The notes under the pieces were generated by a model. It searched no databases. It was not told the origin of the DNA and was given only the letters and a program-made list of their open reading frames with translations. From contig NW_027191457.1 of NCBI RefSeq assembly GCF_011745625.1, forward strand, positions 248,001 through 312,000: a stretch of 64,000 nt of DNA, in the 5' to 3' direction. Shown piece after piece: positions 1 through 64,000 of the stretch. The translations under genes were made by a program, and so were the position numbers. Positions within the stretch are counted from its first letter, which is position 1; each line of letters begins with the position of its first letter. The DNA is from Cladosporium halotolerans. Its lineage: Eukaryota.

Positions 1-474
1 TTGCGGAACTATCACATGCTGTTTAAACAAACGGCCAGACTTATCGTCAAGGTCAGTCAAAGTCTGGAATCTCTCGTTATCGTGTTCGGACAGGCCCGAT
101 CCTTGTTCGATGATCGCAGACCTGCAAAAACTGGGCTTCGCTGTGGGACTGGGAGCTTCTTCAGGACAATGTGCTACTACCCATGGTGCGTCAAAATGGC
201 GCAATTGTTTTTGGAGCAACAGCTCGCTGCGCTGAATGAGAACGCGTTCCCGCGGCTGAAACAAATACGCTTCGAAGGATTCACTTTCCTCAGAGACGAA
301 CATGAAGCCGATGAAGCTGCATTTGCAGAGCTTTTCCAATCGATTCAGGACTGCAGGTTCAACGGCGCAACTTTTACTGAGATCTCTAGTGAGGACGATC
401 GACGCAGGTTTCAAGGGCACGATGGTGGCGAGGACAAGGCTGGCGAATTCACAGACCTCCTGTCAAGCAGTTGA
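1..474 (+). CDS. 3' end of a hypothetical protein running in from the left edge
   Basis: Open frame from base 1 to TGA at 472-474 with protein-like composition; no family recognised. Confidence 0.4.
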   Translation: MRNYHMLFKQTARLIVKVSQSLESLVIVFGQARSLFDDRRPAKTGLRCGTGSFFRTMCYYPWCVKMAQLFLEQQLAALNENAFPRLKQIRFEGFTFLRDEHEADEAAFAELFQSIQDCRFNGATFTEISSEDDRRRFQGHDGGEDKAGEFTDLLSSS

Positions 475-1454
475 GGACTAATCATATGAGCGGATCGTCC
501 ATTTCGATGCGGCAGAACGCCCTTGGAACTCTTCAACTTCATGTGGCTGCCGTGTAGACATCTGGCCGAGATTCTATGATGTCGGCCTGCTGTTCACCAG
601 GAGAAGGCCATGCGTGAGAAGTACTGCGTGCTGTGGAATATGGAGGCTGTCAGAGAAGGCTTGATGTAGTTCCGCTACGCAAGGTTAATCACGTTCTCTC
701 TCAGTAGGTAGATACCTATGCGGATAGATGTGGAAGTCTTCTGTGCATAAACATACAGCTATTGCTTCTCTTGGCAAGTCGATCCTCGATGTGGCTCAAC
801 TACGTTCGTCTCCGAAGCCCTCATCTCAGAAACAGCCTATTTAAAGCCTCCATACGTACTGCCTCGATCACCGCTGGGTCACGGCATGTGGTCCACGTGC
901 CTACGCGTTGCCCAGAGCGCACGGTGGCAGAAGTTTGTGGAGATCAGGACCGTCGGTCCACACAGCAAAACTCGTGTGCGCCACAATTCAAGGGACTTAC
1001 CCCGCATCGCCTCCATCTTCTTTCCACACGGCACTTCCAGACTTCTCATTGATGGAAGAGATTAATGAATCAGGTGACCGATGTTCGTGGCACATCAGCT
1101 GTGTAAAGGCCACAGTACCTCAATCAGCTATTGCAAGAGCCGCATCTGGAACGCCCTTGTACTGGAGAATAGGCCCGAGGTGACCGGAACTCTATCACTG
1201 CTCGGTCGAGTAACGGCTTATGGAAAGCTGAGGGGCTCTGGGTTAGGGCTAACGTTATGTACGAACTTACGTCTCAACCAAGAGGCAAGCAACGATTTTT
1301 TGGCGGTCGCGACTAAGACCACCCGGCCTCCTTGAGCGATCTTCCACTTACATCGCGTACACATCCTTTGATCACTCGTGGCCACTGGCGTGTTGATGCC
1401 GCTGGCCAGCGCATCGGAGGCAGCGTGACACCGAGAACTACAAGCTTTTCTCAG

Positions 1455-3172
1455 ATGCCGACGACACCATCTATGCATTATTCATCGCCGAGGACCATGT
1501 CGTCCTACCATGGCTCAAACGGACATCAAGGAACTCAAGGCTCGGATTCCGACGTCTTGTCTTACACGAGCGATGAAGTCGCCAACCAGGGAATGCTCAC
1601 CGACCAGGTTGTCGGATCCGGTGGCAACGACATGGCTTCGCCCAAGGAGAGCAAAGGAACCCGCAAGACTACGGACCTTTCTTCGATGATCCCTCAGACT
1701 GTCCAGAGCTTGAGTCGCTGGCCGGTTGTCATGGACTCCTCGCCTTGGGCGGCATATATCAGCCAGAACTCCACGCCGCTGACTCAGACGCGGACGAACG
1801 ACGAAGGCGTCACCGATGGCATGGAGGCCAGCGCAGGATCGACTCTGAGTCTGAAGCAGTGCATGGCATTAGTGGAGCGCTACTTGGAGACCTCGAATAT
1901 GGAGAATCCCATATTGGATCCCGTTCGACTGCGCCCGCTGGTGTCGCAAGCGTATCTAAGCAATTTCAGGTTGAGCATAGAGTCATGCCTTGCTCTCTTG
2001 GTGTGCGCCAATGGTGCCATCTCTTCTCCATTTGGAGCTGAGCCTGGACCGGAGCGGACTGCGGACTACAAGCTGGCGGATAAACTGTATCGCTTCGCAG
2101 AGCAGCGCCTGGGAATGGCGTTTACCACTGGCAGTGTAGCAGGAGCTCAAGCGCTGTATCTCAGCGGCGTCTTCCATATGTGTAAGTGATGCGAACCAGT
2201 GATTCGGATCGGCTGTGTCTGAGCCACTGCTGCGAACGAAGCTATTTCCACATCTTATACTGATCACGTCGTGCAGGTCGCTTACGTGCATTCGAAGCTT
2301 GGCAAATGTATCATGCTGCCCTTTGCGCGTCGCAGAAGTTCTCTTTCGTCACGAACGCCGTGACTCCGTGTTCAGTCGGACCGGACAACTTCTCGCTCGA
2401 AGAGCGCATTTACTGGTCGTCCTGGAAATCGGAGGGCGAGCTTCGATGGGAACTAGGTCTGCGAGACTTCGACAACAGAGCAATAAATCACCCACCCTTC
2501 TTCCCCTGTCCGCCTGACGGCCAGAACGACGAGCAGCAAAGGTCCTGGTTCTTCTATCTATCCGAAATCTCACTCTGGAGAAATCACTTCGGAGCCGAGC
2601 AGGAGCTACACCGCCTCGCACACGAGAAGAACTGCAATCCCCTCGACGAACTGAAGCTCAAATTCGAGGACCTAGAGCAACAAATAATCGATTGGCAACA
2701 GTCCCTCGCCCCGCCGATTCAGATCGGCAGATTAGACGCGGACGCCGGACCCGAGATGGACTTCCTGAAGTATCTTCTCAAGACGCAAGCCGGCAACTAC
2801 TACGAACTCATCACGTGGCCGTTCATCAGCGCGGCCGTCCGAGATGGGAAGCACGTCGACGCGAGAGTACGCGCTCTGATCGCGAAAGGGCTCGGCTGGC
2901 ACTGTCAGCGCCTGACGATATACACCCAGGGATTCTACCATCGCCACCGGGGGACGTGGTTGATGCAGAGGCGGTCGATCCGTAGCGCACTGCTGATTCT
3001 GGCCGCTTCGCTTACGCCCGAGATCGAGGACCTGCTACCTTACGGCTGGCCCGAGAAGATCCACGCGGTGGTGACGATGCTGCTGCGCTGGTCGGCTGAG
3101 ATCTGCGATGCTGATCAGCATGCGGAATTGCTTTCGTCGCTGCTGGAGAAGTACATGTACGAGCACCAGTGA
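1455..3172 (+). CDS. Fungal-specific transcription factor (Zn2Cys6-family middle/C-terminal domain); N-terminus uncertain
   Basis: ORFs 1332-2189 and 2306-3172 join in frame across intron 2182-2276 (GTAAGT...CTGAT...GCAG), giving ...VFHMCRLRAFEAWQMY.... Motifs LVERYLETSNMENPILD, EERIYWSSWKSEGELRWEL, SWFFYLSEISL and HRHRGTW are typical of this family. No Cys6 cluster was found. Confidence 0.7.
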
Positions 3173-4520
3173 AGGGCTCCGCTTTCAACTTGCCCCTTGC
3201 GGCGAACCAGACGTATCTATAGGACGGGATAATATCAGATCTAATGACGATGGACAATCATCTGTCTCGCGCCTTTGCCGCCTGCAGCTGGGACTATGCG
3301 GCAGTAATGCTATACTTAATCCTCCGTTTACAACGAATACGAGACGGCCAGAGCTGACATGGACGTGGGATACTATCTTCACAATGGCAGGACCAGGCAT
3401 GATATGACGACTATGAATCCCATCGCAACCTGTCCAACGCAAATTATGTGGAAACCCACAACTTTCGGAGCCCAGCAGCACCACCACAACAAGGGCCTCT
3501 TTGACTGCAATGCGCCGTGGTCCGATCGAACACCTGGACCGAAGCTTGAATAGGCAATCTAATTATGCAATGATGGATGTAACAATGGTGACGAATTTGG
3601 AACTAGTGGTGGCAGGACGGATTCGTCTTGAGTTCTAAAACTCTACGGGCATCCCAGGGCAAGGACATTTAGAGAGAACTGTAGGTGTAGAATAATGTCT
3701 ATCTGGGTGCATATTGCAAGCTTCACTCGCCTTAATCGCATATATCCAGAGCTAGCAAAAATGTCGTACTGTCCTCGCAGGTCACAAATGCACCATTGAG
3801 GAAGCCTTCATTCGAGCTTGCGCAGGATAGTCGCAATTCCAACGAGACTTCCTGGACACGACTGCCCGTGAGAAATATCAGAATATGACTGACATTAAGT
3901 GTGAAAAAGATGCATTCCCAGAATCATGCGAGATGCTTCATTGTCGCGAGGAAGGAGGTAAGATTGATGAGTGAACAAGGGTAGCTAGGGTTAGGGTTGG
4001 GGCTCCGGAATCTCACCAAGCGGTCAACACCTGGCGTTGTTCTCAGAATTGCAACATAATATTGCTGACAGCGAACAGTCCGTGCAGTGTAGTAATAAAT
4101 CTATCATCATGATGAGGTTTATATGCATCTACACTAGGGTGACCAGCTGGAACACCATCAAGCGTCTCGGAGAAGGGATCAAGTCAAACTATCTCATAAC
4201 GAAAATAGTCACCAATCTATCTGTCATGTGTACCATACCAAAGTCTATATAATCCATTAAATCGCGAACAATGCTCCCAAAAGAACAAATGCTGCCCGGT
4301 CAAAATGCCAGAAAAGGGGTATCGCTTGTAGCCCAAAAGTCAAAGCAATTCGTGTCGAACAAAAACCCTCAAATAAACAGTTCCACCAAACCAATCGAAC
4401 GGTTCGAGAAAAAGCGCAGAAAAAACGCCACGTGTGCCCATGCAAGATGCAGTCGTGAATGCAAGAAAGAAAGAGAAAAGCCGAAAATTCCTCCACCCAT
4501 CTCCTCTGCTCGATCAGAAA

Positions 4521-6421
4521 TCACAGGAAGCAGATCACCAGCCCCAACACTGCGACCGCGAGCGTCGAAGCAGCCTCCCTGCCGCCACCAGCCGCAGCGC
4601 CCGACTTGCCCGTCTCTTCAAACGAAAAGCCGCCAGATGTCTCCGTCGGGTTGGCATCGTCGCCGTCGCCGTCGCCATCACCGCCATCCGTCGTGCTCGC
4701 CTCGCGAGTCTGGAATGGCCCCGGCAGCGGCGACACGGTGGCGGTCTCCCAGGTGCCGGCGTCGCCAGAGACGGTGGTCGGGTAGGAGGTGCTGATGGTC
4801 GTCTGCTGGGGCTGCGGGACGTCGGATGGCGCCTGCTCGGGATAGTCGCAGAGGCCGGAGCCGTAGAGTAAGTCGCTAGGGAAGAGGACTTTGGGCTCGC
4901 CGGCGGCCATGTGCAGGGTGATGGCGCCGGAGTCGTTGACGGTGTACTCCTCGCAGGCGATGAGGTCGGTTACGGAGGCGTCGGGACCGTAGCTGTGGTT
5001 TGGCAGGTCGAGGTCGTGGGGTTCGCTGGCCTCGCCGTCGTTGGTGAGGACGGTGATGATTTGCGAGCCATCGATGCCTTTGCGCAGGGCGATGGTGCCG
5101 CCTTCGCTCCAGACGGCGTAGTGGTTGAAGGTGGTGTAGTTGTAGGAGGTTTGGATGACGTGGTGGCGGATGGTGTTGAGGCGCTGCACGTGCAGGTACA
5201 GCGGATGGCTGGTGTTGTAGCCGGAGAACCAGAGGGGCGCGCGGTTGATGTAGCCTTTGGTGCCGCCGTTTTCGTGCTGCTCCTGGCCTGCGTAGATGAT
5301 GGGGATGCCATCGGAGAGCATCGTCATTGTGATCACGTTCTTGGCCAGAGCCATGTCGGCGGTCTGGTTGGCGAATCGAGCAACATCGTGGTTCTGTTTC
5401 GAGTCAGTGTCTGTGCGAACCTGGTATGCTCGGTCCGAAGCGGACTCACCTCACTGAAGCTGCCCATGGTAGTGGGATCGTCGCAGTTCGCCTTTGTGGA
5501 GTTGATCGCGTTGATGATGCCATCCATGGGGACACCCGGAGCAGCGAAGGCGCGGATCATGGCGTAGTAGTTGGCGTAGTTGAAGACGCTGCCAATGGTC
5601 TTCTCCCACTTGCATGACCTTTCAGTGCTCTCGGTCATGACCTCGCCGATGGCGAAGACGCCGGCGGACTCCATGAAACTGGGGAAAAACTCGGGCTCGA
5701 TGTGGAGAACAGTATCGATTCGTAAGCCATCAATGCTGTAGTTTGAGACCATGCCCTGAATCCAGTCGCCGAGCATCCGTTGCACCACCTCATCTTCAGT
5801 ACGAAGGTCTGGCAGGGGAACCTTCTTGCTGTCGCCCAGCCAGCACTCAATCGCATCTCCGTTCTCGGTGTAATCTGAAATCAAGCAGAAGTCGTGGTAG
5901 TACTTCTCGTCGTCGAAAGGATGCAATTCGCTGTAGTCGATGTGCTTGGCCGAGCCATCCCAAGCCATGTGGTTTGTGACAACGTCCAGCATCAGCAGCA
6001 TGCCGCGGGAGTGCACATCCGAAATCAGATTTTTCAAGTCATCCTCGGTGCCGAACTTATCATTCAAGGTGTACAGGTTCTGCTGCCAGTAGCCGGCGTA
6101 CGCGTCTCCCAGGGCAGTGCGCTCGGGGATTTGACCAACGACAGGCGATATCCAGACGGCATCGAAACCCATGCCCTGGATGTAGTCCAGGTTGTCCTGC
6201 AGACCGCGCCATGTGCCGCCGCAGGTCCGGCCCATGCCGGGCTCACAGTGAATGTGGTCGGTTCCATTCTCAATGGCAAACCTATCGGTCATGACCTGGT
6301 AGATAGAACGTGTCCGCCACTCATCCTTGCTAGCGGCCAGAGAAGGAGCGATTAGATTTTGAAACACAATAGCGGAAACCAAACAATGCTTCAACAGCGA
6401 TGCAACGAGCGTAGCAGCCAT
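4521..6421 (-). CDS. GPI-anchored GH13 alpha-amylase / alpha-glucanotransferase (AmyD/AgtA/Aah-like)
   Basis: Signal peptide, then WRTRSIYQVMTDRF, GGTWRG, DVVTNH, DGLRIDT and GEV. SENHD is formed after removing intron 5394-5449 (GTGAGT...CTGAC...CAG). A Ser/Thr/Gly stalk and hydrophobic C-terminus (STLAVAVLGLVICFL) are consistent with a GPI signal. Confidence 0.92.
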
Positions 6422-9400
6422 TTCTGGCTAGAGTAGACACAGCAAAGAAGCTCCCGCGACTGCAGGATCAACGACGCAGGGCCAGACGAGGCGGGAGGCG
6501 CATGGTGGTATACCCATGGCCCGGTCACAACAACAGCAGCCTCTGCACGACTCTGACGACAAGCCGGAAGACGGGGCAGAGCGACTAGGGCCGATCTGGA
6601 GGCCATAGTAGCAAATCCCCCGTGCACGTTTGAGCGGCGTGAACAGTTTCGTCGCATCTCCCGGCCGCAAGCGCGCGTGGAATTGATTTGCCAACGTCAC
6701 CAGCGAATTTCCGGCCACTCTAGCGGACGCGGTGCGCTGTCCGCGGGGCCTAGCTGCGCACAGAGGCCCAAGAGGCAAACACCGCAGAGCAACGAAGCAG
6801 GATTTGTTAGTTATCGAACTGCCTGGCGTGCCTGAAGATCCACGGCGATGGAGTTGTTGGGCGGCACGACGGCACCAGCGGCGATGATCGACAGCACCGA
6901 GTGGGTGGCAGCAGGGCTGAGGCGCTGCATTTTCTGTACGCGGCATGTCAAGGTTTACCAGAAACCAGACTGTGCGAGGGATTTCTCCATCGCGATCGCG
7001 GGCTGGGTTTCTTCACATCTCCACAGGCACGGGAGCTCAATGCAAATTGATTTGTGTTCCTGCTTCTGGGGAAGCATGTGGCTCTCACGGTGTGCCGGTT
7101 TGCGGTTCCTGGGACCGCTCTATGTACTAATTGCCGGCTCTTGGGCGGCCGGCCAGCATCCGCGTGGCTGCGATTGCTGTGAGGTGCGGAGGGCTGGCGA
7201 AAATGGACGCACGAACGATGCGCGCAAATTTGCCAAGTACGCCAACTCTCTAGCAGCGCTGTGCCTGACGGCCCTGACGGGGAGGAGGGATGTGCACTGC
7301 ATTGCAATCCAGCGGGTAATCGAGGTGAAGCATAACAGCTCGCTTAGACGGCGCAGTGACACGACGTTGAGACGGAGAATTGCTGCCGGAGAACTCTATA
7401 GCATAAGGCATTTTGCGCAGAGATGGCGCTGATGTCAAGGTCTGCGGTCTGGGACGAAGCTGCGCAACCTGAGGCTGAGGGATGCCTGCGGCACCAAAGC
7501 TTGGCAGGGCATCATTGGCAAAACGCGAGAACGCGTGGACTCGCAGGTAATTGGCCTCCCATCGCCTTCGTATTGGGTTTCGGACACGTGTCCGCTATCT
7601 CGTGAAGGCTGCTAACTTTCGATAGAGCAAGTCACTCAGCAGGGCTGGCCGATAACGCTAGATCAACCAGCTTCACGCTGACTGTACGGCGGAGCCTGCA
7701 GACGAAAGCCTGCGTGCCTGCGTGCCGACCTTGAAGTCACCACAGATCACGAAGCTAATGAATTCAACATTGGCCTAGGTGCATCGGATCTGTCGGCCAT
7801 CACGGGAGTGGCAATGATGCCATTCCTCTACAGCATATGCTCCATCGTGCTGGCCGTTCCCCATCTCCTAGCGTTCATGCTAGCATTTGCACCAAGTGGA
7901 CTGCTTCTTTTTTGAGTGCACCGCCGTTCTGGAAGCCCGCATGCGCAAGATCGTCAACACCGGTGTTTGCGGAAGTAAAGGACCTTGTCCTCGCGCTACA
8001 GATACAGGAGGCAGGGCAAGCAGCCCAAGATAGATGAAACGTGGGATGGAGCACTCCTCAATTGCATACAGGCGGAGCACCAGGCGGCGTCAAAGATAAT
8101 GTTGACATGATTCTGCATCAGCGAAGACAAACTGCCGCCAACAGCAGCCGAAATCTGTAGCCGACGCCTTGCGGAACCTTCAAGCTTGGCTATGGATGTT
8201 GGCAGGAAATAGGAGGCTACACATAACGGGCGCGCCACAGCGACAGAGGTGAGCGATCATCGGCGAGCCGAGTGCCAACTCCGCGCGTTGGTGGAGACCT
8301 GTAGATACTGGAAATTGGGCCGCATGCGCGATAATGCAAGACGGCCACTCTCTGGCCTAGCCGGCTGGAAGCTTACCGACCGTTAGAAGCACTGCACCTT
8401 CTTTGCCACACAGGCACACCAGGGTGTCGGAGAGCCGGCGTAGGGCTGGCGACACAGCCGGTGTTGGCGCCCACCTGAATCAATTGCGTGCCCAACCTCG
8501 ATATTTCAGCGGTGAAGCGGTACCCGGCGTACCGGTGGATCAGTGCAAGACCTCGGTGGCAGGCGAGATGGAGACATGCCGCATGAGGCCAGGCACATAT
8601 ACACACGTGCAGACGCGATAAGAAACACAGGAGGAAGAGCCGAAGAGGCTTGTCCGAGCCACAGACGCAGGAACAGAAGCGAGAGCTGCAGCGGGCTGCG
8701 CTGCGACTCGCCGGACACGGCTGCGGATCTCGATGCTGCAGTAGCGCGCGCAGGCACGCGCAGGCAGAGGCTCTAGAGAGCGTTGAAGGACGATCTAAGG
8801 CGCCACGAGCTGTCAGCGCGGCTCCCTCAGTTCGTTTGGCTCTCGGGGCGGGGCGTCGTGCGGCAGCGGGCAGGGCAGCTGGGTGGTGCTAGCCGCTCAA
8901 CGGGGGGTGGCGCGAAGTCATTTCCATGGCGCGAGAGTCTTCATGTCTCGAGTGCGCCAGGGGGCTCTTCGGCTCATCTCGCGCCCTCGCCGCCCCCCTG
9001 CGCGTCTGCCCGCCTGCTGGATGAGGGAGCGTCGGTGGCTGATCAGGCGCTGTGCCTCCCGCCGGCAGCCGCCCTGCGACAGGCCGCCGTGCACCGCGCC
9101 TCCCGGCGCCATGACGCGCCTCCAGATGCCAATGCCCTGCGGGTTCTGTGTACTGTGTACTGTGTACCTCAGATGCTGCACCCACACGCGGCCGCAGTGC
9201 GTCTGCAGCGAGAAACCCCAGCCCTCAGCGACGGGCCCGAGTCTGCGGCCGCCGGCGCCAATGGCACAGCGCCCGATTACACACAGCGTCATGGCCGGCT
9301 CAGTCTGGATGAAACGCCTAAAGCGCGCTGGCCGGCGGCCTCGAGGGAGTCGAGGCGTGCAGCGCTCAGGGGACGTTGCGGCTCTGCTCCACCGCACCGA

Positions 9401-10235
9401 GTCTCGCGAGGGCGGCCCACCAACGGCGACCAGCCTGCCCGCCTGCTGTGCTGCCCGCCTGCTGTGCGCCAGGCTCGCCGCGACGGGCGACGAGTCGACG
9501 ACACTGCCAATCACGCCGTCCGGCCGCCGCTCCACCGCGTCGCGATTGAATCAGGGGACGCGCTGCTGCGCTGCAAATAGGACTGCGGCCGGCTGCCGGG
9601 CCCGCTAGCACCAACCGCCGCGCCGCCAACGCTTGTCGGGCGATCGCTATCAACAGACTTTTGGCCCTGCCACACTAGCCTCCCGTGTGCCTGTCAGGAA
9701 CACCGCGCTGGCCGGCCATGCTTCCGCCAGTGCTGCAAGGCTCCCACGCCTTGCCGCACAGGGACAGACTTTTCGTGATGCGGACCTCCGAAGGACAGCC
9801 CGCTCGTATACGGGCGTCGCTGCTACTTCCCGCACCGCCACTCTGCTATTCTCCTCGCCCTCGACCACTTTCCCACCGGCCCTCCCCTGGTCTCCTTGGC
9901 TGCGAGCGGTTCACCATTCGCGCCACCCGTTTCCGCTGGCCTCTGCGTAGCCCCACCGCCATCTGGGATCTGTAGTGCCTGCTCCTCTCTCTCTCGCCGC
10001 CGCAGCGCCTCTCCACCCCTATCACAACAAAACTTCCTAGCTGTCCACTCCCTCGTTCTTCCGACAGCACCTCTACCACCCAAACACCTGGCGTGTTGGC
10101 CCGCTCGCTTCTGCACGGCTTTCGCCAAACGACACTCTTTTACTTCTGGATTCTTAATGCTAATCGACTGAAGCGACGTACCACACCCAGCGAACAGCAG
10201 CCACCCGGCGCTCACGAGCGGCCGACCGGTCCATA

Positions 10236-13200
10236 ATGTTTCGACCATGGCTTCTGCCGCTGGCTCTCCTCTCCACCACAGCCACAGCCTCGTGGGTCGA
10301 TGAGAGAGAGGCGCCCTGGAACCTCAACGCCAATGCAAACGCGAAAAACCCCATGGAATACGAGATCTCGTGGCCCGGCCATGAGTACTTCAAAAGTCCC
10401 GAGAACTGGCGAATGCCTTTCTACAGCTTTTTCGTCGACAGATACGTCAACGGAGACCCCACAAACGACGACGCAAACGGCACAGCATGGGAGACGGACC
10501 CCAAAGCCACCCAGCTCCGCCATGGTGGTGATCTTCAGGGCATTGTAGATTCTCTTGATTACATCCACGGCATGGGTGTTCGTGGTATCTACTTGGCGGG
10601 CAGCTTGCTCATCAACAGACCCTGGGAGATGGACTCTTTCAGTCCCTACGACCTGACTATCTTGGACCACCACTTCGGCAACGTCACGCAGGTTCGTGAT
10701 GCCATCTCTAAAATCCACGAAAAAGGCATCTGGGTCGTCATGGAGAACACCTTCGCTACCATGTCCGATTTGCTTTCCTTCGAGCAGTACCCCAACAGCA
10801 GTGCGCCCTTCAGCTGGACCGAATACGACGTTGAGTACAAGTCCACCACCGTGTACCGCGACTTCAACATCTCCAACGAGTTTGACGCGGACTGCCCCAC
10901 GGAGTTCCCTCGCTGGTGGGACCAGAGTGGACACCTTTACGACGACGTGAACATGACAAAATTCAAGGGCTGCATGGAGAGTGATTTCAACCAGTTCGGT
11001 GATACGAGTGCTTTTGGCACGTACCCCGAGTGGCAGAAGCAGCTCTCCAAGTTCGGTGGTGTGCAGGACCGTCTTCGTGACTGGAGACCCAGCGTGCTCG
11101 ACAAGATCAACAAATTCTCGTGCATGTGGATTCAGGGCCTCGACATCGACGGCTTCCGTATGGATAAGGCCATGCAGATCACGGTCGACTCGCAAGCGAA
11201 CTTCTCCCACGCCATGCGTGAGTGTGCAAGGGAGGTGGGCAAGGATAACTTCTTCATCCCCGGTGAAATTGTCAACGGCAACACCAACGGTGCCATCTAC
11301 ATCGGAAGAGGAAAGGAGCCCGAGATGGCGTATGACAACAAGACAGCAGCTGTCTCGCAAACTGACTCCGACTATATCCGCGACGACCAGCACCATGCTC
11401 TGGACGCGGGCGCTTTCCATTATTCCTTCTACCGCTCGCTCATGCGTTTCCTTGGCCTTGACGGCAACCTTCTCGCGGGTTTCGAGGCGCCCACCAACTT
11501 TGGCGACCAATGGGAGACCATCATGAAAACCAACGACATGAGAAACGCATACACGCAAAAGTTCGACCCCCGCCACATGTACAGTGCCTCTAACCAGGAC
11601 GTTCTTCGCTGGCCTGGTCTCATCAACGGCACTGAGCGTCAAATGCTCGGCACTTTCTTGACGGCCATGGTGATGCCCGGTATTCCCATGGTCAACTGGG
11701 GTGAAGAGCAAGCATTCTACGTTCTGGACAGCACCGCTCCTGACTACATCTTCGGTCGTGCGCCCATGTCGTCCGCTCAAGCGTGGCAGATGCACGGCTG
11801 CTACAAGGTTGGAAACAAGAACTTGAACAACTGGCCAGTGGACAGCTCCCTGCACGCGTGCAAGGACGACAGCATTTCGTTGGATCACAGAGACCCTTCG
11901 CACCCTCTTTACAGAACTTACAAGCACTGGTTTGAGCTACGCAAGCGCTACCCTGTGCTCAACGACGGCTGGGACTTCACCGAAATCTCCCAGCAGACGG
12001 ACGAGTACACCATGCCTGGTTCTTGGGGTACCCCCACTATTCACGGTCTCTACAGTGCTGTTCGCGCTAGAATGCCAGCAATGGAGAACCAGGACTTCTC
12101 TGATCTCGAGGACGCGGACAATGGATACTGGGGCAACCAGGCCGTCTGGGTTCTTTACTCCAACCGCAACTACACCGAGGAATATGTCAGTGAGTGCAGT
12201 GATGACCGCAGCGCCATCGGCTCTCCTTACCCCGTGAACACGACTGTTCGCAACCTTTTCTACCCGTTCGAGACGTACGAGATTCTCGAGGAGGCGGCCA
12301 TCAACTTCGAGCTGGAAGGCTCCTCCATGATGGCTGGCTGCTTGCACTCGATCAAGATGGAACCTTACGGCTGGAAGGCCCTGGTTCCCATTGGTAACTG
12401 GACCAGGCCCGCCCCTTCGGTCAGCAAGTTCTTGCCCGGACATGACCAGCGCATTTTGTCAAACACTGCCGCGGATCAGCCTGATCAGATCGACATTGAG
12501 ATCCGTTTCACCGACGAGATGAACTGTGACTCGGTCAGACAGAACCTGGCCTTCGACTCCGTTACCGAGTATCCTGACCAGAAGATCAATGTCGACCGTG
12601 ACGCCATCAGATGTGAGGTTCTTCCCAACTCCCCGGTCTTTGAGACCAACTACACCGGTCCAATGCCTTCTCACTGGCACTTCACGACAACACTCACAAA
12701 CGTCTACGATGGTGTCCACACCATCACCCTCAACAACATCACAAACCAGGAGGGCAATGCCACCACCGGAACCACAGACAACTTCATGTTGCGCATCGGT
12801 CAAGCCGACAACCCTCTGGTCTTCCCCAAGACAGCCAACTACAGTGACAACCTCCTCTTCAAGGAGACCACGCAGAAGCGTGACGCGTCTATTACCCAGG
12901 GTGATGGGCTCTTTGTACACCACAAAGCCGCTGGTGCCGATAAGTGGCGTTTCACCATGTCTTTCGGCGCTGTCTGGTCCGAATGGCTCGACTACCAGCC
13001 CGGAAACCAGTCTCTGCACGACCTGACTTGGACTGGTCTGGACAACCAGAAGTGGGAAGGCGAGCACGTTCGTGTGCAGTACTGGTCTCAGAAGACCGGC
13101 AGCTCTGATCACGTCATTGAAGGTAACGTTCACGGTTCGGACTTGCCTCCCAGACGCTACCCTCACTTCTTCATCCACGGTTCGTTCAACAAGTACGGAT

Positions 13201-16200
13201 ACGATGCTGGTCTCGAGAACAAGATGAAACAGATGGACAACGGCACGTGGATGTACGACTTTATGACCGAGTGGCCTACTCAATTCCAGCTGAACGGTTG
13301 GGGCATGGCAGACAACGGCCAGCCCGATCTGAGTATTGCCTTGGGTGATGTCAACAACGATACAGTCCTCGACCGTATCAGCCCGGTGTCTCTGCAGGGC
13401 GCTGTCACCAACATTACGAACCACGGACCGAAGTCTCCCCACTTGGCCTGGCGAATCCTGTTCGATGATGGTACCATGAACTACTACCTGGTCCCCGTCG
13501 GCAACCGCTGGGTTCAGCTCGTCATTTGGATCCTGCTCGCGACCATTCCTCCTGCCACTGCCTGCCTTTTCGTCTGGCTGTACATTGGCGCTTTCTATGG
13601 CGTCAAGTTCAACCAGATTGGTCTTGGCCCTGAGAAGAAGAGCTTCCTCGGTGCCTTCAAGCGCCGCAATAAGCTTGACGAGAAGAACAGCGACGCCGGT
13701 ACCCCCGGCCTCAGCCCCAGCATCTCTCCGACCATGGATCAGCGCGGCTCTGTCATTCAGGACAACTTCGGTGGCGCTGGCGCGATTGTCGAGGGCAAGC
13801 GCCGCTGCGTCCTCATTGCCACTATGGAGTACGATATCGAAGACTGGAAGATCAAGATCAAGATCGGAGGTCTTGGTGTCATGGCTCAGCTCATGGGTAA
13901 GAACTTGCAGCACCAGGATCTTGTCTGGGTTGTCCCCTGCGCTGGTGGTATCGACTACCCTGTCGATACTCCCGGCCTTCCCATCGACGTGACTATTCTC
14001 GGCCGCACGTATGAGGTCCAGGTCCAGTACCACAAGCTCAACAACATCACCTACATGCTTCTCGATGCCCCCGTCTTCCGCAGGCAGAACGCCAAGGAGC
14101 CCTACCCGGCTCGTATGGACGACTTGGACTCCGCCATCTACTACTCTGCCTGGAACCAGTGTATTGCTGAGGCAATGAGGCGTTTCCCGGTTGACCTTTA
14201 CCACATCAACGATTACCACGGCACCATCGCCCCTCTCTACTTGCTTCCTGACACCATTCCCTGCTGTCTGTCACTCCACAACGCTGAGTTCCAGGGTCTC
14301 TGGCCCATGCGCAACCCTCGCGAGGTTGAAGAGATCTGCTCCGTCTACAATCTTCCGGAACCTGTTGTCCAGCGTTACATCCAGTTCGGTGAAGTCTTCA
14401 ACTTGCTCCACGCCGGTGCTAGCATTCTCCGTATTCACCAAAAGGGTTTCGGTGCCGTCGGTGTGTCCAAGAAGTACGGCAAGCGTTCCTGGGCTCGTTA
14501 CCCCATTTTCTGGGGTCTCAAGAAGATTGGTTCTCTTCCCAACCCGGATCCTACCGATATTGCTGAATGGGACAAGAAGGTCGCGGACCCTAACTCCGTC
14601 TCGGTCGACCAGGTTTTCGAGTCTGGTCGTGCTGGTCTGAAGCGTCAGGCTCAGGAGTGGGCTGGTCTTGAGCAGCGCGCCGACGCCGACCTCTTTGTCT
14701 TCGTCGGTCGTTGGTCCATGCAAAAGGGTATCGATCTCATTGCAGACGTTTTCCCCGCTGTCCTCGAGGCTCACCCGCACGTCCAACTTCTCTGTGTCGG
14801 TCCTACTATCGATCTCTACGGTAAATTCGCTGCTCTGAAGCTCGACATCATGATGCAGAAGTACCCTGGTCGCGTCTACTCCAAGCCCGAGTTCACTGCT
14901 CTGCCGCCCTTCATCTTCAGTGGAGCTGAGTTCGCCCTCATTCCTTCTCGTGACGAGCCTTTCGGTCTGGTCGCCGTCGAGTTCGGTCGTAAGGGTGCCC
15001 TTGGTGTTGGTTCTCGTGTCGGTGGTCTTGGTCAAATGCCCGGCTGGTGGTACACCATCGAGTCCACGACGACCAAGCATCAAATGCATCAGTTCAAGAT
15101 GGCTATCTCTGGCGCCCTGAAGTCTAGCTACGAGACACGTTCCACCATGCGTGCTCGTTCCGCCAAGCAGCGTTTCCCTGTTGCCCAGTGGAAGGAGGAC
15201 CTCGAGATTCTGCAAACCGCCTCTATCAAGATTCACAAGAAGCGCATGCAATACGTTACCGCGAAGCACACTGGTATGGCCTCTGGCACCAACAGCGGTT
15301 GGGCCACTCCCAATCTCCCTGGATGGATGACTCCTCGCAGCGGCGCCAACACCCCCAGGGGTACTGGTACACCCGTTGCCAGCAGGCCCAACACTCGCCC
15401 ATCGTCTCCCACGCGTCCCGAGATTCCCGCCAACGGTCAGCTCTCGCTTGGTATGCGTCAAGGTCCCGGCCACATTGCCGAGGAGCGCTTCCCGCGTGGG
15501 AACGTGCCTAGCTACTACTCTCAGTCCACTCCTGCCCCGATCTCTGAAGACGGCCCGACTCCCGAAGAAGAATACATCTCGCAAGCTCAGGTCGACGAGG
15601 CCAGACGCCAGTCTCGCCTTGGCGGTGTCAACGACTTCCATTTCGACCTTCGTGACGGCACTGCTAACCGCGGCGACCAGACTCCCGGCGCTCCTGGCTA
15701 CAACTCGTACTTCTCGCCCGCTGGAACTCCCGGTGCCCAGACCCCGAACAACGGCAGCTACTCCTTCCTGGAGCACCCGCACACTCCTGTCCGTGATGGC
15801 ATGCTTTCTGGCAACGTTTCTGGCACCCAGACTCCTCTCAGCACTGAGCGTGTCGTCGACGAGAAGTCCGACAAGACCCAGCAGGAGCTTACGCCTTTCT
15901 TCGAGGATACCACTGGTCTCTACATGAGGACTTTTGAGAAGATGCTTGGCGACCTCAACGGCAAGAACTCTGAGAAGGAATACTGTATTGAGGAGTACCT
16001 CGAGAAGTCCGAGAAGGCATGGTTTAACCGTCTCCACCAGGCCAAGATGAACAAGGTCGGTACCGCCGGTCACTCCAAGGCTGTCACCCCGGCTGGCTCA
16101 ATCTACGAGGGCGTCGAGACCGAGGAGCCCGTCAGTCAATTCTTGCTTCCGGAGAACTACGAGCCCCCGACCGGTGTCAAGCGCATGCTCAGCATCAAGA

Positions 16201-17477
16201 TCGGTGAATGGCCTATCTACACCCTCTTCCTTGCCCTTGGTCAGATTCTGGCTGCCAACTCCTACCAGATTACTCTCCTGACGGGTCAAGAGGGTCAGAC
16301 TGCCACCCAGCTGTACTGCATCGCCTCCATCTACCTTGCTTCTTCCCTTGTCTGGTGGTACATCTTCCGTCGCCTGGCTTGCAAGTTCGTCATGACGCTG
16401 CCTTGGTTCTTCTACGGTCTTGGTTTCTTCCTGCTCGCCTTCGCGCCCTATGGTGCGTCTCAGATTGCCCGCGCCTGGGTCCAGTACGTCGCCACCGCCA
16501 GTTACGCCATTGGCTCCGCTGCTGGATCCTTCTTCTTCGCTCAGAGTTTCGGTTCCACTGGTTCCGCGCCTGTGAAGGAGTGGGCTTTCCGTGCTTGCGC
16601 TATTCAGGGAACTCAGCAGATCTACGTTATTGGCTTGTGGGCTTGGGGCACTGCCCTCACCGACGCTTCTTCCAATGGTAGGAAGACCAACTACGGCTGG
16701 CAGATGACCGTCATCGGCGTGCCTATTGCCCTGTTCCTGTGGGCCATTGGCGCTCTCCTTTGGATTGGTCTCCCTGACTTCTACCGCCAGAAGCCTGGTG
16801 GACTGCCGTCGTTCTACAAGGCTGCGCTTCGCAGGAAGATCGTAGTGTGGTTCTTCATCGCCGTCTTCATCCAGAACTTCTTCATGTCCGCGCAGTTCGG
16901 TAGGAACTGGTCTTACCTGTGGTCGAGCCAGCACGCACCGACCTGGGCCGTTGTCTTGCTCGTCATCCTGTTCTTCGTCGTTATCTGGATCGCCCTTCTG
17001 TACACCTTCAGCAAGCTTTCGAACTCTCACAGCTGGATCCTCCCCATGTTCGCTGTCGCGCTCGGTGCTCCGAGATGGTGCCAGATCTGGTGGTCGGTTT
17101 CCAACATGGGCTACTACGTGCCTTGGGCTGGCGGCCCCGTCGGCTCTGCCATACTTGGTCGCGTTCTTTGGCTCTGGCTCGGCGTGCTCGACTCTCTTCA
17201 GGGTGTCGGTATTGGTATGCTCCTGCTGCAGACGCTCACCCGTTTCCACATTACCTTCGCGCTCGTCGGTGCGCAGGTCATTGGTAGTATCGGCACCATC
17301 ATCAACCGTGCCGACGGTTTGAGCTCGACTGGACCGCTCCCGTACTACCCGTCCCTTGCCTACAACATCAGCGAGGGCCTGAGCTACGCCGGCTTTTGGA
17401 TCTGCCTTATCTTCCAGCTGATCGTCTGCGTTGGATACTTCGCCTTCTTCCGTAAGGAACAGCTCAGCAAGCCCTAA
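10236..17477 (+). CDS. ags1: Alpha-1,3-glucan synthase (Ags/Mok family), 2413 aa, single exon
   Basis: Signal peptide, extracellular GH13-like domain, one TM helix, a GT5 glycogen-synthase-like domain (KIGGLGVMAQLMG, PSRDEPFGLVAVEF) and a multi-pass C-terminus ending FFRKEQLSKP. Confidence 0.97.
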   Translation: MFRPWLLPLALLSTTATASWVDEREAPWNLNANANAKNPMEYEISWPGHEYFKSPENWRMPFYSFFVDRYVNGDPTNDDANGTAWETDPKATQLRHGGDLQGIVDSLDYIHGMGVRGIYLAGSLLINRPWEMDSFSPYDLTILDHHFGNVTQVRDAISKIHEKGIWVVMENTFATMSDLLSFEQYPNSSAPFSWTEYDVEYKSTTVYRDFNISNEFDADCPTEFPRWWDQSGHLYDDVNMTKFKGCMESDFNQFGDTSAFGTYPEWQKQLSKFGGVQDRLRDWRPSVLDKINKFSCMWIQGLDIDGFRMDKAMQITVDSQANFSHAMRECAREVGKDNFFIPGEIVNGNTNGAIYIGRGKEPEMAYDNKTAAVSQTDSDYIRDDQHHALDAGAFHYSFYRSLMRFLGLDGNLLAGFEAPTNFGDQWETIMKTNDMRNAYTQKFDPRHMYSASNQDVLRWPGLINGTERQMLGTFLTAMVMPGIPMVNWGEEQAFYVLDSTAPDYIFGRAPMSSAQAWQMHGCYKVGNKNLNNWPVDSSLHACKDDSISLDHRDPSHPLYRTYKHWFELRKRYPVLNDGWDFTEISQQTDEYTMPGSWGTPTIHGLYSAVRARMPAMENQDFSDLEDADNGYWGNQAVWVLYSNRNYTEEYVSECSDDRSAIGSPYPVNTTVRNLFYPFETYEILEEAAINFELEGSSMMAGCLHSIKMEPYGWKALVPIGNWTRPAPSVSKFLPGHDQRILSNTAADQPDQIDIEIRFTDEMNCDSVRQNLAFDSVTEYPDQKINVDRDAIRCEVLPNSPVFETNYTGPMPSHWHFTTTLTNVYDGVHTITLNNITNQEGNATTGTTDNFMLRIGQADNPLVFPKTANYSDNLLFKETTQKRDASITQGDGLFVHHKAAGADKWRFTMSFGAVWSEWLDYQPGNQSLHDLTWTGLDNQKWEGEHVRVQYWSQKTGSSDHVIEGNVHGSDLPPRRYPHFFIHGSFNKYGYDAGLENKMKQMDNGTWMYDFMTEWPTQFQLNGWGMADNGQPDLSIALGDVNNDTVLDRISPVSLQGAVTNITNHGPKSPHLAWRILFDDGTMNYYLVPVGNRWVQLVIWILLATIPPATACLFVWLYIGAFYGVKFNQIGLGPEKKSFLGAFKRRNKLDEKNSDAGTPGLSPSISPTMDQRGSVIQDNFGGAGAIVEGKRRCVLIATMEYDIEDWKIKIKIGGLGVMAQLMGKNLQHQDLVWVVPCAGGIDYPVDTPGLPIDVTILGRTYEVQVQYHKLNNITYMLLDAPVFRRQNAKEPYPARMDDLDSAIYYSAWNQCIAEAMRRFPVDLYHINDYHGTIAPLYLLPDTIPCCLSLHNAEFQGLWPMRNPREVEEICSVYNLPEPVVQRYIQFGEVFNLLHAGASILRIHQKGFGAVGVSKKYGKRSWARYPIFWGLKKIGSLPNPDPTDIAEWDKKVADPNSVSVDQVFESGRAGLKRQAQEWAGLEQRADADLFVFVGRWSMQKGIDLIADVFPAVLEAHPHVQLLCVGPTIDLYGKFAALKLDIMMQKYPGRVYSKPEFTALPPFIFSGAEFALIPSRDEPFGLVAVEFGRKGALGVGSRVGGLGQMPGWWYTIESTTTKHQMHQFKMAISGALKSSYETRSTMRARSAKQRFPVAQWKEDLEILQTASIKIHKKRMQYVTAKHTGMASGTNSGWATPNLPGWMTPRSGANTPRGTGTPVASRPNTRPSSPTRPEIPANGQLSLGMRQGPGHIAEERFPRGNVPSYYSQSTPAPISEDGPTPEEEYISQAQVDEARRQSRLGGVNDFHFDLRDGTANRGDQTPGAPGYNSYFSPAGTPGAQTPNNGSYSFLEHPHTPVRDGMLSGNVSGTQTPLSTERVVDEKSDKTQQELTPFFEDTTGLYMRTFEKMLGDLNGKNSEKEYCIEEYLEKSEKAWFNRLHQAKMNKVGTAGHSKAVTPAGSIYEGVETEEPVSQFLLPENYEPPTGVKRMLSIKIGEWPIYTLFLALGQILAANSYQITLLTGQEGQTATQLYCIASIYLASSLVWWYIFRRLACKFVMTLPWFFYGLGFFLLAFAPYGASQIARAWVQYVATASYAIGSAAGSFFFAQSFGSTGSAPVKEWAFRACAIQGTQQIYVIGLWAWGTALTDASSNGRKTNYGWQMTVIGVPIALFLWAIGALLWIGLPDFYRQKPGGLPSFYKAALRRKIVVWFFIAVFIQNFFMSAQFGRNWSYLWSSQHAPTWAVVLLVILFFVVIWIALLYTFSKLSNSHSWILPMFAVALGAPRWCQIWWSVSNMGYYVPWAGGPVGSAILGRVLWLWLGVLDSLQGVGIGMLLLQTLTRFHITFALVGAQVIGSIGTIINRADGLSSTGPLPYYPSLAYNISEGLSYAGFWICLIFQLIVCVGYFAFFRKEQLSKP

Positions 17478-18916
17478 ACGCGCACCCAGACCCCAGACCG
17501 CGAGGGCGCAGCACAACCTTCCTATTCGACAAATGTCATTTTATGCTGTACATATCTTTTCTTACCCCTCCGGGATTGCGGAACAGCCCGCATTCAAAAC
17601 CGGACACGATCTTGCATACGATGACTTCCGACAAACCGGAGCATCTCACTGGCGTCGGAACACTACAATTCTTTCGTTGTTTTTGCTGCTTTCTTTTTGA
17701 GAAGCTTTTCGATCTTTTCTCTTTTCTGATTTCTACTTTTTCTGGACGTTCTGGCATGTTCTGTTTGCAAACCTGCAATGCGAAAAAAGAAGTTCTTTCC
17801 GTCTTTACCACAGCCACTTTCTTTCCCTTCCAGTCTCAGCTTCTCCTTCGCGAGTAGCAGACGCACACGCTGTCACACCACCTCAGCAGCGGGGGAAACG
17901 AAACGACCGACAAAACCGATCAACTTTTCGCGAGATACACAATACGCAGGCCTGCTTTTTGCCGATATGGATATGTGGTGGGGGGCCTTTGCCCGGAGAC
18001 AATTATTGAATAATAGATGACAGACATATAGAAGGGGGCGAGGATTCTTCACTGGCCGACACCCCCGGGGTTCGAAGCGCTCGACCTGTTCAACTTTTTA
18101 TTTCTTTTTTGGGAGAAATACACGTCTGTATGTATGGTGGGGTGAGGAGGTGGGAGGAAATACTATTATCATCGAAATCATCATCATGTACATATCTATC
18201 TGTCTATCTACCAGGCTCTGAAACTATCTCTTGCAAAAAATCCCTCTCGTTACTGTTCCTACACCTCTGGCTCTCCCCGCTAGTAATTTGACCCTCAGGG
18301 AGCATGACGCGAATTCGTTTGCTCGTGCTTCCGTTGAGGTCGTACCGACCAGCCCCGCGCGTGAAGGCGGTGTGACAGTCAACGGTTGGGGATGTGCGTC
18401 GCCGTTGTGATCGGCGCGTTGGCGATGCTGCAGCCCGAGGGAGGGTCTCACGTCGTTTCGCCGGTCGATTGAGGGGTGCGGTCCACGGAAAGAGCTCATG
18501 AGGGGCACGTTTCTTTGGCGCGTCGGACTTCGGAGTTGGCACCGTGGGATATAGATCTTGGTCTCATTATGGTGCTTCAGCACGTGGGGCTGAGATGAGA
18601 TCGGCGGCGACCCGCGATATCATTGTGGGCGGGTGATCGTTTGGTCGAGACTAGGAGCCGTGAGAAGATCAGTGTCTTTGATGACTTGTGGGTTGCCTGT
18701 GGGCAGTCTTCCATGACTCGGTCGATATCGATGCATGGGGATCAATGCAGCTCGATGCCAAGTTCTTGGCCAATTCGAACAGAGTCGACGACGATGGCGA
18801 CCATCAATCGTCGTTCCCTGAAGTGTAGTGACTTCGCTAGTGCAGTGCGCGCGAATATATCGAGTTGAGCCGTTGCCCGCTCCATGGCCTTTCCGTGACA
18901 GAGTTCTCGGTATCCA

Positions 18917-19510
18917 TCAGCTAATCCACTTCGCCTTCCCATCCGGCACCAACTTCCTCAAAGCCTCCACCTGCTTCTCCATGCCCTTCACCCTCGCATT
19001 CCTCACCTCCTCGCTCTCCACAATAGTCTTATCCACCCTCCTCCGCCCATCCCCAAACACCACCGTGAAATCACCCACCTCCTCCCCAGCCCCCACAACC
19101 TCCGTAGGCGTCAACCGACAAAACCTCCCCACCGTCGCGCCCTCCCAAATCCTCGCCTGAATCCCCACCTCCGTCCCCTCGCCCACCTGCTTCGCCAGCA
19201 CCTCCGCGCCGCTCTCGACGTTGACCCAGCGCTCGAGCACGACATCGCCCTGCTGGCCCTCCGGCAAGCCGACGACGGCGCCCTCGGAGACGATGCAGTA
19301 GGGCCCTATTGTGACGCTGCCGCCTTCGGCGCGGATGCGCGCGTACGGGTGGAGGACGACGTGCTCGGCGATGGTGACGGGGTGCGAGCCGGTGAGCTGC
19401 GCTTTATCGGCGATTACGGCTGTGGGGTCGATGGTGCATGGGGGACCGGCGGCTGGGAGGGAGGTGCTGGTTGTGGTTGTGCGTTTTGTTGTGGGCGGGC
19501 GGGCGGCCAT
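18917..19510 (-). CDS. Dynactin subunit p27 (DCTN6-like), left-handed beta-helix
   Basis: Hexapeptide-repeat pattern IDPTAVIADKAQLTGSHPVTIAEHVVLHPYARIRAEGGSVTIG and C-terminal DFTVVFGDG...KQVEALRKLVP. Confidence 0.75.
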   Translation of the reverse strand: MAARPPTTKRTTTTSTSLPAAGPPCTIDPTAVIADKAQLTGSHPVTIAEHVVLHPYARIRAEGGSVTIGPYCIVSEGAVVGLPEGQQGDVVLERWVNVESGAEVLAKQVGEGTEVGIQARIWEGATVGRFCRLTPTEVVGAGEEVGDFTVVFGDGRRRVDKTIVESEEVRNARVKGMEKQVEALRKLVPDGKAKWIS

Positions 19511-19922
19511 TGTGGGATGGGATAGTGTCGAGGTGGGTTTGTCCTTTTGGGCGGAAGGGTGTGGTTCGGTTCAGAAGCCGAGGTGGAGTGAAGCGGGCGC
19601 GCTGGACGCGCGAACTCACGTGAGCTGCTTTACTGTATTGATGCATGGACTTTTCGCCTTCCAATCAATCACGATAGACTACAGCACATGATGGGAATGT
19701 TTGCATTGATTTCGATTCAGTTGTCGCACTCGTGAAATGAGCTAATACTACAGTCGCGAGCCCCCATTGCCTCAGCTAAACCGCCAAAGCCATTCCGTCC
19801 AAGGTGTTTAGCGACCTTATGAGAGGTGACTGCCCATGTCGCCTCCCATGATGAATATTGAAGGGCCATGACTGCAAGCTGACACATTGATTACAGGAAA
19901 GTGTGCCATCGCGCTTCCTCGC

Positions 19923-22503
19923 TCATCGACGCTTTCTTCTGCTGACACTTGCGTGCGAGGACATCGGGCTAGACTCTCCTCCGGCGTTGATCATGCCCAC
20001 GGTTTGAAGGCTGCCAAAGCGACGTTGGCTTCTCAGCGGAGTGGCAGTCGTTTCTGCAACTGTTGACCCTTCCTCCGTAGTAACAGCCTTGCGTTTCGCG
20101 GTCTGTGTCAGACGACGAGATTTCATGGCTGGTGTCTCGTGCAGAGTCGCTGATGCCATGTCGGCTTCCATCAGACTGCTGATCGATGGTGACACGGGCT
20201 CGGATCCTGCAGACGTCGGTGTCATCGAGTTCAGCTTGCTGTTGTGACGTGCTGCAGGCTCAGGCAGGTCCTTTCTCATAGCCAGGAGTAAGCCCTGGTT
20301 GATCTGTGCAACTTTTGCGACCGACCGTTCATCGAGAAGAATATCGTACTGTTGCTATGTCAGTCCGTTTTCATCTTCAAGCGGAAACGAACTCACTTAC
20401 ATGATGTTTGATGTGGGTCATTGGATCGAAAAAGGTGTTCAGTATCGTGCGAATCATCGCCTCATCTTGTGCAGGCACAAACAATGCTTTGCCAGTTGCT
20501 CTATAACCTGACTTGTGCGACTTCGCTGCCTGAGTGACGAACCTCTCTTTACGTACCCTGTTGTGTAGGTCACTTGCCGTCTTTTGTTCGATATCTGACC
20601 AAGCAGACGGGTTAGTTTATATCGTGTTTAGGCAGGAAGATCACTTACCCAGATCGTTGGACAAGTCCGATTTGGATCTCAGGCCGTATTGAAAAACCCT
20701 ATACATGACGCGACGCTCAGTAGTGAGTTGCTGCAGCGCTGCAAAAGCATCCGCGTCGCTTTCGGCTAGGATGCAGCCGTAGCAGATGTGCAGATGCTCT
20801 TCGTGGAGGCGGGGGTCTTCGTTTCCGACATATCCGTAACAGTGAAGATGCTGCCACGACATGCAACTGAAGCATTGGACCTAGAGAGGGAGTCAGAAAG
20901 TGCTCATGAAGGCCAAAGGTATACACGCGTACCATATCACCCTCTTCTTTCCTCAACCCGCATTGACATACGATGATCTCTCCAGAGGCAGTGGTGCCGC
21001 CAGCCTTTTGGGCTAGTGCCACTACCTCACTTTGCAGTTCCAGCTTCTTTGATTGGACCCTCTTACGGGTGGCAGAACGGAGCGAGTAGGCAGCGATTTT
21101 GAAAGGCGTCTCTATCTCGTCAGGCCCCAAGACCAAGGCGCGTATGGTGGTCGGAGTTGCGGTGCTCGCATCAGGAAACGTATCAGTTGAATTGAAGACG
21201 CCTTGAGTCTGAGTGTCCCCTTGCGTGATCTGCTCAGGCTGCATCATGCCATGGAGATCGTCGTTCATATTGTTTACAAGCGATTGCTGAGTGTCCCTGC
21301 CGCCCAGAGACAGAGATGCTTCCTTGGTCATTCTGCCACGTGTGACTCTTGAGCTCGGGGACTTGGCTGTATGCGATTTTTTGGACCCAAAAGGCGACAA
21401 GGTAATGTTCCGGAGCGGCGTTTCCGGTCTCTCGCTCGGCTTTTGAGGCCGGAGATTCTGGGTGGAGTGATGAGATGGCTTAGAAACGTCGATGTACCGA
21501 GAGACTTTGTGTATGAATGCAACTCGATCTGGCACCTGTTGGTACTGGGAATTCTGGTCTGCTTTTGGCTGGAGTCCGCTTATCTTCAAGTTTGAACTAT
21601 TGCAGTCAGTATTTAGTAGCTCCTCCTCGACGAAAGTACCTACTTGTGATGGCCAGACGCGAAGCTCAAAGCCTCTGAGTATGGCTGCCAATCTTCACTT
21701 GACGCAAAGAATAAATCGCTGTCTTCGCAAAGCATGAAGCCATCGACAAGCCTGCTTTTGACCGTTTCACCGTCGTAAATCAGACTCATCGAGATCATTC
21801 GCTGGGCTCGCCAGGGGTCAGTCAGTGGTCGCATAAAAGATGCGGTATTGCTTACAAGGCAGCGCCGGTAGATCATTGCACATATCCGCTACTTTACGGA
21901 AAAGTTGCTGCAAGGACGTATTGTTTGCATCAGACATGAATGTCTCGTGCTTTGAAGCACTCGTAGCCAACCCGCTCGGGGTTCGCTCTCCCTTTTCGGA
22001 GGTGGTGTAATGAATCGTGAAGGTGTATGTCTCGAGCACCTCATTCCGAGACTCTGATGCGGGATGCACCAAGACTTGTACTGCACGAAGCTGGCCACTC
22101 TCCAACTCTCGCATGACGCCTTTCTCCTACGATCGGTCAGCTGTGTTGAAAATACCCCCTTGAGGATCATTAGACTCACAAGCCAGTCGAGAAATTGGTC
22201 GGCGCGCTTGCTGCGAGCACGTAGAAGGACCGGAAGCTTTGTGTACGGCTTGAACGCATCGTCTCCGCTCGTAGGCATGCGACCTGCTGCAAAATCTTCG
22301 TATGGCAAGACCGTGTCCTGCATCTGGTAGATGCGCTGTTCGAAAGCCCTGTCGGGGAAGAGGCCTCTCAAGTAAAGTAGTGTACTCAAGCCCCCGTGAA
22401 GCATGGTTTGCACCAGACACAGACTTTGCACCAGATTGACCTGTGTTGCTGTGACTGTCTGGCGCTGAACATTGCGTTGTCGGGCCATTTGCACGTTTGC
22501 CAT
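19923..22503 (-). CDS. hop1: Meiotic HORMA-domain protein with PHD finger (Hop1 family), multi-exon
   Basis: HORMA motifs STLLYLRGLFPDRAF, FLDWL|EKGV and VLETYTFTIHY. PHD finger CQC...VQCFSC...WQHLHCYGY...HICYGC. Introns at 22127-22179, ~21809-21855, ~21597-21643 and ~20882-20931. Further introns at 20300-20650 were not fully resolved, and the final stop is taken from ORF 19923-20279. Confidence 0.85.
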
Positions 22504-24536
22504 GCTTGGTAGGTGCTGCGGAAATGTTGAGATGGTACTGCCGATGCAGCGAGCGAATGACGCTCACAACGGCGTTGGATGTGATCGAGAAAGAGTCTCG
22601 GGGTGTGCAGTGTATGGAAAGCCGGACGAGGCGCAAAGGTAGGTGACGGTGAAGGTGTAGTCACTGAAGGCCAAGCTTCGCAAACGAGGAAAGAGCGACG
22701 ACCCAGGAAAGCACGCTCGGTGCGGATGTTCTGGCGCAAACCCCCGTCCCTTGTGAGGCAAAGTATTGTCACAATCAAAGCTGCCGGACTGGCGAATCGG
22801 GAAGTCACTCCTCGTTTCAAGGCCGGCTGGTCATTATGCAGATGCCCGCAGAGCATCAAACAGCAATGAAGCACGTGCCGATGGACCAGGCATCCACGTG
22901 CGCCTCACTATATCAGCCTGCTGACGCGGCTACAAGAACGTGCAAACTCACTTCTACACGCATCTCTTCTAGTTATTTTTGACCTACTTTGCTCCACATC
23001 CCCGTTTGTTGTGGGATAATGACGATGCAGCCACCCGTCACTGTCCGACACCTTGTCCGTTCGTCGAAGCCACCTTTGAACGGAAAGGCGTAGTGGAGTC
23101 AGTGAGTGCAGTCAAAAGCAGCCTTGCTTGGCCGTAGCAAAGAGCGAAACACATGCATTCATGGCGGGCAATGATGGCTGGAGAAGACCGAGAGACGATG
23201 GCGTGACCTGACGCCGAGGATCCGTTGCTCGGCAGACTGCTCACTGTCGGGATTTGCTCGCACTTCTCAAATGATACAAGGACTGTGAAGGCGCACCATC
23301 AATCACATCAGATCCCGTAAAGGCTCCCAGAGGTCAGGCGCTGCTGGAATGTATAGCCACCCGGGCAAAGCAGGAACTTGGACTGGTGCGGCATGACCCA
23401 GTATAGACATTCATCTCCCGACGATGTAAGCCCCCTGCGCCTCCGACAAGGTCGAGTCTCGAGGATGGGCGCGAACGCGTTATGGAAGCGTAGTGAAAGA
23501 CGCATGGGACACCCGAGCTGAAGGAGGCTTGCGCCTCGGGGGCCAACTCCGACGATCGGGATTGTGCAAGCCGAGGCCCAATGTACGTTAGACCTCACCT
23601 CATGCCCGCAGGCAAGCCAACCTTCACACACTACCTCGATCGCCCAATTTTGGTTGAAGATAATCACCGTCATTGAAGATCGCATCAACTTGATGTCTGC
23701 CCAGAAGCTGAGGTCTCGGGAATACATGAAAGGCTTCAATGTTCGAGCTCAGAGCCCGCAAAAGCATGACTCGAAAGTCAGCGGTACCAGATTGCCACCT
23801 CGACACGCATTTAAATACCCGTGCTCAAGAGGGTAGCTTTCCTGTGTGTCAGACTAAAGTCGGCCTCCCTTATGCACAAAGGGACATGGATCACCAGCTC
23901 AGAAAAAATGGCCACCTTTGCAATCTCTAGTGAGGCTGCAGTCTCTCACTGCAAACGCCCGCATTCATTCGCGAACCACCGCGAAGACCGCCACTACGCC
24001 GATCAGTGCAGCTTTGGTCATCGAAGGGCAATAGAACATGTTCGCATGATCAAGATACTATGTTGGCGTTTGCTCGGTCAGCCGATATCCTGCCATTCAC
24101 TTTCCTGGTTCAGACTCGGCAAACGCGCATTGCTCGACCAATTTGGAGGATCACATCCTGATTGGCTTGTCAGGATCGCGATCCCTGCTTCAATCTTGTT
24201 TTCTGATCGTACCTTCCTGTATTGGTGAGCATCTGTGCGCTGTTGCTAGGTTGTGGCAGCCCATCGCGTGCGTCACAACAACCCTCGAACCCCGAGCTAA
24301 CCTCACCTCACGGTGCGGGGCTGGCGTCTCACACATAAGGAAAGTCTGGGGCTCCAAACCTGCTGCACACTACTCTCCTCTCACCTTGCTCTTCTGAATT
24401 TCTTACACCCACAACCGACACGAAATCTGCTCATACCCAATTGCGTCCACAATCGGATTACCCCTTGGACAACACCCTCTGTCGCCGATCACTGAACTCA
24501 CACCCAAATTCTACGGGCAGCCGCCCACAACCCACA

Positions 24537-27500
24537 ATGGTTTATCGTCAAGACGCGCCGAGCGACCATGACGGTCACGTCGGGCACAGCAACGATAGCC
24601 TCCTCGCATCAGCCGACGAGATGGCTGGCAATTACTCGCCGCACACACCAAACAACGCCTCAATGCCGACGCACTTGCGCGAGATTTCCGCAGCACTGGA
24701 TGATGTGTTGGTTCCTGGGTCCGCGGAAGAAGGCGAAAAGCTGATGGAGGACTATCCGATGCCGGACCAGCCAGAAATTTGGCAACAAGCCGTGCATCCG
24801 GACTCCTTTCAGAAGTTTGTCAATGAAGTAGACGACGTCATTCTGGAGACTTTCACAGGAGCTGCAAAGGTCCTCTCCCACGTCAACCCTGACTATTTCA
24901 TGATGCCTCTCAAGGTGAGACGATGCGAAAAGGCCATATTCCAATGACATCGCTGACACAATGAAGGCTAGAATTGTTTGCATGAAGGTAGACAAGGCCC
25001 TGGACATGAAGTATGCCATCGCGCGTGGTTACGTGACCAACCTGCCCTCTTGCAATGAACGTCTCAACGCCATCTGGAAGTCTCGCGCTGGCGAAAGGGT
25101 CTTCATGATGTTCTCCATCAGCGGCAGCAAAGAGTTCTGCGCTATGGCGGAGATGACGGGTGGTCTGCAGTCTGGAGATCTCTCTGGATGGAGTAAGCCT
25201 GGCTGCATCGGGTAAGTCATTGGATGACTCATTGCAGATCGCCCACGTACTTACAAAAACACAGGGTCATCCCAGTCACCTTCGTTTTCATCAAGGATGT
25301 GCCATTCAAGCTCATCAATCATATCAAACATAAGACAAACGGCCAACCCGTCGCTAATATGTGGAACTCAATGCTTTACCACGACAATACTGGCTATCAC
25401 GTCGCCAGAATCTACGCTCGGCACCCTGTCCTAAGCACCCTGTTGGCAACGTCGCCTCAGCATATGCAGATCTCTTACAAAGCACAGCTTCGTATCCCAG
25501 GCAGCGACAAGTCAAACTACAGCGCTAGCAGCTACAGCTCCCACAACGATAAATCCTACGATCCTCGTTCGGCCACACAGGTCTCTATCCGCCGCAGCGA
25601 CGACCGCGGTCAGTGGAGTGGGACTGATCGTCGCGCGATTCAAGATCAACCATGGCGCCGTAACAACACCCAGACTGCTTCTCGTCTTTCACCTCATCTC
25701 TCGGCGAGTGGCGGAAATGTATCTCCTACTCCCGCCCAGAAGCGCGCCCAAGGATTTTTGGAGCCCACGTCAAGCCCCTTCAACGCTCTGCCACCATTCA
25801 AGCCTATGAATAATAACTATCCAGCAAAGTCAATCACCACCCGCCCAACAGGCTCTTTCATCACTGCTGATGAGCGTATGCTCGCCAATTTCCCTGGCTT
25901 CCAAGGCGCACGCAAGTCAAATGGCGATCCGTCGACGCAGAACCGCGCCGCCGGCCACAAAACGGCTCGTAGCCCCGCTGTGGGTGGTGGCGTTGGCCAT
26001 ATTGCAGCTCGCGACGGGCACGGTACTCGCACCGACAACCCGGAGGCTCCACTGAACTACAAGACCGATGCCCGCCATGCAAACGACAGAGCTCCAAGTG
26101 CTAAACAGAGCAGTGCATTTGGTGTCCAGTGGCAAGCAGACGGACGTGGTGCGAGAGTGCCTATCTTCATCGACACGCAGCTCTCAGGTCTGGGCCTAAG
26201 CTTCAACAGCAGTCCTTCAAACAGTGACCGCAGTGATCAAAGACCTGCTGCGAAACAGATGGCAGGAGAACGCATTCATTATCCGTCTCCGGCGACGTCT
26301 TTCGAGAGTGAGGCCCGCTCTCAGGCTCAGGGATTGCCAAAGCCACATGGGCAGGGCTTTACCACACCCTCTCCGCCGACCTATCACAACAGGGGGCCTT
26401 ATCAGCACCAATTCGCCAGGCCAGGCCCTCAGTCTTCGCAATCTGCAAACTTCAGCGGCTTTCTGAAAGGCTCGCGTGACAGTCATAAGCGTCAGAACAG
26501 GCGTGGAAACCCGATCAAGCAAAGCCAGTCGATGCCGCTCATGATCCCTTCAAAGATGGCCTATCCGTCATCTCCGGCACTTCGCATTCAGACATCTGGA
26601 ATCACTCCGAGCCCGGCAAGGAGCTCGCTTTCTTCTTCAGGCATTGATGGCTGGGCCGCGCCGACACCGACACACCCTTCATTCGCGCCGAACCCTGCGA
26701 ATGATCACATTCCATTGTCCTCTATACTGAACAATCCATACAGCCCCGACAAGATCAACAGGTTTCTGGACTTGGAAGAGCAGTATGCTTATCACCAATC
26801 GAACATGTATCTCCTGGATTACAAGATCTACCAGCAAGAGATCGCAAGGGGGATGAAAAAAGACGAATACTATGAAACGAAGCTAAACCGAAAGTTTCAT
26901 TGTTCAATCAGCTGCTTGATCGAGATGCAAAAGAAGATGTCCCAGAAGGAGCATGATGAAGTTCGCCGCGAACTCGCTGAAAAGGCGTTCGCTCACTCAA
27001 GCGACACAAGCAGCCGCGCGGAATCTGTCAGTTCCGACGACCCCTTCGCATGGCCTGGTCAAGTCTCTGGCTCTGCATTCGAAAAAACAATCGCCCCGCC
27101 AAAGTACGATGAGCATGGCGACATCTCCCGCTCGGCCTCCATTAATCACGCTGGAAAGCCAAGCAATATGACCCAGGTCCTGCGTCACCGCCGCGGCGGC
27201 GTCTACGATACCAAAAAGTCCAGCTTCACCGGCTCTTTCGATGCCCGCATCGCTGCCAGCGTCGACAAGCTGCTCGAAAGCCCCACTCGCGAGGACAAGC
27301 AGCCCTCCGACCTGCTTCTACGTCGCTGGAACCGCCCCAATCAAAGCCCGTCAAACGACTTAACGGAAAACGCGCCGATTGCCCCGCCGGCGTACAATGG
27401 CTCATCTACTGTCCAGGGTTCTGACAGCGACTCGTTCAGTTTCAAGCACATGTCTCCGGTCAGCGTCACCGAAGAGGAAGACGATGTCTTCGCACCGCGT

Positions 27501-27599
27501 GGCCGCGGCTACTGGAACCCCAACCCGATCCGTGGCGTCTCTCAGGCTAGCTTCCACGGCGGCATCGGTCTCAAGAATGAGTATTGGGAGTACAAGTAA
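24537..27599 (+). CDS. YTH-domain protein (degenerate aromatic cage) with a long low-complexity C-terminus
   Basis: Introns 24915-24966 and 25212-25264 join three ORFs in frame. The spliced segment ARIVCMK...NERLNAIW...VFMMFSISGSKEFCAMAEM...GW...FVFIKDVPF...HIK...QPVAN matches the YTH pattern (FSVNGSGHFCGVAEM; WIFVKDVP; KPVTN). Confidence 0.8.
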
Positions 27600-28647
27600 A
27601 GTACTCTGATCCCCCAACAACTAACAACGAACGAGTCTGGCTTTTGTCGCATGGATCGTCCGTTGTCTCGGCATAACCTCTTCACTACCATCGGAAGCAA
27701 CGTAAGGCTTGCCAGACTTTACCGCAACACCGCCTTTCAACAAAGCGGCCAGCGTACTCCACTCTCTTCTGTCCGCATCAACTGCAGGCAACACACACTA
27801 GACATTTTTCCTTTTGTTAGCGTTCTCATCCGTTCTCATCAACAACAGGCTTGCAACAACGACGCTGTAACAGCAGTACAGCATAATACTCACAACCGTC
27901 CTTTCGACCAGAAAACTTCGAAAACCCCCCAAAAAACAAACGAAAGCAAATTGGTACATCAGGATCAAATCAAAGCAAAGAACCAGCAACCAAGTATACA
28001 TATTTACCAGCATCACTTTCTCATTCTCCATCCCCGGCATGCAGCACACTTCCTCATCCGTCGGATTCTCGACTCCGACTAACGAAGGAGCGAAGTGGCA
28101 CAGCAATTCTAATCCGGACAAATGTGACTTTTGATTTTTTTTTTTTGGTATTCTCTGTTCTGTCGCGCGACTCGAAGGACCTTCGCCCCGCGGACGACAT
28201 GTGTTCTGATTTTTGGTGTTGCCGCGGGGCACAGTGTTTCTGTTTGTTAGGTAGCGTAGCGACGAGAAATTAAAAAAACACTATTGAAGTCCGAGAAATC
28301 GATCGTTCGCTGTCTTCAATCCCGGCTGTGACATTTTCGTTATTGTCGGCGAGGAATTGCGCACGTAGGGCAGGCATGCTTATCGGAAAGATTACAAGGC
28401 AGTAAGGCATTCGGCTAGATATGTGGTATGTGTATCTTTGAACATCGCGCGCGCGGTTGCTTGAGAATCGGACAATTGACCAAATGCAAGAAAAGAAGAA
28501 AAAGCAACGCCGCGCTGGTAACAGTCGCTCGCAAGAAAGAAGTCGCGCCGTGAAGCACGAAAATGTATCTAGAAGCCGACAAAGTGAGATCCCAAGCCCT
28601 CGTCCTCTCAGATCTGTCGGCCTGCATTTTCTACCGCGGTTGGTCCT

Positions 28648-30366
28648 TCATGAGTTCTTAGGCCGACTGAGGACCCGCACCGTCTCATCGATCAACTCCG
28701 GGAACGTCGCCGCGAACTCCGGCCCGAGGCTCCAGCTTTCGAGCCGGCGGACGTGCTCTTCGAACGCCGGGCTGATGTCAACGGACGGCGGGTCCTCGGG
28801 ACTCGCGGCGGGCGTGACGACCGTGCAAGTGGAAGGTGGGTAGGGCCAGTTGACGTTGACGGTGTAGGTGAAGGTGACGAAAAAGTCGTCGAACTTGACG
28901 CGTGTGCCGGGCGTGCGGGCCATGATCAGCTTGCGGCGCATCGATGGGTGCGGCAGGTAGCTGATCCAGACGGCGTGGTTGTGCTCCTGCGCCTCGGGCG
29001 TGGGCCGCGCCCAGGGCGGGCAGCGGTCCAGGCACGGCTGACAGGGGCAGATGAACCAGCGCGCGAGGTAGTACATGCCGTAGAAGACGCCGATGCGCTC
29101 GGGGAGGCGATCGATGTCAGGAAATTTGGAGAGGATGTCGACGAGCAGTGGGGAGAGGAAGTCTGCTGAAGAGCGTTTGTTGAATTCAGGATGGGTGAGG
29201 AGGTACAGTGAGGGTTTCTCTGGGGCGATGCCTTGGTAGACGGGTGTTCCTGCTGCGACCTGCGCGTGGCGAGATTTGACGAAGTCCCCCAAAAGGTTGT
29301 CGAGTGGACAGGTCATGATTTGGTGGTTGATGATTTGCGCGGCTGCATCGCTTGCCACGTACGGGCTCTTGGGGTTCGTCAATGGCGAGCTGTGTTGCTG
29401 CTCGAGAAGAAAATTGAGTCCGAGACGCTCGCCACTACTCTCGCCTTGTTGCTGCATCTGCGCCGGGGGAGCAGATCGCTGTGGCTCGTAGGGACCGCTA
29501 TGCGGTGGATAGTGTTGGTGTGTCTGAGGCTCTGAAACTGGGGACCACTTCCGTACCATGCTCGCCTCTTGACCGTGATACACAGGCGGGTTACCGGCCG
29601 GTGATCCTGTTGTGCTGGAATTGTGGGGCGAGCGCAGGTCTGGATGCAGGTGCTGTTGGGGCGTCGGAGCATGTTCGTGATGCTGATGTTGCTGCTGAGC
29701 CGGCGGGGGTTGGTAGTGAGAGTAATGGGACGGCGTGGAGTGACCTGCGGTGGGTGGCAGCGGGCTCTGCTGGGCGGTCAAGGCGGCAAGTTCTGTAGCA
29801 TGAGAGGTCAGCACAGCCCTCGAGCGTGATGTCTCCGAGCCATCCATACCATTGAGTCCCGTCTGGCCCAGCTCGCGATTGCCGACGATGCCCGCGACGG
29901 CAGCCAGCCGCTTCCGCAGCTCTTCGCATTCCTGCAGCGCGCGGTCTCTGTCTGCCAGCGCCCGTTGGAGCTCCTGGTAGGGCTGCTGGTTTTCTAACTC
30001 TCGAATCCGGGCCTCGAGGCCTTCAATGGTGTTTTTCGTGCGCTCGCGGATCGCTCGTTGAGCTTCGCGGTCGTTGGCGCGCTTCTTAGCCAGCTGCTCG
30101 GGCGTCAGGTTGGCCACGCCGCGCGAGCCCGGCTGACCAGCCTTGCGTTTGCGTCCATTGGGAGCGGCGGAGTTGTTCGGAGTCGGGATGTGGTGTTGCG
30201 ATGGCTGATGCTGGAGCGGCGGCGGCGCGTGCGGTGGCGGGCCGGCGGACGAGAGGGCAGCCTGCGCGGTCTGCTGATAGTCGTGGTGTTGAGCAGGCGG
30301 CGGATGGTGGTTTGGCGGCGGCAGAGGGTAGGGCGAGGGCGAGGGGTGGGGAGGATGCGGGTTCAT
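28648..30366 (-). CDS. bZIP transcription factor with fungal C-terminal domain (DUF3425-like)
   Basis: SRGVANLTPEQLAKKRANDREAQRAIRERTKNTIEGLEARIREL basic region plus zipper; C-terminal VNWPY...FEEHVRRLESWSLG. Probable in-frame 57-nt intron at 29793-29849 (GTATGG...CTGAC...CAG). Confidence 0.88.
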   Translation of the reverse strand: MNPHPPHPSPSPYPLPPPNHHPPPAQHHDYQQTAQAALSSAGPPPHAPPPLQHQPSQHHIPTPNNSAAPNGRKRKAGQPGSRGVANLTPEQLAKKRANDREAQRAIRERTKNTIEGLEARIRELENQQPYQELQRALADRDRALQECEELRKRLAAVAGIVGNRELGQTGLNGMDGSETSRSRAVLTSHATELAALTAQQSPLPPTAGHSTPSHYSHYQPPPAQQQHQHHEHAPTPQQHLHPDLRSPHNSSTTGSPAGNPPVYHGQEASMVRKWSPVSEPQTHQHYPPHSGPYEPQRSAPPAQMQQQGESSGERLGLNFLLEQQHSSPLTNPKSPYVASDAAAQIINHQIMTCPLDNLLGDFVKSRHAQVAAGTPVYQGIAPEKPSLYLLTHPEFNKRSSADFLSPLLVDILSKFPDIDRLPERIGVFYGMYYLARWFICPCQPCLDRCPPWARPTPEAQEHNHAVWISYLPHPSMRRKLIMARTPGTRVKFDDFFVTFTYTVNVNWPYPPSTCTVVTPAASPEDPPSVDISPAFEEHVRRLESWSLGPEFAATFPELIDETVRVLSRPKNS

Positions 30367-30771
30367 GGCTGGCTGCTGCGAGTGAGACGCTGGGCATGGG
30401 CGTGCAAGATTCATGCGAATAATGAACTGGCAGCTGCTGCGATTCATGGCCACCCTTAGCTTCAGGCCTGCCGCAGCGCCGAACTTTCACCCCGCTTAGT
30501 GCTCCTTCGCGGCAAGCAACAAACCCTAAGCACACGGCCGGCCTCACGCGGCAACGGACGACGGGAGAAACTCCGTCAGATGGTCACTGTGTCGAGCTGC
30601 CGAAATCGCGATCTCAATCGCAAAGGGGGCGAACATCTGTATCAGACTGTGGTTAACATGGAGACGGGACGGCTCATCTTTGCCGCCTTCACAAGCCGGA
30701 CTTCCAGACATAATTCATTGCACGTTTTTAGTAGTATGTACATAGTCTACAGACAGAGCGGCTGTTCTCTG

Positions 30772-32142
30772 TCAGCCATTCGAGACGTGATAATGCAGCA
30801 CACTCCCAGCGTCACTGGACAATGTCCTCAAGCTTGGCGCATCGCCTCTGGCCTGGAAGCCTGTGATAGATCGAGCTTCTAGCGCGTCACCCGCGTCTGC
30901 CGCTGGCCTCCTCACAACGGAGCTCAGACTCTGTTCGCTCTCCAGGCCGCTCTGGTGCATGTACGGCGTCACTGCGCGGGAGAAAGCCGTGCGAGCTGTG
31001 ACTGGGCTAGGGATGCTGGATCCGGAGCTGGCGGTTTGCGGGCGGTCGGGCGTGGCAAAGTGCAGCACACTCCCTGCAGTCTCTGAAAGGGCGATGCTTA
31101 TGGTGTCCGCGCTTATCGTCGAAGAGCCATCGCTGCCAGCCTGTGCTCGTATCTCCGCCACAATGTCCGCCGAAAGCGAACCGATCCCTTCGAGTAGCTG
31201 CGCAAAAGTGGCCATGAGCTCGTTGAAGTCCTGCTCGGAGCACGGCTGACCAGAGAAGCGCGCTTTCTCATACATTGCTAGAAAGTCGTGGGCGACGGAA
31301 GGGGGATTGACGAGGCCAAGATAGGAAAGCTGTGTGAGGTATTCCCGCAGACCCATCGTCTTCTGGCGGCGCAGAGTTTCCACCACCACGGGGTCTGCGA
31401 GCTGCTGCTCTGCTTCATTGAACAGCCCGGCCTCTGCGTTCGGGTCGGGCGGTGCGACACTGACAGCTCTCGCTTCGATCAGATGCGGCAGCTCAGCAAT
31501 GACCGTCGCAAACTGCAGATTTCCCAGCACCTCACCCCTCGCCTGCGCCGGGGCGGTCCAGCCAGCGTGCTGTATATCTCCCCAGGGCGGTTTAGCCGGG
31601 TCTATCACGATAGTCGAGCCGACTGTCCAACGCTCGCGGTTGAAGCCGCCAGCGCCTTGGTCCTCATCTGTCAGCCACCCTTCCTTCTCCGCCCGCACAA
31701 TCTCTCCCATAGTGTCTCTCGGCCTCGATTCCCACGCGATTACTGCGCTGCGCTCCAGCTGCGACGCGATCATCTTGCGCACATTCCTTCCCACCTCTCC
31801 ATCTTCGACGGGTATGTAAGCTTTTCCCACGCCAGCGAGGACCGAGCGGTTCGTGTACAAGCGCGAGGAGTAGATGAAGATGGCTATGATGGCCGTGAGG
31901 ACGTAGGTGCCACCGATGACGAAGACATATTGGTAGGCTTCGCTGCTGATTGCCGTCCAGAGGAGAGTGCCTGGTGTGATCGCGAGGATTACCAGGGTGA
32001 GCAAGAAAAGGGTGGTGTAAGTGGTGCTGTAGAAGATGCGGAAGAAGGGAATACGAAACGGGAGCACGTGGCCAGGGCGACGGCGGCGAAGCTGCGACAG
32101 CCGGTGTAGAAGAGTCGTCAAGGAGAAGTAGGCGGGTGGCAT
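30772..32142 (-). CDS. dlt1: Defect at low temperature protein 1 (Dlt1)-like membrane protein
   Basis: Two N-terminal TM helices followed by YSSRLYTNRSVLAGVGKAYIP and a later IQHAGW motif; recognised from memory of the family. Confidence 0.7.
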   Translation of the reverse strand: MPPAYFSLTTLLHRLSQLRRRRPGHVLPFRIPFFRIFYSTTYTTLFLLTLVILAITPGTLLWTAISSEAYQYVFVIGGTYVLTAIIAIFIYSSRLYTNRSVLAGVGKAYIPVEDGEVGRNVRKMIASQLERSAVIAWESRPRDTMGEIVRAEKEGWLTDEDQGAGGFNRERWTVGSTIVIDPAKPPWGDIQHAGWTAPAQARGEVLGNLQFATVIAELPHLIEARAVSVAPPDPNAEAGLFNEAEQQLADPVVVETLRRQKTMGLREYLTQLSYLGLVNPPSVAHDFLAMYEKARFSGQPCSEQDFNELMATFAQLLEGIGSLSADIVAEIRAQAGSDGSSTISADTISIALSETAGSVLHFATPDRPQTASSGSSIPSPVTARTAFSRAVTPYMHQSGLESEQSLSSVVRRPAADAGDALEARSITGFQARGDAPSLRTLSSDAGSVLHYHVSNG

Positions 32143-33350
32143 CTTCACGGGGCGGCGCCGATCAAGTGGGTGCGCTTGCGAGAGGGTTGTTCCAGTTGGG
32201 GATGCGCATAACGGATGGAATGACTAGATAGTCGCGCATGCTGTTGTACGTCTGCCCGTCTGACAATGCCCGTATACTGAGCTCTGCATGGGTAGTGGTT
32301 GTCGGCTGTTCATTGCGAGGTTCAAGACCGAGCTCGTTCGCCGCAGCTGCAAACAATCTACGCGACCCGAGCGCCGATGACGATCGCTGCCGAGGCGCCA
32401 CCGCGACAGCCAGTTAAGATTTGATGACGACCCAATCAATTTTACTGCCACTACCCCAGCGCGCCGTTTGGCGGGGCCGTCTCAAGCATTTTGAGCATCC
32501 CGGTGTCCTTCCACTGATGAAACCAAACACGACGGGTTGAGGATATCGCAGCAGTGCTTCGGACAAGTCGAGACAGCTTCTATCAACTGCAGGTTCCAAA
32601 CCAATGCCCAGTAATCATTTTGGAGTGTGGCGTCACAGTGCCATTCTTTCGTATCTGGATCCCATACCTGCCGAGTTACATTGAAAGTAAACGATTTAGT
32701 TTCTCGTGTTCACAGTGCCGATCACCGCATGGGAATACGACATGTCTATTTTCTGCATCATGGCTACTGCAACGGTGGGCGCACTACACGAAGCGGGAGA
32801 TCGAGGGTCGAGGCAAAGTTTCCAGGTCTCACCTCGGCTTGGCGAAGCACGACATCCCATCTCACCTCGTCCGTGGGCAACACCGATGCCCTTGTTCGCA
32901 CGCCATACATCTACTCTGCGGGTGGTGTAGATAGTGGCGTCCAAACCCGTATTGCTCCGCCGGAACCATGCTGCCGGCGTCTCTGGAACCTCTGGACATC
33001 CGCGCATCCCGCATGTAACCAGCGTTTAGAGCCTGTACTACGAAACGCTGCCCAGCGATAGGTTGGCGCCTGGAAGCACCCAACTGACTGCTGCGGCCAC
33101 AATGGATATGTCCGGTACGTTGCTCCCCTGTCGACCATCTCCTCAATTGTCATGTTTGAGCATGGCTGTGGCCTCTTTGAACCCTTTTCTAACCACCGAC
33201 ACAGGCTTCTGGGGCGACTTGGCCCTCAAGGTCTTAGTCAACGTCAGCCCTTCTGTGCAATGGGCAAACAAGGTTGCAGAGCCTTGGCTTGGTCTCCCAT
33301 ATGGCGTCTATCTTCACAGTGGGCGGCCAAGGAGGCAGCGTACTCTTACC

Positions 33351-34229
33351 ATGGCTTCCGCGCCTTCCGTTGACGACTCTATCTGGCAACGCTTTCAAGC
33401 CCTCGCTGCTCTCGGCACTGAGCCACGCTGCGAGCAACAGCCCGACTGTGGATTTCTCTCAAAGCTCCCTCTAGATGTCCGCATGATTATATACGACCTT
33501 GTACTCGGTGGCTCTACCCTTCATGTCTCAGCCGGAGACAATCACTCTCGAATCTATCATTTCATTTGTCTAGTACCCGACCGGATTACACAGTCTCAGA
33601 TTCACGGCCAATGCCACCAACTGAGTATACACCGACCTTCGTCCGCACCTAGAGAAAACTTCCCACACCCAACTGGCTTCCTTCCCTTGCTCGTCACTTG
33701 CAGACAAATCTACTCGGAGGCGATCAACACACTTTACAGCTCCAACAGATTCGAGTTCACCCAGATACATACCGCTTTCCGCTTCCTCACTCGCATGATA
33801 CCACAGCCACGACTACCAGCAATCCGTCACTTGGTTCTGAAAATGGCCGTACCCCGCCATCCGCATCTGAACAGCCGCACAAAACGCGACTGGGATGATC
33901 TATTCAAGCTATTCTCCAACGAGATGTCCGGCTTGCAATCTCTGTACTTGACACTGGGCATGCTGGAGCAAGTCAAGCAGACAATTCGCGACACTCCGGA
34001 CTCCGAAGGCGCTCTGTGGATCAAGCCGATGATGGAGATGGCAACCGACGGCTTTGCAAGACGAGGCTGCAAGACACAGCTTGTCATCGACGGCTTCTCT
34101 CACGACCTGGTACAGATTTATCAGGCAACGAAAGTAGGCCGAGAGGATGTCTTCCCAGAGATGCGTCTCGAGGGTGCGTGCACGACACTCCATCAACGAA
34201 TCAGAGTGTCTTTGGGCGGACAGGGATGA
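33351..34229 (+). CDS. Conserved fungal hypothetical protein (F-box-like start, DUF7730-type)
   Basis: QPDCGFLSKLPLDVRMIIYDLVLGG and LLVTCRQIYSEAINTLYSSNRFEF motifs. Confidence 0.7.
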   Translation: MASAPSVDDSIWQRFQALAALGTEPRCEQQPDCGFLSKLPLDVRMIIYDLVLGGSTLHVSAGDNHSRIYHFICLVPDRITQSQIHGQCHQLSIHRPSSAPRENFPHPTGFLPLLVTCRQIYSEAINTLYSSNRFEFTQIHTAFRFLTRMIPQPRLPAIRHLVLKMAVPRHPHLNSRTKRDWDDLFKLFSNEMSGLQSLYLTLGMLEQVKQTIRDTPDSEGALWIKPMMEMATDGFARRGCKTQLVIDGFSHDLVQIYQATKVGREDVFPEMRLEGACTTLHQRIRVSLGGQG

Positions 34230-34492
34230 AGCGGAGGACAGCAGATTCCCCAGATATGAGTTACGATGTTCCGACTTCGCGAAGGATACACACCCTTCTT
34301 TATCATGCCTTTTTCGAACTATCCTGGAGACTATACTTCTTCATCTTGGACACACGACAGCCGAAGCTGTCGCACACATCTTCGTATCCATCCTTGATCC
34401 GCCCTGATCCTTGGATCACACTGCTCTAGGCTGGAGGAACCCAGTTTCAAACATACACGGGACGAAACTTCACTTAACAATCTTCATCGACC

Positions 34493-34590
34493 GGTCAGAT
34501 GGCCGAGTGGTTATGGCGCTAGCTTCAGGTGGTCTTGAAAGCTACTTGCTAGTGGAGCAATCCTCGTGGGTTCGAGTCCCACTCTGATCA
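34493..34590 (+). tRNA. tRNA-Leu(CAG) with canonical 17-nt intron (34530-34546)
   Basis: Acceptor GGTCAGA/TCTGATC, A box TGGCCGAGTGG, anticodon stem CTAGC/GCTAG with CAG at 34526-34528, long variable arm, B box GGTTCGAGTCC, then a T-run. Confidence 0.93.
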
Positions 34591-34934
34591 TTATCCTTTT
34601 GATCTTCACGAGAGGAGACCGGGGAAGTCTCCGTACGCCTCAGAGTTTGAAGACCAAAACTGCAAGTCCTAATCTTTTGGATCTCGACAACATCAGATGT
34701 ACGCAGCAACAGCAAAGACAAAACAACAGTATTCGAAGCAGCCGATGGTAGCCGATTCTAATCTATCTATCCACTTCTTTTTCTTCACGCCTTCGTATCC
34801 ACCGACCCAGATCCACCCATCCCGGCTCAATCGCGGTATAGCCCTACGACATGCCCACAAACCCTCGTCCCGTCCCCCCAGATCTCAGATGGCAGAGTAC
34901 ATGGGTCATGCAACCGTCTCTCGCCTCATGCACA

Positions 34935-35043
34935 GCATTGGTGGTTTAGTGGTAAAATTGGCCGTTGCCATTGGGCGCTCTCGATCCTCCCTCAAGACTC
35001 CGATAGATTCGGCCAGCCCCGGGTTCGATTCCCGGCCGATGCA
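34935..35043 (+). tRNA. tRNA-Gly(GCC) with canonical 38-nt intron (34971-35008)
   Basis: Acceptor GCATTGG/CCGATGC, anticodon stem GGCCG/CGGCC with GCC at 34967-34969, B box GGTTCGATTCC, downstream T-runs. Confidence 0.93.
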
Positions 35044-35272
35044 AGGCACGCTCGTAGGAGCTTTCTCTTTTTGTTTTTGCACAGCCTTACGACCCGGGTG
35101 CGTTGGTGGAGTGTTAAGCGATGTTTCCAGGCGTTGCGCCAAGCCTTTGCCCACCGGCGGCTTTCACCCACCAGTCCAGCGGGACTGTCGCTGAGGCATC
35201 CTTTTGCATGAACATGTCGCTCTACTGCACATAAACGGCTTTACCTGCTCTCTTGATTACGTCATCAAACTA

Positions 35273-35398
35273 AGCTGAGTGGCGCAGCGGAAGCGTAAGT
35301 TGATTCTTCAATCATTCATTCATCAATTCACATGCTAACATCAAATAGGCGCCGGGCTCATAACCCGGAGGGCAATGGATCGAAACCATTCTCAGCTA
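35273..35398 (+). tRNA. Initiator tRNA-Met(CAT) interrupted in the D-stem by a 54-nt spliceosomal-type intron (35295-35348)
   Basis: Exons 35273-35294 and 35349-35398 give a 72-nt perfect cloverleaf with A1:U72, GGG/CCC anticodon-stem pairs, CAT anticodon and T-loop ATCGAAA (A54, A60). T6 terminator at 35404-35409. Confidence 0.92.
35295..35348 (+). other. Spliceosomal (U2-type) intron-like insertion within tRNA-iMet
   Basis: 5' GTAAGT, branch site GCTAAC (35334-35339), 3' TAG; 54 nt, the same size class as mRNA introns in this window. Confidence 0.85.
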
Positions 35399-36912
35399 CT
35401 ATCTTTTTTGTGGATTTTACTACTTTGCCAGCTTTTATGTAAAATACTTTTGGTGGAGTCTACCTTATCATGGTTGCGCTCATAGACGTGTCTTGTGGGT
35501 GATGAACACCATGGTTCGAACTCGTATTTGTCGGGTCATTCACGTGCCGGTATGTCCCTCATAGGGCCATGAAAGACATATGCAGGATAGGGAGTAAGCC
35601 TTGAGTCTATCCATGCTTGGCTTTTCGAAGGGTTTGAACTAGAGAAGCGTTCAGAGAACAGGCAGTTGAATCTACAGCTATTCCGTGCACGCGCAATGAC
35701 TGCCAATCAAGAGCTTCAAAACCTCAGAACAAGCCGTTCAACACCGGTTGGGCAATATTTCAACGACCATATTATGAGAAGCGAATAGGTAGTTTGACCC
35801 AAGGCAGCGAAATTGCAAAGTATGGAGGGTTCATGGCAAGGCGTGCGAATGGCTTCACGACGCGTCGAGGGACTAGGTTTCCGTCGCGTCTATCTGCAAG
35901 GCTGCATGCTGCAGTAGGAAATTGGCGTATTTCGTGCGAAGTCTAGGTAAAGTACGGGTACAAATGTAGCTCCATCGTTATGTCTCAACGGCTCAAAGCA
36001 TCAATTTGAAATCTGGGAATTCCAGCGGGCAGAGCAATTTATTATCGTATTAGAGTGTTCTCCCCAACCTCTCAACCTCAGTAGTTCAGGACCAAAGATT
36101 ACCAGTCACTCCTATGACCAGAATGCTCTGTGCCCTACTTGGAGCTACAAAGTACACAAGTACCCCATGTACAGCCTCCCAGGGGCGAGATGCTTCGAAC
36201 CAGGGACGCGGGCCCCTCGCAGCAAACACGTGTATGGAAGATCCCTGGAATCTGCATCTCGTCGGGGCGTGAAGACGCGCGCAGTTGAGTCCGTCGCGGC
36301 GCCGGTGCATTCGGGAGGGGCGGAGCGATTCAGGTGGCGGCTGTCTGCAGGCCGCGAGCCAGCCGAAGAGCCGCTGGCTCAGGGGCACGTCTGCGCGCTT
36401 GTGAACCCTCGATGCTCGAGCCCGAGCTGTGCTGCGAAGGCCAGGCGCGCTGCACCGCACCGCACAGCAAGGCGTCCTCGCCCTCCCGCTCACGCAAAAT
36501 AACGTGCATTGCGTCTTCAATACCCTCCAACCAGCAATCTCATCCTGTGTCGCGCCTATTCCGGTCCGCAACGCCTCCTCAACGCCCCGTCTGACCGCGA
36601 TCCGCGCAACTTTCATCACCGCCAACGGCCGCGGGCTGATCCAATCAACGCATCCCTGCTGCGATCCTGACACCGCGTGCTCTGCCCGGCCCGCCGCCCA
36701 TTTCCTCGGACGTCGTGTCGAGACAGCATAGGCCTCCTGCTCGTGTTCCACGCACCGCTGTCTTTCTAGTGACCGGCAATGTTCTAAACGCGAGTGTGCC
36801 TGGGCTGCTGGTGAAAGAAACAGCCACCTGCTACGACGGAAACGCGCTCAGTTCGTAGCCAACAAGATCCATTATTACACGACATACCCCGGCCGACACT
36901 TTCTCGAGGACC

Positions 36913-39720
36913 ATGGTCCACAGTGTCAAGGCATCCTACCACGGAGACGGATACGGTGACGAGTGGGATGACTACGACTCCTATCCGCTGACGCCGCAGC
37001 GCTCGAATTCCAGCAGCAACTACAAACCCGCCGCGAAGCCCACGGGGCTGAACGGCAACCCCTACGATCGCAAGGACTACCACTCTCCACCCGAAGACCG
37101 AGCGAGCTTCACCATGGCCCTGAACACGAAGATGCGGAACTCCAACCAGGATGCAGTAGGCATGCATCTCCTCTACGAGACGGCTATGTTGGATTCGCAC
37201 AGCTACGAGGTCCTGACGCTGGAAGAGGTGGAGGAGCTGAAGAAGGAGCACACACGGTTACAGTCGCGAATTGAGGGCGCACAGAGGAAATTGAAGCTGG
37301 AAAGCAAGGTCAAGGATGCGGCCACGAATCTTCAGCGACTGTACTCTGGGGACTCGACTCGCGCCGATTCACCACAAAATCCGGACAGCCCTAAGCGGGC
37401 TCGGAGGAGCTTGCTCAGTGGAAGGCAAAGGAGCAGCAGCAATGCCAGCAATGAAGGAAAGACGTTGAGTCAGACGGAGAGTGAGCTGGTCACGAGTACA
37501 CGCAAGGTGGACGAGCTGAACGAGACGATCAAAAGCCTATTGGACCGCAGGCAGACTGTCGAAAGCAAGCTTTTGCGCCACACGGCCGCCGTACTGGCTG
37601 AGCAACAAAGCAAGAATGCAGAGGAAACCCCCAGCAGATCGCGTGCGGTTGACGAAGACGATGCGAGCACATACTCTCCTGACGAATTCGACGGCATTCG
37701 CGACATCCTGCTTAGTAGGCCGGCCCATGCGAGCGCGAAACTCCAGAAGCACGGCAAATTGAACGAGGACCATGAGCAGCAGCTCCACAGCATGCAGACC
37801 AGGCTGGAGCACCTGAACGACCAGCTGAGAAATGTCATTGATGAGGCCAGCAGGACGCGTGGCGTCTCACCAGTGCCGGAGCCTCACTATAGCCCAGTCG
37901 TCGGCGACGACACTGCAGCAAAATTGAGCTCCCACTTCGATCGGTTCGAGAACAACCTCCGCGCCTTGCAGCAGGAACAAGAGGAAGCGAAAAAGCATTA
38001 CGCTCAAGTTCAAGAGAGCTCATATCATGCAAGCAATTCTGTGGAGGAGCAGCTGGAGGGCCTCAACACGCAGCTTTACAACACTCTATTACTGTCGCCT
38101 GCTGCGCAATCGATCACAGACTTGCAGGAGCCGCCAAAAGCATCTGGACACGGCTACCAGCCTCAGTTGGCGTATTTGGAGGAGAGCTTCCTTAACATCG
38201 AGCAGCTCCTTCGCCGCCACACAGATGAGCTGCAAGCTGCGGGAGAGAACGGCGAATCCGAAGAGAAGACTCTCGCACAGACTAAGAAGCTGGACGAATA
38301 CGAGGCCACGATCGGTGGGCTATGGGAGATTATGCAAGCAGAACAATCTCTTCTCCGGACACCTCCACTCGACGAGGGCCGCTTCTCTGGCGCCGAGCAA
38401 ATGCCCCGGTCGCCATTGAGCGACTCATTCTCTCTTCCGGCCTTCAGCTCCCGTGTTCAGCACCTCTTCAACCGCGCTTCCGCGGCGAATGAGCAGCACG
38501 ACATTCTCCGCAGGCAGATCCAGCAGCAGCGCGAGCTGAACGGCAAATCTGATGCAGAGAAGGACCGCCAGCTGGAGGAGCTCACCACAAAGCACGAGCA
38601 GTTGGTCGCCTCTGGCGAGCAAATGCAAGATGAGCTCGCCAAGTCGATGGCGCACCACCAGCAAGCTGAGACTGAGATCAACCAGCTGAAGGCAGAGCTT
38701 CTCAATGTGGAGAATGAGTTTACCGAGCTTCGTCGCACTGCGGAGCTTAAGCACCAGGAGCGCGAGGAGATGGCACGCCAGCTGCAAGCTCAGCAGGAAA
38801 ACACTGGCCATCTCCAGCAGGAGATCCAAGAACTCGAGGCCCAGGCGGCGAACATCGAATCGAACTCTGCGGCTCATGCCGAGCTCACCGCACAGCTCAC
38901 CGCCGCCAATGCTGCGCGCGAGCAAGCAGAGCAGAAGCACTCAGCCGCGATGAAGGAGATGGAGCAAGTCGAATCGGAGGTCGTCCGCCTCAGCACCGAG
39001 CTCACCATGGCCAAAGCCGAGCTGGACGGCGCCTACGGCTCACGCGCCGAGCGCGCGAAGGAAGCCCAGGGCAGCGAGATCCAAGTCCTCTCGCAGCGCA
39101 ACGCCGAAATCACCTCCGAACTCGCAGCTCTGCGCGCGGGCGGCGACAACCGCGCCAAGGCTCTCGAGGAAGAACTGCAGGCCATGACCGCGGACTTCCA
39201 GGAGCTGACGCGCGAGGCTTTGCAGCAGGAGCACGAGCGCGGCCAGCTCGACGCGCTGATCGACGGCCTCAGAGACCGCTGCGAGGCGCTCGAGGGACAG
39301 CTCAGCGACGAGCGCGTGCGCTGGATCGGCACGCGAAGCCCGTCGACGCCCATGGCGGGCGAGAACGGCGCCGTGCCGCTCGTCAAGGAGCCGACGAGCA
39401 TGCAGGTCATGAGGCAGGAGTTCAAGAAGATGATGCGCGAGACTCGCGCCGAGGGCGTGCGCTTGCTTAGGGTAAGTCGTGTTCAATCTCCCAGGAGAGA
39501 TTTATAGCGGTAGCAGCAGCTAACAAAAATCCACCAGGTCGAGCAAGACGAACGCCGCAAACTCGAAGCCGAAGTCCGCCGCCTCAAAAACGCCAGCAAC
39601 GGCAACGGCGCCGCCAGCCCTTCGCTCTCGCGCCCCGACGGCGACAGGCTGAGCATCAACGGCCACGGCCACGGAAGGGCCGTCAGCTACAGTACGGGTA
39701 ATTCTTCGACTCGTGGCTGA
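36913..39720 (+). CDS. Up-regulated during septation 1 (Uds1)-domain coiled-coil protein
   Basis: MHLLYETAMLDSHSYEVLTLEEVEELKKE...RKLKLESKVKDAA...LLRHTAAVL plus long heptad regions. Intron 39472-39537 (GTAAGT...GCTAAC...CAG); last exon VEQDERRKLEAE... ends at TGA 39720. Confidence 0.8.
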
Positions 39721-40736
39721 TGACATCCCCCTTCTCCTCACGCTTCCGCATCCGACCTGACGCATTGCATTTTGATTCGATACTTCACAACTTTCACTTC
39801 GCCGCATCACGATGATGAATCTTGCACTTTGTACTTTTACTTCTTCCATTCGGCGGCTCTTGATCTTTTTTTCTCTCATGGTCATTTCCAGGCATGGTTT
39901 CGATACAAGTGATAGATCTTTCTTACTTCACTTCATTTCACTTCGGTTCATTTGCTCTTCGTGCGATCTTCTCTTCTTTTTCAATGGCATCTTCACTGCA
40001 TGCCACCGCGTTGCTTTTGCCACAACCAGTTCCGCTTTCTACTTTGCACTTTCACCTCATTCAAAGAGAACAAAGGACGGAACCACGAGCACGAACGTTG
40101 ACTTTGATGATTTCGTAGTTACGAGAGTTCTCAAATGCCCTGCTTCGACCAGCATCTCCGCCGTTTCTGTGCCTTCATCCACTTTCGTCCGTGAAGGACC
40201 GCGGCGCGAGGCTCGGAACGGGCGGGGAAAGGGAAGGACGAGCAGGGTAGTATGATGATATCAGATGGAGAGTCTTGAGGGAATGGAGGTGCATTCGGAC
40301 GGTCATGTCCTGTCGAGCGGCTGCTCGTTCTTTGTGTTTCATTCTTTCCTACGAGGCACGCATCTGGAGTGGGGGGAATGCCGGAGCGGGCAGCTTGTTG
40401 CTTCATCACTACGTATGGTGGGAATGAATGAAGATCACCTGAGCGAGCTTCGCAAGATTGCTGTGATGTCAAGACATGATTGATTTCATTCTCCCATCCA
40501 TCAGAGGATGTGGAGATCGGTGTGAGATTCCGGATCGGTTTGATTTCGCGTTTCAATTCATGTCTAGCTGAGTTTGGTCGTAAGCCATGCCGATGCCCGC
40601 CTTGTCCTCTTTGCCTCCCGGTCTACGCTAAAAGCAGCAACAGCATGGAGCACAGTACGATGCGTCCCCTGCCTCCCAAAAGACCCAAGCAAGCAAGCAA
40701 TCCTCCCCTCCCTCTCCTCCAACGCCACCCTCGACC

Positions 40737-42166
40737 TCAAGCGCTAAAAACCCTCACGTTCAAATCCACGCTCCCGCACGCAATGAGACAGCGAATCTGC
40801 TCCTGCACATCGCCATTCGCCTGCGCGCCATCCCCCGCCGCCGCAGCGCCCTCCTTGAAAACGCTCGGCGCCCAGCGCAGACAGCTAACAAAGTGGTCCG
40901 CCGCCTCGACGACGCGCACGCACTTGCCCTCCTGGCTCAGATCCCAGCAGCGCACGGTCTTGTCGTCGGAGCACGAGAGCAGGTACTTGCCGCCGGGGTG
41001 GAAGGCGAGCGCGCGGATCCAGTTGTCGTGGCCCGTGAGCGTCTTGATGCAGACGCCGTTGGCGCCGAACAGCTTGATCTGCTTATCGCGGCCGCCAGTC
41101 GCGAGGTACTCGGCGCTGCTGCTCGCGGGCGGCGGCTTTTTGAGGCCTGCTATTGAGGCCAGGTACTTGTAGGCTGTGGGCGGCGCGAAGGCGCAGCATT
41201 CGACGACGTGCTCGTGCGCGAGGAAGGTTTGTTTCAGGGAATTGCTTTCGGGCTGCGAGAGGTCCCACATGCGCGCGGTTTGGTCGGAGGAGGTCGAGAG
41301 GAGCCAGCGCCCGTCGACGGTGGGGTGCAGGGAGCGCACCCAGTCGCCGTGGCCGCGGAGGGTGCGCAGGCAGTAGCCGGTGGTGACGTCCCATATGCGG
41401 ATGGTTTTGTCGCGGCTGGCGGAGGCGAGGAGGTTGCCGGACAATGGAGCGCCGGCGGCGCCGGAGGGGATGAAGCGTACGCTGCTGACGCTGTGGTCGT
41501 GGCCGGGCAGGGTGCGGATGTTCTTGTATTCGTCTGAGGGGTCCCAGAGCTTGATGGTCAGATCTGAGGAACAAGATGCGAGTAATGTGTTGCCGCGGGG
41601 TCCGCCGAAGTCGACATCCAGGACTGCTTTTGTATGCGATTTGAGTGTTCGCTCGAGCTCGCCAAGTTCGTAGTCCCAGATCTTGATGGTGCAATCTTCG
41701 CTGCCGGATGCTAATGACGAGAACAATGGGTGGAATGCAACGCACGTTATGGGCTGTCTGTGGCTCTGCAACGTGTGTCGAGCGGGTGCTCTAGGCAGCC
41801 AGGTCGAAGGGTCGTGATTCTTCCTTGCTGCGAGGGAGGTGGGCGTCGCGTTGTCAAGTTCGTGCTGAAGCTGGCCTGCACGTGTCTCCAATTCCATGAT
41901 CTTCTTCTGCAACCTCACCACGGAGGTCCATTTCTTCTCCAGCAGGCCCTCATATTTCTTCGCAGTCGCCGGGTCGAAGGTCTCTTCGGGGACGTTGAGC
42001 TCCTCGCGGATCGTTTGCGCGGCTTTGGCGTAGCCAGCGGAATTCAGATATGCGATCAGGGACTTGTGGCTGTTAGCAACGGCTTAATCAGCGAGAGGAC
42101 CGAGAAGAGGAGGTGGGAGAGTGCGTACAGCTCATCGGCTTGTCGGGATGTCAACAGTGCGCTCAT
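40737..42166 (-). CDS. nudF: LIS1/Pac1/NudF dynein regulator (LisH, coiled coil, WD40)
   Basis: [21 protein letters not shown] across intron 42070-42128; [22 protein letters not shown]40 repeats. Confidence 0.95.
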
Positions 42167-42942
42167 GGTGGCAGCCTCCTGGTGCGTCCATGCGCGGGTG
42201 GAGGAGCTGCGGGTGAAGATGCGGTGTCGAGCTGTGTGCGCGCGTGGACAGCGTTGGCGGTGCTGTAGTTGTCTTGCCTATCTCGGCGGGAGATGTTTTG
42301 GTGCGGTGCGGTGTGTGGCTTGTGGATGTTTGTGAGGTACGGGAGCACACAATATTCGTTACAGCGGACCGTCGCAGGAGCAGTGACAGGCAGTGAGGTC
42401 GGACGCAATCTCACGGGAGCAGACGACGAGGTGCTTCGAGGGGTATGCCTCCAGAGTAAGGCACAATGGGCGATGCAGGCGGTGGTGGTGGCATGTTTCG
42501 CCCGGTGCGCCTCTCCGCCTCGCGCGCGGTGGGCGTCGCGATCTGCGAGTGGCGCGTGCGCGGGCCGGCACTGCGTTGCTGTGTGTGGCGGCGGTTGTTT
42601 ACTGCGCGAGGCACAACCCTGAAGCCCGCCCTGCCCACATCATCATCGCAGCCCAATCCGCTACCATATCGCGCACCCTGCGAGCCCCAGTCACGCAGTC
42701 TAGAAAAACACTCCGCACAACAACACCGCTTTCTACCCGGCCTGCGCGCCATAGCAACCACCTCGATTCGACGACCTGCCAGTCACACATTCGTCCGAAA
42801 TTGCCTTACGACCCGACCCGGTCATTTCACATCTCAGAAAGAACCCTTCACCGAAAACATTGCGCCGACGACTCGATCAATGATCGTGCCTCACCTGGAA
42901 GTCACCTAAGCATACCACGCACAATAAGACATCGCCGCGACC

Positions 42943-45728
42943 ATGGGCGACGTGGAGGAATTCGCACAGCTACCCCTCACGGAACAGTTCACGCACAAGA
43001 ACTGGAAGGCGCGGAAGGGCGGCTACGAGACTGCAACGAAAGAATTCAAGACCGCACAACCCTCAGATCCGACTCTCCGAGAGTTCATCCTAGACAGCGG
43101 ACTGTGGAAGGGCGCGGTAGCCGATTCGAACGTTGCGGCGCAACAGGAGGCGCTGAATGCTTACAATGCCTTCCTTGACGCTGCCGGGGCTGAGGGAGCG
43201 AAGAAGACTCGTGCGAGCACGGTCACACCGATCGTTGAGAAGGGTCTGACGGGAAGGCCTGTGGCCAAACAAGCCGCCACCGAGGCTTTACTGCTCTTGA
43301 TCGAACTGGACAGGCCGGACCCGGTGATCGAGGAGCTGCTACCCCTGGTTTCCCACAAACTTCCCAAGATCATCACCGCTACCCTCGGCGCGCTGAAGGA
43401 GATCTACCACGCATACGGCTGCAAGACCGTTGAGCCCAAACCGGTCTTGAAGCTGCTTCCCAAAGCCTACGGACATGCAGACAAGAACGTCCGTGCTGAG
43501 GCACAGGCGCTTACAGTCGAATTGTACAGATGGCTGCGGGAGGCCATGAAGCCCTTGTTCTGGGGCGAGCTGAAGCCTGTGCAGCAGACGGATCTGGAGA
43601 AGCTATTCGAGCCGATCAAAGACGAGCCGATGCCGAAGCAAGAGCGACTGCTGCGATCACAACAAGCGGCCATGGAGGAAGCTGAGGAGGCGGGCGGCGA
43701 CGACGCTGGCGGAGGGGGCGAGGGCGAAGAGGACGCTGCCATCGATCTCGAGCCAGAGTATGAGGCGGTCGATGCACTTTCTAAGATTCCTGGCGACTTT
43801 AATGAGCGTCTCGGCAGCGCTAAATGGAAAGACCGAAAAGAAGCATTGGAGGAGACTTTTGCGGTCGTCAACGTGGCTGCCATCCAAGAGGGCTCATTCG
43901 ACGATGTCATTCGCGGCTGCGCCAAGAGCATGAAAGATGCGAATATCATGGTGGTCACGGTGGCGGCAAATGTGGTTGAGGCGCTAGCAAAGGGCTTGAA
44001 GAAGGGATTCGCCAGGTACCGAAGCCAAATTCTTCCTGCAATGCTCGAAAGGTTCAAGGAAAAGAAGCCGTCGGTCACAGATGCTATCGGTGCCGCTTGC
44101 GACGCGGTGTACGCATCGACAGGTCTAGGCGATATCATGGCTGACGTGCTGGAGGCGCTCAAGAATAAAAACCCTCAAGTCAGGGAGAACTCGGCCAAGT
44201 TCCTCGTGCGCGGCTTGAAGGCAACGAAGGAGGCACCCACCCCTGAGCAGACGAAGGAAATCGCCGAGCCTGCCAAGAAGCTGCTTGCTGAGAGCACGGC
44301 TGGCCTGAGAGATGTTGGCGCCGAGATTCTGGGTGTGCTTTGGAAAATAATGGGCGACAGGAACATGCTTGCTCACCTGGAAGGCTTGACCGACATTCAC
44401 AAGAACAAGGTGAAGGAGGCTTCGGAAGCAGCGGAAGTCAAGGCGAAATGGAAGCCTAAGGCCGCGCCGCCACCCAAGGCTGCCGTGCCTCCTGGAAAGA
44501 AACCTGCACTCGGGACGAAGAGACCGGCGGCTGGTGGTGTGAAGAAACCCGCACCGAAAGCCGCAAGCCCCCCTCCTGCAGAAGATGCGCCTCTCGCACC
44601 CCGACCAACATCAAGACCAGCAGGCAAGCCTGGCGTCAGGCCTCCTGGTGGTGTCAAGCCTCCAGGAACCGGTTTGCAGAAGCCTGGTTCCGGTCTGAAA
44701 GCCCCTGGATCCGGCCTCGCATCGCCGTCGAAACGTCAAGGTATGGTAATGGACGATCCTCCACCCGCAGTACCCAAGCCCGGTCTTGCAGCCGCAGGTC
44801 GGGGCCTCGCTGGCCGACCATTGGGGAAGCCCGCCACCGCACCTTCGTCTCCTCCACCTACACCGAGACAAGAGGGACCTTCGTCAGCCCTTTCGTCGAT
44901 TGAACGCCAAGAACTTTACGATCTGCGCGCCGAAATCGACCTTGTCCGCCAGCAAACCTCCGACCTCCGCACCGACAAGATGAAACTCACCTCCCAGATC
45001 TCCGAACTTCAAAACCAAAACGCACAGCTCATCGAAGACCACACCCGCGACGTCCTGCAAATCAAAGCCAAAGAAACCCAGCTCGTGCGCGCCCGCTCCG
45101 ACGCCGAAACAGCCGAAGACCGCGCCAACACGCTCTCGCGCGAGGTCGAGCGCCTCAAGCGCGAAATCACCCGCCTCGGCCGCAGCACGCAGAGCGGCCG
45201 CGACAGCCCCGTCGACGCCGGCTACGGCGCCGGCGGCCTGGGCATGATGGGCAACGGCTCCACGCCGCGCGGCGGCTACGGCAGGTCGTCTTTCACCATG
45301 CCGCCTCCCGCGCGCGCGTACAGCGGCGAGAACCACTACGGCGGTGGCGGCGCCGGCGGCGAAGGTAAGGAGAACGTCCCCGACTTCGAGCACGGCGGCG
45401 ACGGCGGCAAGCTGAGTCCGCGTTTTCACTCAGCTGCTTCGAGGCCGATGTCGAACCCGTCGAGCGGGCGGGGGACGCCGAACGGGGAGGATGCGGGTCG
45501 CGTTGGTGGCTCGGGCAGCAGCCAGGGGTCTATGAGCAGGAACGCGAGCGCGGGCGGGGATGGGGTTGAGAGTTGGAAGCGCGCGGCGGAGGTGACGCAG
45601 AATCTTAAGGCGAGGATCGAGATGATGAAGGTGAGTTTTTTTGCTGAATTGTTGATGTTGGATGAGAGCGATTGGCTGACTTTCTTTCACCACAGGCACG
45701 GCAAAATATCGGACGACAACAGCAATGA
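42943..45728 (+). CDS. stu2: XMAP215/Stu2/Alp14 TOG-domain microtubule polymerase
   Basis: Two TOG domains (HKNWKARKGGYE; SAKWKDRKEALE), a basic Pro/Lys linker, a coiled coil and C-terminal SWKRAAEVTQNLKARIEMMK|ARQNIGRQQQ via intron 45631-45695. Confidence 0.93.
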
Positions 45729-46530
45729 ACAACAAATACCCCGTAGCAACTTGGAGGGATGTGGATAAGGACAGTCTGGGAGGTCACTGGCTAGAACTTA
45801 CCTACTTTTCCCTGAGGATAAAGGACTACTTGATGAGGAGACCCTGGGGCATTTGGACTGGTGCTTCTGGATCGGGTTTTGGTTTATTATGCTTTTGTTT
45901 TCCTTTCCACGTATTATACCACTTCGGTTTTCTCGACGTTAATCGCATCCGTTCATAAGATCAGGGGCAAGCCGTGGCATTCGGCTGAGAGGTATATCGT
46001 CCGCTTGTATACATTCTGTTCATGTTCATCTTGCTCGTCATCGCCGTTTGAATCCGTCACCTCTGCAATGCACTTACCATCAAGGGAAACTAGGTTCCAG
46101 GTTCAGCAGCATCTCCCATGGGTGACCTGCCATCCCTGTCTACTCTTCGTGGGCGAGTATGACGTCGTGGTTGTGTTCGGCTTTGTCCTGGACATTGTAC
46201 GACCCCCAATTCTTCGTAGCCGGTATCATCAAACGATGCTAGCTCCGGTATGATTTCCATTGATCGGGTCGCTTTCTTCTCAAACCGTTGTTTTCCGCCC
46301 GTAGGACGCAAGACTCCATCAGCACCAGTCAATCTCATGAGGAGATTTCCAGACGTGGAAATCTCTGTGACTTGTGCATCTTCGTGTGGCTGTACTGCAC
46401 AGGTCTGCCGGGATCAGCTGTGGTATATTGAGAATTACAAAAATGAGGTCAGATTCCCCGGATGTCTAGAAACATTTCGGGGTATATATATTGAGTACCC
46501 GGAAGAAGCTCAAAAATAGGTGCAAAAATG

Positions 46531-46670
46531 CGACGTTGGCAGGATTCGAACCTACGCGTCCGAAGACATTTGATATCGTATAGTAATCAAGGTACAGCGC
46601 CGAATCATTCGAAACAGGCAACATCCCTCAAAGTTCGAGTCAAACCCAGTAACCACTTTGGTACAACGCC
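46531..46670 (-). tRNA. tRNA-Ser(CGA) with canonical-position 59-nt intron (46575-46633)
   Basis: Minus strand: acceptor GGCGTTG/CAACGTC, anticodon stem TTTGA/TCAAA with CGA, variable arm GTC-TTCG-GAC, B box GGTTCGAATCC, G73, T5 terminator. Confidence 0.92.
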
Positions 46671-48272
46671 GTGTATGACGACATCCAGGCATTGATGACA
46701 ATATGAAGCTTTGTCAAAACTGAGGCCAGCCTCTTTGCACGTTAACACCGCAGTATAGTCCAAATATACGATCTAGGGAATAGAGAGATCCGAATTAGCT
46801 GCCTTACCGCAGATTCGAATCCACCCAAGAAGCAATTGAAGCATCAATTTTAGTAAGAGCGATGATGCTTCTTCGAACAGACAGGTCCGAACTCCTAGGT
46901 GCCAGGAACTTGTTAGTCTTAGGATATACTATCCACCTCGTCTCGTACATTCTCATAGTTTTTTAAGGACAGCAGACCTCCTTGCGTTGTGTAGATACAT
47001 GTATGGACTCATAGAAAGACGGGGATATAATGTGATTCATACGGCGATAACATAAGATGATGGCATTTGAGGTTTATGCTAGGTACGATTTTTACCAGGC
47101 TTTGGTCAATAAGAGCATGCTCGAAATTACCGTGTACGGAAACCTAGAGAATGTTTCACGTGTGTAATATAGAGCTAATGGTGGCTAGCAGGTCAAACGT
47201 GAGGGAGGTGCCCTCGAGCAAGCATCTCGATTGCGGACCACTGATTTGTCCAGGCGCAAAACAAGGTTTTGCTTAATCCGTAAGACGAGGGTAGCGGGAA
47301 AAAAGTACAAGACACGGAAAAACTCCCTCGCCAAACAGTGCCATAGTCCCGCCTCCTACGACAACGACAACAGAACGGCAAACCCGGGATTCCACAAAAC
47401 ACCTCCGACGATTCTCGCAAGACGTGCGGCAAAGCCGGCGTTATGCGGATCTCGTGTCGACACGGAGAGGGATTTCTCCTAGATAAGCAAATGCCTCTCC
47501 GCGAAATGGAGGAGTCGGTGTCTGCGTAGGTAAATACGATAAACATGGACAAATGCTTTGGCTGCTTGCCCGACATTTCCCGAGGAGTTGGTATTGGTAT
47601 AGCCGCGGGCTTCGGCTTGCTGCGCTGGGGCTGGAACGAGGAATTGCAGGCGGAGAATTGGAGCAGTGTGCCGTTTCAGAAAGAATTGAAGGAGTTCCAC
47701 GGGTTCTAGCATCCCGGATCTTCGGAATGTGAGGCTGTAAACACGAGGACAAGACATAGACGAGAATGCTACGAGGTGTTTCAAAGCGTACCGCCGAGCG
47801 GGTATGGCCTCAATGGCTGCCATGCGGGTTTGTATTTGGAGCAACGTCTTCGTGATGCACTGGCCAATGCTACTGCAATTCCGTCACAGCGCAAGAGGCG
47901 ATCATCAATGTAAAAGTAAAAGTCGAGACCCAAGCTCGTTGCGTGGGGAGCAACGTGTCAGTCGATCTAGCCCTGTCACACGCATGTGATAGAAATACCA
48001 TCTACGTCGAATGCCGAGCGGGCCTGAGCCCGACGTCCGCGCAAAAAGCTCCAAAACAAGGGAACAGCGTCCGCGGAGCAGGGCAGTGCATATTTGGATA
48101 CACGAGGATATACCGAGTGCGTAGGGCAGAAAATTCGAAAATGTTGGCAGCGACTGTGATGCCAGGGTGATGTCGGTGTGCTGGCTGGCAACAGGTGGAT
48201 TTTCTGATCGCGCTCAACATCATCCAGGAACGGGCAGGCACGCAGCCTGGCAGCAACGGCGGCAGCTCCACC

Positions 48273-48296
48273 CCGGTCTGCTCCGGCGGAGCGCGG
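48273..48296. promoter_or_regulatory. Overlapping inverted CCG-N7-CCG sites (AcuK/AcuM-type gluconeogenic element) upstream of fbp1
   Basis: CCGGTCTGCTCCG (48273-48285) and CGGCGGAGCGCGG (48284-48296); TATAAA at 48413-48418. Confidence 0.5.
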
Positions 48297-48756
48297 TGCT
48301 GCCCCGCGCTGCTGCCCCTCGCCGCCCGCGCTCACTCGCCGACCGTCTGTCCACAGCCGCGTGCGAGACTCGCGGAAGGCCGAGCGGATGTGTCTGGAGC
48401 ACAATGCCGAGCTATAAAGATGCTCACGCGCCCACTGCCCTCGCGCCCGAGCGTGTCGAACACCCTGTTGTCCCAAAGTACATCTCGCCGCCTCTCACAA
48501 GAAATCCGTCCGCGCACGTCGGCACGCCTCACCGCGCTCCACATTGAATCGTCACCCGGACTGAGCGTTGCTACTCCACCTCAGTGATATCATCTCGACC
48601 TAACCTCCCACACGCTGAGACGCTGCCAACAACCCAAGAAAATTGTTGAAAGCCTGACCGCGCCTGCTCCTGTGAAACCACACCTCTCTCTTGCGACAAT
48701 CCAGCAGCATCCACTCCACTCCACTCCCACCACCTCCCTCACACACATCCACAATC

Positions 48757-49922
48757 ATGTCTATGAACGGGCAGAGCGGCGCCGTTGGCCAGGAGAACAT
48801 CAACACCAACATCGTCACCCTCACCAGATACCTCAATGAGGAGCAGACCAAGTACTCGGAAGCCACCGGTGACTTCACGTATGTCTAGCAATGAGAGATC
48901 CCCAAACCGATCAGCCACTGACTTACCACCAAACAGCCTCCTCTGCCACGCCCTCCAGTTCTCCTTCAAGTCAATTGCCTACTACATCCGCCGCGCCAGC
49001 TTGATCAACCTCTCCGGTCTCGCAGGCTCCGCAAACTCCACAGGCGATGACCAGAAGAAGCTCGATGTGATCGGCAACGACCTCTTCATCGCCGCCATGC
49101 GCTCCTGCGGCCGCGTGCGCATTCTCGTGTCCGAGGAGGAAGAGGAGGCCATTGAGTTCCCCGCGGGCCCTAACGCGAAGTACGCCGTGGCTTGCGACCC
49201 GATCGACGGCTCCAGCAACCTGGACGCCGGTGTGTCTGTCGGCACTATTTTCGGCATCTACAAGCTCTCGGACGATGCCAAGGGCACCAAGGAGGACCTC
49301 CTCCGCCCCGGCACCGACCTCGTCGCCGCCGGCTTCACCATGTACGGCGCATCCGCGCAGCTCGTCATGACGATGAAGGGCGGCCCTGTCAACGGCTTCA
49401 CCATGGACGACAACCTGGGCGAGTTCATCCTCACGCACCCGGACATGAGGATGCCCAAGAAGCGCTCCATCTACTCCTGCAACGAGGGCAACAGCAAGTA
49501 CTGGGACGTCGCCACCCGCGAGTGGTGCGACACCATCAAGAACGCCGAGAAGCCCTACTCCGCCCGCTACATCGGCTCCATGGTCGCCGACGCCTACCGC
49601 ACCCTGCTCTACGGCGGCATCTTCGCCTACCCCGCCGACAGCAAGACGCCCAAGGGCAAGCTGCGCATTCTGTACGAGTGCGGCCCCATGGCCATGATCT
49701 TTGAGCAGGGTAAGTCTCGACCCTTCTGCCACTGTAACGTTTGAGATTCATTTGCTAACTCCTCTTTCAACAGCTGGCGGCCAAGCAGTCGACAGCAACA
49801 TGGCGCGCATGCTCACCGTCGTCCCCGAGAGCATCCACGACCGCAGCGGCATCTTCCTCGGCTCCTACGACGAGGTCCAGCTCGTCATCGACATTCACAA
49901 GAAGCACGGCATCTCCGTGTAA
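48757..49922 (+). CDS. fbp1: Fructose-1,6-bisphosphatase
   Basis: NSTGDDQKKLDVIGND, DPIDGSSN, ARYIGSMVAD and GKLRILYEC; introns 48879-48936 and 49710-49773. Confidence 0.97.
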
Positions 49923-50963
49923 GAAAGAAAGAATGATATCCACACGTGATTGTTATGGAAGTTTCTTTTGGCCGGGCAGACACGAGATGTTTTGATTTAC
50001 GATTTCAGACGAAACGATGAAGTTCGAGCGGGATCGGTGTTGGATGATGGATTGCCTTGCATCTTTGGAAGGGCGCTCGCGCGCGATGCATGCTATCGGA
50101 TTTTTGTCTGATGTGGGGCTGAATCCAACTATTTTTCTTGTTCATATGAATTGAAAGGATGCTGAATGAACATCAGTTCCTTCATTAAATGCTAGGCCCC
50201 CAGGTTCTCCCCATCGATAGCAACCCCTCTGCAGCCCCGCCCTCGAAGCTCCCAGCTGCACGAGTGGCGTGCGGACTATAGTCACCCACCAAACATCTTT
50301 CGCGAACAGTGCCCAAAAATGATTTCTCTCGACGTTTCTGAGGCGATCATGAGTCAGGTTGCTTTCCCAAATTCCCTGTGTCTAATTGTGTATAGTCTAT
50401 GCCCTAGATCCTCTAGGTGTCTGTATCCTTTTTATCTGTGACTGTACCTGTGTATTCGTGAATGAAACCGGTATAACGCCATTGAACAACAAGAAACGCT
50501 GAAGCAATCCGCAATGCTTTCTGGAAGGGAGAGGAGACTGGAAATACTCGTGCCGCGACGTCATTCCGCCTCCCCCCTGACATCCCACCACATGCTGTGC
50601 CATCAAATCGACAGAAACCAGCACTTCCCTGCCCTGCCCTCCCTATCACCTCACTTCACTAGACGATTCCAGACTCCCTGGAACTAAGCCCAGCCCGTCC
50701 TCCAGCACTTTTCCCGACCCTACCTCACCAACACGTCCAGGCGATTTAGGGCACGAGAAGAGCATCGTGTGACCGTCCCGCAAAATAAGCCGAATTGCTT
50801 CGCCCTGTCGAAAAACAGCTGACGAGGCACCTCCAGCCCCGGAGAAAAGCCAAAGCCAAAGCCACCAAAAGATTCGAGGGAGACGGCGCGCCAGGACAAC
50901 ATTCCGCACGAGCTTCCGAGACCAGGCAGTGGAACCAAACCCTCCTCGCTCGAGCGCCACTTA

Positions 50964-51434
50964 TTAGATCGAAAGCACGCTGTCCCGCTTGCCCCCTCCC
51001 TCCCGGCCCCTCTGCATGTCCTCCGCGCTCAGCACGTCCTCCGGCGCCATCGTCAGCAGCACCACCATCTCGACGTCGCCCCGCTCCTCCGCCTCCCGCA
51101 GCACTCTGCCGTCTCTCAGGTGCCGGTCTTCGCCCCACAGGCCGCGCCGCAGCCGCTCGGCCAGCAGCAGCTGCGTGACGCGCAGGTGGCCCGCGCGGGC
51201 GGCGAGGAAGAGGGGGGAGTGGGAGGCGGGGAGCGAGGCGGGGGAGGGGTCGCCGCCGGCGGAGAGGAGGGTGAGGGTCAGGGGGAGGTTGTTGGTTTGG
51301 GCGGCGTGGGTGAGGGCGTCGGGGTTGATGGTGGTTGGGAGGGTTGAGAGGTGGGCGGCGAAGGGGTCGATGAAGGGGATTGCAGAGGCGGTGGCGTCGA
51401 GGCCTGGGAGGCTGGTGTGAGGCGAGGAGAGCAT
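50964..51434 (-). CDS. Small ankyrin-repeat protein
   Basis: ALTHAAQTNNLPLTLTLLSAGGDP and SPLFLAARAGHLRVTQLLL ankyrin-like units; start uncertain. Confidence 0.6.
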   Translation of the reverse strand: MLSSPHTSLPGLDATASAIPFIDPFAAHLSTLPTTINPDALTHAAQTNNLPLTLTLLSAGGDPSPASLPASHSPLFLAARAGHLRVTQLLLAERLRRGLWGEDRHLRDGRVLREAEERGDVEMVVLLTMAPEDVLSAEDMQRGREGGGKRDSVLSI

Positions 51435-52405
51435 GGCTTTTCTTTTCTTTTCTTTGTTGAGTCCTTTGATTCTTTTGGTTTTGAGACCCTCGAGGAGTCC
51501 CTGCTGGTGGCGGATCGGGCTCGTGGGCGAGAGCAAGCGAGCGAAGGCGTCCCAGGTAGTGAGCTTGTAGTCGTAGCCGTAGTATCAGGGGCAAAAAATA
51601 ACACCCAATATATATGTCAAAAAGAAAATCGGTCGACTCCGTCCGGCTCCCAAAAAGAGATTTGACGATGTATACTTAGATATATGTACCTCCAGGAAAG
51701 CTGAACCTCAAAGACGATAATAATGACAGCAAACCCTCCCAAACCAAACCAAGCCTTCGCCTCGCCTCACCTCCCCGTCCATCGCCTCTCCGCACCCCGG
51801 CGAGCGCCCGTAGTCGGTGAAAGAAAATCATCCCTGCGCCGAAGAGACACCATCGACGTAGCGCCTCGTAGCGTCCGCGTGCACTGGCGCGCTTGCGAAC
51901 AGCGAGCGTCGGCTGGCCCCGACCCGACCGAAGAGGGAAGCCGGGCGCCCCCGGGGATTAGCCGGCTTCGCGTTGCTGGCATGGCATGGCGATCTGCGAG
52001 CGGGATGGGATATATGCAACGTGTATGTATGTGTGCCAAGGGGCATAGTATGGGTTCGGATATGCGGTTCGTCGTAGTGGGCGGTGGTGAAGTGGCATTA
52101 CTTGGTTGGATTAGGCGGCCGGGCGCGATGGCGGTCGAGATGGGGCGCGAGAGCGATTGATGGATATAGAATGCGGGAGATTACAGGACGGCTCCAAGAG
52201 ACCTTAATGACCGACATAGACGGTGTTTTGACGAAGCACAAGATAACAACAAAGCGAAATTTAGTTTGCGCCGAATGCCCTGAACCTATGTACATGATAC
52301 ACAAACAAAAAGAAGACATCTGCTACAGTACCGTCCTAGGGCGTCCTCCCGTACGTTACGGAAGGCGACCTTTTCCAACATGCGTCTACTCAACACACTC
52401 TATAC

Positions 52406-55400
52406 TTACTCGCCCTTGAGCTTGTCCTGCTTGACGGAGAAAGCCATCTCGAGCAAGTCGCCCTCCTCCTTCATGTGGGTGGACTTGAGACCAGTGGCGA
52501 CGGAGGCGCTGGGGTTGCGGCCGGCGTACATGACGTGCTTCCTGTCGTGGTTCTGGGTGTTGTTGAGCAGGGTCTCGATTCTGGGCTGGGTGAAGGACCA
52601 GGCGCCGGCGTTCAGAGGCTCCTCCTGGCACCAGACGATGGTCTCGGCGTTGGGGTAGGAGTCGAGGTTGTCGCGGAGCTGGGCCCAGGGGAAGGGGTTC
52701 AGCTGCTCGATGCGGGTGATGGCGGTGTCGGTGATCTTGTTGGCCTCGCGGTGCTTGAAAAGGGTGGCGAAGACCTGGCCGGTACAGAGGATGACGCGCT
52801 TGATCTTCTCGGGCTCGTCGATCTTGAAGGCGGCGTCCTCGGCGTGGTGAGGGTCCTCGATGATCCACTTGAAGTGGCTCTCGCCGGTGAAGTCCTCGAG
52901 GCTGGAGCGGGACAACGGGTGACGGAGGAGAGCCTTGGAGAAGAAAGAGATGAGAGGCTTGCGGAACTGGCGGTTCATCTGGCGACGGAGGATGTGGAAG
53001 TTATTGGCGGGGGTGGTGCAGTAGGCGATCTGCATGTTGCAGTCCTGGTGCTGGCGCTCGAGGGCCTCAGGGCTGGGGAAGATACGCGGGTCCTCGTTAC
53101 ACAGCTGCAGGAAACGCTCCATGCGGCCGGAAGAGTGCTCAGGACCCTGGCCGTCGTAACCGTGAGGCATGCTCATGACGAGACCGGAACGCTGGAGCCA
53201 CTTGACCTCACCAGAGGCGATGAACTGATCGATGATGCACTGAGCGTTGTTGGCGAAGTCACCGAATTGAGCCTCCCAGATGACGAGGGCGGTGGGCGAA
53301 GAGAGGGAGTATCCGTACTCGAAGCCCAGGACACCGAACTCGGACAAGCTGGAGTTGGAGATGCTGAAGGTACCCTGGTCCTTGCTAACGTGCTGCAGAG
53401 GAGTGTAGGCGCGCTCAGACTCCTGGTCGTGGACAACGGCGTGGCGCTGGGAGAAGGTACCACGCTCGACATCCTGACCAGACACACGCACGTGGTGGCC
53501 CTCCATGCAGAGCGAACCGAAAGCAAGAGCCTCAGCGGTGGCCATGTCGATGTTCTTACCCTCGGTCACGGTCTTGGTGCGGTTGGACAAGATACGCTTG
53601 AGGTTCTTGTGGACGTGGATGTCCTCCTTCATCTCACCAATGACCTTGCTGATGTGCTTGAGGTCGTCAGCAGCGACAGCGGTGGGCAGGTGGGGAAGGA
53701 CCTCGGTGGCAAGCTCCTTGGGAGACTTGAAACCGTTCCAGGCGCTGGTCAGCCACTCCTTGGCGGTAGGCTGGTAGTCCTTGGATCTCGAGAAAGACTC
53801 CTCGAGCATGCCCCAGACCCACTTCTTGTGCTCATCAATGTCATCCTTGGTGAATGTCTTCTCCTTGAGAAGCTTGTCAACGTAGATGTCCATGGAAGGC
53901 TGCAGCTCGTTGATGCGCTTGTACATCAGAGGCTGGGTGAAGGAAGGCTGGTCAGTCTCGTTGTGGCCCTGCTTGCGGTAGCAGACCATGTCGATAACGA
54001 CATCCTTCTTGAACTCGGCACGCCAGTCAGCAGCGAGCTGGCAGACGAAGTTGAGGGCCTCAACATCGTCACCGTTGACGTGGAAGATAGGAGCATCGAT
54101 CGCCTTGGCGATGTCAGAGCAGTAAGGGGTAGAGCGAGAGAAACGCGGGTCGGTGGTGAAACCGATCTGGTTGTTGACGACAATGTGGATGGTGCCACCA
54201 GTCTGGTAGCCAGGGAGGTTGTGGAAGCCCATGGTTTCGTAGACGATACCCTGACCAGCGAAAGCGGCGTCACCGTGAAGGAGGACGCTCATGGCGCTGT
54301 TGGCGTGCTTCTCGTCGTTGTTGTAGTGGAGGATGGCACGGGTCTTGCCGAGCACAACGGGGTCCTCAGCCTCCAAGTGAGAGGGGTTGGCGACAAGAGA
54401 CAGCTGCACGCGCTTGCCGGAAGGCGTGGGGCGCTCGAAGTTCATGCCCAAGTGGTACTTGACATCACCGCTGCCCTCATCGGAAGGCTCAGCGCTGCCA
54501 CCGAACTCAGAGAAGATGGACTCGTTGGGCTTGCGGACGACGTTGGACAGGACGTTGAGACGACCTCTGTGGGGCATGCCGATGACGATGTCCTTGACAC
54601 CGTAGTCGACAGAGCGGTCAATCAGAGCCTTCATACCAGGAATGAGGGACTCGCCACCCTCGAGACCGAAACGCTTGTCGTTGGGGTACTTGGTAGCGAG
54701 GAAAGCCTCGAAAGAAGAAGACCAGATCATGCGGTCGAGGATGCGACGCTTCTCGTCGACAGAGTACTTGTAAGGCTGGGGAACCTCAACGCGCTGCCTG
54801 ATCCAGTCGCACTGCTCGCGATCGGGAATGTGGATGTACTCGATACCGTAGCTGCCAGAGTAGATCCTCTCGCAAGCGTCAACAATCTCCCTCAGGGTCA
54901 TCTTGTCCCTGCCCTCAGTCTTAAAGCTGGGCAAGATACCCGGGCCGAGAGAGAATTCCTGGTCCATGTCCTGCTCAGTGAAGTTGTAGCTCTTAAGGTC
55001 CAACTCTTTGGGCTTGCCGACGCCGAAGGGCTGCTGGGCCTCATTCCTGATGCCGAGCGGGTCGATTCTGGCCTTGTGGTGGCCGCGGGCCTGGTATGCG
55101 CGGACGAGGAGCTGGACCTTCAAGTGGTTGGTGACGTCGCTGCCGGCGCCCTGGCCAGGCGCAGCGGCAAAGCTGGCGCCGGGCACACCACCAGCGGGCT
55201 GGGCAACGATGCTGGGGGGAGGGACGAAGGCCTTGCTGATGGGCATGTCGCCACTCTCCATGTTCTTGAAGTAGACTTGCCATGAGCCGTGGACGGACTT
55301 GGGGTCCTCCTTCCACATCATGTACATCTCGTCGACATAGTTTGCGGTGTTGCCGGAGAGAAAAGAGTCCGAGGGGTCGACACCCTTGTCGGTGTCTTCG

Positions 55401-55582
55401 GCGGCGACGGCATAGTTGCGGTACTGCGAGGTCCACTTGTTGTATGCGGTGACGCCGAGTTCCGTTCTCTTTGCTACCAGAGCAGAGCGCGGCGTGCCGC
55501 GGGCGATGCTACTGAAGCTCCTCGCGGCACTCTGGCCGCTGAGGACGCGTTTACTGCATTGGGACAGCTGAGAGCGCAGCAT
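52406..55582 (-). CDS. kgd1: 2-oxoglutarate dehydrogenase E1, mitochondrial, single exon
   Basis: Mitochondrial presequence; [33 protein letters not shown] and [12 protein letters not shown]. Confidence 0.98.
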
Positions 55583-56496
55583 TCTCGATGTTGCCGTTCA
55601 TGCGACAAGCTGCAAGAGCTCGAGTTGGTGGATGTAGAGAGGGGTGGAGGGGAGATGGGAGATGGAAGTGAAGGCAGGCGCTGTAGGGCAAGGTGCTGTA
55701 TGGGCTTGAAGTCGCAGCGGCCGGTGATGCTGGCGCTAAACTGCTCTGAGGCTCGGGAGAGGACGGAAAGCCGGGAAAGCCCAGAGCGACCGCGCTGTTT
55801 GAAGCGTGCAGCAAGCAAAGCCCTCCTGCGCAGCTGAGCCGACGGGAGCTTCAGCGCCGCGGTTTCTCTCCTCCGGCATTCCGCGACGACGTCGTCTCCT
55901 GAAAGCTCCGTGAAGGCGCTATTTGTTGCTATTACATACATGCAAGCACAGACGTTCGGCGTCTTGTCTTCGCGAACATCGCTACTTGGCTCCTGTATAT
56001 CATCTCGGAGGCTATAGTACCTGTGTCTCCTGACCAGCTCGTCTACCACTTGCGTGTGTTGCTGTTGCTTGGCTGGCCAGAAGTGGAGGCTGATGACCAG
56101 CTCTTGGTCATGCCCGCAGTTCCAACGTCAGAGGCTTTATTCCGCGGCAATCGGCCGAGCCTAATTCTCGATTCGTTGACTCGTATTGATCTTGGCCCTA
56201 GGAGGCATTCATCAAACATGACCACGTCTGTGGAAGACATCTCATAAGGCCCAGATCGCACGTCTGTCACGTCTGAGGACCTTCAAGCTGGGTACAATCA
56301 AAGGCCATAGTCCAAAAAGTCATAGGTAAAAGTAAGGTGTAAGTAATGTGAAGCTATTTCATTGTCTCATGTGCATACTAGATGATAGGTCCTGTACTCC
56401 ACATGCATCTGACTGTTGGCTCTGTAAGGTATAAGCACCAGGTATCTTCGCATACACCAAACTCCATCCATATACAAAGACAAAAGGAAAGGCGCA

Positions 56497-57692
56497 TCAC
56501 TCCGGGTGCCAGCCCTCCAGATCAAGCCCGCAGATATCCATCCGCTTCTGCGCAAACTCGCCGTACAACTTCGTCCAGTGCCAGTCCGCGTCCTTGTTGT
56601 CCGGCCTGGCTTCACGTTTCATCGCCCACGGCACGTCGTACTCAGGCCCGGGTAGTTTGGGGTCTGAGAATCGTAGGTATGCCACCTTGTCCAGGAAGGC
56701 GGTGGCGTTGAAATCTGATTTCGCCTCGTGGAGCACGCCGATGGAGCGGATGAGTGTGTTATCGTTGTCCGAGGAGGCGAGGAGAAGCGGGTCCGGGAAT
56801 GCGGCTGGGAACCGGGTGTCGTTGAACGATGGCATGGATCCTATCCGTTCGCTCAGAGCTGCGTGCTCTGTTTTCGAGGGCTCCATAAGGAAGAGATCTT
56901 CTGAATGGACGCCATCTCCGGCAGCTGTATCTTGCAGCATCGCGAAGGGCGTTTTCTCTGTGAAAGCCAGAACTGCGTCAAATGGCGACGCGTCCAAGAG
57001 CAGCCCGGGCGTCTCTATGCTCAGCACTCGGTCGAAGTCCGTGAGCGCATACGCGCTAGCCAGAGAATACGTGCTGGACACGCCTTCCTTCGTACTTTCC
57101 ACCACCGGATCGACCGGCCTCAACTCGACGCCATATCTTCTCGCCGCCATGCGCATCAATCTCCGACTCGAATCCATGAACGGGTCGCTCATGGCGCCCT
57201 TTCCCTCTTTCTCGGCGGCCCATGATTTGGGGAACAGTAGCACCTTTCGGGCAGGGCTCTTGAGTCTGTGAAGCTCGCCAAACACCATGATGGAGTTGCA
57301 GACGTCGTGATGTGTGCGCGCCAGCTGAACGTGCGCAAGTCTCTTCCAGTTGACGTTGGTTCCTGTGTCTTCCGTTCTCATGAATTTCTGATATGCGACC
57401 CGTCCCTGACTGCCTATGCTACCTCCAAACATTCGAGACGGCTGTATCGAGTCGGCGAAGGGCGTTTGAACGGTGAGTGAGGGCGGCGCCTGTGGGACTC
57501 TGGGTTTGATGGCATCTTGAAGGTCTTTGACTGTTCTTTGCTGGAGGATGTAGCCAGAAAGGAACAGGATGACTGTAAAGGTTACGACTGGCGGTCAGAC
57601 GGTCAGTAGGAAGCTCAACATTCGTCATCCTTTAGGACCGTACCTATGGTGGATGTGATAGCCACGGAGACTTGACTTTGGGTGAGCAGCAT
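56497..57692 (-). CDS. Type II membrane GT8-like protein (Gnt1-like) lacking DxD
   Basis: Exon 1 MLLTQSQVSVAITSTI, intron 57588-57643, then VVTFTVILFLSGYILQQ in frame with ORF 56497-57432. Motifs NWKRLAHVQ...CNSIMVFGELHRLKS, FSDPKLPGPE and WTKLYGEFAQKRMDICG. Confidence 0.75.
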
Positions 57693-57966
57693 TTTCCCCT
57701 GCGGCACTTTCTGGCCGAAATACCCTCCAGGATAGCGATTGCACTCAGAGTATCCTGAAGTACACAATCAGCCATGACGTACCGCGCGTAGGCCTGTCAA
57801 CTTTTCTATTTATGTGTCGGAGTTGGCTGAGCAACGCCGCTTCCCCGCGAAAGTCGTCGTCGGCCTGTTTCACCAGCCAGCCCAGATTCTGCCATTCCGC
57901 CACTGACGATCAGTGCCTCTCCAACCTTACCGATCCCGGATCCTACCACCCTCAGCGCTCCAAACC

Positions 57967-58683
57967 ATGGCGCACCAGGCTGACGCCAAACGCGCGCTGG
58001 ACGAGCGAGGCTACACGGGCGCACTGATCCGCGGCGACAACCCGCTCAAGCTCTTCGAGAAGCCCGTGCGCGACCGCATCGTCGACTCGTACTACTGGAA
58101 AGAGCAGTGCTTCGGGCTCAACGCCGCGACGCTGCTGGACCGCGCGGTCGAGCTGAGCTTCATCGGCGGCACGTACGGCGTCGCGCAGAAGCCCACGCCC
58201 TTCCTGTGCCTGGCCTTCAAGCTGCTGCAGATCACCCCCGGCCGCGAGATCATCATGTTCTACCTCGAGCAGGAGGAGTACAAGTACCTGCGCGCGCTGG
58301 CGGCGTTCTATATTCGGCTGGCATGGGAGAAGGATGAGGATGTTTACAAGACACTGGAGCCATATTTGAACGATATGCGGAAGCTGAAGAGGCGCACGAG
58401 GGAAGGCTGGGCTTTGACGTATATGGACCAGTTTATTGATGATTTGTTGATCAACACTCGCGTGTGTGCTACGACTCTGCCGAAGATCAATCCGAGGTTG
58501 TTTTTGGAAGATGAGGATAGGCTGGAGCCTAGGGAGAGTGCTTTGGGAGAAGAGCTTGAGGAGATGGAGAATGAGGACGAGGACGCCGGAAGCGAAGGTG
58601 AAGTGGAAGAGGTTGCGAATGGTGATGCGGCAAGAAACGGACGTTCAATTTCTGAGCAGAGAGAGCGAAGTGAGGAGAGGTGA
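57967..58683 (+). CDS. prp38: Pre-mRNA splicing factor Prp38
   Basis: RDRIVDSYYWKEQCFGLNAATL, PTPFLCLAFKLLQI, KYLRALAAFYIRL and acidic tail. Confidence 0.95.
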   Translation: MAHQADAKRALDERGYTGALIRGDNPLKLFEKPVRDRIVDSYYWKEQCFGLNAATLLDRAVELSFIGGTYGVAQKPTPFLCLAFKLLQITPGREIIMFYLEQEEYKYLRALAAFYIRLAWEKDEDVYKTLEPYLNDMRKLKRRTREGWALTYMDQFIDDLLINTRVCATTLPKINPRLFLEDEDRLEPRESALGEELEEMENEDEDAGSEGEVEEVANGDAARNGRSISEQRERSEER

Positions 58684-60388
58684 TCAGCATGGAAAGAGCC
58701 CAGAGGAACAACCTCATCACAACTCAATCGCGGCGTCCACGAGACAAGTCTGGAAGCCATAAATGGCTGGATGGCGAAAGTCTGGGAGTCCGTTCTACGG
58801 CCTGACACAAACGCCTTTCCGCTGAAGTCTCTCAGTCACGTCGCGGATTTGACATGCCTGGCCGTCCATCTGATTGTCGAATATGCTCTGCGGTCACAAC
58901 GGAGACAACGCTAGGCTACTGGGCAACCCGGAAAACGCGCGTGAACGTCACAACTCAGGACAGCATGGCAGAGAAACCAATGGTTGCTGGTAGCAATGTT
59001 GCAGTGTTTCCGAAGGAAGCTCACAGCAGCTTGTTCATGGGCCGTATGGAGCCGCGGGCGTCCTTGTCTATGTTGGCGCCAACGGGAGTCTAAGAGCACG
59101 AGTCTGAAATTTGCAGGTTTTGACGGCAGTTGATTTAGGACATCGTAGCATACCGTCTCGGCGGGCATTGGTGCCGAGAGGGCCATTTGCCCTACTTGGG
59201 TTGGCGTCAACGCCGAGCGCTGCAGCTCCACGTGGCAAAGGGATGTAGAGCATGGTTCATCTGAGATGCTGAATACGGCGTGAACAGCCTCAGAGAGCTA
59301 AGCCGGTGGAAATGAATCACCCCAAAAAGTGCTACCTCCAAAGGTCGTGCACTTTACAGAATGCTCGACGTGGTGTGGACACGAGGTTGAAATAGTGAAG
59401 AAATGAAGCAGTCTACCTATATCACAGAAATGCCCTGCGCACATTAATTTTGTCAAGGATCGACCGGGCCTCGACGGAAGGGACGTAGCGGACACGCAGG
59501 CTTCTAATTGCAATGTCCTCAAGTCTGGGGCGCTGAGGGTGTTCGTGGCGGAGAGGGCGCCAGCGTACCTGGCATTAGCTGTACAATAGACCAGGTATAT
59601 CATTGGCTGACACTTCGTGGGCGAATAGACGCTGTTGCGGCGTTTTCGAAGAGGGTGAAGTTGAGATGAGGACTGCCTGATTGGGGAATTGTGGCGTCTG
59701 CACGTGGTGAGCGCAGCCGAGCTGGCTCTGGCGCCAGAGCCGTTGTCCATTTCCTCACGCGAGGCTTGAACTCAACTTCCTGCCCACCTCTCTCCTATTG
59801 GAACCAGCGTCGGCTATACCGCGAACGATCCGAATTCAGCTTCTAAGCTGCTATTTGGGCACTTTTAGAACAGAGGCCGGAACGCATAGGGCTTCGCTTG
59901 TGGGGGTCTGACCGTTTCTTCCTCAGCAGCTTGCGCCTATACGACAATCTTCTGGCCTCACTCGGACGCGCCGAAGGCCAAACAGCTCTATCGATCTTTC
60001 CTAATGACATGGCGTTTTCTTCGCCGCCCCGTCACAGTGCTGAAGCCAAGCGGTCGAGCTCCTGGCGTCAGTTCTGTCCATTCAGCGTCCTACCGTTGAC
60101 TCCCGAGTCCTCACCACATGCCTCCAAACCGTCGTGACTCCGGGGAAATGGTGGCTTTCTGGAGCCATAGCCGTCGGTAAGTTTGGTTCCGGACACGCTC
60201 CGCGAGACGCCACGCGCTATATTGGTCGCGCGATGGAGAACAACCACAATCACTAGCTTGCGGCTTGCACGGCAAAGGTGGGAATACAACTACCTGACTC
60301 GCCCCCCCTTATGCTCCTCATATGTTACCGAAGCGTCCTGTCTCACTTTATTTTCCTTATATCTGATCGGCAGCTGTGCTCCTCGTTA

Positions 60389-62487
60389 ATGGCGCTATTC
60401 TCTGGGACAAAGTCACAGGCCAGAAGGCCAGCGCAGGAGGGAGATGAGAAAGAGAACTATGATGGCATTGCCCAGAAGACAGACACGCCTCCAAGACAAG
60501 CGCTCCAAGACTTTCAGAATAAAGTATTCGGAACTCCAGCCGTGAACAGTCCGGATTTTAACACAAGAGACATCTCGACTTCATCAAAACGACCAGAACA
60601 AAACAGTCGCCCATCATTTGACCACACAGGGCAGGTGACTGAAAATGAAAGCCGCCGGAAGGACTTTGGAATTTACCAATTTGATCATGATCAGCAAGAT
60701 TACTTGGATCCGCGTTCCTCCGGCGACTCAGGATATTCCTCTGTAGGCGCTAATTCTCGCGTTTCCTCTCGGTCCACAAGCATGAAGCACAACCGGCAGG
60801 AAAGAGACCGTTCTCCTATGTCGACAAAGGCTGGAGTCGGCCAAGATGAGTCGACACCGTCGCTGATTGTGCTGAACGGTCTGAAGGTCAATAAGCGAGG
60901 CCTCATACTGGACGAAGAAGGAGATCCTATCGGCGAACTATACGAGGGCGACATCATCGACTGCGTCCGTCAAAAAGCTGATGCTTGCGGCAACGTTCTG
61001 GACGAGTATGGCAGAGTTGTCGGCCGAGTCCGTGCTCTACTTGTCGGCCCGCCCTCACCAATGCTTCGTCCTCCCACGCCTCGTCTGAGCAATACTGAAC
61101 ATTCCATGCGCGACTCTCCAGTGCCCTTGATCCCCGCGAGAAGTCTGACTACTTTATCCGATCAGTTTGCGGAAGACGAAGGCCACTTCCCACGACGCCA
61201 GGTGCAGACAATAGGACAAAAGCTGGTCTTCAAGGGAGATCCATTGTTCCCAACGACAGCACAACCAACAACGCACCAGCAAGACGCTGGGCATCAAGAT
61301 GAAGGCTTATTCATACGAGACACCAGCACTTGTGACCGTTCCGCTCAACCGACAAAGTCGCGGCAAATTGGCCATGATAACAATCTTCAAAAGCCTCCGT
61401 CACATCTTCTCCCTGTTGCGGCCAGCTCGATGAGACGATCAGAGAGCCCGTCTTTCGACCTTGAGCCAGACAGCACCGCTGAAATTGTTGCCTCCTACGA
61501 AGGCCTACCGACTTCTGAGAAAAGCACTACTACGGCATTGTTAAACGACCAACGTGCCGTCGAAGAAACTATCGCGGAATGGGACCAGACACTCACCGTA
61601 CGAAAGCAGAGGGAGCGGCTACAGCCTGTCGCAGCCCCACAGAACATGACGGCGGATGACGATGTCTCTTCAAATACAGGTGCCATTGTGTCTATTAGAC
61701 AAAAGCAGGCGACAAGCACTGATCGCAAATCAGAGGCTCCCCGCTCGTCTCCAAATCCATCTCTGAAACGTAGTAAGAGCGAGTCAATGCTCCACGTCGC
61801 TGATCGCCCGCCTGTCTCTGCTGTCCCCGCTGTCCCTGCAATCCCTAGGAACCTATCGCACATCCAGAAGCCAACGTTCGCAAACGGCAATGCTTTCCTA
61901 GCTACCGCGCCTGGTCAACCTGGAGGCTCAAACTTGACACCGAATGTCAAGAGGCCTCCTCCACTCTCCCTCCCAAGGAGAGGTTCTTTCGGCGACCTGC
62001 CCCGAAGCAGCTCTCTCGCCAATGCTCCTCCGAGGCCGGGAATACCTGCCCGCCAGCTCACCGCGCCAGACTTCTCAAAGTCAATGCAGCTGGGCATAGC
62101 AGCTCTCGAGGCACAATCGCCAATTCTAAGGCCCCGTACGCCAGGGTCGACGCCTCTTATCAGCAGTCCGCTTAGCAGCCACGGTAAGACACCCTTTTGC
62201 CCCCGAGTTGTGGTCAATCAAAGAATACTGACGTATCTTGCTCAGAGTTCACATTTCCAGAACCAGATGATGGTCGAGTATCAAGAGACTCAAGGCGGCC
62301 GTGGGCTCGATCTCGCTCCAAGAGCGTCAGCACCGTGGCAAGCTCCAAGACCGCTAGAAGGGTCTTCGCGCATGCAGCCAGGGTCACAACGGACAAGGAG
62401 GTAGACGTTATCGTTAACGAGCTTCACGAAGACACGACTAAGATAAAGAAGAAAGGGATTAGGGCATGGTTTGGATGGAAGAAGTAA
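60389..62487 (+). CDS. Hypothetical low-complexity protein with a DUF3659-like repeat
   Basis: LNGLKVNKRGLILDEEGDPIGELYEGD...DACGNVLDEYGRVVGRV; intron 62184-62245 joins to last exon EFTFPEP...WFGWKK. Confidence 0.65.
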
Positions 62488-63229
62488 CGTGATCGGAGAA
62501 CGCTACATAGGCGGATAAAGTGAGTGGAGGTCGTTTGATTCGCCTGGTGAAATCCCTTGTTCGTTAGCGATGAGTCCGATTTTCTTTCTGGCCAGCAAGT
62601 CTTCGCGTTTTCTCCATGCAGCAACTGCACTAATAAGACATAATGTCTTAAGGTTGCAGCCTCACGTAAACTGAACCGTCCGACACACAGACAGGCTCGT
62701 CTTCATCGCACATGTCGAATTCGGTCGTCCATTGTTCCACAAATCTTTGTTATTGATTCCATGATGAAAGAATATCACAGCATCAAACAACAGTCTTCTC
62801 ATAATGATTGCAATCGGTCTGCGTGCTCTGCAAGCATTGTACCACAGCATCTAATTTATGTGGATCTCCCGCCATCCAGATCTTGACGAGCTGCACGAAG
62901 CCGCGCTAGAGACGCCTGGATGCCGACCTAAACCCCATCAGTCTCTACAACCGAACTCAGGACCCCACCATGCCACCAACCTGCCGCCAAGGGCCAGCCT
63001 AGCGATGTTTTTTCTCGACAGCTATATTGCGCGCGAGAGCTTGTCTTGCGGCTCTGCTTTTGTTTCGATACCAACAAATGCTGTGATCAATTATTTGCTA
63101 CTGCGAGCGACTTCCTGGAGTCTTTGCGCTCGCTGCTGGTTGGAAAGGCTCCCGTAATAATTCTTTAACTGCGTTGCCGATAACCATCATTTACTGGATC
63201 CGAAGTCTGGCTGATTACTGCCCTCAGTC

Positions 63230-64000
63230 ATGTCAGCGAATGCAAGGGAAATCACCTCTTCGAGGGCGTCTCACGAGGACGATTCCGACATCCATCGCGC
63301 TGGAGTCATGGAACATTACAGCGTCCAACCTAAGGGCTCTTCCCATCACTCTTCCGTCGGCGAGTCCGCTGGCGAGGCTCGCCATGGTGCTGTTGAGCTC
63401 GTGGATTCGGATCCTAGCAACGGGGGCGATGGTCGAGCACCGGCTGGGACCGTCGCTGCTATCGAAGCCTCCAAGCCTGGCCGCTTCTCTTTCCTGCGGA
63501 CGAAGCAATTCTACATCGTCTTGCTGATTTCTCAAGCCCTTGCCGTGGCCATCACTGGAACGAACACGCTCTCGTCTCTCCTTGCGAACGAGGGTACGAG
63601 TATCCCGGCCTTCCAGACCCTGTTCAACTACATCTTGCTCACTCTGATCTACACGTCTTACACCCTGTACAAATACGGCTTCAAGGGCTGGTGCAAACTC
63701 ATTTGGAAAGACGGCTGGCGCTACTTCATTCTCGCCTTCTGCGACGTTGAAGGCAACTACTTCACCGTCCTCGCCTACCGTTACACGACCATCCTCTCCG
63801 CTCAGCTCATCAACTTCTGGGCCATCGCCGTCGTGGTCATCATCTCCCTGATCTTCCTCAAAGTCCGCTACCACATCGCGCAATACGCCGGCATACTCAT
63901 CTGCTGCGGCGGGCTCGGCATCCTCGTCGCCTCAGACCACATCTCCGGCTCCAACGGCGGCCAGGCGCTCGACGCCGTCAAAGGCGACCTGTTCGCGCTA
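63230..64000 (+). CDS. SLC35F (DUF914) family transporter, 3'-truncated by the window edge
   Basis: Not in the ORF track because it has no stop. Hand translation from ATG 63230 gives SIPAFQTLFNYILL, WRYFILAFCDVEGNYFTVLAYRYTTILSAQLINFWAI. Confidence 0.9.
   Translation, partial: MSANAREITSSRASHEDDSDIHRAGVMEHYSVQPKGSSHHSSVGESAGEARHGAVELVDSDPSNGGDGRAPAGTVAAIEASKPGRFSFLRTKQFYIVLLISQALAVAITGTNTLSSLLANEGTSIPAFQTLFNYILLTLIYTSYTLYKYGFKGWCKLIWKDGWRYFILAFCDVEGNYFTVLAYRYTTILSAQLINFWAIAVVVIISLIFLKVRYHIAQYAGILICCGGLGILVASDHISGSNGGQALDAVKGDLFAL

Follow-up and report, generated by a model that had tools for sequence, protein, structure and literature searches.

Introns of the mRNA type reportedly interrupt the U6 snRNA genes of some fungi, among them Schizosaccharomyces pombe, and reportedly also the U1, U2 and U5 genes of Rhodotorula hasegawae (Tani & Ohshima 1989, 1991; Frendewey et al. 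1990; Takahashi et al. 1993, 1996; all cited in PMC5855946). Nuclear rRNA genes of lichen-forming ascomycetes carry spliceosomal introns as well, and introner-like elements occur in Dothideomycetes, a class known for recent intron gain. The canonical introns of nuclear tRNA genes lie at position 37/38, are cut by the tRNA splicing endonuclease (TSEN), and their exons are sealed in fungi by Trl1. Non-canonical and multiple tRNA introns of the bulge-helix-bulge (BHB) type are described for Cyanidioschyzon merolae, for the nucleomorphs of cryptophytes and chlorarachniophytes, and for archaea in a 2014 review of tRNA introns (PMC4090602). That review mentions the spliceosome 0 times (PMC4090602), and a 2025 preprint explicitly treats spliceosomal and tRNA introns as unrelated classes with separate machineries. 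Textbooks present the two groups in the same way. Our literature search found no prior description of a spliceosomal intron in a tRNA gene, in agreement with the first-pass annotation of the DNA studied here, whose author knew of no described case in a tRNA.

The window, by which we mean the whole stretch of 64,000 nucleotides that was analysed, contains such a candidate. Judging from its sequence and from that of related genes, the locus at 35273..35398 is probably a functioning gene of the nucleus that encodes the cytoplasmic initiator tRNA-Met, in a dothideomycete near the Cladosporiaceae, with its D-stem split by a U2-type spliceosomal intron (Table 1). Exon 1 encodes the 5' strand of the acceptor stem, U8, G9, the 5' strand of the D-stem and the D-loop, together with the initial two bases of the D-stem 3' strand, and exon 2 encodes the remaining D-stem, the anticodon arm (CAU), the variable loop, the T-arm, the 3' strand of the acceptor stem and the discriminator A. 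Excision of the intron yields a 72-nt initiator tRNA-Met(CAU) with 21/21 stem pairs Watson-Crick, which carries A1:U72, G29-31:C39-41, the anticodon CAU, the discriminator A73 and the T-loop AUCGAAA (A54, A60). The claim that removal of GT...AG restores an initiator cloverleaf with all its determinants thus holds. The cut falls after linear nucleotide 22, which is standard position 23/24, so that the insertion sits where it had been placed, with the anticodon loop intact. The GT..AG boundary is one of two equivalent boundaries, and a shift by +1 (TA..GG) gives the identical product.

Table 1. Features of the window that bear on the split initiator tRNA-Met gene, with positions counted from the first letter of the window.
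Feature	Position	Strand	Remarks
tRNA-Leu(CAG), anticodon-loop intron without GT..AG	34493..34590	+	neighbouring gene
tRNA-Gly(GCC), anticodon-loop intron of ~38-40 nt, ends TT..AT	34935..35043	+	neighbouring gene
Exon 1, initiator tRNA-Met gene	35273..35294	+	22 nt; from coordinate-joined product and pair count
Spliceosomal-type intron	35295..35348	+	54 nt; standard position 23/24
Exon 2, initiator tRNA-Met gene	35349..35398	+	50 nt; also partial Rfam tRNA match
T6 run	35404..35409	+	5 nt past gene end; read as Pol III terminator
mRNA intron, septation-protein gene	39472..39537	+	66 nt; GTAAGT and GCTAAC; RNA-verified control, 4 kb away
tRNA-Ser(CGA), anticodon-loop intron of ~61 nt, start not GT	46531..46670	-	context

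The intron begins with the donor GTAAGT (35295-35300), contains the branch motif GCTAAC (35334-35339) with the branch A at 35338, 10 nt before the 3' end, and finishes with the acceptor TAG (35346-35348); its G+C content is 30% and its longest T-run is 2. It has what is expected of a U2-type GT-AG intron, namely a GTRNGT donor, a CTRAY branch, a YAG acceptor, and a length and signals like those of the host's mRNA introns. In a set of 400,000 random 54-mers with the same composition as the intron, GT..AG was present in 424, and 0/400,000 combined it with a donor of the GTRAGW type and a CTRAY located 8-15 nt before the end. Contigs from two RNA runs (X17 and X20; joint 39470/39537, cut +1) leave out the nearby mRNA intron in the septation-protein gene, and the donor and branch hexamers of this mRNA intron are identical to those of the tRNA intron. 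A heuristic scan of the window for further mRNA introns was noisy, with 32 candidates of which many lie within long open reading frames, and we use only its short, well-formed candidates, as illustration; these better-formed candidates are 47-62 nt long, with GTAAGT- or GTGAGT-type donors, CTRAC and YAG. The earlier observation that signals and length match those of neighbouring mRNA introns is borne out by the verified intron and illustrated by these candidates.

The other tRNA genes of the window provide a contrast. All three have ordinary 37/38 introns, of about 20, 40 and 61 nt, without GT..AG, and the tRNA-Ser gene tolerates its 61-nt intron between the A and B boxes. The initiator gene shares with these canonical cases the interruption of a Pol III tRNA gene between A and B boxes by an intron of similar length. 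Canonical introns, however, occur at 37/38 only, lack GT..AG and the branch motif, and are removed by protein-only chemistry.

Initiator-tRNA genes elsewhere were surveyed in metagenome or contaminant contigs with patterns that imposed no splice-signal requirement; part of the initiator features of loci found in this way was required by the search itself. A pattern based on exon 2, blind to introns between positions 29 and 62, gave at least 125 matches in at least 122 loci in metagenomes, and the window's anticodon-arm core is shared by at least 21 of these matches. Among the 21 same-core matches listed, six are interrupted: L027 (partial), L045 (two introns), L075, L079, L099 and L105. L123, which has two introns, was found by a pattern for the gap from D-arm to anticodon. 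At least seven further initiator-tRNA genes therefore carry eight complete introns and one partial intron, and the comparison, window gene included, draws on eight genes and nine complete introns of 50-56 nt among the matches listed. When the introns were removed, ARAGORN called tRNA-Met(CAT) in 7/7 genes. Genes that share the D-arm of the window gene and lack an intron were present at no fewer than nine metagenome loci. A strict pattern that joined the end of exon 1, a gap of 38-68 nt and the start of exon 2 at the window's own junction had 0 matches in metagenomes, because in the relatives the introns are displaced by 1-3 nt and the pattern was too strict for them; the same type of split pattern had 0 matches in viral contigs. 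Several candidates were rejected in the course of the survey. L002, L009, L030, L042, L059, L082, L104, L120, L041 and L095 ("odd acceptor") are genes with G-U pairs, mismatches or degeneration and not intron cases, and the 120-nt "gap" of L069 is actually a neighbouring tandem tRNA gene.

The introns occupy seven positions, 8/9, 23/24, 24/25, 25/26, 26/27, 46/47 and 72/73, so that introns are found at the junction of acceptor stem and D-arm (8/9), in the variable loop (46/47) and directly ahead of the discriminator (72/73). With an intron at 72/73, the 3' exon would supply one nucleotide only; L099, which has this intron, could alternatively be a tRNA with G73 and a trailer that happens to look like an intron.

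All nine complete introns start with GT and end with AG. Their 5' ends read GTAAGT (3), GTAAGA (2), GTTAGT (2), GTATGT (1) and GTACGT (1), and their 3' ends CAG (5) and TAG (4), the partial intron of L027 ending in CAG. A CTRAY branch motif (CTAAC, CTAAT or CTGAT) is found in 9/9, with the branch A 10-12 nt before the 3' end. In contrast to these signals, the interiors have diverged: every pair among seven compared introns (21/21) scores like shuffled sequence (z -1.0 to 1.5), and GT, CTRAY and AG align across the compared introns while the interiors do not. The mature sequence of L105 is identical to that of the window gene at 72/72 positions, and its intron, 2 nt further on, is unalignable. 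These findings, obtained by a search based on the exons, agree with the expectation that signals would be conserved in relatives and the interior would diverge, and they point to selection that maintains the splice signals in initiator-tRNA introns. The exons are also constrained. Stem pairing is intact (21/21) in each of the seven genes that have complete introns, and all of the seven pairs that vary among six spliced products have changed on both sides. Donor, branch and acceptor recur in seven further genes, in introns placed elsewhere in the tRNA, and the proposal of a functional initiator tRNA gene with a spliceosomal-type D-stem intron is thereby supported at the level of sequence; the absence of a BHB in 9/9, the compensatory changes in the exons, the nearby 37/38 introns without GT..AG and the identical hexamers of the RNA-verified mRNA intron give it further backing.

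A shared origin of the tRNA introns was considered; the interiors cannot be aligned and show no mutual similarity, and the history of the introns may have been one of intron sliding or of independent gain. The presence of unrelated introns at seven positions suggests that introns were gained repeatedly, or else that they were retained over a long time while turning over. An introner-like element was considered as well. Such elements are multi-copy and longer; within the 64 kb of the window the intron occurs once, blastn-short giving the self-match and chance matches of 9-13 nt, and it is dissimilar to the other tRNA introns.

Like the U6 gene of S. pombe, the initiator gene encodes a small non-coding RNA of highly structured form and has a short GT-AG intron with a branch motif, and the host in this case, too, would be transcribed by Pol III and its transcript handed to the spliceosome, with the intron lying near or among the internal promoter elements. 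Unlike U6, the host here is a tRNA, a class otherwise spliced by TSEN and ligase, and a single tRNA species has introns at seven positions. Moreover, reverse splicing at the catalytic centre, the usual explanation for the U6 introns, does not apply to a tRNA. The spliceosomal introns of ascomycete rRNA genes resemble the present one in that they interrupt a non-mRNA gene, here in a fungus of the Dothideomycetes, but rRNA is a Pol I product. BHB-type introns share with the initiator introns a location in the D-arm, variable region or acceptor stem and an occasional occurrence of two per gene; they need a bulge-helix-bulge at the junctions, and in eukaryotes they are mostly 3-30 nt long (PMC4090602). 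The initiator introns differ from them in length (50-56 nt), in their spliceosomal signals and in their junctions: a test for the 4-bp central helix found 4/4 pairs in 0/9 introns, and the window intron, at position 23/24, forms 1/4.

The sequence of the window gene has the features of type-2 Pol III genes, with an A-box-like TGGCGCAGCGG in exon 1 (35280-35290), a B-box-like GGATCGAAACC in the T-arm of exon 2 (35377-35387), the downstream T6 and no internal terminator. Runs of T4-T11 follow every intron-bearing gene and are also present downstream of intronless relatives, and no T-run within the introns is longer than 3. The downstream T6 and the lack of a T-run of 4 or more in any intron fit transcription by Pol III, as in fission-yeast U6, although the second point is weak evidence since introns this short often have no such run by chance. 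We infer the following pathway for the window gene. Directed by the internal A and B boxes, RNA polymerase III would transcribe the entire unit of 126 nt and end at the T6, there being no T-run in the intron to stop it. The D-arm would be unable to fold in the intron-containing precursor. The spliceosome would then read GTAAGT, the GCTAAC branch and TAG, release the intron as a lariat and join the exons by an ordinary 3'-5' bond, a chemistry for which TSEN, tRNA ligase and 2'-phosphotransferase would all be unnecessary. RNase P, RNase Z and CCA addition would complete the tRNA.

The signals could be genuinely spliceosomal and the genes nevertheless dead or dispensable, if a spliceosomal-type intron, for example a mobile introner-like one, sits in one copy of the family, the exons being intact owing to recent insertion or gene conversion, and intronless copies make all the tRNA. 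On its side stand three RNA runs (X17, X18 and X20; assembled contigs only), which have depth 0 over 35134-35464, show neither the spliced junction nor the precursor nor a lariat, and cover the neighbouring mRNA; zero depth in assembled contigs, however, says nothing about the gene's expression. Copy number is also in keeping with it. In the DNA run of a close relative, words of the 3' exon reach ~6-7x single-copy depth versus ~2.5x for the intron-bearing form, and one contig has an intronless initiator-like junction, which suggests that the relative carries several initiator copies, at least one of them with such a junction. The intronless metagenome loci with the same D-arm count in the same direction, and a eukaryotic tRNA gene with an insertion in its D- or T-arm is, according to the review, usually regarded as a pseudogene (PMC4090602). 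Against this, splice signals without function would decay along with the interior, and nine unrelated introns retain donor, fixed-distance branch and acceptor despite interiors diverged to randomness. The intact stem pairs, the paired changes and the retained terminator T-runs argue against dead genes as well. Furthermore, the relative, ~2-4% diverged, retains the intron, with one DNA contig spanning exon 1, intron and exon 2 and a 1-nt deletion within the intron; L079 and L099, from one metagenome and with a common acceptor stem, both have introns, and an intronless partner from that metagenome is absent among the matches listed; and the mobile form of the explanation is countered by the lack of another intron copy within the window. 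Taken together, we consider it unlikely that these genes are pseudogenes. The same copy-number data, that is, the depths of ~6-7x and ~2.5x, the intronless junction and the at least nine intronless genes, leave the first-pass annotation's suggestion that translation initiation is tied to splicing unsupported and possibly wrong.

If the genes work as tRNA genes with spliceosomal introns, their transcription could still be due to Pol II or start at an upstream promoter, and give a longer precursor from which the tRNA is cut later. The spliceosome normally works in association with Pol II, and the Pol III start site is usually directed by the A box. In L045 and L075 the intron after nucleotide 8 puts the A box at least 50 nt downstream of the first exon, and this displacement makes the 8/9 introns hard to square with an A-box-directed Pol III start; the 72/73 intron of L099 needs a transcript that extends at least 75 nt beyond the tRNA body. 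No upstream TATA element was consistent in position among 14 genes. On the other side, the T-runs stand directly 3' of the genes, as in intronless relatives, with none of 4 or more in an intron, the three RNA runs cover neighbouring mRNA and not the tRNA cluster, and fission-yeast U6 is a precedent for a spliceosome acting on a Pol III transcript. These points make a long precursor distinctly improbable. It is more improbable still, to the point of being hardly credible, that GT..AG and the branch motif are coincidental and that a tRNA splicing endonuclease and ligase remove a non-canonical tRNA intron by a BHB or ruler mechanism. Removal of non-canonical D-arm introns by protein enzymes is known in some eukaryotes (PMC4090602), and the host does have TSEN substrates in the three canonical tRNA introns of the window. 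Yet the BHB central helix is found in none of the nine introns, the variable positions at seven sites rule out a ruler mechanism, the canonical introns of the same window lack GT..AG and branch signals, and GT, AG and a CTRAY 10-12 nt from the end are present in 9/9, a full set that did not arise once in the random 54-mers.

The expectation that tRNA scanners would miss the gene proved correct. In its default mode, ARAGORN called nothing on the unspliced stretch, in intron mode it made a spurious Trp call there, and on the whole window it reported 0 tRNAs. The Rfam tRNA model gave a partial match on the unspliced gene (35334-35390; 23.2 bits against a gathering score of 29 bits). Only once the intron is removed do both ARAGORN and Rfam recognise the gene, and on the coordinate-joined exons ARAGORN returns a 72/73-nt tRNA-Met(CAT) with a perfect cloverleaf. 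A permissive Rfam scan revealed no other partial tRNA match and hence no further hidden split tRNA in the window. Since a gene of this kind is invisible to ARAGORN and below the Rfam threshold, initiator-tRNA genes in fungal genomes would be under-counted by standard tRNA finders.

That similar genes have introns of this type, unrelated in sequence and differently placed, suggests on sequence grounds a previously undescribed way of making a tRNA. A broader claim is tentative, and we regard it as rather doubtful: that an ascomycete lineage, comprising at least Dothideomycetes, makes its initiator tRNA via the spliceosome, with mRNA-type introns repeatedly gained or kept at no fewer than seven positions, and that in some genomes every copy is spliceosome-dependent. 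If this claim is true, nuclear tRNAs would have a third way of being spliced, and the intron classes would no longer be as separate as has been assumed. A spliceosome-dependent tRNA would also be a new class of spliceosome substrate beyond fungal U6, made up of short, uncapped, highly structured Pol III transcripts, and it would offer a natural system for studying how non-coding genes acquire introns in fungi in which intron gain takes place. Such a tRNA would also make a coupling between splicing and the supply of initiator tRNA possible; if all initiator copies of a genome were spliceosome-dependent, that supply, and hence the start of translation, would hinge on mRNA-splicing capacity.

When the two exons of the initiator gene were joined by coordinates, ARAGORN called a tRNA-Met(CAT) with a perfect cloverleaf, in which 21 of 21 stem pairs are Watson-Crick and which carries A1:U72, G29-31:C39-41, CAU, the T-loop AUCGAAA (A54 and A60) and discriminator A. 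The cut falls after linear nucleotide 22, which corresponds to standard position 23/24, and GT..AG has one equivalent alternative, a +1 shift (TA..GG) that yields an identical product. These results confirm the first-pass annotation in its description of an initiator tRNA-Met gene with a GT-AG intron in the D-stem. Its expectation that tRNA finders would miss the gene also held, because ARAGORN called no tRNA over the whole window and the Rfam tRNA model scored 23.2 bits at 35334-35390 against a gathering score of 29. The unspliced stretch received no ARAGORN call in default mode; with introns allowed, the program wrongly reported a Trp tRNA. Among 400,000 random 54-mers of the intron's composition, 424 had GT..AG and none combined GT..AG with a consensus-like donor and CTRAY 8-15 nt from the end. 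In the T-stem (T-arm 35372-35392), the window gene has A50:U64 and U51:A63, a vertebrate-type signal against elongation-factor binding. Yeast and plants modify a purine at position 64, which the window tRNA does not have; the T-stem of L105 (loci from pattern scans of metagenome or assembly contigs are denoted by L and a number) is like the window's, and position 64 is G or A in the remaining intron-bearing genes.

Coordinates and splice signals of the tRNA genes in the window and of intron-bearing initiator tRNA genes at other loci
Feature	Coordinates	Strand	Intron position	Length	Donor	Branch	3' end	Remark
tRNA-Leu(CAG)	34493-34590	+						ordinary anticodon-loop intron
tRNA-Gly(GCC)	34935-35043	+						ordinary anticodon-loop intron
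Initiator exon 1	35273-35294			22 nt
Initiator insert	35295-35348		23/24	54 nt	GTAAGT	GCTAAC (35334-35339)	TAG
Initiator exon 2	35349-35398			50 nt
T6 run	35404-35409							5 nt past initiator gene
tRNA-Ser(CGA)	46531-46670	-						ordinary anticodon-loop intron
L079			24/25	50 nt	GTTAGT	CTAAT	TAG
L105			25/26	54 nt	GTAAGA	CTAAT	TAG	mature sequence 72/72 identical to window's
L027			25/26	partial			CAG	contig start cuts intron
L045, first of two	L045:274-329		8/9	56 nt	GTAAGA	TACTAAC	CAG
L045, second of two			26/27	52 nt	GTTAGT	CTGAT	CAG
L075	L075:332-381		8/9	50 nt	GTAAGT	CTAAC	CAG
L099	L099:241-290	- (of locus)	72/73	50 nt	GTAAGT	CTAAC (AACTAAC)	CAG
L123, first of two			26/27	53 nt	GTATGT	GCTAAC	CAG
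L123, second of two			46/47 (variable loop)	53 nt	GTACGT	CTAAC	TAG
L123, both introns	144-196 and 217-269	-

All four tRNA genes of the window contain introns, and a permissive Rfam scan found no further partial tRNA matches in it. The introns of the Leu, Gly and Ser genes measure roughly 20, 40 and 61 nt, and none is GT..AG. The Leu-CAG, Gly-GCC and initiator Met genes follow one another in this order and in the same orientation over a stretch of about 900 nt (34493-35409), each with its own T-run downstream. A DNA contig of a relative skips 38 nt (TT..AT) at 34970-35009, exactly the anticodon-loop intron of Gly(GCC), a hint that the relative's genome has a Gly(GCC) paralogue without an intron. 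An 882-codon ORF at 36859-39507 encodes an 'up-regulated during septation' protein with coiled-coil, whose relatives contain Pfam PF15456 and PF25078 and include, as the best named ones, Cryoendolithus and Rachicladosporium proteins at about 55% identity, then many other Dothideomycetes; others reach 80-99%. The window is thus fungal, probably from a Cladosporiaceae-like dothideomycete. This gene (36859-39537 and beyond) has a C-terminal intron of 66 nt at 39472-39537, spliced out in RNA contigs from two runs. Its donor hexamer GTAAGT and branch hexamer GCTAAC are identical to those of the tRNA intron 4 kb away, in agreement with the earlier claim that the tRNA intron shares its signals with neighbouring mRNA introns. 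A noisy scan for introns joining ORFs gave 32 candidates, the better-formed short ones being 47-62 nt long with GTAAGT/GTGAGT-type donors, CTRAC and YAG.

Related genes were sought in metagenome contigs. A pattern with the junction fixed at the window's place had no matches there, and a second one, consisting of the anticodon arm and initiator T-arm only and blind to everything upstream, gave at least 125 matches in at least 122 loci. Upstream structure was judged from how far a D-arm motif, and the sequence complementary to the 3' acceptor strand, lay from the anticodon arm. Among the 125 matches listed, 110 had the normal build; the other 15 included four intron cases (L045, L075, L079 and L105) and three genes truncated where their contig stops (L027, L041 and L071), of which L027 also shows an intron 3' end. 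For the remaining eight, L002, L009, L030, L042, L059, L082, L104 and L120, an intron was rejected, their acceptor stem being mismatched or degenerate, and L095 likewise lacks a perfect acceptor complement because of a G-U pair. The window's anticodon-arm core is common to 21 of the matches listed, and six of these 21 are interrupted. A prokaryote genome collection and viral contigs were scanned with a third pattern, which took no account of splice signals and consisted of a D-arm and an anticodon arm separated by a gap of 40-70; it matched nothing in the latter and one contig in the former, L123, a 390-nt low-coverage contig in a Pedobacter assembly that is presumably fungal contamination.

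With the GT..AG pieces removed, ARAGORN called tRNA-Met(CAT) in all seven complete genes. Perfect pairing (21/21) was found in six of six spliced products and likewise in L123, and in all seven stem pairs that vary among the six, both sides have changed. Six acceptor stems are represented among the eight interrupted genes (the window's and seven others), which are thus not copies of one sequence. Intron interiors were compared among seven introns after the donor hexamer and the final 16 nt had been trimmed off, L123, found later, being left out; 21 of 21 pairs scored like shuffled sequence (z -1.0 to 1.5), while GT, CTRAY and AG align among the seven. Conserved splice signals around a diverging interior, which the first-pass annotation had proposed as a check, were therefore observed. 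L105 matches the window gene exactly in its exons, but its flanks differ and its intron, placed 2 nt away, cannot be aligned with the window's. In a relative about 2-4% diverged, one DNA contig covers exon 1, intron and exon 2, with six substitutions and a 1-nt deletion at 35306, within the intron. In nine of nine complete introns, 10-12 nt separate the branch A from the 3' end.

A BHB (bulge-helix-bulge) intron requires a pair of 3-nt bulges with 4 bp between them. The features defining the family cut by the tRNA splicing endonuclease were looked for and are lacking: the four bases before each bulge are fully paired in none of the nine introns (1/4 in the window, 3/4 in the best case), and a protein-cut BHB intron was rejected. 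The seven different intron positions also exclude a ruler mechanism. The standard assumption would make these genes pseudogenes, as D-arm insertions in eukaryotic tRNA genes are usually taken to be according to a review on tRNA introns from 2014 (PMC4090602); this leaves unexplained the three signals at fixed spacing in nine diverged introns and the compensated stems of the exons. The intron may be an introner-like mobile element; it has no second copy within the window, whose 64 kb are too little sequence to count against this. Judged from sequence, the best reading is that the initiator tRNA gene is functional and its intron truly spliceosomal, and we consider this likely.

A Pol III origin of the transcripts fits the gene structure. 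T-runs of T4 to T11 lie within about 5-55 nt downstream of the genes or, in L099, beyond the 3' exon; in L123, T7 follows the gene directly. Intronless relatives have downstream T-runs too. The longest T-run within any intron is 3, which is weak evidence since introns so short often lack T4 by chance. The spacing from A to B box with the 54-nt intron does not exceed that of the window's Ser gene and is compatible with Pol III. In L099, on a 2.47-Mb metagenome contig, A73 comes directly after the 3' splice site, and a T5 run after a further 23 nt, so that the 3' exon would give the mature tRNA only its discriminator; alternatively, this locus could hold a G73 tRNA with an intron-like trailer. 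In L045 and L075 the intron between U8 and G9 leaves a first exon of 8 nt and places the A box at least 50 nt beyond the tRNA 5' end. Upstream TATA-like elements are inconsistent among genes, and Pol III start-site selection in these two is hard to account for.

Three RNA runs and one DNA run were examined, all as contigs. The RNA contigs cover the neighbouring mRNA including its intron joint, and none of them reaches 35134-35464 (depth 0). Single-copy sequence in the relative's DNA run stands at a depth of about 19-21, compared with 50 for the unitig bearing the intron and 135 for a 45-nt exon-2 unitig. In one contig of this run, exon 2 (from 35349) is immediately preceded by another exon-1-like end of 19 letters, so an intronless initiator-like gene, which may or may not belong to the same genome, exists in the run. 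These depths and the joined contig suggest that there are probably several initiator genes, not all like the window's, so that the proposed dependence of initiation capacity on splicing is unsupported for this genome. A 44-nt unitig of the same run resembling exon 2 (35355-35398), with 4 differences and AT-rich flanking sequence, reaches a depth of 858, where single-copy DNA has about 20; candidate sources are a high-copy tRNA-derived repeat, an organelle or foreign DNA.

Fission yeast U6 is made by Pol III and spliced by the spliceosome. The introns described here would resemble its mRNA-type intron in combining a Pol III transcript with the spliceosome, but differ in that the host RNA is a tRNA, a class new for such introns. 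Searches of the full-text literature found no tRNA gene described as having a spliceosomal intron, in line with the earlier statement that no such case was known; subscription journals lie mostly outside this search and an older report is possible. In the passages covered, the 2014 review contains no occurrence of the word stem 'spliceosom', PMC11146597 yields nothing on the subject under either tRNA or reverse splicing, and a 2025 preprint (10.1101/2025.06.17.660180) regards introns of the spliceosomal, tRNA and XBP1 kinds as unrelated to one another. On the best reading of these sequences, the window gene would be one of a family of ascomycete genes whose introns occupy seven or more positions; it escapes standard tRNA finders and would span two intron systems held to be separate.
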